A DNA stretch of 64,000 bases from the human T2T-CHM13v2.0 reference genome, Homo sapiens. The stretch lies in NCBI RefSeq assembly GCF_009914755.1, contig NC_060945.1; one strand, 5' to 3'. The notes below the pieces were generated by a model that was not told where the DNA came from, did no database searches, and saw only the letters and a program-made list of their open reading frames with translations. The position numbers and the translations under genes were made by a program. Positions 1 to 64,000 of the stretch are shown one piece after another (within the stretch, counting starts at the first letter, position 1; the number at the start of each line of letters is the position of its first letter).

Positions 1-199
1 ACACAGGGAGGGGAACATCACACACCTGGGCCTGTCGGTGGGTGGGAGTCTTGGGGAGGGATAGCATTAGGAGAAATACCTAATGTAGGTGACGGGTTGA
101 TGGGTGCAGCAAACCACCATGGCACGTGTATGGTTATGTAACAAACCTGCACGTTCTGCACATGCACCCCAGAACTTAAAGTATATTAAAAAAGAAAAA
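1..199 (+). mobile_element. L1PA 3' end with A-rich tail
   Basis: gggagggatagcattaggagaaatacctaatgta...cagaacttaaagtat plus A tail, the primate L1 3'UTR. Confidence 0.92.
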
Positions 200-843
200 C
201 AGAATATCCAATCCTCATTTCCAAGACTTCTCCAAAGCTAACAATTTTTGTGTAGGCTGTGTTTTTGTAAAGCTTTTTATTCTCTCTCTCTGTATATGTA
301 CACACGCACATACACACTATAATATACAAATGTATATTACATAAAGAAATGTTTGTTTATTTGCAAGTGGTTATACATAAAATATGCCAGTCTACATAAT
401 TTTATAGATCGTATTTATTAATTTTATAACTTTTTGTCATATTAATTCATATGGATCTATTCCATCCTTTTTATCTGTTGTAAAATATTTATTCATATGA
501 CTATATTATAATTTATAGTCTCCAACTGATGAACTTTTTCATTGTTCTCAATTTTTCAGCGTCCAGGTGGTGCTGAGGTGAATATTGTAGAACGTGAAAG
601 GATGTTTAGGTAGAAGGGACTTTGAGAAGTGAATTTACCTTGTCATAAAGTGTGGGTATTTTAAATATTCACATATATAGTGGCTGTTAAATTCCATTTC
701 CATCTGCAGTATGTGAGAATATATTTTTAAGTTGCCACATGATTAACTTTAAAAAAGTTTGCCAAATGGATGATTACAAATAATATTTTGTAGGTTATAA
801 TTACCTATTACTAAGGTTGAACACTTTTTAATATTTTTATTAA

Positions 844-1131
<288 letters not shown>

Positions 1132-2681
1132 TTTTAATTTGTAGGAGTTCTTAAATATTTTGGATAGTATTTATGGTACATGTTGTATATATTTTCTCTA
1201 AATCTGGTTTTTTTTTTTCTATGTTTTGTTGCTAGGTTGATTTTTTCGTTAATAGACTATTTCCGTAGGGTTAATATTTACAGAAACATTGAGCGGAAAG
1301 TACATGGCGTTCTGGTAGGCATTATCATCCCCCCATCCTTACACATGCTCTTGCTTTATTTTTAATTTCTTTGTGATATCTCATATTACCAGGAGCTTTT
1401 CATTTTGATGTAGCCATATTTGCTAATCTTTTATTTTACAAGTATTGTTTATTTGTTTGTTTGTACTTACTTGAAAAAAATCTTTCCTATCTAAGGTCTT
1501 TAAGGTAATGTCTTATATTTTCCCTTTTTTATTTTAGGCGTTCTTTTTTCTACTTAAATTTAACTACACCTCTTTTCAAATTTGCCTGTCACCTCACACA
1601 TTTTTTTCCATTGAGTACTCATACCCTAGTTACCTCACCATTCAGATGTCACTTCCATGCCATTTCTTCCCCTGAGTGTTCTTTTGTTCTTCAGGTTAGG
1701 AGCAATCTTCTTGCCTGCCAGAGAGTCTTGCAAAAAAAAAAAAAAAAAAGGTGATTTTCTTTTCTTCTCCGGAAGTTTTTATATTGTACTTAAACTAGTC
1801 AAGACAGTATTATGCTTGTTTCAGTATATTATTCTTCCAAATAGTTCTTGAGAACAAGATCTATAAATCTTGATATCCCCAAAGAGTCCTACTCAGTGTC
1901 TCAAAGAATAAGTTTACCATTAACTTTTGTAAAGAGAAAAAAAAATGTATGTTTAGTTTGGACAACTGAATGCTCATCTGGGACACACAGTAATTATTTC
2001 CAAATACTTGAACACCTATCCTAGGTTAAAGGAATTGAAGTGGTCCTATATGGTCAATAGATCATTGCTAAGGGCAACTATACAGTATTTTTCTCAATAC
2101 GAAGAAGAAATTTTCAGCAAATAGAATTCTCTGAAAATTGAACGAACTCACACAGGAGTGACTTGATTATTCCCAGCCTCATTCAAGCAGAAGCAGTGCA
2201 TTAATATTTCTTCTAAAGCCCTTTGTACACACAGTAGTCCTACTGAAGGAATGAATGACATATTAGCTCTATTTATATGCTTCGTGAGTTTTAATTTTAA
2301 ACATTGACTCTTGATATTGGGGTTTCTTCCCCATCTTTCCAGACTTCAGTTACACCCATCTCTGGGGATCATTTTATTTTTCTTTAAATATGATTTGCTT
2401 TTTATTTACAAAAATGCTTAGGGTATTTATCATGTTGTTTTCACCACTCAAATAGATGATTTTATTTTCATTTTTTGGGTAATAACTTACAGAGGTTAAA
2501 TGACTTCTAGGAGGTTCAATATTAAATTTATTTAACTGCTGAAACCTTATCTACAAAACCAATAAATACACATACTGTGCTGAGAAATAAACGTATGTTT
2601 AATACTCTATGTACTCTTTATTAAATTGATTTATGTTTCCAAATTTCTGTATATCAATATTAATGTAGACATTCTAGGTGA

Positions 2682-3101
<420 letters not shown>

Positions 3102-3196
3102 TGACAATGCTATGTATATTGCCCAGAATATGGATGAAATTTTAGTAAATGTGAAATAAAGCATAAGGAAAGCCATTACTTCCAGACAGAAATTTG

Positions 3197-3202
3197 TTTA
3201 TT
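3197..3202 (-). terminator. Probable polyadenylation signal of KRTAP24-1
   Basis: tttatt = AATAAA on minus, ~840 bp past the stop codon. Confidence 0.65.
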
Positions 3203-4038
3203 AACTAAGAACTAGGACATTTTCCAGAGTCAGAATGCAATAAATTGGCAAGGCAAGATGATAGGAGAATCCTAAACGCAGATTACACATAATTGTAAAG
3301 GGTCTCTAACAGTATTTGTTCTTCTTTCAACAAATAATTTTCATGCTTTAGCTAATTCTGAGGCTTTTTCTTAGGCATGGAGAACAAAAGCTGAGTACCA
3401 GTGAATCTTGTTTTATGGCTTCTCTGGAAGAGAAGATTTGCTGAAGTCTTCTATTTTTGAGCTCTAGTCACCATTGCTATTTGCCTGTTCTTACAATCAA
3501 TCAGTAAGAAAAGGATGAAATAGTTCAACTTATTATGCTCAAGATAGTGTTTTCTATCGGCTTATTAGCAAGGTGCTAGTTAGGTAGTTGACAAAAATAT
3601 TAATGACAATCAAAGCCATCCGAATGAATTTGCATGCTGGAATCTGCAGTCAAACCATGGAGGCCCCATTTCATCAGGAAAGGTAGGTGATAATCACACT
3701 GTCAGACAAGTGACAGTGACAGCCAAAGTAAGAAAGCCGGTGATGGTTGTATTTCAAATGGAGTCTCTTCGGTAAGTCCATTGTAATAAATCTCAGAAAT
3801 AATGATGTTACCTTCAGGGTCAGCTTTTAGTACAAAGAGCAATAACAGAACAACAGAAAAAAGAAAACCTAGCAGGTGATACTGGCTGTGGTTAATAAAC
3901 CTGGGAGTTGTATTTGAACTTAATGTAACAAGATTCTTAGGCTGAATAAAGAGATTCAGCAGAAAATTAGACGTTCTAGTACTTAGTAGAATCTTCCCCA
4001 TTGGGCAATTTCCAGCTGCTATAAATTCTGGAAGTTGG

Positions 4039-4803
4039 TCAATAGCATTTCAGAGGTCTGCTACCACTGCACAAATACCTCAGAGGTGGAAAGGTACTGG
4101 GTATATAGCTCAGAGATCTGAAGCTTCTAGATAAATAGCTCAGTGGTCGGCAGCTCGTAGGCCTGTAGCTTGAATAGTGATAATTTCTCACTAAATAGCT
4201 TTGGGGTTGGCAGCTGTTGGAAATATAACATAATGGTGAGACGTAGCTGGGTATGAAGCAAGGATTTTGGTAGCTTTTATACCCCAAAGTACTCAATCTG
4301 CAGTGGTTTAGAGTTTGGAAACTCTTGGATAAGCAGTTAAGTTGTCCAAAGCAGTTGGAACCGTTGCGGAGGGTTTGGCAGGCTTTGGATGCATTTCGAG
4401 TGGGTATGTGGCAATTGCATACATACCCATTGGTCTGGGTGCTTGGGCTGCAGCTGGGGCTGGGGCTGACGTTGGTAGTTTCACAGACACTGAAGACTTG
4501 GCCTGCTGATGGGGAGTTGCAGGGCACAGAGGAGTTTGACGGGTCACAACCAGTGGTACTGCAGGTCTTGGGCTCACAGCTGGGAGATTTGCAGGTTGGT
4601 GCTTCACCGTAGGATTCTTGGCAGTAATCCAGGAGCCAGAGATTTCCTTGGTAGCTACTGGGTAAGCAGTGTCCAAAGGTAGGGCTTAAATCACTGGAGC
4701 TAAGAGTAACAGAAGAGGTCACTGGGATATAACAGTGAGTTCTGTATGATGTGGTACTGCAGACCCCAGGATAGCCTGTAGTAGACATGGAGCCTGCAGG
4801 CAT
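4039..4803 (-). CDS. KRTAP24-1: Keratin-associated protein 24-1 (254 aa, single exon)
   Basis: Reading from the ATG at 4803 gives MPAGSMSTTGYPGVCSTTSYRTHCYIPV..., Cys/Ser/Pro/Tyr-rich, with the PMG-type core WLLDYCQESYGEAPTC and C-terminal decameric repeats (CRPLSYLSRS/FRSLSYIPST). The TATA box at 4845-4851 lies between ATG 4929 and ATG 4803, so 4803 is the start. Confidence 0.96.
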   Translation of the reverse strand: MPAGSMSTTGYPGVCSTTSYRTHCYIPVTSSVTLSSSDLSPTFGHCLPSSYQGNLWLLDYCQESYGEAPTCKSPSCEPKTCSTTGCDPSNSSVPCNSPSAGQVFSVCETTNVSPSPSCSPSTQTNGYVCNCHIPTRNASKACQTLRNGSNCFGQLNCLSKSFQTLNHCRLSTLGYKSYQNPCFIPSYVSPLCYISNSCQPQSYLVRNYHYSSYRPTSCRPLSYLSRSFRSLSYIPSTFPPLRYLCSGSRPLKCY

Positions 4804-4844
4804 GCTCAGTGGTCGCTGTGCAGTGTGTCTGTGGCCTAAGGACG

Positions 4845-4851
4845 TTTTATA
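4845..4851 (-). promoter_or_regulatory. TATA box of KRTAP24-1
   Basis: + strand ttttata = TATAAAA on minus, 42 bp upstream of the ATG. Confidence 0.85.
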
Positions 4852-4992
4852 CCTTCCCTGGTGATTGTCAAAAGCCTCTCCAGACTCTTTCTTCTGTCTG
4901 CTTGGGGCAATAACACAGCAACATCTCATTAGTGTGTTGGTTAGCCACAGAGGCTAATGTTTTCACACGTGTAAAAATAAGTTTATTTTAAT

Positions 4993-5001
4993 TCTTCAAA
5001 G
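4993..5001 (-). promoter_or_regulatory. HK1/LEF1 motif CTTTGAAGA upstream of KRTAP24-1
   Basis: + strand tcttcaaag is an exact match to the LEF1/TCF site known from hair keratin promoters, ~140 bp upstream of the TATA. Confidence 0.7.
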
Positions 5002-7171
5002 TATCCATAATCACCACTTTGACCATCACCCATCACTCATCATCTGTAGACCATACCTTCAGCAAATAGTGATTTTCATGTTAATAGGCAAACTCTCATC
5101 TGTCAATCAGAGGTTAACAAGAGTTCATGGGTCTATGGGCTTCTGCAACATGGTTATTTAAAGGTTCACAAGGACTCAAGTAAAGCAAGTAACCTGTATT
5201 TTTCCACGCTGTTAACTACTGGAAAACACTGAAGGACTTAATCATATACTCTGAAATAAGTCAAGTAGTTTGTCTGTCTCAACATGGTTACTCAAAAGCA
5301 GGCATTGACCTTTCAAGAATCAGTTTTCCAAATATGTGCTATACTCTTACCTGTGCAGGGCCATATACTGGTAACGGCTTCTCATGTAATGTATTAGGAG
5401 AAGTTCATAGGTAAGACTCACAGCAATACTTGGGAAACTTGGTGACCAACACCTGGCTAAAAATGAACTTGTTCCCAGGGGGCATTTGTTGCTAAGCAAC
5501 CAAGACTTCTGTTAAATCCCTTCTTAAAGAGTGTCGGCAATATGCACTATCAAATAAACCCAGCTTTGCAAGATGATACCTTCCTAATTGACTAAGATTA
5601 CATATCACATGTTCCATTGCCTGCTGTAAACCCCAATTGCTGTCAGATGTAAATATTTTCCCCGTTTTTCCCCAAATAAGTTCTCTTATTCTTTATTTGC
5701 TTTCTTTTGCACCTACACTTTATTTTACTCCTGTGTTGAAAAATGCAGTTATTTTTAGTTTATGTCAATGAAAGGAAATAACTCTTTAAAAGTTTTATCT
5801 GAATAAACTGTATAGTTCTTACAAGCACTGTATATATGAAATAGCACTTTTTACTACTCAGGGTGAAGGCTAAAGAATTTTTTTAAAGATTTTAATTTAT
5901 ACTGAAGAACTGAAATTTTGTTCTTCAAATATAAAATTATAATTTATAATTCCAGCCTCTATTGAATTGGAAACAGCAATGCATTTATTAACTGTGAAGA
6001 GTTCAGACAGAGAATAGAACAGTCTTCTTCAGGTATAATCAGCTATAGGGATAGTTTTTTAAATTAACTCTCTTTATAGCAAACTATGAGATTTCTCTCA
6101 CTGTTTTCGGTTACTTTTCAGTCAGATTTTTCAAATGCACAGCAATTTAAACCTACAGATATTCTCTTTTTTTTAAAAAAGATCTCCATTTTCTCAGTGC
6201 TTTTCTCAGTATTTGTTCTGTAAGTTGACAATAAGCAATTCTGTATTAAACATGTTTTGCTGCCTTCTGCAGTATCTCTCAGGTGACAAAGGCCACAATC
6301 ATGAAACTGTATTTCCAGTAAATTGTTTGGCTATAGAGAGCCTTGGGATTTTGTGCGGAAAATGTTAGTCCTGAGGCAGGCAAAATAGGAAAGAAGATAC
6401 ATGGGCAGTTAGTTGACGGCCAACTTTCCGCTAAGTTACTGAGCCCCAGTGATACACAGAAAAGCCACAGGTTGATGAAGCTTTATTTCTACAGTTCTCT
6501 ATTGTATCATTGTTGCCTCTAGTCTTTTTTTCTTAGGCATCCTTGAAGCAGGTTTGAGGGCTAACACCATTAACAAACACAGAATGAGTTAAGTCAGTTA
6601 CTGTAAAGCTCACATTCTTCCCTTCCATCTTAAAATTAAATAGTGAGGTATTTTGAATTAATTTGATTCACACAGGTGTAAGTCTAAAAAATAATGTGGA
6701 ACATCATATGGCATGACCAATATTCAAAGCATGAGCCATTAGAACATATTTAAATTGATTTTGCTATGATAATATTCTAAACAAATAAACAATGAGATTT
6801 GAGAAAGGAACCCTAGCTCATTTCCTCTCATTTGCTTTTGTGTTTCCTCTCCTTCCTTACTCAGAACATCACACACCTGTAGAAACAACATCCCATCCCA
6901 TTCACACCATCATTTTCTGTACATGATTCCTCTGCACAATTGTGTCCTACTCTAATCTCAACCTTTGAAAGAGATGGAGCACACCGCATCAGAAATATAG
7001 CAAATATCAGGTTCATAGCGATGGCAGGCTTGAGTAGAAAATAAAGACCATTGTCGTTTGAGTGGCATCGTGGTCTGAAGGCTTTGGAGAGTCATATGCA
7101 TTTCTCTGTTTTCACTTAACTCCTAAAATAATGTTTTCTTCCATTAATTCCCCTGTTATTAGTATTTGTTG

Positions 7172-7597
7172 TGTGCGGAAGTCCGAATAATGCACCCACC
7201 CAAGAGGGTCACATTCCAGTACTGGGAAATCTGTGAATGCTACGTGACACGGCAAAAAGGGACTGTGCAGGTGTGATTAAATTAAGGATCTTGAAGTGGA
7301 TTATCTGGGTGGGCCTGATGTAATTTCCAGACAATATGAGGATGGAAACAGAGTTTGGAATGATGTGGCCACAAGCTAAGGAATGTCAGCAATCGTTATA
7401 ATCCAAAAAAGGTAGGGAATGTATTTCTCCCTGGGGATTCCAGGAGGAATCAGCACTGTTGATAACTTCACTTTGGGTCAGCGAAGCAGCTTTTGAACTG
7501 TAGCCTCTAGAACTGTAAGAAAATACACTTTTGTTGTTTTATGCCTTTCCATTGAGTTTGTGGTAAGTTGTTACAGCTGTCACAGGAAATAAATACA
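7172..7597 (+). mobile_element. MaLR solo LTR (MLT1D/E-like)
   Basis: ggcaaaaagggactgtgcaggtgtgattaaattaaggatcttga...ctctagaactgtaaga...ttgttacagc...aaataca. Confidence 0.75.
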
Positions 7598-8929
7598 CTA
7601 TGCCAGAAAAGTGTAGGAAAATATAATAGATAGTCCTTATGTAGTTTGAGAAGTTTGCACTCTGTATTCAGGGAAAGTTTAAGATGTAAGGAATGAGCTT
7701 CCTAGCTATCAGATAATTCAGAGAGATACCAATACTGTCTGTGGAATACGCAACAAACTTCCTGTATCTAATGAGCCAGCAGACTCCTTTCCTCATTAAA
7801 AAAGAGTTGTGGAATTCTTTCCCAGTTTTATCCAAAGGTTAAAAATCCTTTAGGGTAAACAGAAGATCAAATAAAGCTAAATTTTCCAGTAAATGGCCCT
7901 TAAAAAAAGTAATAGAGGACACTTTTCTAGTCTTTTAGGTCAAACAAAATTTTATATTCCCTTTTGCTACTATATATGCAGTAATGTATTTTTCCACTTG
8001 CCAAGATGGTGTTAAATTAGGCAAAACTGATCTTATGACTGAAAAAGCAAAATGTTTGTGAATCCATACTTAAATAACAATTGAATTGCAAATATTGAGT
8101 CAAAATGATTCTTACATTTAGCATTGGTAACCTAAAATATTGGTTACTTGCTGTTTACAAGTAGCATTTATATTGCTGTAAATGTAATGCAGCATTTACA
8201 TTGTTGGCTTAATAGATCGTTAGTGGTTTAAGAAGCTGAAGAACAGATGAGAAATATAAAAAATTTTAAGAAACAGAAATAAATGAAGGTAAAGCCTTTA
8301 AAAAATGATAGCACAAATGGGTGGAAAGAGGAATTTTCATGCTTAAATTCAGGGAAACATGGTATACATGTAATGAAATACAACTGTAGTAAAAGTTAAA
8401 CATTTTTAAATGGAACTGTCAGGACTGTGCCCTACTGAGTTATGCATTACTGTCTTGCTGACTACCATTTAAATGTATTTATTAGCATGTACCTTGGAAA
8501 ATTGTTCTCTCTCAGTACATCAGTATCTTAAATAAAACTGGAGCTAATAGCATGTACTTTGCAGGACTTTCCTGCAGATGCAATGAGATAATAAATATGA
8601 AAATACCTAGAAAAGTGCAATGGACATAGTAGATGCAAATTAAATCTTTTCTTTCTAATTTTCTAATGCTCCACTTTAGGGAATTCCGGTCACCAATTAG
8701 ACTAAAAAATATTATTTGCAATTTACTTTGATGTTGTAAACACATAGTCCTACAATAATCATTGTGTCCTTTAAAAGTAAATGCTAAAAATGAACAATTC
8801 TACCTTGTGTAGTTAAGAAAAATGACTTGCTTGACAACAGGCTACTAATGACTCCTCTTGTATAACTCAAATCCTTCAGTGTCATATATCATTAGCTAGT
8901 TCCTGGAAGCCGTATATGTATTGCTAGCA

Positions 8930-9225
8930 ATAAAGGCTCAATGCTCAAATTCCCTGGACTCTAATCCTGTTTCTGATGCTCAGTTTGACTACCACGTGTT
9001 TCTGTAACTTAATTTCCACCTCTTCAAAATAAAGCTAATAGTAGTATTTGCTCCACAGGTGGCTATGAGAATTAAATAGGTAGCTGTGAGAATTAATAGT
9101 AGTATTTGCTCCATAGGTGGCTGTATTTATTAAATTAAATAAATACTACTAATAGTAGTATTTGCTCAATAGGTGGGTGTGAGAGTTGGTCAAGCACAGC
9201 ATAGGAAATATAGTTTTGTGTAGCT
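8930..9225 (+). mobile_element. MIR-like SINE with internal tandem rearrangement
   Basis: MIR-like core (ctaatcctgtttctgatgc...aaaataaagctaatagtagtatttgctccacagg) with the 3' segment present three times. Confidence 0.55.
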
Positions 9226-9345
9226 GATGTTTTGATGTTAACCTTTATCATTATCATCAGCCTATAATATTTGTTAGTATTATTATTTTTTATTGTCATT
9301 GGATCTCATCTAAAACTTACTGCATTTTGTATGTGTACATCAAAA

Positions 9346-9511
9346 GCAAGAAGAAAGAAAAAATAAAGAAGGAAGGAAGCAAGAAAGGAAGGGATGGAGG
9401 GAGGGAAGAAGGAAGGGAGAGGAAGAAGGAAGGAGGGAGGGAGGAAAAATGGAAGGAAAGAGAGAGGAAAGAAGGAAGAAAGGAAGGAAGGAAGGAAAAA
9501 GGAAGGAAAGA
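9346..9511 (+). repeat. GA-rich (GGAA)n-type polypurine tract
   Basis: ~165 bp of near-pure A/G on the + strand. Confidence 0.95.
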
Positions 9512-11052
9512 ACATGCCAGAATAGGCTGTTTTAGGCTAGGTAACTTGCTATGATGTGTATAAATTATATGTTGATCTTAGAAATTAAATTTGGAGGAAT
9601 TGAATAAGTTGAAGGCATTTACCACCATTTATATGGGAAATAAGGATCCCAGAGAGGGCATACTCCATAAAGGTACACACCATTAAAGTTAGTCCAGCTA
9701 GAGAGAAAGGCTGGGTGGGGCTGTGGCAGAGAGGAAATACTTTTATTTGAAGTTTAGATTTGTCATTCTAGAATTGAAGATTATGGTCACCAAGTAATTG
9801 ATAACTTCCAAGTGGCTTCTAGATTAGCCAAAACCTGAATAAATAAAAATAGAGATAATATGAAAGACAATGAAAAGTCTTTGAACTATAACTTATGTGG
9901 GTCTTCTGGCAAGTTTCTTGACCTATTTGAATTTTCTTATCTGTAACAATGGGGATGATAGTATCTTTTCATACGTGCATTGGGAGATTATTGATCATGT
10001 AGTGGTATGCCCGGTACATTGAAGATGATCAATATGGTGGAATAGTTATTGGAATATGAGCAGTTGCTTGTAAGAAGAACAAGTTCCCAGTGAGTAGGTG
10101 GAATAACTGAATTAATTAGTTACATACATATAAGAGAGAAACAAGTTCAAAGTAATAACAATTTTCTCTATGCAAGGATCCACGGGAGGGAAGGGGGGAG
10201 GACTTAAGTTTCATTCAAGAGGAAAAAATATTGTGCTGTCCGTTGTACAGAACTAAAATTTATGTAACCCCTTTGTGCTTAATCTTGTGGGGCAGGCTGG
10301 GCATTGTAACTTGTTCTGTTCAATGGTAATTTAGAAGACATATGCAGGGCTGATGAGCAATTAATTTTCCTTGCTATTTTCTCTCTGCCTCTACTGGCAT
10401 TATTCCTGATAGTGAAGATCCTCTATGCCTGGGTCCCAGAATGAGAATGATTTGGGAGCTGAAACAATGAATGTGTAGTAGGGGTGATAAGTAGACCATT
10501 CCAATTTTAAGCATCTGGAATTTTGAAGTTGTTGGTTGCTAAGGCAAAATGTAGTCTATTTGGGCTAAATAATTCTCTTTTTAACTGTTAGAAAATACAG
10601 GTGCATATTTAATGTTTAAGTAGTAGGACACATGCAATCAGATTCTTGAAAGGATCTATCTTGCCTGCGTTTTTCAGATACTCTTTATTTTCTTTCTTTT
10701 CATTATATTTGTTTAGTGAAACTAACAGTCCTTAACTTCATTGAAGATAATGAAGAACCAAAAGATACTCTTTTCTATATAATTTGAAGACAGTTTACTT
10801 ATAAATAACCATGAAAACTTGTCTTCCTATTCAAGGACATATTATTGGCATAGAAATCAAGAATCGCTGGCAGTGAAAATTTTCTAGTGAAGAAACAATT
10901 ACAATCTCTTAGAATTTGATCAAGTAAAATGGTACAGGTTAAAACAGCACCTGAACTATAAACACAATGGTCCATCAGCCTAAGAACAATTCTTCAACCT
11001 AAAGATAAAATTTCTGTAAAACGCTGTCAGGGCAAGACACTGAAAAGACAAT

Positions 11053-11361
11053 TCAGCATGTTCTTCTAAGAAATGGAGATTGCCAACCCACAAAATCAGA
11101 ACAAGCTGGTTGGAAACTGCTGTGCATGAAGGAAATAGGTTGGAAACTATGAGACACATAATTCAGGGATCTGAAGCTGTTGGATATAGAACCTATAGTT
11201 TGATTACCATAGGAGAAATAGCTCAAGGGATAGCAGGTCCTGGACACAAAATTCAGTGATTGACAGCGACAAAAAATAAAGCTCGGTGATTGACAGCCAT
11301 AAGAGACATGGTTTTGGGGGTGGCAACTACTGAAAAAAAAGCCTTGAGATCTGTTATGCAT
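11053..11361 (-). CDS. KRTAP25-1: Keratin-associated protein 25-1 (102 aa as usually annotated)
   Basis: ATG at 11361 gives MHNRSQGFFFSSCHPQNHVSYGCQ...WQSPFLRRTC*, with decameric repeats (CQSLNFVSRT/CYPLSYFSYG/FRSLNYVSHS). It lacks the family N-terminal domain (see findings). Confidence 0.85.
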   Translation of the reverse strand: MHNRSQGFFFSSCHPQNHVSYGCQSPSFIFCRCQSLNFVSRTCYPLSYFSYGNQTIGSISNSFRSLNYVSHSFQPISFMHSSFQPACSDFVGWQSPFLRRTC

Positions 11362-11690
11362 TGAGGATTGGCAGGAACTTGAGAAATAAGGATTGATATA
11401 AAAACAGCTAGTTGAGTGGCAAGGTCTGGAGACACAGTAAGTAGTAGAAAGCAGCAAGAAATTTTACAAATTGCATGCACACAACTGGATGAATGGTAGC
11501 TGGAAGGTTTACCACATGTCTCTGGGGAGTTTTCTAGAAGTCAAATTCAGCGTTGGTTGGACAAGCACAGAGCATGGTCCCAGTTTACACAAGTAGGCCA
11601 GAGTGCAGTGGATGAGGTGACAAGAACATGGCAGTAACTCCCAAGACAACAGAAGTTGTAGTTTCCATAATAGCAGATGCTGGCTGACAT
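11362..11690 (-). pseudogene. Disrupted N-terminal half of the ancestral KRTAP25 gene
   Basis: ATG 11690: MSASICYYGNYNFCCLGSYCHVLVTSSTALWPTCVNWDHALCLSNQR*I*LLENSPETCGKPSSYHSSSCVHAICKISCC, then a frameshift near 11450 into STTYCVSRPCHSTSCF...SSM(11361). Collinear with the KRTAP26-1 N-terminus. Confidence 0.85.
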
Positions 11691-11790
11691 GACAGAGTCT
11701 GAAGTAAGGCTTTCATTCAGATAAGTAACAAAGAATAGCTTATCTAAGTCTACATCAAACTAGACCAGGTTGCTTCTACACCTTGATAGC

Positions 11791-11802
11791 TATATACTCA
11801 GA
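11791..11802 (-). promoter_or_regulatory. TATA element of the ancestral KRTAP25 locus
   Basis: + strand tatatactcaga is identical to the KRTAP27-1 TATA context (59617-59628) and lies ~100 bp upstream of ATG 11690. Confidence 0.6.
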
Positions 11803-14133
11803 CTCTCTGCCTCCCCATATTTTAGATTAATTTGCATCATAATATCTCATGAACTTAGTGTTGTGTTGCCTATGAAGATAACTTTCTTCCCATTCATAAA
11901 ATAATTTTGGTTTTAATCTTCTATATATCTACAGTTGTAATCTTTCTCCTGTTTATCAGGTTTCAGAATGTGTGTGATGTAATCACTTGTGTATTTTATC
12001 TGCTTTGCTTCTGCTTCCACTCCTAAATAATGCTTAATTAAAAGGAGTCCATTTGAATGGATGTTTATCCTATTCATTATCTACAAGGAACCCCACAGTT
12101 AGGAAGGCATAGTCCTCATCCTGGAAGAAGAGATACAATGTTGCAATGCTTAGAGGAGGTGTTGATGTCCTAAAATAGTTTCCATATATCAAAGTTTCTT
12201 GGATTTTCCAGACAAAATATCTCATGCTATTCGCTGTTTTTCATACTTAGCTGAGAATCTAATTATGTGATGTTGCTATCTGTATATTGTCTTGAGAGTC
12301 AATTTTATATAAGCATGTTAGGGTACATTTTAAAGAGCTCAGCTTTGACAACTTAATATTTTTCATACTTAAAAGTTGTGTTTGATTTCCAAACACTTGA
12401 GAAAAGACATATAATAGTTTTACATGGTAACATTGATGACATATGTGCTTTTATACTAGTGCAAATGTCTTACATGTACCTGTGGTCTTCAAATAAGAGG
12501 ATAAACATGATATCAATAGTCATCAGCTTGTGTACTAGCTTTCCAGAATTAATGGATGTCTTCATCTGAAGCAATTTTTCAGGAGGACCAATTTGGTCTT
12601 CATGCAATGAGCTAAACAAGGATTATGCAAAACTATAATATCACATAAAAAAGATGTCCGAAGCCTGCTTACTTGAATACTATGGAAGGAACAACAATAT
12701 TTTGGATTCTTCCCTAAAGATGCAAGTTAATGTTTACAGGCATCTATTTTCTGGAGTCTCTTGTCTTCCCAAACCAACACATTCCATTCTCAATCATCTT
12801 CTCACTTATCAGCAGTGACGGAGTTGTTCATGAGCAGAGGACACTAAAGATTCCAAGTAGCCACTTGGCATCTTAGAGTATCATTGATGATCCTTCTGTT
12901 GAATACTTTCCTATTGTACAATAGTCCTGTTGTTCCTGCATTGTTCATTGAAGATTCTGGAAGACTGATTATTATTTTAATTTTGCGGAAAAGATATTGA
13001 AATATCTTTTTAATTGGAAGCTTTTACGGAGCATTCAGAAAACTGCAGATATCTCATCACCCATGCAAACATGCACAAAGGAAGAAAAGAAAACAGAGAG
13101 AGACAGAGAAAACACACTTATGATATATTTTGACATTTATTTACATAAACATGACATTTGGTACAGATGTAGTATAAGGTTCTTCCTCTGAATTTCACAT
13201 TTTTTGTTTCAGACAGTGAAAGGAAAAATGTTTGACATTTCACATGGGGAATTTTCACAGTCGATTGCTACATTCTTGTTAAAGAAAGCCTCAGATCACA
13301 TCAATGTAAAAGAGGACTGTTAGGGATAAAAAGGAACAGAAGAGATTGGAATCATCAAGGATTGAGATAAGTTTGAGAATCTGTCTGACATTTTTCCATC
13401 TTCTCTGAGAACCTTAAGCACTCCAGATAAGTGAAATCTTTCAAATCCTTATATGCTTCCAAAGAAGAGTCCTCCAAAGTGAAATATTTTAGTTGAGGTG
13501 TGTGCACCTCCCCTAAATGCCTCATAATTTAGTTGAAGTTTATGTTCACTTCTTATATTCTTTGTAAAATTTGAAAACAAGTGGTAACCAACTAGTCTAT
13601 AAAATATTTTCCTCAGCATATTGGCATGTTACATGAGCGTTCCAAAACCAAAATTAAGGTTTTTCTTTTTAAACCATAGTGAAAACAGATTTGATCTCAA
13701 TAGAACGGCTATTGAAATATATCTGGTAACTGGAAAGTCATTAGGGCCACAGTTATCAAACTAAATATAATCCCATCATTTATCATCAGTAATTAAAATT
13801 TAAGTTAGATGTGGGGCATGTAAATGAGAGAAACCTGGTATCATCAAACAATGTATTGCATCTTGATGACAAATGCCAGAGAAGCCCTATACATATACCA
13901 ACCTGATGCGTGTCCTGATTTATTATTTCTAATTCCATTTATAATTTCTTCAAATGCCTGTAGAGACTAATGGTTCTTTAAGTTTAAAACATCTCCATGT
14001 AGCTACCTGGTTTAATAGCCTGAGATCAAAAAAGCTACTGAGAAGTTATATATTTTGTTTGAAATGACTGGTGGAGGATATGATGAAATTAACATAAAGT
14101 AATAAAAATAGCATTTAAGAGTTCACATTTTCA

Positions 14134-14409
<276 letters not shown>

Positions 14410-15899
14410 TCATTCTCACATACTAATTAACATGCTAAATCTTATTTAGAGTTTATAAGTCTAATACATACTCCGTATTTTCATTGGAGTTCTTTGTGAA
14501 ATACAGATTTTAATGACTCCTAATTGCCTATATAATAAAGTACACACTCCTGAACGAGGTTCAGAAAATCTTCAATATCTGGGATCAACATGTATTTTCA
14601 ACTTCTCTTCGTGATCCTATTCCAAAACCCCCATATTTCCATTTCAATTTAATGTTCAAATTTCATAAAACCCTGCTTTTTAGTCACAGAAACTCTGCAT
14701 AAGCTACACCCTTCTGGAATATCCTTCTCTATTGTGCCTCTGCAAATTACTTTACATTTTTAAAAGCAGGTTACAAATGGCTCTCAGAGACATTTTCTGC
14801 ATCTCTTTACCCATATCCATGCATTATGCCTTAAACATTGCATTTTATTTTCTCCTGTCACTATAGAGGTTGGAAAAAACGTTCATATTGGCCTAATTTT
14901 CCTGGTTGTGTGTAAAGATAGGGGGAGGGATCACTTTGTCAATTCCTCACTCATCCTTTCTTAGAGATACTCCGACTTAATAGAGTATGGGTCCCAACAT
15001 AATGATTTATAATTATTTTGTTCTTGTCAAACGTATATCATCTTGGCCCAGGACGAATACTGCTCATTCAAGAATTTAATAGCGCTATTCAGTACATCAT
15101 CATATTTGAAACATCACACACTTTCAATGCATGCAATAGGCAAATAATACCAACCAAGAACCATATCAAGAAGAGGAGTGCTCCCACTTCTTTCCTTTCC
15201 TTCTTCCTTTTGTCTATAGAACTTTATTCAAAAACTAATTAATGCAATTACACAGGATATTGAACCTGTTTGCTTAGGTTCAATATCTATGAGATAAAGA
15301 TATTTTATAGACTATCCCTCTAGTCTCTAAGACTTTGACCTCCTTGTGGCCACAGATATGTCTTATTCGTATCAATTTTACTAGTTGCCAGTTCCTTGAA
15401 CAACGTAAACAGTCAATAAATGTTTTTGAATGTTAGATGAGTGAAATAAACTTTTTTTTACACTGAGATCAGATTTTTAAAAATCCAAGCCACTTATTTG
15501 ACATTGTTCCTTTGATTTTCTTTTTTTTCTTTATTAGCCACTCGAATTTAATATCTAGAGTCAAATTTTTGATTCTGGTCCTAAAAATTTCGTCTCCTAT
15601 ATTTCCTTATCTTAGTAAGTTTAAATTAATCTACTCGATTTCTCAAGCCAGAAATCAGAGTATCAAACATGATTCTTTTATTTCTCTTATTTCCCACTTA
15701 CAAACAATAAGCAAGTACTGTTTCTTTCTTCTAAGTATATCTCAAATGTATCTGCTTCTTTCCATATACGTGATCTCATCGTAAATCCTCCAAGCCTTCC
15801 TCATTCTCACAACTATACATCTTACTGATCTGCTTCACTCTATCCTTCTACTCTATTTCTCTTCTAAATTTCTTCCTCTCATTAAGTAAATTCAAGTTT

Positions 15900-16560
15900 C
15901 TGACCTATTTCATTTTCCTTTGTTCCAAAGAATTTCTTTTAACATTTCTTCCAAGGCAGTTCTCCTGGCAACAAATTCCCACAATTTCTATTTTTCTGAA
16001 GGATAAGTTCACTGGATACAGAATTGTAGGTTAGTTGTTTATTATTATTATTATTTATTTCCATAGGATTTTGGGGGACAGGTAGTATGTGGTTACATGA
16101 GTAAGTTCTTTAGTGGTGATTTGTGAGATTTTGGTACACCCATCACCCAAGCAGTATAAATTGAACCCAATTTGTAGTTTTTTATTAAAAAAAACTTTCA
16201 ATATTCTGCTTCACTTTTTGCTTGCTTGTATGATGTCTGATGAGAAGTCTAATGTGATTCTCATTCTTGCTTTTCTATAGGAATGATGTTTTTCTTCCCT
16301 TTAGTCTCTTTCAAGAATTTCTCTTTGCTTTGCTTTTCTGTAGGTTGACCATGATACACCTAGCTGAAGGTATTTTGGTATTTATCTTGACTGGTGTTTT
16401 CTGAACTTCCTAGATCTATGTTTTTAAGTGCCTATTATTAATTTTTTGAAATTCTCAGTCATTATTGCCTCACATAGTTCCTCTGTTACTTTATTTTTTC
16501 TTCTGATATTCTCATTATGTATACATTACACATTTTTTTGTAATTATTTTACAAAGTTGA
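15900..16560 (-). mobile_element. Old L1M fragment with a nested L1PB-like 3' end (~16040-16185)
   Basis: L1 antisense motifs (tctgatgagaagtct, ctttcaagaatttctctttgctttg); nested ggttacatgagtaagttctttagtggtgatttgtgagattttgg. Confidence 0.65.
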
Positions 16561-16617
16561 CCTCCAAGCTTTTTAAATGCTGCACCAGAAACTGACACAG
16601 AAACTGGAAGTCCAGAA

Positions 16618-16906
<289 letters not shown>

Positions 16907-18937
16907 TACTATTCTATGTAGTAGAATTTTTTTTAAACATCTATTTTTTTAAACATCTCTGTAATTTACTTCATGTAGCTATAGAACTGAAAAAAATAAT
17001 TGCTATGATCATTGATTTAGGTGCCCTAAACAGGGACAAAGTAGTCTGAACATTGTAGGGAGTGACTACACCTTCCCAAGACAGAGGCTCCAAAAAAATG
17101 GAAAGGCATTTCACAGTTGAAAATATGCCTCTTATATTTATATTATCTAATCACATTTTCCTATATTGGATTATATTTTATATTCATGAATGGAAGGAAT
17201 CATTTCAAGTTGGACGTATGATAAAATTAGTCACATATTTCTTGTGTTTGTAGAACATTTTTACTGTTTCTATTAGCTGTGAACCATTCAATTATGTTGA
17301 ATTTTAATCTTCAGTATTGTTACAATATGATGTTTTTTCTGCTTTTTTGGTCTCTTTGGAGACTAGCAACATAATCAAAATTCACTGGTATATCAAACTG
17401 TATCAGAGAAGTAACATTAGTATTCAGTTACGTATCATGAGAAAAATAATATTGTTTTGAATTCAAATTTGAACTCTCTCACTTACTAGTAATGAAATTT
17501 GGGCATGAGATTTAATCTCACTAAGGCTGTTTCTTCATCAGTGAGACAGAACTAATGTTAACAATCTAGCAAGTTGTAAGAAAAATTATGTTTAATATTT
17601 ATAAAAAGCCTGGAACCAGATATGTGAAAAAATTATACATTTTTTCTTCCATTATTTTTTCTTCAGGGACTGGTGTAACAGCAGAACTGAAATATTTGAA
17701 AATCAAATAAATGATTGTAAAATAAGGCATATGTTCTAGAACAGGTGAATGTGGTTTTGAATCTCAACTGTGCCCTAAAACTTTATGTATGTATGTATAT
17801 ATGTGTATGTGTATGCGTGTGTATCTCTATTTATCTATATTTTAGTTTATTCTTGGTTTATTCTGAACCTGTCTTCTCGTTTGTAAAAACATAATAGTTT
17901 TGGTACAGGAGAGTGGTTATGAGGATTAATGTGGTCATATATAAGATGTGCCAGGCACATAGTAGTTATTCTCCATGTTCCCCATCCAATAGTAAACACT
18001 TCTGTCAGAACCGATCAAAATCAAGCCATGGTACCCATTTATGAGCATCAAGTTGATTTGACAAAACAAGTAACTGAGAAACTGGAATTTGAAAAATAGC
18101 AATTTTAGGAAAGACGGCTATAGTTCTGTAGTTAAAATGCACATTGGAAGTATTGGAACGGTGTGGTACAATAAAGCAAGAGCATCAGATGTTTGAATTC
18201 TGCAAAACAAAGTTATATTTTTCATAGTTGCATCAGAACTTTATATATAATGTGGTAGTAGATGTAGATGTTCTTTTTTTGTTTTTTCCCTCAATTCTGT
18301 CTCAAATTAGTCCCTGTTACAGAAAGCTTTAGATGTTCTACCAAGTCTATGCTCTCCTCTTCTTTCTGGACACATGATTGCATTTTATATGTAACAGCCT
18401 CTTTTGAGGTTAGGAAAGGCCAAGCTGCTGAGTTCTATGCTAAACTGCAATGGAGTGCAACCTCTGGGGCAATGCTGACAGTCACATCATAGTCAAGTCT
18501 CTGTCAACTAATCCCTGACTGCATGGAGGGCTTCTCTGTTGATTTTGTTCCTGCTTACTCTAAATTTACTATTACTCGAAGGATACTGATTTCAAATTCC
18601 ATGTAGCCATATAGTGCTTGAACACTTTGACAGTCACTAAGTCATATTGCTCTATGTACTTTGATTTTTTTCATAGGTCCTTTAATAAATTATCTTCTCT
18701 ACCTCTGGAAACATTCAATAGTCTCCATAATTAATTCAGAGTCTAAAAGTCATCCATATTACATAAAGTGATTGACATATCTTAAGGGAATAACTAGACA
18801 AAAAATAAGGTACATGTAAATGATAACATATGAAAAAGTATGATTTGTATGCCAAGATATGATTTATTAGAAATAAAATAGATGAAAATAGTTTTACCCA
18901 AATTGAAAAACATCAAGCTTTAAAATACTATACATAA

Positions 18938-18957
18938 TGTGTGTGTGCATGTGTGTG

Positions 18958-18989
<32 letters not shown>

Positions 18990-19003
18990 CGTGTGTGTGT
19001 GTA
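18938..19003 (+). repeat. (TG)n microsatellite, interrupted
   Basis: ~33 TG units with a few interruptions, in the 3' flank of the 19-kb pseudogene. Confidence 0.95.
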
Positions 19004-19144
19004 TGATAAGAAATCCGGAAGCAAAGAAAAGTTGTTAAGAATATTTGGTATAGAATTGGAAGAGATAACGTATCTCATGTAGAATAAGAAGCACTGATGA
19101 ATGATCTATCAAAGCCAGTAAGCATGAGTTTTTGTTCCAGCTAT

Positions 19145-19682
19145 TCATGATAATTTTCTTTCATAAGTATACTGCCAGTTGCTCAAGGAAAATAAATATG
19201 GCTGAAAGTTGCTCTATGTATAGCTTATGGGTCTCTAGCAGTCAGACTCGTAGCTAAGAGGTTGGCATCCATAGAACAGATTTCTTAGGGGTTGATGATC
19301 ATAGGTCAGGTAGCTCAGTGGCTGACGGCCATAGGGAAGGGAGTTCAGTTGTTGACAGCTATCAGATTGGTAACTTGGAAGATGGCAGTTGAAAGGCTGT
19401 CTACAGGATTCTGAATAATAAGAACTGGAACTATGGGATGAGATAGGAAGACAGCTAGTTCCTTGATGGGATATGGACTCATCGGAAACAATCGAAGAGT
19501 AGACAGAAGGGCCGCAGGCACCACACCCTCACCACATGACTTGTGACAGTTGTCATGGCACGTGAGCTCCACAGCTCACCTTAGTTATGCAGAGAGCACT
19601 GGGTGAGGTGACAGGAACCTGGTGGGGATTCCAAAGGGAGTGAGAGCTGTAGTTTTCAAAGCAGAAATTGCCGTTAAGACAT
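19145..19682 (-). pseudogene. Unprocessed KRTAP pseudogene (KRTAP25/26-like, PMG family)
   Basis: ATG TCT then a frameshift into NGNFCFENYSSHSLWNPHQVPVTSPSALCITKVSCG / CHDNCHKSCGE / ACGPSVY / HQGTSCLPISSHSSSS...SCQQLNSLPYGRQPLSYLTYDHQPLRNLFYGCQPLSYESDC*RPISYT*SNFQPYLFSLSNWQYTYERKLS*. TATATA at 19768-19773; AATAAA at 18863-18868. Confidence 0.88.
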
Positions 19683-21250
19683 AGTGGAGACAGAAGATCA
19701 AGCCTTGATTAAATTGCAGAGAGCAGGTTGCTGAAGTGTAGTTGTTGTCTATGTGACCTATCGTTTCTATATACCCTGAATGCTGGGTGTTGGTTTCCTC
19801 TATAGCCAATATATAGGCTATAGAGGAAATCATTTGTATGACATCTTACTAGAATTTTACTTAATCGCCTACCAAGCAGTCCTCCCACCACCGTATAAAA
19901 TATATATTATCAATATCACATCCTTCAAATAACTGTCATTCCAAAGTCAATCTGGTCTTCCTTGCTTAATCTTTCTTACAGTATAGGTAAACTGCTTCTT
20001 TAGAAATCATGTTCCTTTGTCAGTCTTGACAATTCCTTGAACTCACTGCTAAAAAGCCACAGATGGATCTCCATAATTGGAGAGAATTTCTTTATGGCCA
20101 CTTTTTTTTTCCCACAGAACCAAACTATCTATATATTAACATTTAAAAGTATTAGTGAGATATTTTTAGAAGAGCTAAATAATGAAAATTCTTAATTTGG
20201 AAACTGAACCTTATTTTGCATTCTTCTGAGACATAACCTAGATCCAAAACCTAATTCATCTCTGGAAAATTTGACATCATTTTCAAGTGTGTCTTTCCAA
20301 TGAAGAATGTTGGCCTCAAAAGCTTTGACAAGCTTTGCTAAGATCCACACCCAATGAGCATATAAGTCACTGTTCTATATTTTGTGAGCAAGAAACTGAA
20401 GGTGTTAGCACACATGTTTTGATAGGTGCTGTGTAAGAAAGAGGCCATCTTGCCTTGGATGCTTGCTAGGTAAATCTCAGCATGATATTGCAAATATGAA
20501 GAGAATGCTTATGTTTGTAACCTGTTTCTATATTACTATTTTCCAAGGAATATATTCCTGTACATAAAAGATTTTGAAATAATTCATGTTTTTCTAATTA
20601 GTTTGCTAAGAGAGGCCGTTTAATTTACAATGAAGTTTTTTTTCCAAAGGTACACTTTTTGGTTGATTATTTGGATTCAGAATGTATTTATACATGGAAA
20701 GGAAGTGAAAATTCCTAGACTAGTCTTCCCCAGAGAAACATATTTTTAGCCTAGTAACATAAATGAACTCTACAACTCAATTTTGACCACATTAGGATAA
20801 ATGGATCTTACTACTTCCTTGAGGGGTTTCATTTGAAGGGACTACTTAGATTATGGCACCTCTGAAAATCTGCTTTTGGTAGTACACATTGCGGTGGGAA
20901 AATAGTAGATCTTATCTAGAACAGCATTCCTCCTCCTAGTTCTCAGTGTGAGAGTCATCTTTTTCAATGGTGAAGGAACAAGAGCTGACATTTATGGTTC
21001 AAGCAAATGTAGCCAGAACTCATGATTTGGAGTGCCAAATCTAGTTATAAAGCTCTCAACATAAATTTCCTATGTTTCATTTTTCTTGACTATAAAGTGA
21101 AATAAAATGGGCACATTAAACACCATTTCACCAGTATCTTTAATGATTTAATTTTTTAAATGTATATGAAAGGCTCTGAGCATTATCCACTTAGCATACC
21201 CTGGATGAAGCGGCTTATGCAAATTAGTCTGACTGAGACATGAGGCACAG

Positions 21251-21816
21251 CGTATTAGTCAGGGTTCTCTAGAGGGACAGAACTAATAGGATAGATGTAT
21301 ATATGAAAGGGAGTTTAGTAAGGAGAATTGACTCACAGGATTGCAAGGTGAAGTCCCACGATAGGCCGTCTGCAAGCTGAGGAGCAAAGAAGCCAAATAG
21401 TGGCTCAGTCCGAGTCCCAAAACCTCAAAAGTAGGGAAGCCGACAGTACAGCCTTCAGTCTGTAGCCAAAGGCCCGCGAGCTCCTGGCACACCACTGGTG
21501 TAAGTCCAAGAGTCTAAAAGCTGAAGAACTTGGAGTCTGATGTTCGAGAGCAGGAAGCATCCAGCGTGTGAGGAAGTTGAAGGCCGGGAGACTCAGCAAG
21601 TCTGCTCATTCCACCTTCTTCTGCCTGCTATTTCTAGCAGTGCTGGCAGCAAATTGGATGGTGCCCATCCAGATTGAGGGTGGGTCTGCCCCTCCTCGTC
21701 CATTGACTCAAATGTGAATCTCCTCTGGCAACACCCAGAAACACCCAGATACACCCAGAGGCAATAACTTTCATCCTTCAATCCAATCAAGTTGACATTT
21801 ACTATTAGCCATCACA
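21251..21816 (-). mobile_element. ERVL solo LTR (MLT2A/B)
   Basis: gtattagtcagggttctctagagggacagaactaatagg...aatccaatcaagttgaca...ccatcaca; 5-bp TSD CACAG on both sides. Confidence 0.92.
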
Positions 21817-23349
21817 CACAGCAATCATGGCCAACATAGAATTGACTGAGCTGGTTTTCTAGATTGCTGTCACATGCTGCCTTTTTCAACTCAGCTTGTG
21901 GAAAAGGGCAAACCTTCCCCCACAGAGGAGAGACATTTCTTAGTTGAGGGTACATGAGTAGCTGAACTTTCTTGCTCAAAGCCTTTAAATCTCTCATGGC
22001 TCATTTATGCAAATTCAGTAATTAGATAAAGTCTTTTCCCTATTTGAGACAACAGGAAACTTCCACACTAGTGTTGAGTATATATCAGTTCCTGTGTATG
22101 CATATTCAACAGTCATATTTATATGAATCCCAATGATATTGGTAGCACTATAAATACCTTTTATGATCTTTGGATAAATTGGAAATCAAGTAAGTCAGGT
22201 TGTAATTATTTTTGTTGAGTGTCTTATAACTAGCAACATACTTCACCATCCTTGCCTTGAAGAGTGGAACATTTATTTTTAAAGTTTGGCCAACTGACCA
22301 TTAAATTTAAAAAATGGATACCAGAGGCAACATATCTTTCCTAATCCTGCAAAGAGATGTTCTCTAATGATTTAGGACCCTCAAACCAATTAAGTTCTCA
22401 CATACCCACAAAAGTTCAAGTGTCTTCATGATTCACGAGGACTTATCCTTTATATTTATCAATAGCCAACAATTGAATTGTGCTATTGTGTGAGTGGATT
22501 GATTAGCCATGGTTAGATCCCCATCATCAGATACCCATGACATAACTAACTGGGCATTACTGTACATAAGGCCTGTTTTTCCTTTTTTTGATTCAGTTAG
22601 TATACAAGTCTATATTTAGTGAAGTATATAATGCTGATTTACCTCCAATATACTATATTTTCAAGTACATGTATGGACAAAAATGCCACAAGCGTCAAAA
22701 GAATGGAAATGTTACTATCTTTCCCCTGAGGCTATAAAAACATAAAAACAAACAAACAAACAAAAACAACCGAATTATTTGTAGCTCCAACTGCCTTCTA
22801 AACCTCGGTCTACTTACAAGGAGGTTGATTTGTTATTTTGGGAACATGGGTTGGTGCAGATGTCTAAGTTTGGAAGTAAGATTTAGAGAGTGCTGAACTT
22901 TTTTACATTCGAGAATGAGAAGATTTTGGAGCTCCCAGAATTAATCCGAATGTGAGATAACTGGAGACAAAAGAACACAGGGGCTGAAAGAGTTATGCTA
23001 TATGCACTGTTATATGGCCCCACTATTTGAATAATCTTTAGAGTAACATTATTGATTCATTTCTTTTGGAAAATAGTAAAGGGCTATGTACAGCTTCTGG
23101 GTGGATGATGAGATAACTAACCAGAATAGAATCAGTTAACACTGGGCCATAATACCCAGGGAATTAGTAGAAATGGCAAGATGGCATAGGATTTCACAGA
23201 TCATGGAAATGGTAGGGATCAGAGTCAATTATAGCCAAGGATGAAAGGAGGACACAATTCTGCCTCATTTTCTAGCCCTATCTGTATTTCATATCATGAA
23301 ATTATAAAGCTAGGGGAGATCACAGTAAATCACTTGGTTTTCTCATTTT

Positions 23350-24280
23350 ATTTAGAATTTGTTTCTCTTTATGTCATTAGGATAGTTTCTGTTTCTGCAT
23401 TTTGAAATTTATTAATATTCTCTTCTGCAGTGTCTAACCTTCTGTTAAAGCCATTTATTGTATTTTCCACCTCACTCATTTTAGTTTTTATCTCTGTAAT
23501 TGTGATTTGAGTCTTTGTTTATATCTTCCATTTCTCTAACATGAACAAAATTTTCTCTAGCTTCTTAAATATATAAATACAGTTATATTAATTGTTTGAA
23601 TGTCCTTTCCTAACAATTCTATCATCTGCATAATTTCTGATTAGTTGTGGTTGATTTTTTTTCTCCCTATTATAGGTCTTATTTCTCTGTTTATTTTCCC
23701 GCTTGTTAACTTTTGATTGAATGCCAGATATTATGATTTAACATTTTGTGTGTGTTGTATATTTTTGTATTCTTATAAAAACTCCTGTGATTTGTTCTGG
23801 AACACAGATAATTTACTCAGAAACAGCTTGATCCTTTTGAGTCTTGCTTGTAAGCATCATTAGGTAGAACTAAAGCAGCATTTAATATAGGATAATTTTA
23901 GCCCCAGGACTGAAAGAAAACCCTTCCTAGTTTTATACCAGTTTTCTACTCTGTCTGTTGAGAATATAAACTATTCTCAGCCATCTTTGGGCTCCAATTA
24001 TCTCTCTTCTAATTCTTTTGGGTGTCCCTACACTAAGCTTCATGCAGTGTACTGATGGTTATGACTCAGTGAAGGCTTTGATGTATCCTCTGTAGATCCC
24101 TGCAACCCTCTTTCTATTCAGTTCTCACAACTGTCTTTCATGGAATACCGTGATTTATTTGCCTATTATCCAAAGTCCTGAAAACCCATGTTTTAGATAT
24201 TTATCTAGTTACAGTATTACTTCAGATGGAAGAATAATCTTGTCTCTGCAACTCCATCTTGTCTGGAAGCAAGTCCAAAT
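23350..24280 (-). mobile_element. Old L1M fragment
   Basis: T-rich L1M-like antisense (tcttctgcagtgtcta, ttgaatgccagatatt, ccatcttgtctggaagcaag). Confidence 0.55.
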
Positions 24281-25049
24281 CATCTCGTTTGAATCTCTGT
24301 TTTCGTACAGATAAATATCCAATAAATAAAGAAAATCAATTTACCATAGTTTTTGAAAATAATTAAATACAGACTGCGTATTTTGTAGAGTCATAGAGAT
24401 AGTTTTTCTTACTCTAAAGATCTTGTTTGTGTTCAACAATCAACATTCCTATTTTATGTTAATCCACTGTCTTCACTTATGGTTGTTTTGAGTATGAAGA
24501 TCAGTTTCTTAGGATAGCTTTCAAGCAAAAGAAATAAGTTATGCTTCACTTTAGGCCAACAAGCCCCACTTCTTTATTCTCATATATATATAAAAGTTCT
24601 CAAGAAATTTCTTTGTTTTTTTTAATTGTCGTTATTGTTGTTGTTTTAGAAAAATAGGGAGCAATGTTCTACCAAGAGACTCTCAAAGGATGACTCTGGA
24701 AAGGAAAGTAATATCTCAGCTATCAAATATTTAATTCCCTACTAACGCAATCAAAAATGATATTGTCATTGCATAATTCTTCATATATATTGCATGGTCA
24801 GCTATGTCTTGGATGTAGCTTTTTCTCTTCTTTTTCATAAATATTTTTATTCAATGATATGTCAAACATGATATCATAATAATTACCAAAGTGGATAAAG
24901 CATTATGAAATATAAGTTTACTATGAAGAATATTTTGATGAGTCTTTAAGCAACACCTTCCTAAGGCCAAAGGCTCAATGAATCTGCAAGGGTTTGTGAT
25001 GTCTAAAACATTATCTCCTCACACGGAATATATACACATATATATATTC

Positions 25050-26000
25050 CTCACAAGAAATATACAGGATGAAACTAGAGATCTTCTTCTAGAAAAAAGG
25101 AGTGTTCAACAACAAAATGAAACAAAAGTATGAGGTTTGTTAAAAAGACACAAGAGCCAACTAATGTAGCTCTTAATGGTCAAAGCTGGAAAAATTTGAG
25201 CAAAAAAACCACAGGTAATATTAGATTATAACCTAATGTATTGTATTTATGCATTTATACTGATATAAATAAATAATTGTATAAACAGAAAGTAGAAGAG
25301 AATAAGCGAATATTCGAATGCAGAAGGACTCCAAGTAATATACACAGATACTCCTTAAGGAGGTAAAGAATGATTCCCACTTAATATGAACTGCACACAG
25401 TGGATTTCTTCCAAAAAATACAGTATGAAAAGGGGGGGAAAATGAGTAACTTCACAGCGGAATCTTGATGAACACTACTGCAGCAAAGTGATCGAGGTTA
25501 ACACCAATAGTGATTAGTCATGTTGATGGCATATGCTCTTGATGTGGAATTTTACCTCGCTGGTCTTTCTCCTGCAAACCTAGAATTCTATTCTAATCCT
25601 GAGAAAGATATCGGCCAAATCTACATTGGGAACAATCTGTAAAATTCCTGACTGACACTCTTTAAAAATGTCAAGGGCATCAAACACAAGGAATATCTGA
25701 GGAACTATCACAGACAAAAATAGCCTAAAGAGACATGACAATTAAACGTAATGTACTATCTCAAGTGGGATCCTAGAACATAAAAAAGACATTAGTTAAA
25801 AACTAAAGAAGTGTGAATGAAGTATGGACGTTAGTTCATAATAATAAATCAACATTGGTTCATTAATTGTGACAAATATGAATACCAATGCATGCTGTCA
25901 TTAATAGGAGAAACCAGGTGCAGGATATATGGAACTAGGTATTATCTTCATGACTTTTCTGCAAATATAAAACAGCTTAAAATAAAGAATTTATTTATAA
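25050..26000 (+). mobile_element. L1MC-like 3' region
   Basis: gagtaacttcacagcgga...gggatcctagaaca...ttcattaattgtgacaaat...taaaataaa. Confidence 0.7.
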
Positions 26001-26340
26001 TGCAAACAATAGGTTAAATTCTTTACTAATGAAAAATCAAAGAGATTTGTTTATTTTACATCTTCATCAGCTTATTCCAAAGCTACTGAGGCTTAACTTT
26101 TGTCAAATAAGCTAACATTTAATTATAATTCACATTTTGGTACCATTCAGGTACTATTTATAATGCACTTTCTCATATTTCACCTCATTTAATTTTTGTG
26201 ACAAGTGTCTGAGTCAGGAAGGCAGGTTTGTTTTACTGATGAGAAGATAAATTTAAAATTTTACTCAATTTATCCACGTCACAGAATTATTAACAAGCAC
26301 AGCTGAGATTATAAGTCAGCTCTTGTGATAGCTTACCTAG

Positions 26341-26643
<303 letters not shown>

Positions 26644-27731
26644 CTTACCTAGCATTTCTTTGTATCCCCCTTAAGAAAAACCATGCCATTGTTAAAAAGG
26701 AAAATATCTTTTCCTTTGACTATAGTCATAGAGCAAAAAGCATATTACTATGCTGTTTTTTGAATGCTATATAGCACTATTGTAGCCTATAAAACAATGA
26801 TGATAATATACTTTCCTAAGTGACTTCCTCATGTATAACTTTACTCTCCCTCTGGTAATAAGAACTGGGCAATTGATTGTACCTTTTTTTCTTCTACTTT
26901 ATTTCTCAGGAAATGAAGTAAAGACAATGGGCTTCATGGTGAGAAACTTTGTTATTACGGTCCTGACATATCACCAGGCAGTATTCAAGGGAAGAAGAAT
27001 TTAACATTTGTGACAGTTCAGTAGCTCTATTTCTGATGAATGAACAACAGCTGTAAATAGGCCTTTGGTAGGTGTTTTCAAAGTCTTTATGAGTTTTGGA
27101 GGCTATTTACTTAAAAAGCACACAATTTTCTAATTGTAACAGGTTATAGAAAACTAATACTTTACCAGAAAATCTAAATAGGCCTATTGTGACATCACTA
27201 TATACTAAATCACGTGACTAATTTACCAGTAAGAGTAAATAAAGCACTGAGGAAAATTTAACCCCCTGCACACATTGTATACTTCTCTATACATTGCATT
27301 TGTATTTTACCTCCTAGAATTCATACATTTTTTAGTAACTGGTACAATACATTAATTTTAGGACACCATCTTGTAAATAATGAGCACAATTTTTCTAGTT
27401 GCAGAAGAGTTGATGGAATTTCAACAGATATTAATTAATTATGAGGAATTTGCACATACATTTAATTCGAGAATCACTAACGGCTCTTCCACACCTATAT
27501 CCCACCATGTTTGCTTAGTAGTTTTATGCTTTTAATCACAGTGGTCACTTGAAAATTCATCAGCAAGATTACACAATTTTAATTACTTTCCATCTTTGAG
27601 AGCCATAAAAAGGTAGCATAAACCCTAAGTACAGTCTTAACTGGGACTCTGTGAACCACTGTTGAATGAGGTTTATTCCCTTCTAGACTTAGTCCCATGA
27701 AAGTCTCAAAATAAGGATTTGAGTGGGTTTA

Positions 27732-28127
<396 letters not shown>

Positions 28128-28570
28128 GATTTAGGAAGAGAAACATCCAGAAGAATCCAGAGTAAATATTACAACGCACTATCTGGCACACTTTTGAAAG
28201 TTGATGAACACTTGCTGAGTGAATCAATGAAGAAGTCAGCAAATCACTCAAGTTACATTTATAATTCTTTATCAAGCAGCTAGAGCTCTCTCATTAATTA
28301 AAAGCATCATAATTCCACTAGAATTAATAAATAAATATTAACAAAAGTCACATTTTTAGTACCTGAGGAAGCACATTTATTAGGTGTTAAAGCAAGTCTT
28401 CTCTCACCTGGTGGAAGACACACAAACAAAACCTGAGGGACTGTGCTGGCCAGGAGAATCTTGAAACAACTGGTACAAAAAGAAAGAGTTTTATTTGGAA
28501 GAGTTTTTTAAGAAGTGATATATGGCAAGCTATATTTAGCAAGAAATCTCAATCCTAATATTGATTCTGC

Positions 28571-29173
28571 TTAGCCAAACTTACTGGAAGGTAAATGCCA
28601 GGTCCTCCAGAGAGAGCACAAGCTTTAGAAATCACCAGAAGCATAGCTCAGAGATCTGAAGTTAGCTGACAATAAGGTTAGCGGTTGGCATCTGCTATGC
28701 ATCTAGTCAATGGCTGGCGACAACAGAAGACATAGGTCAAAGGGAAGCCACTATCAGACATATAGTTCAAGATCTAGTAGATACAAGAGAAGTGGGTCAG
28801 TGGATGGAAGCTGTTAATCAGGAATCTTGGTATGTGGTGTGTGTTGGTGGATGCCCTGAACTACAGACACAGGAAGTGGCAGGAACAAAGTGAGTTTCTT
28901 GGCAGAGTCTGGACACAGGACAATCAGTAGAAGGGCCGCAATAGATTTGACAGTTGCTGAACGCACATTTGGCTGGCTGGCAGCTGGTGGGTTTGTTACT
29001 GTTCTCCTGGCAGTTGTCCAGGACCCAGGTTGGAAACTACTAAGTAAGCAGAGGGCACCTCTTTAGCTCACTCTTCTAGAGCAGAGAAAAACAAATCAGG
29101 AAAAAAGAATGTAGCAATAACTCCTCAAAGAGCAGGAGCTCTCATTTCCAAAGCAGCAGTAGCTGAAACACAT
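28571..29173 (-). pseudogene. Unprocessed KRTAP pseudogene (KRTAP24/25/26-like, PMG family)
   Basis: ATG 29173: MCFSYCCFGNESSCSLRSYCYILFS*FVFLCSRRVS*RGALCLLSSFQ / TWVLDNCQENSNKPTSCQPAKCAFSNCQIYCGPSTDCPVSRLCQETHFVPATSCVCS...ANFRSLSYASGDF*SLCSLWRTWHLPSSKFG*. TATATAA at 29248-29254. Confidence 0.9.
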
Positions 29174-29761
29174 GAGTTAACAAAGTGAGTTTCAGAAGAT
29201 GTATAGAAGCTTTTTCAAATGTGCTCATCACCTTCTAAGCAAATTTCTTATATATCCTCACTGCTTTCTGGCAGTTCCGTATACTCACTCACTTCTGTCT
29301 TCCTGAGATTCTCTTACCTGATGTCATTCCCTTAATAGTTTGTTCGGATGTCCATGAAAATGCCCTCCAGCTTTCTTGTATAATTTTACTCATAATTTTA
29401 AATGTCGCAGCTATTAACCTTCATTCTTTTCATTTTGTCCAGGAAATGTTCAGAATCATAACTAGCTGAGATGGAATTCCTTCTTTAGAATATGGTGCAA
29501 GAAAGAGGGGAACATAAGTGCTCTTTTCCACAGGTGGTGGATACAACATGCCAAAGAATAGGTTAGTGGCTTGCAAAACAAAGATGACTTCTCATTCTTG
29601 AAGGTTTCACAGTTCTTTTTGTCAGCAAAAAGAGAAAAAATGTATACAATGTGGTGGGCTTTTTATAAACTAAACTCTTCAAAATAAAATATTATCATTT
29701 ATTCTAAGATTCTATCCAGATTGTATCTCCATATAAATTCACCCATTTAAATAACATACTA

Positions 29762-30069
29762 GGCCGGGTGTGGTGGCTCACACCTGTAATCCCAGCACTT
29801 TGGGAGGCCAAGGTGGGCAGATCACCTGAGGTCAGGAGTTTGAGACCAGCCTGGCCAACATAATGAAACCCCATCCCTACCAAAAACACAAAAATTAGCT
29901 GGGCATGGTGGCGGGTGCCTGTAATTCCAGCTACTCGAGAGGCCGAGGCAGGAGAATTGTTTGAACCTGGAAGGCAGATGTTTCAGTGAGCAGAAATTGC
30001 ACCATTGCATTCCAGCCTGGGCGACAAGAGCGAATCTTTATCTCAAAAACAAAAACAAACAAACAAAAA
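29762..30069 (+). mobile_element. Alu (AluS) with (AAAC)n tail
   Basis: Full-length two-monomer Alu. Confidence 0.95.
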
Positions 30070-33000
30070 CTAGCATGTAAAATTCAAATTAATTGGAACC
30101 CTACCTGAGGTGAATTGGATTCCAAAGTCCTGAGAGATTTTGCAAATGTTTTTATAGACCCTTGTGAGAACTAGAAAATTTACTAAGATTTGTTTGGAGG
30201 GTGCTCTTACATCTGGTTTATTCTGATTTAGTTTATTATTTCATTAAACAAAATCTAACCTATTCAAATAACAATATATTTAAAAGATTTTTGATACATG
30301 TGTCCAAATCCACACTTGGACTACAGTGATGAGTATCTGGTTCCCCACCTCCTCAACACCACTAAGTATTGTTAGCATATTTATTTTGACTGTTTGATGT
30401 GAAAAATAGTGTTTAGTTATTGAGCTAATAAGTATTCATTAGATGACTGGTGAGGCTTTCTATTTTGGTATATTTGTATTGATTATTTAGCTTCCTAGTT
30501 GTGGATCTTTATTGTCAGTTTTAATATCACTCAGTAAATGTATCTTTCATTTTAAAAAGAGATATTTTTCTTAAAAAAACAGAAGAAAATGAACATTTTC
30601 AGAAAGAGTAGTTTTGATGGATTCTGTATTGTCAAATTAACCTTTGCTTTGAAAAATACGGTGAATTTTTAGAAAAAAAAAAAGCCGATTCCTGGCCTGT
30701 CACTTAGAGGCTCATATTTAGAGAGTTGGAATTGGACCCAATAACTTGATTTACTTTGAGGATACATTTACAAAGCCTGGTTAGAAATCCACTGGATGAG
30801 AAAATTCCACAGACATTTGACAATTATCAAAGTCTCTGATTAGTATGTCTATATAAAATTAAAACAAACTCATTGCATTCCAAAAGATCTAAGATAGAAA
30901 CAATTTTCCATCGAACCTTCTTGGGGAAAGCTCTTATGCAACTTTCACCAAATATTTTATTTTGCAGAACTCCCCTGACAGACTTATATCAAATTGCTTT
31001 GACATTTGATAGATAGATTAGATTATAGAGTGACACATTGGATTAAAGGTTTAGTAGTGTGTGGCTTCCATGTGCCAAAGCATTAACATAGTAATATTTC
31101 TAAATTGCTTGTTTATAGATGTAGAAGATTCAGTAAAATGAGTGTCCATTTTACTGTCCAGTAAACTGTGGACCATTCACAGTCCACAGCTAAAAATGAA
31201 CTGTGGTCAGCACTTAGAATAATGCTTAGTATATAACAGCAACTCAAAAGTATTTGTTGATTAAATTATGCCGAATGATGTGTTTGAAGATGTAATTTTA
31301 AATAATGGTATTCAGCTGTGTTTCAGCAAACATAGTATGAGACTAACCCCGAGGAAATTTTTTTTCTTTCAAGATTTCTCTCTCCCTGTCTTGCTTTTTC
31401 TTCTTCATTTTTGCCATCTCTTCACACTACTGGGAAGGAAATAGAAAGCATTTTGTTCTCCTCACAGTTTCACCCTAATAATAAATAGAGTAATGAAGTA
31501 TAGGTCTCTTCATGGGAAACAAGGCAACAAGTATGCTTTAAAATACAGCAGTCTCTTTACCCTGTGGTTGAGAAAGTTCTGTAATCAATTCATAAATTTG
31601 TGTTACAGATATTTCTTATAGGCCATCATCACCTCCAGAGATTCAGCTCATGCTGACTTAACAATACCAGATATTTATCGACCAATAAGAATTTCATAAA
31701 GAAAATGGAAAGTGCTCTTCTGTTTTAATGGAGAATGAAGGCTCATCCATACAACTGTCCCTAGAGCAAACAGGAACAGACAGCGTGTTACGTGCGGGCC
31801 GCATAACATTTCCTTGTGTGGTCTTTTTTTTTCCACTGTATTGTTACATCTGATAATTGTCTATATTGGGAGCCAGAGGTAGATAGCACTTGTATATGGA
31901 ATTAAAAGGAACAGAAAAAGTGAAAAGGCAGCAAAATATTGTGTTTTTTTGTGTGTATCCTCTGAATTTGCCTCTGAAGTCATTGGCCTTGACTGCCTAG
32001 GTAAGGCTAAATTACTCCTTGGAAGGTTCTATAAAAAATTTCTTATTAAGTACACTACATTTTTTTAGGTCATGGAAATAAAATGATTTTGACATTTGCA
32101 ATAATGCTCTGATTTGAGTTTAGAAGAAAACATAGCCTGCAATTGATTTCACTAACTGGAGTGTGACCTATATTGCAAACCCTATATCCTTCCTTTAATT
32201 TTTAAATAATTAATTGCTAAGACATACAAATACTAAAAAAATTTGATTGTTTCTTCAGAGAATAGTAATGTCTTTTGTCTTTTTCTTTGGATGAAAAAAT
32301 AAGATAATAGCAGAGGAAATACAAAGCTAAAACACCTGTGATCCAGCACAACTGTCAGTTAGAAAAGTACAAGTCAATGTCCATAGTCAGCTGATTAAAG
32401 TTAAGCAGGTGCATCAAAAATGATGACAGGTACTTGTGCATAAGAAAGTACGAGCTTCCATAATTGAACTTGATTGCTCGATATCTTCATGTGGGCCTAT
32501 TTCATAGAATCATTTTAATGTGAATGTTTCTGTTATAAAAGGGATATGTTATGTTTTGCTAAATAATTGTATCTACATGTTGTAATAGAACTGGTCAATA
32601 TAGATATAATTAAGAAGGCCAACCATAATTTATTCAATATTGTATTAGTTCACAGGAATAATTTTAAAAACTTGACACTTTATTGACTGTTCTGCAATGA
32701 GGCATTAAGTAATAATATGGTGTTTATTATTAACTTCATATTTAGATAAACTTAACATGGGCTTTAAAGAATTTACTGAAGAGGATTAAATACATTTTTG
32801 AGGGGCCACACTCAATTATTTGATTAGATTAGATTACTACAGAAAGTAGCTTTGTATTCATTTTCTAATACTGAAAAGTTCTGGCATTTAGTTGAAAGAT
32901 CCGTATATCAAATGTCCAATCTGCAGTCCCCTTCCTTTGGATTCAAGTAAAGAACCTGTATCTGAATGACATGGTCAATACTATACTGTCTATACAGAAT

Positions 33001-34211
33001 GGCTGTTCCTCAGTTCACCCTTGTTGGGATATGAACTTTGAAGATTTCCTTTTAGTTTATCCTATAGCCTCTCACTAGTAGCACTTTTTGTATATGGCAC
33101 ATGATATAGGTGCCTCGTGTGCAGTAAATTGCCCGCTCATGTTGTCCCGGAGGCCTAGATGTCACGTAAAGGGCATTCACCTACTTGAAAAAGTTATTGC
33201 TTTCCATAGTATAAAATTACTGGAGTATGCATAGGACATGAAAACTTTCAGTAATCTGTGGGATTTTTCCTAATTAATGCTATCTATCAAGATAATTGTT
33301 ACACACCTCAGAGTATAAATAGCCACATATTGTATTTTAAAAGTAGATCTCTAGTTTCATTGCCAGATATCTCTCAGCACAAACTAGATTAGTATGAGAA
33401 CAACCTGCTTTTGTTTTAATGCACAAACCAAACTTTGAACATCTGCATTCCAAGTACAAAAAAAGTCCATTGTAAATATGTCAGCAAGAATTAATATCAT
33501 TAATGACATGCTTATTTGATCAAGGGAATACATTAAAATATAAAGAGTAATTTCCTATGAAAAAAAAGTAATAAGACCAGTAAAAAGGAACAGAAATGTC
33601 CAAAAAATTTGAGAGAAGAAAAGTGCTTGGAACTTGAATAAGGTCACAAACATTTAACTACTGTCATTGTGATATATGTCAGAAAAGTTATAGAACTAAG
33701 AAAGTTTTATGTTATGTATTTCCTTTAAAGCTTGCAATCAGGTTTACTCTGATATCTTAATATCTGTTTTGGTAATTTGTTAAGGTTTAAAAGGTGAGTA
33801 AAATGTTTACAAGGTATTGGCTGAGGAACTTTGTGTTGGAAGTTAATAAACATCAGTGTCAAATTGGAAAGATTTTGCATATTTATATTGCAAGGAAAAA
33901 GTCACTAGGCTTTCTTACTTGATTAGGAAGGGCACTTCCATATGTCATCTCTATGATTTGAAGTGGACTATACTTCTCCCTTCTATTGGTTTAAGAATTA
34001 CACACACTGTATATTCTTCTACCACGTAATAACTTAGAAGGATTTATTGAAAAGTTCAAAATATGCTGTTTTTGTTTTTATTCCATTGATGAAATAAATG
34101 CATGAATGGGAGTAACAGAATATATTAACACATCTAGAGAAAAATATTGTTGCTTATCCCTGCATAGCTGCTGGTACATCACAGATAGCAACAACAAAAA
34201 TCCATAACCAG

Positions 34212-34585
34212 TACTATGATTTGGATGTCTTCTCCATAACTCATGTTGAAATTTAACTGCCATTGTGATGATCTTGGCAAGTGGAACCTCTAAGTGGTGA
34301 TTAAGTGGCAGAGTCTTCATAAATCCTGTTATTTCATGAGTGGTTTAGACTCCTGGGAATGAGTTCCCCAGGATACCCTTTCTCTGTCTCACAGGCTCCT
34401 TTGTTCTCTCTCATCATGTGATATCTTCCACCATGTTTTCACACAGCAAGGGGATCCTTATCAGATGCAAACCCTCTATCTGGAATTTCCAGACTCCATA
34501 GCTAAGAACTGATAAAAATTTCTATTGTCTATAATTTGCCCAGTGTGTAGTATTCTGTTACAGCAATAGAAAATGGACTAGGACT
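34212..34585 (+). mobile_element. MaLR solo LTR (MST/MLT1A-like)
   Basis: actcatgttgaaatttaa...tattctgttacagcaatagaaaatggactag; 5-bp TSD ACCAG. Confidence 0.85.
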
Positions 34586-35559
34586 ACCAGCCAAAATCTT
34601 AGGTCAGAAACTAAAGTGACTCCAGTGAGACATTAGATGAATAACTAATTAACAACTCCTAAAAATTATAATTGCAAGCTTTAAAAAAATAATCTTATGA
34701 AAGAATAAGTCTTGTTATGTAACATGGACCACTTGGATCTTACTGTCTCAGCAAGATGCTATAATTCTTAGTAAGCAAAAATTAAATACTCATCTTTAAT
34801 TAGAAGTCTATCTTGTTGAACTTACTCTACTTTTGGAAAACAACCAATGATTGCTAAATACCTTTCAGACATAACTATTTGAGGTGACCCTGTTGGTGGC
34901 AAAGGGTCTAATGTATTGAACATATTGGCAAACTCTCTGATACTGCTCTTTCTTCACTCAATACCATCTAGCTGCACTGGGTTCCTTTTATTCTGCATTC
35001 TCCCCAAGTTCCTGCCTTTGATCTTGTTCTCCATGTCTAAAACCGTTGACTGCAGGGCACTCTCCTTTTAATATTTCTAGATATGATTCAAATGAAATTT
35101 TTGTTAAAGCCAAAATATCCCAACCTTGTTAAAATTAACCAGCTCCCCTCTTTTTATAATATAATTTGTATCCCCTTTATACTGTTTTATATACTCTAAT
35201 ATTATCATATTTCTTTATCAATATTTATGATTTATTTTTTGTCATTCCCCCAGATTGAGTTGTTTATTATTGTATTTCCAGAACATAGAAGAGGGCTTGG
35301 CATACGATAGAAATTCCTTATTATTGACTGAGCGCTTATGTATGCTGAAATTACTTCGAAGGATAAAAATGCGTTTATCAAATGATACGATGAATCACTG
35401 ACTGAATTATCAATCTGAAATGTTTAAGTAGATTCTCCCAACCGTTTCAGGGAACATAATCCAAAAAAAAAAAAAAAAAAGCAAAGAAAATGACTGGTTT
35501 AATGATTTAAATGATAAGTGGAACAATGAGTAAGTAATCATGTCACTGCATATGTTTTA

Positions 35560-37300
35560 AATATTTCACTCCATGCTTTTCTTGCATGCATGGCTTCTGA
35601 CAAGGAGTCTATTGTAATTCTTGTCCCAGTTTCTCTATAGATAAGGTATTTTTCCCCTGGCTTTTTCTTTTCTAAAGATTTCACATCATTTTTGTTTATC
35701 TGAAGTATGAATATGATATGCCTAGGTATAATAATCTTTTTGTTTTATTCTAAAATGCTGCTTGGTGTTCTCTGAGCTTCCTGAGTATGTGGTTTGGTGT
35801 TTATCATTAAAATTTGAAAGTTCTCCATCATTACTGCCTCAAAACCTTATTTCTTCTCCTTTTGACATTCAAGTTAAGAGTATATTATATGTTTTGAATT
35901 GTTCCATAGTTTTGGATGTCCTCTTCTGTGTTTTTGTGTTTGTTGTTGTTGTTTTTCTGTTTTTTTAATCTTTGCATTTCAGTTTGGGGCGTTTCTATTG
36001 GCTTAGCTTCAAGTTCACTGATTCTGCGCTTCACCATGACTAGTCTACTAATGAGACCATTAAAATAATTATTCGTTTATGTTGCAGTAATTTTTATTTC
36101 TAGTTTAATTCATTCTTTAAATTTCTATCTCCCTGCTTCCATTGTCCATCTGTCTTTATATGTTATTATATCTACTTTTCCCATTAGAACTCTAAATGTA
36201 TTAATCAGAGTTATTTTAAGTTGTGTCTGATGATTCCAATGTCTGTGTCATATTTGAGTCTGATGTGGATGCTTGCTTTTACTTTGGAGGCTGTGCTTTC
36301 ATTGCCTTTTGGTGTGTCTCTTAACTTTTTTGTTGAAAGTCACTTGTGCTATATTCAGTAGTAGGAACTGAGGCAAATTGGCATTTAATGTTAGATTTGA
36401 AATGATTCTGGCTAGAAGTTGGGCTGTGTTTAATACCTGCTGTAGTTGTAGGTGTCAGAGGCTTCAGATTTCTCTATTATCCTTAATTTTTGTCTACCCT
36501 CTTGGCTTTCAGCTGACCTAAGTACTCCTCCTTAGAGACGATCTGTTTCATGGAGCCCTTTCAACTATAATCCACTGTTATTAAACTGGAGCCTTGCCGG
36601 TGTGGGGCGAAAGATGGAGGAGAGGCGAAGCATTTCATAATCTTATAATTAAACCTCAGTCTTTTATTGGACCTGTGTCCCTGAGCTGTGAGCTTCACTG
36701 GTATTTCTTTGTCCTCCCTACTTAGGTGAGCCAGAAAAGGTAGTGCAGGCATCGTGTGGAATGGGAAAATACCCTTTCCTTGAGTTGAATAAGGTCCTGG
36801 TAAAGTCTTTTCTTCCTGAAGAGTAAGGATTTATGATGGAGGAGGTTCTGAGCATGCTTTTCTAGGATTATTCCTCTCTTTCTCTTGACAGAGCCATTTT
36901 GGCATCATCCTTGGATTTCTTCCATGAGAAACCTGTGGGATCCCTAGAGGCAAAAACCATGGAGTATATGAGGTATGAGGCATCCTTAAGACTGTAGCAG
37001 CTAGGAGGGTTGGATACACATGCTGGTACACACTCAGCCTCCAGAAATTCCTCAAATTTATGATTTAAGTGTTCCTACCAGATGATGGCTTCAGCAGCTT
37101 TTGCTCTAGGAAAGCATACTCCAGATGTGACTCTAGACTCACCTGCCTCCCCAGATTTTGGAGTGGAATTTGGCCCTCCAGACTTAGCTCTTTGATGGGT
37201 TCAGGAAAAGTCATTGATTTTCAAGTTGCCCATTGTTTTCTTGTTGTAAGACAATATTGGTGACTCTTAAGCTCCTTACGGGTTGGAATTGAAACCAGAA
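35560..37300 (-). mobile_element. Old L1M 5'/ORF1-region fragment
   Basis: T-rich antisense L1 similar to 15900-16560 (ggtgttctctgagcttcctg, ttcaagttcactgattct). Confidence 0.65.
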
Positions 37301-38539
37301 ATCCATACATTCCTTGAGTCATCATCCCCAATGGCATCACTTTCATTAATTTCTGGAAAAATTCTCTAAGCAAAAATATAGTTTCAGTGGAGAATGAAAT
37401 TAATGTTTATACTGGCAAGTGACTATTCAGAGTTAAGTTTAGAAAGAAGACTCAGAATCCAAATTCTACCCTCAAAATATCTGAATAATCTGTTAGACTA
37501 ACTCTGTTTTCATTTTTCTTATGTATGACTGATTTAAAGACTCTAATAATTATTAAGGTATATGTTTACTTTTACCTCAACCCATTTCAATCAAGATAAA
37601 GAAGAAGATGATTCTGTGTGTCTTTCTTATGTATTTGGTATGTGGAGTCTCATGTTGAAATTAAGGAAAAGTAGTGATGCTTCACAATTGCTTTTGATGG
37701 AGACTTACGCTTTCTTGATTAAAGTTCAGTTGAAAAGGGCAATGTATTATTTGTCCTTATGGTTTGACAAAATGACGTCAGCTTTTATAAAATCCAGTTT
37801 GAAAATGACTACATCCAGAAGGTTAATCACAAGGAACACAATGGTACCTGAATATTAATAAAGAAATATTTAAATTTTGTGAAAAGAGGAGCCTAAAGAC
37901 CTACCCTCCACTTACCTTACTCATGGGAATAAAACCTATACAACTAGAAGTCAAAACTTATCAGATAGTACATTGCCCTGTAATTTGCTTAAATAAATAA
38001 ATCTTCATATTACACTTGTAATGTAGTTTACTGTGGAGAAACACAGACTTTGAGAAAACTTAAAAATAAATCTCAGACAAGTAATTTACAATCTCTATGA
38101 CTGTGGCTAAATTATGAACAATTAGAGCTACTGCGCTGGATATTAAAGAAATTAAATTAATAAAATACTAAATCAGACATAGATGGCAATAGACAAGTAT
38201 CAAAGGTGGACTAAGGTATAGCTATTAGCAGGTCCTGTCTAGTCACGGGATAATTGATACAGAACTTTCCTTAATTCCTAGCGCTTGGACTTGTAAGCTG
38301 TGGGGAAATGAGAAGCAAACATTTGTTTCCCCCAGACTCAGGAAAGATAGCGTAAAACAAAACTCCAAAGGAAAAAATGTGAATTTCTCATCACCATCCA
38401 ATCAAAATGCAATCTACTGTCATTCAAATCAATAAACATTTACAGAGAGCCTAGTCATGGTACTGCCACAAAAGCAGCATTTGAAGGGCTCAAAGTGTAG
38501 AGGAGAGTTTATAAATGCAAATAATGAAAAATAAAACAT

Positions 38540-39700
38540 GTTAGTGAGGTAACGCTAGACAATTAGTCAACAGAACAGAACAGAGTCAAGAAATAGACCC
38601 ATCCATTTAAAGATAATGTATTTACGAAAAAAGGGGCACGGAACTGCAGAGTAGTAGAAAAAGGAGAGAGTTTTAGGTGATGGTGCTGATTCAACAGAAT
38701 TTTGACCCCTAACTCACATCACACACAGGCACACAGACACACACACATAAACACACAAACAGCTTTTCATTGATGGCATATTTAAATGTGGAAAATCAAA
38801 TAAGAAAGTTTCTAAAGTTAATATTTTTATTAATTTGGGGTAAACAAAGTTTTATTTAAAAGGATGAGAAAATTACTAACTATAAACAGAAGATCAATAA
38901 ATTAGATTCATTTCTGTTAATCTAAATACACCATTAAGGGCATAAAAAGACAAGGAATGATATGGAAGAAGTTAAGCTAAATATGTATACTCAACAAAGA
39001 GTTAATATCTAGACCATGTGAAGAACTATCCAATCCTGAAGACAGACAAACCTACTAAAAATAGGGACAAATGACATGGATGTTACTTCAAGCAAAAAAT
39101 TTAAATGGCCAAGAAACAAGAAACATTTTATTTAAAAAGTGCTCAATTCAATGGACCATCAAGAAAATTAAAAACAAAACAAACATTTTTTAGAATTACA
39201 TTCTCACTAGAAGTGCTAAATGTAAATAGGCTGACAACTTCAAGTGTTGGTGAGGGTGTAGAACAACTGGAATTCTCATACTCTGATAGTAGAAGTCAAT
39301 ATTAGCATAACTGCAAGGATAACTTTGTAATGGTGTAAAATAGAGCTGAACAAGCACATCCTACATAACTTAATTCCACCCTTACACATATTGCAGAATA
39401 GAAATAGATACAGATGTGTATTAAAATATAGCCGAAGAATACAAGAATATTCTGTACACTAATTCTAATAGATCCAAACTAGAAACAACCCAAAGGCTCA
39501 TCAACAAAAGAATGTATAAATATATTTTGGTGTTTTAACCTTGAATATTATGTACACAAAAAATTAAAAGACTACTGGTACATATAACAATATGGAAAAA
39601 TCACACATAATATTTAGTACAAGAAGACAGACACCAATGGGTAAATACTTTATAATTTCATTTTACAGTTCAAGAACATGCAAAAATTAGTTATGTATGT
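38540..39700 (+). mobile_element. Old L1ME-like ORF2 3' region
   Basis: gaaatagaccca, caagtgttggtgagggtgtagaacaactggaattctcatac, aaactagaaacaaccc. Confidence 0.7.
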
Positions 39701-41018
39701 TATATGTTAACTAAAATCTCATTTAAAATGATGTTAAAAATAACAGTTCAACAAGATTAACAGTAGACATATGGCTGAGATAAAATTCAGGCTGAGCCAA
39801 TGTGTGATTAGGGTAAGAGGCACAGAGAGGGCCGGGGAAAGGCTTCAAAAAATAGGGGATACAGATGTCACAAAATCAAAATATCCAGGAGAGCAAGCAA
39901 ATAAGGCAAATAATGAACCAGAATGAAATTAACAACAGTGGCATGATCATGATAGTAAGTGGAACTGGCATTCTGCTTCATTGTCAGGAAGTCTCTAGGG
40001 CAAGATTGAACTGAGAACCAGAAGTGTGTGCCCTGTCTAAAGGGAACAGCTGGGAGTTACTGCGAGCTGCCTGCCAATCACTTTCTTGCACAGTGATACA
40101 GTTTCTAGCTTTTCTAGCTATTCCAGTTCCTCAAAAAGGTAAATATTCAGGCTTTTAAAACTTTATTTCCTTTTAATTAATGAAATATATGCCCCCACAC
40201 ATTTTAGGTTGAGTGAGAGAAAAAATGTATCTTTAATTGTTACATGTCCCATAGCTTATAACTTCTGGCAAATTCTGTGATAGTTCAGGACTGTTTTGTT
40301 CACCTCAGTATCTTTTGTGCCTGGCATATAGTATGCAAGCAGTACCTTTGTTTCTGAATAAATCAAAAGATTAATTAATGAACTCAAGACTGTGTTTTTG
40401 TAAAAGCAAGTATGAGTTTTCAAAACAGAGCTGAAGAACATACCGCTCTCGATGATGACCTATGCAAAAGGATGGATGACTGTAAAAAGCATATGTTTGG
40501 GGACCCATGTGTAAGTCAGGATCGCAGGAGCTTAGTTTTATTATTTGCAATATTGAGCAAAAGAGCATGAAGCCAGAGAGGTATGGGGGAGAAAGACAGT
40601 GAGGGAACTAGGTGTCATGCTAAGAGGTTTGAATATTTATCTTATGGGAATAGATTATAGGAAGCCATCAAAGGCGTAAGCAGAAACTTGGTTAGGTTTG
40701 CAATTAGAAAGAACATTCTGGTGGAAGTGTGTTCATGGGGTAGAGAGATAAGAGACATCACTCCTAATTTTTCCTTTTCAAAACAGCTTTCCCAAGGACT
40801 TTTTGGGTCTCTCAAGTACATAGGGTCAGAAGTCTAAAAAGCAGCTTAAGGAATAAACCATCAAACAATCCCTCTACTGTCAGGTAAGAATATATGGTTG
40901 AGTATCACTTGTCCAGCTCAGTCATCTTGCAAGCAATTGACGTTGGTTATTTCTGTGTTGAAATTAAGTCATGAAACACAAAGCGCTGAACCAGATTCTT
41001 AATTTGGACTTAATCGCA

Positions 41019-41024
41019 TTTATT
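41019..41024 (-). terminator. Probable polyadenylation signal of KRTAP26-1
   Basis: AATAAA on minus, ~250 bp after the stop. Confidence 0.7.
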
Positions 41025-41274
41025 ATAGTGCAAAACAAATACATTCTTCCCAGACCAGAGCAACATTGAATAGCATTGTAAACTAATTTTTTTGATGTCA
41101 AGGAAAGATGAAAACAAGATAAAACATGCGAGAGAAGCAGCTTGCATTAGATCAGGCACAGTAAAACTAAGAAACATCAGTTGCTACTAGCAAAGAAGCA
41201 AAAGTCCATGGAGTTTGAATTTTTGTTGTGGATGCTCAGAGTGATTATTCACTGGAACAAAGAAGCTGCTGGTT

Positions 41275-41907
41275 TCACAGTCCAGAGCAAGATGGACGAC
41301 ACGTGCTGAACACATGGGTCAGAGGTTGGCAACCACTGAACAGAGGCCCCAGAGGTCTGAGGCTGCTGGACACAACGTGAAGACTTTGAGGACGATAGGC
41401 CAAGCAACTCGAGGGTTGGCATCCAGAAGTGAGGAGGTTTTGGGGCTGGCAACTCTTGGACAAGCAGAATTGGGGGCGATAGGCATTGGGCACACAGTCT
41501 CCTATGGGCTGGTAACTATTGAGCAGCGGCCTCAGTGGACGACAGCCGCTGGACACATACCTCTGTGGTCTACAGGATACTGGAAGGCAGGAACTGGAGA
41601 AGAAAGAAGCAGGAAGAAAACTGCTTCCTTGGCAAGGCCTGGGCACGTAGTAAGCAGTGGAAGAACCGCAAGAGGTTTCAAGATTGCCGGTCTCACAGTG
41701 GACCGGCTGGCAGCTGGTTGGTTCACCGCAGGTCTCTTGGCAGTTGTCTGTGACCCAGGTATGGTCTTGAGAGCTAGTGGGTAAGTAGAGGACATCTCCA
41801 CAGCTCACGCTGGTAGGGCAGAGGTCGATGGAGGTGAGAGGAATATGGCGGGAGGTTCTGAGAGATCCTGAGTTGGAGTTTCCCGAGCAGTAGTTGGGGC
41901 AAGACAT
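41275..41907 (-). CDS. KRTAP26-1: Keratin-associated protein 26-1 (210 aa, single exon)
   Basis: MSCPNYCSGNSNSGSLRTSRHIPL...WVTDNCQETCGEPTSCQP...CRPSCSGL, an intact PMG-type high-sulfur KAP with CRP/CQP decameric repeats. Confidence 0.97.
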   Translation of the reverse strand: MSCPNYCSGNSNSGSLRTSRHIPLTSIDLCPTSVSCGDVLYLPTSSQDHTWVTDNCQETCGEPTSCQPVHCETGNLETSCGSSTAYYVPRPCQGSSFLPASFFSSSCLPVSCRPQRYVSSGCRPLRPLLNSYQPIGDCVPNAYRPQFCLSKSCQPQNLLTSGCQPSSCLAYRPQSLHVVSSSLRPLGPLFSGCQPLTHVFSTCRPSCSGL

Positions 41908-41988
41908 AGTGAGGTTGTGAGAGCAGGCTGAAGTTGAGGCAAAGAAGTGAGTGTCTGAAGTTTGTTCTGCCCTTCCTTAGCTTGACCC

Positions 41989-41997
41989 TTTATTTAT
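41989..41997 (-). promoter_or_regulatory. TATA-like element (ATAAATAAA) of KRTAP26-1
   Basis: 82-90 bp upstream of the ATG, the same spacing as the TATA boxes of the paralogues; CTTTGAA (TCF/LEF-like) at 42290-42296 and 42311-42317. Confidence 0.5.
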
Positions 41998-44564
41998 CCC
42001 TAGAAGGTGGTGCTTCTGCGTGCAGACTCTTCCTCTTGTTGTATGAAGATGCATCAGAACTCTTTATTATAGCCAAGGAAGTGAGGCTTCCACCCTCCAT
42101 AAAACTGGATGCTCCTTGCAATGCCATCCATTGATTACGTCTATCTATAAACCAATGCGACTGAGTTTTAATAGGATCTATCCTTCTTAAATTATCCAAA
42201 CAAAACAGACACATTTTAAAGCCTATGTGCTTATTCCAATTATAACCACCATTGCACAAACATTCTTAAGATTCCTCTCTTAGAATTGTCTTTGAAAGTT
42301 GTAGCAACTTCTTTGAAACAGTGAGAACTTACATCTTTTTGAAGAAAAATTCTATTCTTCTTGGAAATTGCCAGAAGTGAGTAACTTGGAACAAGTATAA
42401 GAGAAAATGAAAATCCTTGCAAACTATATGACAGAAATATGGACAATTTCAATATGTTTTGCTTGGTTAGAATTTATTTTTCTAAGTTGTGATTTGCTTT
42501 ATTTCAGAATTCTATTCAGACTTGACTTTCTACCAAAATATCTTTATTCAAAAATATGTGCTCATTTTAGTCATTTCAATAAATAAATAAGCTGAGTGAA
42601 GCTGAAACCTTGGCTTATGTTTAAGATATTCTTGAATATAGATAATGAAGTTGGGCCAAGTTAAAATTATGTATCCTACTGTGAACAAAAGCAGAGAAGT
42701 AGACCTCTTAAAGAAAGTCAGGCATCTTGACATTTTTCATGATTATTTCAAGGTTATGTATTGCATGGTTTCTCATATTCCAACTGAAAAAATATTGTTC
42801 TTGGTTAAAAAATACACTGATTATGACATGAATTTATTTTGCTTTCTACATTGGCCTTGATGTCAATTTCCAAAAAGGAGCTTCTAAACTGCTTTACATA
42901 GGGAAAAGCATCAGGATAAATTATTGTTTTCCTAAGTTTTAGTACTTTAAAGGTCATTTGAGAATATGTATTTCTGGTAAAATTGTTTTAAAAAATGTAT
43001 GATTTTAGTTAGTTTCAACTATCCCTCTATATTTTTCTCATACTGACATACCCAGTGGCTCCAGTAGCTATTTTAATGGGATTTTAAATTATCTGCTGGC
43101 TCTAAGTTCCAATTCCTTTTGGCTAGTCAATTTAAATCATAACACTTTCTTCTATTTTGGTGTTTGAGGGACATACTTGTGCTTATCCAGTCTCCCTCTG
43201 TCCTGGAGGAGTGAAATCTCTGAAACAGAAAGTTGGTTTCTCAATGAGACAACACTAGACTATTTTACTACTGGGGGAGAAATATAAAAATAAAATGGTA
43301 TAATCCCGGAGGTCCTGTACTAACATGTTGAATTTATCTCAGTATTTTAGGTCAGACGATTTGTACCTGATGTATTTGAGAAAGCCCCACTCACTCCAAC
43401 CCCCAACCCCAGGCCCTCATCACCTAATACTGTTTGTATAACCGGATACTTTGTATACTTCGGACATCACCTAATACTCTGTGTATACAGCTGCTAGAGT
43501 CTTCTTGTAAAATCCTGGTTGCATCAGCTGAATGGCGTTAGTAATAGGTACAGTCATATTTAGCTGAATGCTTATGAAATTGTATGTTGATCCTTTTTAT
43601 GTCTGCTCTTCTCTAATATAAACAAGAGCCCAACATCTGTATCATTAGTACATCAATACGCTTGTGTGTATGTGTGGATAGATGTATATACTACATGTTC
43701 TATGTATACATGGATGGTTTTCCATGAAGAGAAGGGGTGTGGAATAAGAGGAAACTGGCATTCATGGAATGCCTACTCTGAAGAACCTTGTGCTGTGGGT
43801 GCCCACATGTGCCATTCACTTTGTCCTCACAATTCTATACAGTAGATCTTACTATTTCAAGTACTCATACGAGAAAACTTGAGCTTTAGAAAGTTGCAGT
43901 AATAGGTATTACGAAAAACATCTGAAAAAAGGCTCCTTGACTCCCCAAACAGTTTTTCTCTATCCAATATGGCATTACATAGAGATGCATTGATACTATC
44001 ATTTAATAACCAATAACCGTGTGAATTGGGTAATTTGCATAATTGCTCTGCTCCCCAGTCACTATCAGTATAATTTTATGGAAATATTAATAGTATCTAC
44101 TTTTCAGTGACATTTCAGGAATATATTGAGATGTCATTAAAAGTTAAGATAAACTGTAAAACGTTATACAAGAGTAATCTATTTTCTTGCTTTGGCGTTC
44201 TTAACCCATTCTGGAGAGTACGACCTTGGGTTTAATTTCTTTAGAGCACCACCATGAGTTTCTCGTGTGTGTGTGGGGGGGGGGGGCGGTGGGGGGGTAA
44301 AATTGCAAAAATATCAACAGATCTTCAGAAAGTGAAGTACCCTGAATATAAGTTGTCCTTCATGTAATATAGGTTGAACTAAAATTATTTCATAGTGGCT
44401 GTGTCACTAATAGAGAATTGCTTATTTGGGCATAATACCAGGTACCTCATTAGCAGGATCCTATAAACTACATGTTTCAGACTTCTCTTCTGAGTTAAGA
44501 GCCCAGGGATAATCGGAGGAACTGGGCATCCTGTGTGATTTCCCAGATTTACCCATGGCGTTGC

Positions 44565-44595
<31 letters not shown>

Positions 44596-45529
44596 AACCA
44601 TGGATCTTTGTCTCTCCTACTGTAGAAGGAGAATTCTGAGTTTCTCTGTCTTGGAGACAAAAAATCCCCAGAACATTTCAACAATAAAGTTGTGCCAATA
44701 AACAAGGTACTTTTAACTCATCCATTCAGCAAATATTATTGAGCATGTAGTATGTGCAAAACATTATGATAGATGCTGGCAATGGAACCAACATAAAATT
44801 GGTTTCTGCTCTCAGATGTACACTATCTGGTAAGCGTGATAAGACAGGTACATAACCCATGTCAGTGTTTACTAAGTTCCGTAAGTAATGTACAGAGAAG
44901 AGCAAACATAGTTCATTCACCTTACCAAAAATTTAACATTTGATATTAATTTTGAAAGATGGAAGGGGCTTTGGAGAAGAGGAAAACACTTTAGGCTATG
45001 GAAGAAGATGTCAAGGTAGAGAAAATGACAACATAGAGCTTCCCAGTGAAGGATTCTAAGAAGCAAACTCATATTCACATGTTGAAATTACTGGGGGAAG
45101 TAGTTAAGATATTGTTCTAAAGGTGTGGTGATCCAGTAATGTGTTTCAAGAAGAGAGTGCTGAGGTTAATTTGCAGCATAGATTGGAAAGTGGGAAAACC
45201 TGTTATGCTTTTCTCCCTTTATCTTCTAAAATTATATATTTCTTTCCATTTTTTTCTTTCTGTTATCATGGCAATGATTTAAGTTGGGCTTTTTTGTTCT
45301 CCTTCAGTGAATTTCCTACTGCCACCTTTGACTTCTGTCCCTATGGTCTTCTATTTTGCCTAAATAATGCATTTGAAATAATACTCATGAAATTAATTTC
45401 ATCATATGATTCTCTTTCTCAAAAAAGTGGATGATTTCTCTTTGTCAACAGAGAATTGTTCTGACACTTGTCTGGCCCTTCTCTACTTCCCAGTAAAGAT
45501 TCTCTCCTACTTTTTTGGGTTGCCTGTTA

Positions 45530-48500
45530 ATATTTACTAGTTCTAATAGTTTTTTGGTGGAGTCTTTAGGGTTTCTAATGTATAGAATCGTGTCACATGC
45601 AAACAGAGACAATTTTACTTCGTTATGATTTGGGTGATTTTCTTTTTTTTTTTTTTTCTGACTAATTGCTCTGGCTAGGACTTCTAGTACTATATTGAAT
45701 AGAAGTAGAAAGAGTGGGCATCCTTGTCTTGTTCCTGATCTAGGGAGAAAAGCTTTTAGGTTTTCACCATTGTGTGTTTCACCTGTGAGTCTGTCATATA
45801 TGGACTTTGTTATGTTGAAGTATATTCCTTCTGTGCCTAATTTGTTAAAGTCTTTATCGTGAAAGTTTGTTGAATTCTGTCAAATGCTTTTTCTACATCC
45901 ATAGGGATGATAACTTTTATCCTTCTTTCTGCTAATTTGGTGTATCACATTCATTGATATGCATGTGTTGAATCATCCTAGCCTCCCAGGAATAAAATTC
46001 ACTTAATCATGTTGTATCATCCTTTGAATGTGCCATTGAATCCTGCTTACTAGTATTTTGTTGAGGACTTTTGCATCTATCTTAATCAGGCATATTGGCT
46101 TCCAGTTTATGTTTTCATTTCTGTTTTATCTTTTATTATCCTTGACCAACACTAGTATCAGGGTAATGCTGGTTTTGTAAAATAAATTTGGAAATGTTTA
46201 AAAAACAACAAGCCTTACTTCTACAAATCTTCCTAATTTTATAAAAAATTTTCTATTTGACTTTTTTCTGCTCTATTTTTTTTTCTTCTGCTGACTTTGG
46301 GCTTAGTTTGTTATTCTTTCTCTAACTTCTTGAGAAGTTAAGTTGTTTGAAATCTTTCTTTTTTCAGGTAGGTATTTTTTGCTGTAAACATCTTAAAATG
46401 GTTTTCGATGCATTCCAAAGTTTTGGAATGTTGTGCTTCCATTTTCATTGTCTCAATATTTTTTAATTTCTCTTTTGATTTTTTCTTTGATTTATTGGTT
46501 GTTCAGTAGTGTGTTGTTTAATTTTCACATATTTGTGAATTTTTCAATTTTCCTCTTGTTACTGATTTCTAGTTTGGTGGTTTAATATCATTATGGTTGG
46601 ATGTTTAATATGATTTTAATTTCCCTAAGACTTTTTTGGGGGCTAACCCATAATCTATCCTGGATAATATTTAGTGTGTGCTAGAAAAGAATGTGTATTC
46701 TTCTCCTGTTGGATGAAATGTTTTGTATAAATCTGTTAGGTAAGTCTGCTGTTTCCTTTTTGATCTTCTGTCTGGGTGATGTATCCACTGTTGAAACCGG
46801 GGTATCAAAGTCTCCTGTGATTATCATACTACTGTCAATTTCTCCCCTCAGTTCTGTTAATATTTGTTTTTATATTTAGGTATTCCAATGTTGGGTGCAT
46901 ATGTATTTGTGATTGTTATATCCTCTTTATGAATGGACTCCTTTTTCATGATATAATGACCTTCTTTGTCCTTATGATAGTTTTTGGTGTAAAGACTATT
47001 TTGCACAGTAGAAGATCTAGCCACCACTGCTCTCATTTGGTTACCATTTTCATGGAATAACTTTCACTTTCAGCCTATGTGAGTTCTAAACTCTCAATTG
47101 AGTCTCTTGTAGACAGCATTTTAGTTGGATCTTTTAAAAAAATATATTCAGCCACCCTGTATTTTTTAAGTGGATATTTAAATCCATTTACATTTAAAGT
47201 AATTCTTGATTACTTTACTGCTGCCAAGAACTTACTACTGCCATTTTAATTGTTTTCTGTCTGTTTTGTGATTCCTTGTTCTTTTTGATTTGACGATTTT
47301 TTCTTAGTGGTATGCTTTGATTCTTTTAATTTTAATGTGTTTACAACAGCTTATTCTTGGTGATCACCATAAGGCTTACATAAAACATCTTCTAACTGTT
47401 TATTTTAAGCTGACAATAATTTCACTTTGATCACATACAGAAGTTCTACACTTCTTCCCCACACACACATATTTTGTTATTGATGTCATAATTACATCTT
47501 TTTATATTATGTATCTATTAACAAATTATTTTAGCTGTATTAGGGTTCTTCAGAGGATCAAAACTAATAGAATATATATAAATATATGAGGATATTTATT
47601 ATGAAAATTGACTCACATGATTATGAAAGCCGAAAAGCTCCATCCATGCCATCTGCAAGATGGAGAACCAGAAAAGTCACTGGTGTAATTTAATATGAGT
47701 CCAAGGGCCTGAGAACCATGGAGGGTTGGGGAAGGGAGTGTTGGTGTAAATCCTGGAGTCCAAAGGCCCAAAAACCAAGAGCTCCAGTATTGAAGAGCAG
47801 GAGAAGATGGCTCTCCCAGCTCCAGAAGAGAGAGGAAATTTACCTTTCCTGCACCATTTTCTTCCCTCCTGGGCTCCATTGGATTGGATGAGGTCTGACA
47901 GATTGATAAGGGCAGATCTTCCTTATTTAGTCTACTAATTCAAATGCTAATCTCTTTTAGAAACACCTTCACAGACACATCTAGAAATATGCTTTGCCCA
48001 CTATTTTGGTAAATCCTTAACCAGCCAAATTGACACCTGTAATTAACTATCACAGTAGTTATAGTTGTTTTTAATACTTTTGTCTTTTAACTTTTACACT
48101 AAAGTTAAAAGTGATTTATATACCACTATTACAATATTAAAGTATTCTGAATTTGAGTAGATACTTACCTTTAACAGTGAGTTTTATACTTTCTCAAGTT
48201 TTCATGTTTCTTATTAGTGCCTTTTCATTTCAAGTTGAAGACCTCCCTTTAGCATACCTTATAAGGCAGATCTAGTGTTGAGGAAATTCTTAGGCTTTTG
48301 TATATCTCAGAAAGTCTTTATTTCTTTTTCATTTCTGAGAGCCAGCTTCACTGGGGATATTATTCTTAGTTGGCAAGTGTTTGTTTGTCTGTTTCAGCAC
48401 TTTGAATACATCATTCCACTCTACTGGCCTGAAAGGGTTTTGCTGAGAAATTTCCTGATAGTCTCTTGAAACTTCCCTAGTTTGTGACAAGTCATTTTTC
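45530..48500 (-). mobile_element. L1M ORF2 fragments, interrupted by an MLT2 LTR
   Basis: ctggctaggacttctagtactatattgaatagaag, gagtgggcatccttgtcttgttcctgatc, atgttgggtgcatat; decayed, no long ORF. Confidence 0.88.
47536..48054 (-). mobile_element. ERVL solo LTR (MLT2C/D-like) nested in L1
   Basis: tgtattagggttcttcagag...aaatgctaatctctt...gaaacaccttcacagacaca...aattaactatcaca. Confidence 0.85.
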
Positions 48501-49133
48501 TTCATAATGGGGGAGTACATACTCATGATTAACAAACATGTCTCTCAAGTCTCATGTAGCCAAAAGGTACAAACTTTGTGTCTGCAGCAGGAAAACAACA
48601 TGGCTGCAACTGCTGGTCCAGTTACTCCATGGCTTAATTAAACTGTGTCAATAATGATTATATTACTGCTTAATATAGAACATTCGGTGGACTAAAAAAT
48701 TACATGTTTGTTTGTTTGAGCCCCTAGCAGATGTCTTGCTGCCAAAAACTATAAGTAAAAGCATCTTGTTTTCTGGTGCTAAGCTGCTATCTGTCTCTCC
48801 ACACCTGCTAATCTGTTCCTCCTTCTCTATCCTGACATAAGTCACTTTAAGGAGAAAGACAATTCAGGGTAGGAACAATGTCTATATCTTTCCCCAAGAG
48901 AGACTGAAGCTGTATACACTCATTCAGATACATTGAGGAACTTCAAGAAAAAGAGGAACTCAAACTTTTGTCGCTCTCTTGGATACAGGTGTCCAAGTTA
49001 CCATTTTACTCAGTCCAGTGGAGGTGAAAGGGAAATACTTGAATACAGCTAATGAGGCTTTGGAAGAGATTACAGATGGAAAGGAAAAATAATGTGACTT
49101 TCTAGGTGGAGCCCTTTGTGTCAGTTTAATGTA

Positions 49134-49472
49134 CAATTGACCCTTGGCATCTTTGGGGGACTGGTTCCAGAATCCCTGCAGATACCAAAATTTATGGATA
49201 CTCAAGTACTTGTTATAAAATGATATAGTATTTGCATTTAATTCACACACATGCTGTCATCTACTTTAAATCATTTCTAGATTACTAATAATAGCTGATA
49301 CAATGCAAGTGCTATGTAAATAGTTATTATGTGTTTTCTAGGGACGAATTATAAGGAAAAATGTCTGTATATGTTCAACACATATGCAATCATCTTTGTT
49401 TCCCTTAATGTTTTCAGTCTGTGATTAGTTGAATCCACAGATGGTGAACCCACAGATACAGAGGGCAAACTA
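49134..49472 (+). mobile_element. MER2 (TcMar-Tigger) DNA transposon fossil
   Basis: Terminal inverted repeats (caattgacccttggcatc...gatacagagggcaaacta) flanked by TA; internal gataccaaaatttatggatactcaagt. Confidence 0.85.
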
Positions 49473-49832
49473 TACTTTTGCTGTTGTGTTATATGACTAT
49501 GTTACCCCGTTCCATAAATTACAAAAGGGATTCCACTGATTGTGAAGATCTGTATTCATAGAAGTGCTAGTACTTTTGGGGTCTCTGTGAGTTACAAGTC
49601 ACTGTGACTGATGATTTTGTTATTGGAGCACTTAGCATAGGTAGACGCCTCCATTCACTGAATGCCACTTGGAGTCTTGTTAATAGTATTCTAACCTGAA
49701 TGATATATGAGATATATTAAATAGATTTGGTTGCAGCCTCTATTGGTCAGACTAATCGGAGTGGTCAGTGGAATGTCATTCTCATGGGAAAATTCACCAG
49801 GAGCAGTGCAGTGTAGAGATAAGAGTTGGGTA

Positions 49833-50278
49833 TTGTTTCAGGGAAAATAATCCCCATGGGTCTCTTGCATTTCTGCATGTCTTCAGTGCAGTCACTGGCT
49901 CCCTTTGTTCTAAATTAACTTTTCAAGCATGTTTTTAGAGAAACAGTCTTGGAAAATAGATACAGTGTTTCTCTCAGGGTCAAATGTCAAACATGCTTAC
50001 TCTTCATGATGTCTATGATCCAGGGTTCCTAAACTCAACATTCCTCTCCTGTGAAACAACCTGCTGCATATGCAGGTGTCAGCTGGCCCTATGGGAATTG
50101 GAGCTCAGGGATCTGGTGTCAATGCTAACACTCTGGCTTCGGCTATTGCCATAAATGATAAAGGCCTTTGTCTCTAACCTAGGCTTCTTATGTCTTCTGC
50201 CTGCATTCCCGAAACTATGACGGGTTAACTTGTTAGCATACAAATAGGATAAAATTTCTGACTTTTCACAGTTCTCAA
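49833..50278 (+). mobile_element. Old ERV-type solo LTR (family uncertain)
   Basis: TG start, atgggtctcttgcatttctgca, ataaaggcctttgtctctaacct, ggttaacttgttagc. Confidence 0.5.
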
Positions 50279-50775
50279 TGCCCCTTCCACAGGTTTCGGT
50301 TTTCTAGTTGAAATTGTGGCACTGCAACGTCATCATAATCACCAACTCTATTGCTTTGACAATCTTTTAATAAGACACAGACATTTTAGTCAAAGTATAA
50401 TATAGTCATAATAATATTGAAATAATTATGGGCAATTTATGCAGTAATAACTAGTAGAGATTAATCGAAGCTATTAGAAGATAAAGAAAGCAACTTGATA
50501 CCATATTGAAAATACATCTTAAAGGCTTATAAGGCATTAAAAGAAAAAGCTGACAAAGAAAAGGGACACATGTGAACCACAGTTTAGTTAATAAACAGTC
50601 TGCTCATGGAATAGGAGAGCAATAAATAGGTCTGTCACATATTTTTTACAGCAATCCAGCCATATAACATAGCCCTCCATGAGACTGCCCATTTTCCCCA
50701 ACTATGCTAGATAGAAATGTTTGGATAGTTTACTTGGGAATTGACAATTATGAGGGAGTACTCAAAATACCCCCG

Positions 50776-50976
50776 TGAGCTATATAAGCAACAGCTTTTG
50801 CCCCTGACTTCCATATTGTATATAATATATATAGGTATACAATATGTATACAATATGTATAGATATGGCAATATGTATACAATATGATGCATTTGTATAC
50901 AATAAGCATAAGTATACAATATGTATACATACACAGTATGCAAGTCAGGGGCAAAAGCTGTTTATTATATAGCTCA
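50776..50976. repeat. 201-bp inverted repeat with an AT-rich tandem-repeat loop
   Basis: 48-bp arms with 5 mismatches: tgagctatataagcaacagcttttgcccctgacttccatattgtatat versus the reverse complement of 50929-50976. Confidence 0.9.
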
Positions 50977-50999
50977 TCATTTGTTAACAAGTGAAGGTG

Positions 51000-51455
51000 C
51001 TGCACGACGGGGCAGCAGCTGCTAAATCCCAATCATGAATGAGATGCAAGAGCCAGCCCAGGGGTTAATAGCTCTAAGACCAGTGAATCCTGGGACAGCC
51101 ACTGCTGTCCATGTAGTCCAAAACATTGATCACAGATTGCTTGGTGGAAGGAAGTAAAGACTTAGGACGAAAAAGATTGTATGGCAGGTTCTGGACACAT
51201 CACAAGCAGAGGAGTACAGGGAGTGGTTTCACAAGATCTGGGTCCGCGGCATGCTGTTGGCAGCTGGGGATCCCCTCAGGTTTCTTGGCAGTAGTTCAGG
51301 AGCTGGATTCTGCCATAGCTGTTCCTGGCTTAGCAGAGGACATCTCTGAGGGTCACATGAAAAAAGGGGCTATTAGAGGGGATGACAGCCCCATGGCAAT
51401 AACCCCTGAGGGAATGACAGCTGTGGTTTTCACCTGAGCAATTATTGAAAGACAA
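51000..51455 (-). pseudogene. Unprocessed KRTAP pseudogene with a mutated start codon (3' end approximate)
   Basis: TTG in place of ATG at 51455: (L)SFNNCSGENHSCHSLRGYCHGAVIPSNSPFFHVTLRDVLC*ARNSYGRIQLLNYCQET*GDP / PSCQQ / PRSCETT / YSSACDVSRTCH...LDYMDSSGCP...GFSSCCP. Confidence 0.82.
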
Positions 51456-54199
51456 GATGACCTTAGTTTAGATTATAGGTAAAGTACTCGCACTTACTTA
51501 ATGCTATTTCTCCTTCTTTGCTGTGGCTTCTAGAATTTTTTAGTAATGACTACTAGCATTCAGTGTAGGTTTTATTCTGACTCACTATTTCAAATGTGGT
51601 TATGAACATAGCTCAATTATTCAGATGTCAGGAAAATGGCTACTTATTACTATGAAAAAAGTACTCAGTGAATCTCTAAAGCAAGAGAACTGTGGTCTTG
51701 TTTACTTTTTAACAAACCATGCATCTAGAAAAACAATATTTCAAGTTTTATTAAAATATATTTAAAATTCTGTGGCTAGATGAATATTTATTACACCTGG
51801 AATATTAATTTAAAATAGGTTACATTTATGACCTAATAAAGACTTGTATATGTGTTAAGTGTGGCCTTTAAGGTACATAAAGGGCTCACTAAAATTATTG
51901 TGCTTCATATGTTTAAATATTCTTAATAAACTTCTCATGAGAGATACTTCAATGTACAATCAGTAGGACACTAGGTTGAGCATCACAAGGCTTGAGTTCT
52001 AGCCCTGATCGGCTGGTAATGAGCCACGTGAAATTGAATAACTCATTTAACCTCAGCAGATGTATTTGCTCAACTGCAGAATAAGTAAGGTTCACTAAAG
52101 ATCTCTTACACATTTAGACATGATTGTGATTCTATGAAAACATAACTGTGATAGAAATGAGGCAGCTTCAGAAGAAACCATGCAAAAATGGTCACTGGTC
52201 TTTGCCATAAATACAAAGGCCACAGCATTTCACTCAGATATCTGATGGAAGCTTGGGAAACATTTAACTCTGATTAGGCATCTTTCAGAGCAAAACACAG
52301 CTTGGGCTGATATTTGTCCTCTAAGGAAAACTCAAAGGCTCAAAGTGTAGAATATTGTTTTTTTTAATTGCCTAACATTTCATTTGTAGCCTTAGGGCCA
52401 TGGAGCACTGACCTTGCATTAGAAGCCCCTCCAGGACCTTCTCAAGATCAATGGTTTGATCTCCACCATCATTCACTGCTGGAAATTAAACCAGACTCCT
52501 GAGGACCAAGCCACCATCAGCTGTAGCCTCAGGGAGATGGGAATGTGGGAGCAGGCCCACTTTAAGCAAGCTGCTGAATAAATATAGACTTGAAAAATGG
52601 AAGAAACACATGAAGCCTGTTTCTGTTTTCTAAGAAAGATGTGTTTCTTTCAGTGGTAATGTATATTCTAACTTTAATCTGGTAAGTACACCTGTAATCA
52701 CTACAAACCTTGTGAATATCAACAGCTAAAATTTAAAATTTATTTATTGTACTTGCTCCTGCAGTTTAATTTAATAAAATATGAGGTCTAGAGGAAGGTA
52801 CTTTGTTCCTAAGAATCTCAACATGCATTATTAGATTGGTTTCCTAACATATAGAGTGTGAAAGTGAATTCGCTCATGCCAAGTGGGAGATAAGAACAAT
52901 GGCTAATAACTCTACTCTAAATTTTGACACAGTTTATTGTGAAAGAGGGCTTTTTAATCCAGGTGTTTCACTCTGCACAGTCAATTTAAATAAGGAGCAT
53001 GCAACTGTCCATAAAGTAATAGTGACAAGGCACTGCAATAATAAGGGTGATGCTATTCTTAGCTTTCTCTTTGATTTTTAGCCTTCTTTTCTCATTATCT
53101 TTGTCAATTAGTAGTTACTAAACTCCTTCAGGGCCAACGACCCAGTACCATTGAGTAATGGAAGAATAGAAATTGGCTTAACTATTTTCTGAAATTTACC
53201 CTCAACATTTCTATGTTCTTAAGTTTGGATACAACTACATTAGTTTTGCCTCTGAGATCCAAGGGACAACTCTCTTTGAATGCCATCAGTGACTTTGTTT
53301 CCGTAAAGCTAGAGGAAGTTATACAAAAAGTCAGGCAAATAACTTATTCTTATGCAACTACAAAAAGATTTGTATTTTATTTTAAAATTGAGCTTTAGAT
53401 GTTTAGTGTATTTGTACCTATCTACCTATGATGCATTTTATACTTCATCAAGGCCGTATCTCTGATATAACCAGAATATGATTTATTAATTATATTAGCT
53501 GTTTCCTTCTTAAATATTTTTCAATCAACTATTATTTGAGTCCAAGTGGAAGATTTTAGAACAACTCTCTAGGTAAAAGAATTTCAAATGAGGAAGTAAG
53601 TAAGACTCCTGGAAATAAAACAGAAAGCACAACTAGGGAAGGATATTGTGGCTTCAATAGAGATATGAGTGATTCTCATCTAACATGGAGCAAAGTCCTG
53701 TCCAATCCTATTAGTGTCTACAATGAGCTCAAAATTTTCAAGAGAAATAGTATTTAATTTAAAAAGAATAAGGACTAAAGGATATGGAAAATGAAAGTAC
53801 TACCATTAAGACGATAATTGTTGTATTGTAGGTGAATCTGACTCCATGCCATCTAAATCCTTTTCCTAGCATCTAGATTCTATTGATGACACATGACTTG
53901 AAGTTAGTATTTGTTTTTTTCTAAGATATTTCAATTGCATAATATTTTACAAACTCTAATGAAAATATGTTCATTTCCTTTATTGCATTTATTTTTGAGT
54001 TACAAATGAGCCATCCAGTCAACAATACTCAGTTCTCTGGGTGTTTCTTCTGCAGTCTCACAGCAATACAATATAACCAGACCAATCATTTTTAGTCAAA
54101 TTATTTGTATCGGTCCTCCACATTGCACAGATATTTCTTCCACATTTGAAGCTACTCTAATGACTAGAAGTATAATATAAGTAAAGCACAATTAAAGTA

Positions 54200-54560
54200 T
54201 TACAGTGTTATACTCAAACTTTAAAGATTCATGGGTTAAAACCCTCGTTCCACCATTTACTTCCTGTACTGGAAAAGTTACTTAAATTACAGAGTAGGGA
54301 GTAAGTAAGACTCTTGAAAGTAGAAAGACAGAGTAGAACTAGGGAAGGATATCGTGGCTTAAAGAAAGATATGAGTAATTCTCTTCTAACACAAAGCAAA
54401 GTCTTGTCCTCCACAGGACAAATTTGTGCCTTTGTCCTCACTGGAAAAAGGGGGATTTACTAATGTTACTTATACCACTGGGTTATTTGAGTTTAAAATG
54501 ATAAAATATGTACAAAGTGTTAGGTAAATAATAAGCACCCAATTAATAAGAGCTATTTTA
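54200..54560 (+). mobile_element. MIR split by a ~130-bp non-MIR insert
   Basis: MIR 5' part up to ...aagttacttaa (~54285); MIR resumes at tgtgcc...cctca...aaaaagggg (~54425). Confidence 0.7.
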
Positions 54561-55064
54561 TGGCTCTTGACCCAGCACTGTACAGGCAAGAAGACATTCT
54601 TGATAGTCATTATGCTTTACTTCTAAGAGAAAAACATGTGGTTAAACTACCAATGTCTTGAGGTGTTCAGGATACCAATGTACAAATCCTACCATTCTTT
54701 TTAGGCAGGAAGAAGTCCCTTGGTCTATGAAGAATGCTCTGTAGCATGCATATACCCACCGGTATGTTTTGACATTGCTTAAAAATGAGTCCTGCATAGA
54801 ATATCCTGGTTATGTCCCATACTGCTTACATTCTTTTCACATGGAATGAAATAATTTTCTTGGTCTCTGCCCTGGATTCAAATGCATTATAGACAATCAT
54901 AAAAACAAACTGAAATTGAGGCCCAAGAGAAAAATATCAGACGAAGTATCAAATGATACCTAGCATATATTGTGCTCTTATTATGTGCCAAACAGTCCAC
55001 TAAGCATTTAATTGGAATCATGCCATTTAGTTGTCATAATCATCCAATGACTTTAATATTATTA

Positions 55065-55427
<363 letters not shown>

Positions 55428-56318
55428 TTAATTCATCCCAGAGCACATAGCTTTTAATACACAGAATTTGGAATTGAGTAAGATCTAGTCATACTATAAG
55501 ATTCATGTCCTTTTCCTTACACTAAATTTTCTACCAAGGTTTATATAATTATGGCATTCCATATTCCAATATCAAAAGTCTTTTTGTACCTGAGTCCACA
55601 TAATTTCTTTCTATGAGGAGCTCTAATATGCTCCATGTTGAGTTAGATTAAATACTGGCTCCTTCTTCAGCTAGCTTCTCTTTCTAGCAGTGGTCAAGCT
55701 CAGCCTGGAAAGCTAATGTCTAGAATGATGAACAGAGTAGATGGGAAAGTGAAACTTAACATCACGTCCCTCTTTCCTGGCATTCCCCTGCTCCACAACA
55801 CATACCACACATAGCCCGTTTTCGCCAAAGTCCTGTTTTCTCAGCAAGCTACACCCAGTAAAATAATATATACTTGGAAGGCACATGGAATGGGTAGGTT
55901 TTCCCTCTTGTCTTTAGAAACAGTGGTCCAAATGAATTGAGCTTTTTCTGGGCAACCCAGTTGGCATTGCAATAGTAAAAATCCTTATTGTGAATGAACT
56001 TGATCTATGTTCACATGATTGGCTGTGACTAGAATGCTGAGAAGCTGCCACGAGATAAATTCTGTCTTTACTGTTGCCAATGCTGTGTTACTGCCATCAG
56101 TGCTGTGGACAGAAGCTTTATGTCAATGTTGTTTGCTTCAGGGATGTTCTGCTATTGAGGCTGCCAAAGGCTCTGAGTACTATTGATGGTATTGAATAGT
56201 GTTTGGCCTCTCTCAGACTTCCGTCAATCCTATCCCTCTACAGAGCACCTGTGTATGTGGTGGTTTACAGATTTTAGGCTTAAGTCTTCCTCTTTGAGAT
56301 GGCCTGTGTCTATCCCAC

Positions 56319-56386
56319 TGTATTATTCAGGGCTACATAGAGAAACAGAACCAATAAAATAGATAGATAGATGATAGATGATAGAT

Positions 56387-56424
<38 letters not shown>

Positions 56425-56480
56425 CAGACTATATATAATATATATTTATCTCACTGTATATATGTGTGTGTATATATATG

Positions 56481-56528
<48 letters not shown>

Positions 56529-56967
56529 AAGAGAGAGAGAGAGTGAGTGATTTATCACGAAGGATTGGCTCACACAATTATGGAGGCTAAGAAATCTCAT
56601 GATGTGTCACCTGCAACCTGGAAACTCAAGGAAACCAGTGATATAATTCCAGTCCAAATGTGAAGATCTGAGAACCAGGGGAGCCAATGGTATAAATCCA
56701 GTCCAAGGGCAGGAGAAACCCAATGTCTCTGCTCAAGTAGGCTTGCAGGAAACATAAACGGGCACATTTCTCCTTCCCCGACCATTTGTTTTATTTAGGC
56801 CCTCAATGGACTGAACGATTCCCATCCACATTGGAGAGGGCCATCTACTGAGCACACTGATTTAAATGCTTATCTCCCTTGAACACTCTCACAGACACAC
56901 TCAGAAATAATGCTTAATCTGGGCAGCCCTTGGCTCAATCATGTTGATACATAGAATTACCATGGCA
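56319..56967 (-). mobile_element. ERVL solo LTR (MLT2) containing (GATA)n and (TG)n tracts
   Basis: tgtattattcaggg...agaaacagaaccaata...ctcacagacacactcagaaataatg; 5-bp TSD CCCAC. Confidence 0.88.
56360..56542 (+). repeat. Compound microsatellite (GATA)n / TA-rich / (TG)n / (GA)n
   Basis: Direct inspection. Confidence 0.95.
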
Positions 56968-57500
56968 CCCACCCTCAGAACTAACTGGTAAATTATCAGT
57001 AGCATTAGGTTTGCCATAGATTCAGAGATACTTGCCAATTTACTTCAACTAGACAGCGTTTAAGTTTCTTAATTTTCTCCCTTAGTAGATGATGCTGCCT
57101 GCATCTTCCAAAATACAAAACAGCTAATCTCTCTTTTGTTGGATGACTAGCTTTCCTAATCTCTCATGGATTTCTGGGTTTATTTACAAATCCCCACTAC
57201 CTCCCCCATACCAAGTCTCTGAGCTAGCTGAGTTGCTAAATATGCTATATACATGGTAATTTTTTAAGCCTTACACTTTCAATTTATTAACTTATTAAGG
57301 CTCACAGTAGCCCTATTATTATCCTTCACTTTTGAAGTTGAAGAAACTGAGGTGGTTAAATAACTTGCACACAGTCACACAGTTGGAACTTAAACAGCCA
57401 TCACTAAGCAAAGCTAAGATTCCAGCTCAAGGAAATCCATATTCAGAGTTCATGCTCTCAACCACTACCTTATTTTGCCCTGAAAAAATGTGAGATCCAA

Positions 57501-57830
<330 letters not shown>

Positions 57831-58830
57831 TCAGAATAGCTAAGCTACCTAAATAAAATTAATCAATTTCAAACATCTGACTCTATGGTCTTATGATGTT
57901 CATATGAGTATATTTTCCATCTTCTGTTGACTACCACCATGAGTTATTCTTTTCTGGTTCACACTATAAAAATTATAACAAGAGGATATGTTCTCTTTTC
58001 TTCTAAATATTTATACTATTTTCATTAGGTAACAAACGAAGAAACAAAAAGCCTGTAACATAACACCTGCAAAAGGATTGAATAAAAATAATAGTGTGAC
58101 AAGTCCAAATTTTGCTTCCAAAGAAAGCAAATTTATTTAATACAAAGAATATTTTCCAAACTCAAAAAATACTTAAGAAATAATGAAAACAGGAAAAAAA
58201 CAAACAACCAAAAAAACAACGGGAACGAAATGAAGTGAAGATTCTAAACTTCAATTCATTCTATTTAAAGGCTTCTGGTTGCTACGTGGTTATAAAGCCC
58301 ATGGAGGTGAAATTCAAAATTACCTTGCTCTATTCGAACAATAGACTTAATCTTCTAGTTAATTTGAGAATGTTGTGATTCAATGGCTAAAATAACAGAT
58401 GGCCAGTGAGTAGGCCTGGATTTTAGTTGTGGTTCTGATGTTATTAACTACTTGGGCAACCTCTGATAGAGTTGAACCTATCGTAATTCACAGGACTAGG
58501 TAGGCTTTTAGGTTTGGTTCCAATATTTTATGAATTTCTGAGACTAGTAGCACATTACTTAATAAACCAGATCCAATGCTAAGTATTTCCAAAGAAAACA
58601 ACTTGCAGTTAAAGTGTGATGTTTCCTTTAAGTATTCATGTTATTTCCTGGCTACAGCTCTTATTGCTTAATAACAAATCGTATCCTACTGCTCTAAAAT
58701 AGCTAGCATGCTTTCCAACCCCAGATTACCACTAGACATACCCAAAAGAAAAACAAGAAAAAAAATCTTGTCTTTGGAGACAGTAGTAAAATAAGACATG
58801 TTCATTTACTAACAAACACACACAACATTT

Positions 58831-58836
58831 TTTATT
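58831..58836 (-). terminator. Probable polyadenylation signal of KRTAP27-1
   Basis: AATAAA on minus, 80 bp after the stop. Confidence 0.6.
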
Positions 58837-58915
58837 TAAAGAAATACAAAATATCTAAGTATCTCAAAAATAAATTCATCCAAATGAGAATATAAGCCAT
58901 CTCCCCTACAGATCT

Positions 58916-59539
58916 TCACTTACTAGGCAATTGAGAACCACCAGTAACACAGCAAGTTGGTTCAACTCCTGGAGAAGATTCCAGGAGTTGTGGCTCAGGT
59001 GCAACATTGACCAGAGGTCTACAGGAACTGGATTCAGGGTTCTGAGACTGACACTGACATTGGCTAGATGCACGTTCCAGAGTTTCGAAATTTTTAGACT
59101 TAGAAGTCTTGGGTGGGCAACTGTTTCCCTTGAGGCTTGCAGGTTGGCAGCTCTGGGCTACAAAACCCATCTGCTGAGTGCTTTCTGATTGGCAAGGCTG
59201 AGAAACACAAGCCAGCCCTGCTGAAGAACTTTCTGATTGGCACGCTGTCCTTTCGCAGGGCCTGGAATTGGAGTAAGTAGTTTGGACAACTCCGGGGAAG
59301 CAGTTACTTTGCACACAGCTATCGTCTGTGAATAAGTCCTGTTCACAATTGGTCATTTGGCAGCTGGTGGTTTCATTGCAGGTTTCTTGAAAGTTGTCCA
59401 GGAAACAGGTTCTGCTATGGAAGCTGCTGGGCAAACACAATCTGTCTTCAAAGGTTATAGGATTAGTGCCATGTGTGATGGCAGAGAGTGGTGGGGCATT
59501 GTGGAAGCTCCTGAGTGAATGGCAGTGGCTATGAGGCAT
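58916..59539 (-). CDS. KRTAP27-1: Keratin-associated protein 27-1 (207 aa, single exon)
   Basis: MPHSHCHSLRSFHNAPPLSAITHG...LCLPSSFHSRTCFLDNFQETCNETTSCQ..., an intact PMG core with an S/Q/C-rich tail (CQSESS, PCQSEST). Confidence 0.96.
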   Translation of the reverse strand: MPHSHCHSLRSFHNAPPLSAITHGTNPITFEDRLCLPSSFHSRTCFLDNFQETCNETTSCQMTNCEQDLFTDDSCVQSNCFPGVVQTTYSNSRPCERTACQSESSSAGLACVSQPCQSESTQQMGFVAQSCQPASLKGNSCPPKTSKSKNFETLERASSQCQCQSQNPESSSCRPLVNVAPEPQLLESSPGVEPTCCVTGGSQLPSK

Positions 59540-59615
59540 ATTGCTAAAAATCCTTAAAGATGGTCATAAGGACTCAACATGCTGAGTTTGAAAATTAAAT
59601 TCTTTGGTGCGGCGA

Positions 59616-59642
59616 TTATATACTCAGAAACCTGGGTGTTGG
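59616..59642 (-). promoter_or_regulatory. TATA box plus CACCC element of KRTAP27-1
   Basis: TATATAA at 59616-59622 and CCAACACCCAG at 59632-59642; TTTTGAAGA (HK1-like) at 59762-59770; AP-1 TGACTCA at 59795-59801. Confidence 0.7.
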
Positions 59643-60992
59643 CTTCTCAAGACTTCTTTGCAACTCATTGCTTAAACTAATTTGAAGGATAACATCTCAT
59701 TACCACTTTGGTTATATATGCAGATGATGTCTTATTAACAAAGATGTAAGTCCATTTTGAATCTTCAAAATGGCTTTTATGTTAGCTCCAAAGATGACTC
59801 ATTCAAGGTGGGGTTGGTCAAATAAGAGTCTAAACCTGTCCAACCAAGCTAACATTTTTTTTTTTTTTTGCCACCATGACTCTGCACATTGGTAAGTGGA
59901 CAATGAGAAATGCATGAGGCAGTGGCCAACTGAATACTGATTAACATTTAGCACTGGTTTTGAGAGCTGCCAATGTAGCAGAATGTGGTAATTTGATGTT
60001 CAAGACATTTAAAGTTAGAATTGGATCCAGGTTGAGCCCAATCTCATTCCACTCAGATATTGTTCTCTCCAGTGGACCAGAATGTGAGAGGACTTTGTGA
60101 TCACATTCCTTCTCAGTGTTCATGCAAAGTACTGAGTGTGGCCATTGCCCAATAAATACTTGTCTTTTGCCTAACATTTCGTTTCCCTAATCTCCTTGAA
60201 AGCCAAGTTTAAATGCGTCCTTTTCCTGAAGTCTTCCCCAATCTTCCCATTTAGGAGTTATTTCTTCCTTTTCTGAATTACTAATGGATTTAATTCCTTT
60301 TTTCTATACTTGACAAAGTGGTGTGTTTACTTGTGTTTGTGCTTCTCAAAGGTTGATTATTTTCCTTTATAATGAACCTTCTTCAGATATTTTTCATCTT
60401 TATTCTGTGCTTTTTTTATTGACTGCAGACAGATGATCAGTTCCTATGTTTATCGCATTAGGACACCGTTCTTAGCATAGTTTCATACTCATGGCACAGA
60501 GCCAACCAGCACAATTTCTATAACATATTCTATAATATATTTGGCTCAGCTAATGACAATAAAATAGAAGTATAGTCTTAGTGCACTAACTAGACTCCCT
60601 TTCTAAGGTCTGAAGAAGCCCAAGAACATTCAGCAATTCTCAGTAATTCTTATGCAAACACTTCCTTGAAAGACTGAGGATATTATAAATTTAAAAGGGC
60701 ACATCTGAATACTTTCAGCTTTATAGGCTGCACACTCATCTTGTATACAATACCTTTGTAACACACGCAAGTCATTTATAATTTTGAATAACCACACTTG
60801 TATGTTTAAAGATCTCAGTGTGCCCTCCACATGAACCCTACAGCCACCCATTTAATTCTTACGCATATATGTATTTATTATTGCACGGAGGCTTCGTTAT
60901 TGCACAGAGGCTTCATTATAGCTTGTGACTTTCTTGCTTAAAGATACCAAATGGCTTCTCATTGTCCTTACAATAAGATCTTTTTCCTTTAG

Positions 60993-61538
<546 letters not shown>

Positions 61539-62072
61539 TAGTTCTCATCTTTTGTGTCTTAGCTTAAGAGTTACTTCTTAGAATGTCTCTCTATCATCCT
61601 ATATGAGAAAATTCCATTATCAGGGTCTCATATTTTTTCATTTTTAAAACTCATCTTAACTTATGATGATTTTATTTATTTCTCTTTTGTGCTTTTGCCA
61701 CTAATTGTGAATTCCATGAAGAGGAGAAGCATGTGTATCTTCCTCACTTCCATAACCCCAACACTGAGCATGGTGTCTCATTGCCATATCATCAGATTCC
61801 CATAAATGTATCTTCAAAAATTCATACATAGAAGGTGCTAAGTAAAAATTTAATTATAACTAAACATCTGAAGAAATATAGTTTTGAAATTTTGACATTT
61901 CCAAGATTTCTAAGAATTGGCAAGAGTATTGAGCTCAAAGAAAAACAAATTTAAAAACTATGCCTATCTTTCAGCTACCCCTTTGTTTAATAAGAACAAA
62001 ATCATTAAGAAAGCTACTTATTACCATGGCACAAACTTATTCAATTATTTCAAAATCATGTTTATTTGTAGG

Positions 62073-62376
62073 TTTTTTTTTTCTTTTTTTTTTTAGACGG
62101 AGTCTTGCTTTGTCACTCAGGCTGGAGTACAGTGGTGTGATCTTGGCTCACTGCAACCTCTGTCTCCTAGGTTCAAGCCATTCTCCTGCCTCAGCCTCCC
62201 AAGTAGCTAGGATTACAGGTGTGTACCACCACACCTGGCTAATTTTTGTATTTTTAGTAGAGACGGGATTTCACCATGTTGGCCAGGCTCATCTCGAACT
62301 CCTGACCTCAGGTGATCCCCCCCGCCATGGACTCCAAAAGTGCTGGGATTACAGGCGTGAGCCACTGTGCCTGGCC
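62073..62376 (-). mobile_element. Alu (AluS)
   Basis: Full-length Alu, tgtaggt on both flanks. Confidence 0.95.
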
Positions 62377-63607
62377 ATGTAGGTATGTTTTTACCATGAA
62401 AATGGGAGCCAGTTCTCAATACCGACACAGAGTCCTCTTGCCAAATTGTATAGGTATAGGCAGGACATCATATAGGCTGGAATTTACAGAACTGTCTCCA
62501 GCCAGCAGCCTTCTTATTAATTTCACAATGTGCAGCCAATTACTGAGTACTTGGGCAGTCCCTTCAAATTTCATATGGTGATGTTAAGTCTGTCATTTGT
62601 GAATAAGGTCACTCCATGAGTTATTTTCTCTTTGGAATGAGGCATTTGCACATTTTATTTAAGTGAGAGCCAAATTAATAAGTGTTTCAGTATATAATTT
62701 TGATTCAGTGAGTAAACACAGATTTTGGTTGTTGCTGGATTTATAGAGGAAGTTACCTGGTTTATTACTATGGAATGACGTAGGCTAGGACAACTGGTCA
62801 CCTTGGAATTGTTTACATGCAGCCTACTAAAAACTAAGTATTAGCTTTGTAAGCATTTGAAAAATTATGACTATGTAGTTTATCTGCTGGTATTCTTGAG
62901 AAATAGATAGAACTGGTTACCTAATTGCATACAGTAACTGGATACTCTTGCTACTAAAGGGGTGAACAATTCCCTGGTCTCTCCTGGACTTGAAATCATT
63001 CTCCTGGAATGACTGCAGCTGCAGTGGCACCTCCTAACCACCAGAGGGTGGAATATCAACATTTGGTATGAGGATGCAATTAAATATAAGAATTCTAGAG
63101 TGAGAATGCCAGGATTCTAAGCCAATATTTACAATCTCAAACTGTAACTTTGAACAGGTTCCATAAGTTTTCTATGTCATGGCTGTTTCATTAAAATAAA
63201 TGAGATATTGTATATGGTACCAGATTGCCTGCCACATATTGAATGATAAATAATAACAATTATTACTGATCAGGTTAGGAATCTTCATGCAGACTAAGAC
63301 GCTTCTCATTATAACATCAATCTAGGATTGATATAAAATTATAAGCAAAAACAAGCACAGTTTTTTTATGTTTATGATTATGTTGTTGATTTATAATTAT
63401 GTGTTAATTTTCACATTCCATTCCTTTAAAGGTTGGATTATACTTATTCCCATTAATGATGGAACTTGTCTCCATCTCTCAAGAGCTCAGCATTTGGTAG
63501 TTGTAACATTGAATAATTTATATGTCTTTTATATTTGATCATATGGCTATACTAAACTTCTTAATCACTTGTTTAGAAACATTGAAGTGAAATGAAATAA
63601 AATAACC

Positions 63608-63905
63608 ATTTTTTTTTTTTTTTTAGAGGCAGGGTCTTACTCTGTAGCCCAGGTTGGAGTGCAGTGGCGTGATCACAATTTGCAACCTCAAACTCCTGGA
63701 TTCAAGCAATCCTCCTACCTTGGTTTTCTGAATAGCTAGGACTACAGGCTCACACCACAACACTTGACTATTTTAAATTATTTTGTAGAGACAGGGGTTT
63801 CACTGTGCTGCCCAGGCTGGTTTTGAACCCCTGGCCTCAAGTGATCCTCCTGCCTCGCCCTCTCAAATTGCTGGGATTACAGGCATGAGCCACCATGCTT
63901 GGGCC
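63608..63905 (-). mobile_element. AluJ
   Basis: agggtcttactctg, ggcctcaagtgatcctcctgcctc (J-type). Confidence 0.92.
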
Positions 63906-64000
63906 TAGTCACTCTCTTCATCCCAGTGGTCCCACAATTTATTTACCTCATCCTTGTCTTAGTTTTATCTCATCAACCAAACTTATACCAAATGACATAA

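What the first reader, a model, noticed from the sequence alone, without database searches (positions are those of the whole stretch)
11053..11802. KRTAP25-1 looks like the C-terminal stump of a broken ~210-codon gene
Seen: 329 bp upstream of the usual ATG (11361) is a family-typical start at 11690 (MSASICYYGNYN..., G at -3). Its translation aligns with KRTAP26-1 (CHVLVTSSTALWPTCVNWDHALCL vs RHIPLTSIDLCPTSVSCGDVLYL; ETCGKPSS vs ETCGEPTS; STTYCVSRPC vs STAYYVPRPC). It is interrupted by TGA at 11549-11547, TGA at 11543-11541 (the conserved Trp position) and a frameshift near 11450. The conserved TATA (11791) sits upstream of 11690. ATG 11361 has a weak context (T at -3) and several upstream ATGs. 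Inference: the 102-aa protein is probably a pseudogene fragment, or a gene rescued by an internal start, and a transcript from the ancestral promoter would mainly offer a 47-aa ORF.
Basis: partly seen in the sequence, partly recalled or inferred. Interest (0 to 1): 0.78.

Follow-up and report, generated by a model that had tools for sequence, protein, structure and literature searches.

The report
KRTAP25-1 is a broken gene's tail
The human hair-protein gene KRTAP25-1 is the surviving back half of a 212-codon gene whose front half is knocked out, and the sheep and goat gene called KRTAP28-1 is the surviving front half of that same gene.

Summary
On the minus strand, ATG 11690 opens a frame with TGA at 11549-11547 (codon 48), TGA at 11543-11541 (codon 50, the conserved Trp) and a 1-nt deletion that leaves a 2-nt codon at 11450-11449 (codon 81). 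After that the frame is the annotated KRTAP25-1 frame. Read through with X at the three breaks, the locus gives 212 codons. These align without a gap to a 212-aa clouded-leopard protein and match the 639-bp horse KRTAP25 ORF in Khan 2014. The annotated start is the ancestral internal Met111.

Pfam PF05287 covers positions 4-81 in the dead half and 96-171 in the annotated protein. The TATA box and family-type promoter lie upstream of 11690. Eight ATGs precede 11361, and no poly(A) signal lies near the RefSeq 3' end. I found no sign of extra conservation of the 102-codon frame. Papers report no expression in human follicles.

New here: ovine and caprine "KRTAP28-1", published as unrelated to KRTAP25-1, is the orthologous N-terminal remnant with its own frameshift. 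This is a useful annotation and nomenclature correction, not a new kind of biology.

The parts
11791..11906 (-). Ancestral promoter-proximal region, with TATATA at 11796-11791 and the upstream TAATGAGA..TGTTAT and AGAGTCT motifs shared with KRTAP24-1 and KRTAP27-1 (KRTAP26-1 less clearly).
   Evidence: 4 promoters aligned, mean column identity 56%. In one search, the in-frame translation of the upstream part of P0004 matches human 11994-11700, including the tat-ata codons.
11727..11746 (-). 5' leader segment that matches the forward PCR primer placed by Bai et al. just upstream of the ovine KRTAP28-1 ORF.
   Evidence: the only match in the 64-kb window, with 3 mismatches in 20 nt and 0.02 expected by chance.
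11688..11690 (-). Ancestral start codon (codon 1), G at -3.
   Evidence: It aligns with Met1 of P0012, P0013, P0006 and P0008.
11547..11549 (-). Premature TGA at codon 48. The aligned residue is Arg in the carnivore rows and P0004, and Lys in the sheep-like rows. A CGA-to-TGA change is my inference.
11541..11543 (-). Premature TGA at codon 50, at the conserved Trp position.
11449..11450 (-). Two-nucleotide remnant of codon 81 (1-nt deletion). The frame moves from that of ATG 11690 to that of the annotated CDS.
   Evidence: In one search, the tblastn segments of P0012 end at 11454 and resume at 11448 in another frame. The aligned residue is Pro, Leu or Ser in orthologues.
11362..11448 (-). Codons 82-110 (STTYCVSRPC...SSSCQSS). 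They are open in the annotated frame but lie upstream of the annotated start, and they are homologous to coding sequence of the intact orthologues.
   Evidence: z=6.0 against KRTAP26-1 (0 of 1000 shuffles); 55-66% identity to the four full-length carnivore-type rows.
11053..11361 (-). Annotated KRTAP25-1 CDS, equal to ancestral codons 111-212 plus the stop. The start codon is the ancestral internal Met111.
   Evidence: PF05287 positions 96-171 of 180 only. Met at this column in 5 of the 6 rows that reach it in frame; P0016 has Ile.
10684..10689 (-). First AATAAA downstream of the stop codon (364 nt after it). None lies near the RefSeq 3' end at 11016.

Best explanation
The KRTAP25-1 locus is the decayed human copy of a single-exon, 212-codon keratin-associated protein gene of the PMG type (Pfam PF05287; paralogue of KRTAP24-1, 26-1 and 27-1). 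The gene is still intact in carnivores and horse.

In the human copy the 5' half carries three disabling lesions: codon 48 is TGA, Trp50 is TGA, and codon 81 has a 1-nt deletion. The annotated 102-aa protein is the ORF that remains from the ancestral internal Met111 to the ancestral stop. It is half a PMG domain.

The ancestral TATA box and promoter lie upstream of ATG 11690. A transcript made from there would carry eight upstream ATGs with short ORFs of 1-47 aa before ATG 11361, which has a weak context. Translation of the 102-aa frame would therefore be inefficient. The most likely state is a unitary pseudogene whose tail ORF is annotated as protein-coding. That last step is inferred, not shown.

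The same ancestral gene decayed in a complementary way in sheep and goat. There the first 90 or so codons stay open. The frame then slips and runs into a polymorphic (TG)n tract. This remnant was published as a new family, KRTAP28-1.
For: **Shown**

- The lesions and frames are in the sequence.
- P0012 is a 212-aa protein named by NCBI 'keratin-associated protein 26-1', from Neofelis nebulosa. Its residues 1-79 map to 11690-11454 at 50.6% identity. Residues 82-212 map to 11448-11056 at 55.7%, with joint E=2.3e-46. The next-best locus in the window is KRTAP26-1, at 38.8% and E=1.7e-29.
- The human read-through (212 positions, 3 of them X) aligns with P0012 without a gap.
- In the tree, the human read-through groups with P0008, P0004, P0005, P0006 and five carnivore-type rows at 96/95 support. 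Human KRTAP26-1, 24-1 and 27-1 fall outside this group (13 rows, some trimmed as stated in the full report).
- Pfam PF05287: the N-terminal piece covers profile positions 4-81 (18.8 bits, E=0.0018, below the cut-off of 29). The annotated protein covers 96-171 (37.1 bits). The three paralogues cover about 1-179.
- Khan 2014, Additional file 2, lists horse KRTAP25 as a 639-bp intact ORF. In Table 1 and that file, 8 of the 11 species with a copy are flagged as pseudogenes.
- Promoter, upstream ATGs and poly(A): one search gives TATA 11796, 8 upstream ATGs and the first AATAAA at 10689. The RefSeq ends of KRTAP24-1 and KRTAP26-1 lie 22-28 nt after an AATAAA, but the KRTAP25-1 end does not.
- Conservation: human versus felid identity is 51% in the N part, 59% in the middle part and 55% in the annotated part. 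Carnivore pairs show 74-89% in the N part and 76-84% in the annotated part.
- In the closer relative P0002, identity in the CDS frame is 76/98. In translated flanks it is 27/34 and 46/58. The reading frame changes near 11337 and 11047, so the 102-codon ORF is not kept there.
- Literature: expression was not detected in human follicles, as cited (Bai 2019, citing Rogers 2008).

**Sheep**

- P0006 is the same protein apart from one residue and one extra CV repeat unit.
- P0006 was found with E=4.1e-10, matching residues 4-76 to 4-76.
- Its tblastn match is residues 1-112 to 11690-11355, gapless, E=2.7e-15.
- Its frame leaves the ancestral one at about codon 88-93.
- The gene lies between KRTAP24-1 and KRTAP26-1.
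Against: - The 102-codon frame is open. At the lesion density of the upstream part (3 in 110 codons), an open frame of this length has a probability of about 0.06. That is mildly unexpected if decay is old.
- Khan 2014 lists gibbon with an intact 309-bp ORF.
- A 2025 preprint reports a selection signal with a Ser70Cys change in mountain-gorilla KRTAP25-1. The signal covers several neighbouring KRTAP genes.
- The conservation comparisons have low power. Most human-carnivore divergence predates the lesions, and part of the human-P0002 divergence lies on the other lineage.
- P0002, P0003 and P0008 come from gene callers that read TGA as Trp, so their Trp residues may hide stops. I had no DNA of any orthologue.
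- I could not read Rogers 2007 or 2008, nor any transcript, CAGE, Ribo-seq, proteomic or population data.
Confidence: 0.8

Rival explanations
1. This is a real short gene. After the 5' half was lost, transcription from a new start site just upstream of 11361 and initiation at Met111 produce a 102-aa half-PMG protein. The protein is used in hair, perhaps weakly or only in some individuals or populations.
For: - The 102-codon frame is open, and an open frame of this length has a Poisson probability of about 0.06 under the upstream lesion density.
- The protein passes the Pfam PF05287 cut-off (37.1 against 29 bits).
- It keeps 5 of the 7 Cys positions shared by the carnivore rows in this half. 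This is my count on the alignment.
- The gibbon ORF is listed as intact.
- There is a gorilla selection signal.
- Bai 2019 relays the suggestion of population-specific expression.
Against: - No TATA[AT]A lies within 160 nt upstream of 11361, the Kozak context is weak (T at -3, C at +4), and no poly(A) signal lies near the RefSeq 3' end.
- The family-type promoter sits 435 nt upstream, and 8 upstream ATGs intervene.
- Conservation of this frame shows no excess.
- The frame is broken in P0002.
- Khan 2014 flags gorilla and orangutan as pseudogenes.
- Expression was not detected.
- No hair-proteome mention was found in the main texts searched.
Confidence: 0.17
2. The full 212-codon frame is still translated by recoding: TGA read as selenocysteine or read through at codons 48 and 50, plus a programmed frameshift at codon 81.
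For: Both stops are TGA.
Against: - Three separate recoding events would be needed within 34 codons.
- Rfam found no SECIS or other element in 10300-12100. The only match at E<=1 was a snoRNA model at E=0.34, below its gathering score.
- In orthologues the aligned residues are Arg/Lys and Trp, not Cys or Sec.
Confidence: 0.01
3. The upstream similarity belongs to a separate partial pseudogene that happens to lie next to an independent short gene, or it is a chance resemblance in Cys/Ser-rich sequence.
For: Composition-biased KAP sequences can align spuriously. The window does hold other unannotated PMG-type relics.
Against: - The alignment to a 212-aa orthologue is gapless from Met1 to the last codon, and the two halves abut at one 2-nt codon.
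- The total length is one nucleotide short of 639.
- Shuffle controls gave 0 of 1000.
- Phylogenetic support is 96/95.
Confidence: 0.01

Closest known systems
Carnivore 212/211-aa proteins P0012 (Neofelis nebulosa) and P0013 (Odobenus rosmarus), both named 'keratin-associated protein 26-1' by NCBI/UniRef, and the 639-bp horse KRTAP25 of Khan et al. 2014
   Same: P0012 has the same length as the human read-through and P0013 is one residue shorter. Both share its start (Met1) and its end (...QSPF.RR.C). P0012 aligns without a gap. Identity to the human read-through is 46-66% in all three segments. The human locus is their best match in the window.
   Different: They are intact under the standard code in curated or automatic annotation. 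The human copy has two TGA codons and a 1-nt deletion. Their database name (26-1) does not fit the tree. I had no genomic context for them.
Ovine KRTAP28-1 (Bai et al. 2019, PMC6523819) and caprine KRTAP28-1 (Wang et al. 2020, PMC7074440)
   Same: They lie at the same chromosomal place, between KRTAP24-1 and KRTAP26-1. Of the first 80 residues, 38 are identical to the human dead half without a gap, and the sheep Trp50 sits on the human TGA. The 5' flank primer matches 11727-11746. They fall in the same clade.
   Different: The sheep ORF keeps the N-terminal part and loses the rest. It leaves the ancestral frame near codon 88-93 and ends in a polymorphic (TG)n tract. The goat ORF is only 255 bp. 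The authors compared it only with the 102-aa human protein and concluded there is no homology. Reviews of 2021 and 2023 repeat this.
Human KRTAP26-1 (closest paralogue in the window)
   Same: The same Pfam family PF05287, about 210 codons, a single exon, the same strand, and the same order of motifs.
   Different: It is a paralogue, not the same gene (38.8% against 50-56% identity to the carnivore protein; separate in the tree). It is intact, its RefSeq 3' end lies 28 nt after an AATAAA, and the name of the cited Rogers 2008 paper concerns its expression (reference list only).
Unitary pseudogenes whose residual ORF is annotated as protein-coding
   Same: Disabling lesions relative to intact orthologues, loss in many lineages (8 of 11 copies flagged in Khan 2014), and a residual ORF that starts at an internal Met.
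   Different: The locus is still listed as protein-coding (RefSeq row supplied with the finding). Lack of function has not been shown experimentally.

Membership tests
PMG-type keratin-associated proteins (Pfam PF05287) | Match to the PF05287 profile above the gathering score | tested here: met
   the annotated 102 aa score 37.1 bits against a cut-off of 29. The dead N-terminal piece alone scores 18.8 bits (E=0.0018), below the cut-off.
PMG-type keratin-associated proteins (Pfam PF05287) | Coverage of the whole 180-position domain, as in KRTAP24-1, 26-1 and 27-1 | tested here: not met
   the annotated protein covers positions 96-171 only. Positions 4-81 lie in the disabled upstream frame. The paralogues cover about 1-179.
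KAP25 orthologue group (horse KRTAP25; carnivore 211-212-aa proteins) | Best match and common clade with the full-length orthologues, collinear from Met1 to the stop | tested here: met
   E=2.3e-46 against 1.7e-29 for KRTAP26-1; gapless over 212 positions; 96/95.
KAP25 orthologue group (horse KRTAP25; carnivore 211-212-aa proteins) | Conserved position between KRTAP24-1 and KRTAP26-1 | tested here: inconclusive
   Met for human (table supplied with the finding) and for sheep KRTAP28-1. Not testable for the carnivore proteins or the unnamed contigs, because I had no context for them.
Working human KAP gene | Start codon at the family N-terminus with a TATA box about 50-110 nt upstream | tested here: not met
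   the TATA-to-ATG distance is 48 nt (KRTAP24-1), 83 nt (KRTAP27-1) and 106 nt (ATG 11690). No TATA[AT]A lies within 160 nt of ATG 11361.
Working human KAP gene | Transcript end supported by a poly(A) signal | tested here: not met
   the first AATAAA is 364 nt past the stop, and the RefSeq end lies 37 nt past the stop.
Working human KAP gene | Expression in the hair follicle and protein in the hair shaft | not testable with these tools
   Only second-hand statements are available: not detected. The primary papers are not held. No main-text proteomic mention was found, and supplements were not searched.
Unitary pseudogene | Disabling lesions relative to intact orthologues | tested here: met
   Two TGA codons and a 1-nt deletion within codons 48-81.
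Unitary pseudogene | Neutral evolution of the remaining ORF | tested here: inconclusive
   No excess conservation was seen, but power is low and no orthologous DNA was available for dN/dS.

The most novel reading that the evidence does not exclude
One ancestral hair-matrix gene has been split across lineages. Hominoids keep and use only the C-terminal half-domain, started at Met111 from a new TSS. Sheep and goats keep and use only the N-terminal half. Each half-protein would still act in the fibre, as hinted by the wool and cashmere diameter associations and the gorilla selection signal. PMG-type KAPs would then be modular, and either half could suffice to bind keratin filaments.
Probability: 0.08. 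Interest if true: 0.65.

Novelty: new member of a known kind. Interest (0 to 1): 0.45.

Why it matters
KRTAP25-1 is carried as a protein-coding gene in human gene sets, exome panels and enrichment lists. If it is the tail of a dead gene, variant interpretation, 'missing protein' searches and selection scans on it need a caveat.

The truncated human reference also misleads other annotation. The full-length carnivore orthologues are named KAP26-1. The sheep and goat orthologue was described as a new family, KAP28, and the literature states that KRTAP25-1 is the only human KRTAP without a sheep or goat counterpart.

Merging KAP25 and ovine/caprine KAP28 removes one family. It resolves part of a name clash with the unrelated ultra-high-sulphur 'KRTAP28'. 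It also reframes the wool-diameter associations as associations with a decaying locus or with linked genes.

Tried and rejected
- **Word-index search.** The search for homologous proteins with the 80-aa read-through, near lengths, found nothing. The later full HMMER scan showed that relatives exist.
- **Primary papers.** Rogers 2007 and 2008 are not held. Their content is known to me only through citing papers and recall.
- **Sheep reverse primer.** It has no match in the window at up to 3 mismatches. From recall only, this primer and the last residues of the sheep ORF look like a ruminant SINE. I did not test this.
- **Spurious hit.** P0007 (872 aa, 6 stretches) is an unrelated repeat protein. 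I dropped it as spurious, and it is the only hit of that search that I set aside. P0003 is the human-type frame read with TGA as Trp and adds no comparative information.
- **Recoding.** Selenocysteine or read-through is rejected.
- **Khan 2014 supplements.** Additional file 1 (trees) could not be read. Of Additional file 3 I read part 1 of 4, a GENECONV table with nothing on KRTAP25.
- **Hair proteomics.** No main-text mention of the protein was found. The supplementary tables of proteome papers were not searched and could hold detections.
- **Passing mentions of KRTAP25-1 or KRTAP28-1.** For KRTAP25-1, searches are gene lists only. For KRTAP28-1, holds an introductory sentence on gene associations with fibre diameter and a reference-list entry, and searches are reference-list citations only. 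None reports that either protein was detected.
- **Sheep protein from the supplement.** I did not enter the printed sequence into any tool. I compared it by eye until the same protein was returned as P0006.
Full report
**1. The observation**

All coordinates are on the minus strand. ATG 11690 (context GTCATGT, G at -3) opens a 47-aa ORF that ends at TGA 11549-11547. Two codons later there is a second TGA, at 11543-11541. The frame then reads on as ...ETCGKPSSYHSSSCVHAICKISCC up to 11451.

The two bases at 11450-11449 are left over. From 11448 the annotated frame reads STTYCVSRPC...SSSCQSS, then Met 11361, then the 102-aa KRTAP25-1. TATATA lies at 11796-11791. ATG 11361 has T at -3 and C at +4. 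Eight ATGs lie between about 11765 and 11362: 11755, 11716, 11690, 11668, 11629, 11575, 11517 and 11476. Each opens an ORF of 1-47 aa.

**2. Is it more than chance?**

I read the first 80 codons through with X at the two TGA (P0001).
- Its local alignment score exceeds all 1000 shuffles against KRTAP26-1 (z=7.2).
- Against KRTAP24-1, 1 of 1000 shuffles reached the score (z=4.7). Against KRTAP27-1, 27 of 1000 did (z=2.4).
- The 34 residues between the frameshift and Met 11361 give z=6.0 against KRTAP26-1 (0 of 1000).
- tblastn of KRTAP26-1 gives two linked segments in two frames, Expect(2)=4e-17.

In Pfam, KRTAP24-1, 26-1 and 27-1 cover about positions 1-179 of the 180-position PMG profile PF05287. 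The annotated KRTAP25-1 covers only 96-171 (37.1 bits, cut-off 29). P0001 covers 4-81 (18.8 bits, E=0.0018, below the cut-off). The two pieces are the two halves of one domain.

**3. Full-length relatives**

A full HMMER scan of 1.84 billion representative proteins with P0001 gave 8 hits at E<=0.001.
- One (P0007) is an unrelated repeat protein, which I set aside.
- One (P0003) is the human-type frame itself, read with TGA as Trp.
- The other six are relatives from unnamed contigs. Among them, P0008 carries the N- and C-terminal halves in one frame.

With P0008 as the query, the word-index search returned 8 proteins at E<=0.001 among 46 candidates, the query itself included. These include a 212-aa protein of Neofelis nebulosa (P0012) and a 211-aa protein of walrus (P0013), both named 'keratin-associated protein 26-1' by their sources.

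Mapped back onto the window by tblastn:

| Query part | Window match | Identity | E-value |
|---|---|---|---|
| P0012 residues 1-79 | 11690-11454 | 50.6% | joint 2.3e-46 |
| P0012 residues 82-212 | 11448-11056 | 55.7% | joint 2.3e-46 |
| P0012, next-best locus (KRTAP26-1) | 41886-41278 | 38.8% | 1.7e-29 |

The human read-through has 212 positions, three of them X. It aligns with P0012 without a single gap.

I built a maximum-likelihood tree of 13 rows. Before building it I trimmed upstream extensions, the tail of P0008 after its likely stop, P0006 to 92 residues, and P0004 before its off-frame tail. I left out P0002, P0003, P0007, P0009, P0010, P0015 and P0017. The tree puts the human read-through in one clade with P0008, P0004, P0005, P0006 and the five carnivore-type rows, at 96/95 support. 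Human KRTAP26-1, 24-1 and 27-1 lie outside it.

Khan et al. 2014 (Table 1 and Additional file 2; I read passages and searched the table) list KRTAP25 in 11 of 22 mammals and flag 8 of these copies as pseudogenes. The horse entry is an intact 639-bp ORF. The human span 11690-11053 is 638 nt, exactly one nucleotide short. The 309-bp entries for gibbon, panda, rabbit and orangutan have the length of the human query. They probably reflect only the part the human CDS can find. That is my inference, given the 212-aa unnamed row P0011, the closest full-length relative of the 178-aa American black bear protein P0015.

**4. Anatomy of the decay**

- Codon 48 (TGA) aligns with Arg in the carnivore rows and P0004, and with Lys in the sheep-like rows. 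A CGA-to-TGA change is an inference.
- Codon 50 (TGA) aligns with Trp in 8 of the 9 orthologue rows. Outside that alignment, P0010 has Gly there and P0009 has Trp.
- Codon 81 has lost one base and aligns with Pro, Leu or Ser.
- The annotated start is ancestral Met111. That column holds Met in 5 of the 6 rows that reach it in frame, and P0016 has Ile. Conservation of that ATG in mammals therefore says nothing about its use as a start.

**5. Promoter and transcript**

The region upstream of ATG 11690 shares the TAATGAGA..TGTTAT and AGAGTCT motifs and a TATA box with KRTAP24-1 and KRTAP27-1, and less clearly with KRTAP26-1. The in-frame translation of the upstream part of P0004 matches human 11994-11700, including the TATA codons.

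No TATA[AT]A lies within 160 nt of ATG 11361. The first AATAAA after the stop is at 10689. The RefSeq 3' end at 11016 has none nearby, whereas the KRTAP24-1 and KRTAP26-1 RefSeq ends lie 22-28 nt after an AATAAA. The RefSeq record therefore looks like a model drawn around the ORF. That is an inference.

**6. Is the 102-codon frame under constraint?**

I had no orthologous DNA, so only coarse tests were possible.

| Comparison | N part | Middle | Annotated part |
|---|---|---|---|
| Human vs four full-length carnivore-type rows | 46-53% | 55-66% | 51-55% |
| Among those four rows | 74-89% | 79-86% | 76-84% |

The annotated part is not better kept than the dead part.

P0002 comes from a fairly close relative. 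Its caller read TGA as Trp. It matches the human CDS frame at 76/98 residues and the translated flanks at 27/34 and 46/58. Its frame changes near 11337 and near 11047, so the human-type ORF is not kept there. The P0002 cluster has 4 members, which argues against a single assembly error.

At 3 lesions per 110 codons, an open frame of 102 codons has a Poisson probability of 0.06. That is a weak hint either way. The Cys pattern of the dead half is still largely family-like (my count), which suggests the lesions are not very old. This also makes the survival of the tail ORF unremarkable.

Against my reading stand the intact gibbon entry and a preprint that places gorilla KRTAP25-1 (Ser70Cys) among selection candidates together with neighbouring KRTAP genes (one passage read).

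**7. Expression**

Bai et al. [quoted passage not shown] A 2019 paper lists KRTAP25 among the KRTAP genes not expressed in human follicles (one passage). I could not read Rogers 2007 or 2008. Three searches of main texts gave no hair-proteome detection. Supplementary tables were not searched.

**8. The sheep and goat gene**

Bai et al. searched sheep with the 309-bp human CDS and found nothing. They described a 408-bp ORF between KRTAP24-1 and KRTAP26-1 as a new family, KRTAP28-1, and stated that it has no similarity to KAP25-1. Their Figure S1 prints the 135-aa protein.
- P0006, returned with E=4.1e-10, is that protein apart from one residue and one extra CV repeat unit. Both differences correspond to polymorphisms the paper reports.
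- P0006 residues 1-80 match the human dead half at 38 of 80 positions without a gap, with Trp50 on the human TGA.
- Residues 82-92 still follow the ancestral frame (4 of 11 identical to the human annotated frame).
- Residues 93-112 match the human off-frame translation (9 of 20) and not the ancestral frame (0 of 20 to human, 1 of 20 to P0012).
- The sheep copy therefore has its own frameshift near codon 88-93.
- The first 20 bases of the sheep forward primer hit the window once, at 11727-11746, with 3 mismatches (0.02 expected by chance).
- The sheep ORF ends in a polymorphic (TG)n tract, carries a nonsense SNP, and has only non-synonymous coding SNPs.
- The goat ORF is 255 bp.

Later papers of 2021 and 2023 still state that KRTAP25-1 is the one human KRTAP without a sheep or goat counterpart. 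I found no paper that links the two, in searches.

**9. Verdict**

The relic origin is as good as shown. That the 102-aa frame makes no working hair protein is the more likely reading, at about 0.8, but it rests on sequence features and second-hand expression statements. The identity of ovine and caprine KRTAP28-1 with the front half of the KAP25 gene is well supported and appears to be new. This is an annotation and nomenclature correction in a fast-decaying gene family, not a new mechanism.

Noticed in passing
window 19154-19654, minus strand: An unannotated PMG-type KAP relic. P0013 residues 10-209 and P0012 residues 134-210 align here at 30-34% identity, with in-frame stops in the aligned translation. 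It is not in the gene table supplied with the finding.
   Followed up: partly
window 28705-29155, minus strand: A second unannotated PMG-type relic. KRTAP26-1 residues 50-101 align at 52% identity (E=4.8e-11), and further pieces appear in other frames.
   Followed up: partly
window 58836-58884 (KRTAP27-1 3' end): The RefSeq KRTAP27-1 mRNA ends at 58884, before the first AATAAA at 58836. Like KRTAP25-1, this record looks drawn around the ORF. One search lists KRTAP27 among the genes not seen expressed.
   Followed up: no
window 41907-42187 (KRTAP26-1 5' end): The RefSeq KRTAP26-1 has a 280-nt 5' UTR, whereas a TATA-like ATAAATAAA lies only about 85 nt upstream of its ATG. The annotated start site lies upstream of the family-typical position.
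   Followed up: no
literature: There is a name clash. 'KRTAP28' in Khan 2014 is an ultra-high-sulphur family (38% Cys), and human KRTAP28-10 exists. Ovine and caprine 'KRTAP28-1' is an unrelated PMG-type gene.
   Followed up: partly
P0012, P0013: The full-length felid and walrus orthologues of KAP25 are named 'keratin-associated protein 26-1' by their sources. This is probably because the human KAP25-1 reference is only a half-protein.
   Followed up: partly
P0002, P0003, P0008: These database proteins come from mammalian contigs translated with TGA as Trp. P0003 equals the human frame with W at four TGA codons. Trp residues in such records can hide stops: P0008 has W where other rows have Gln or Arg (column of human Gln144) and W at the ancestral stop.
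   Followed up: partly
P0017, P0009, P0010: There is further lineage-specific decay of the same gene. The fur-seal model P0017 begins with 23 residues that match the human off-frame translation of 11515-11447. P0009 and P0010 leave the ancestral frame soon after the ETCG motif.
   Followed up: partly
window 11750-11755, minus strand: A minimal upstream ORF (ATG directly followed by TAG) lies between the TATA box and ATG 11690.
   Followed up: no
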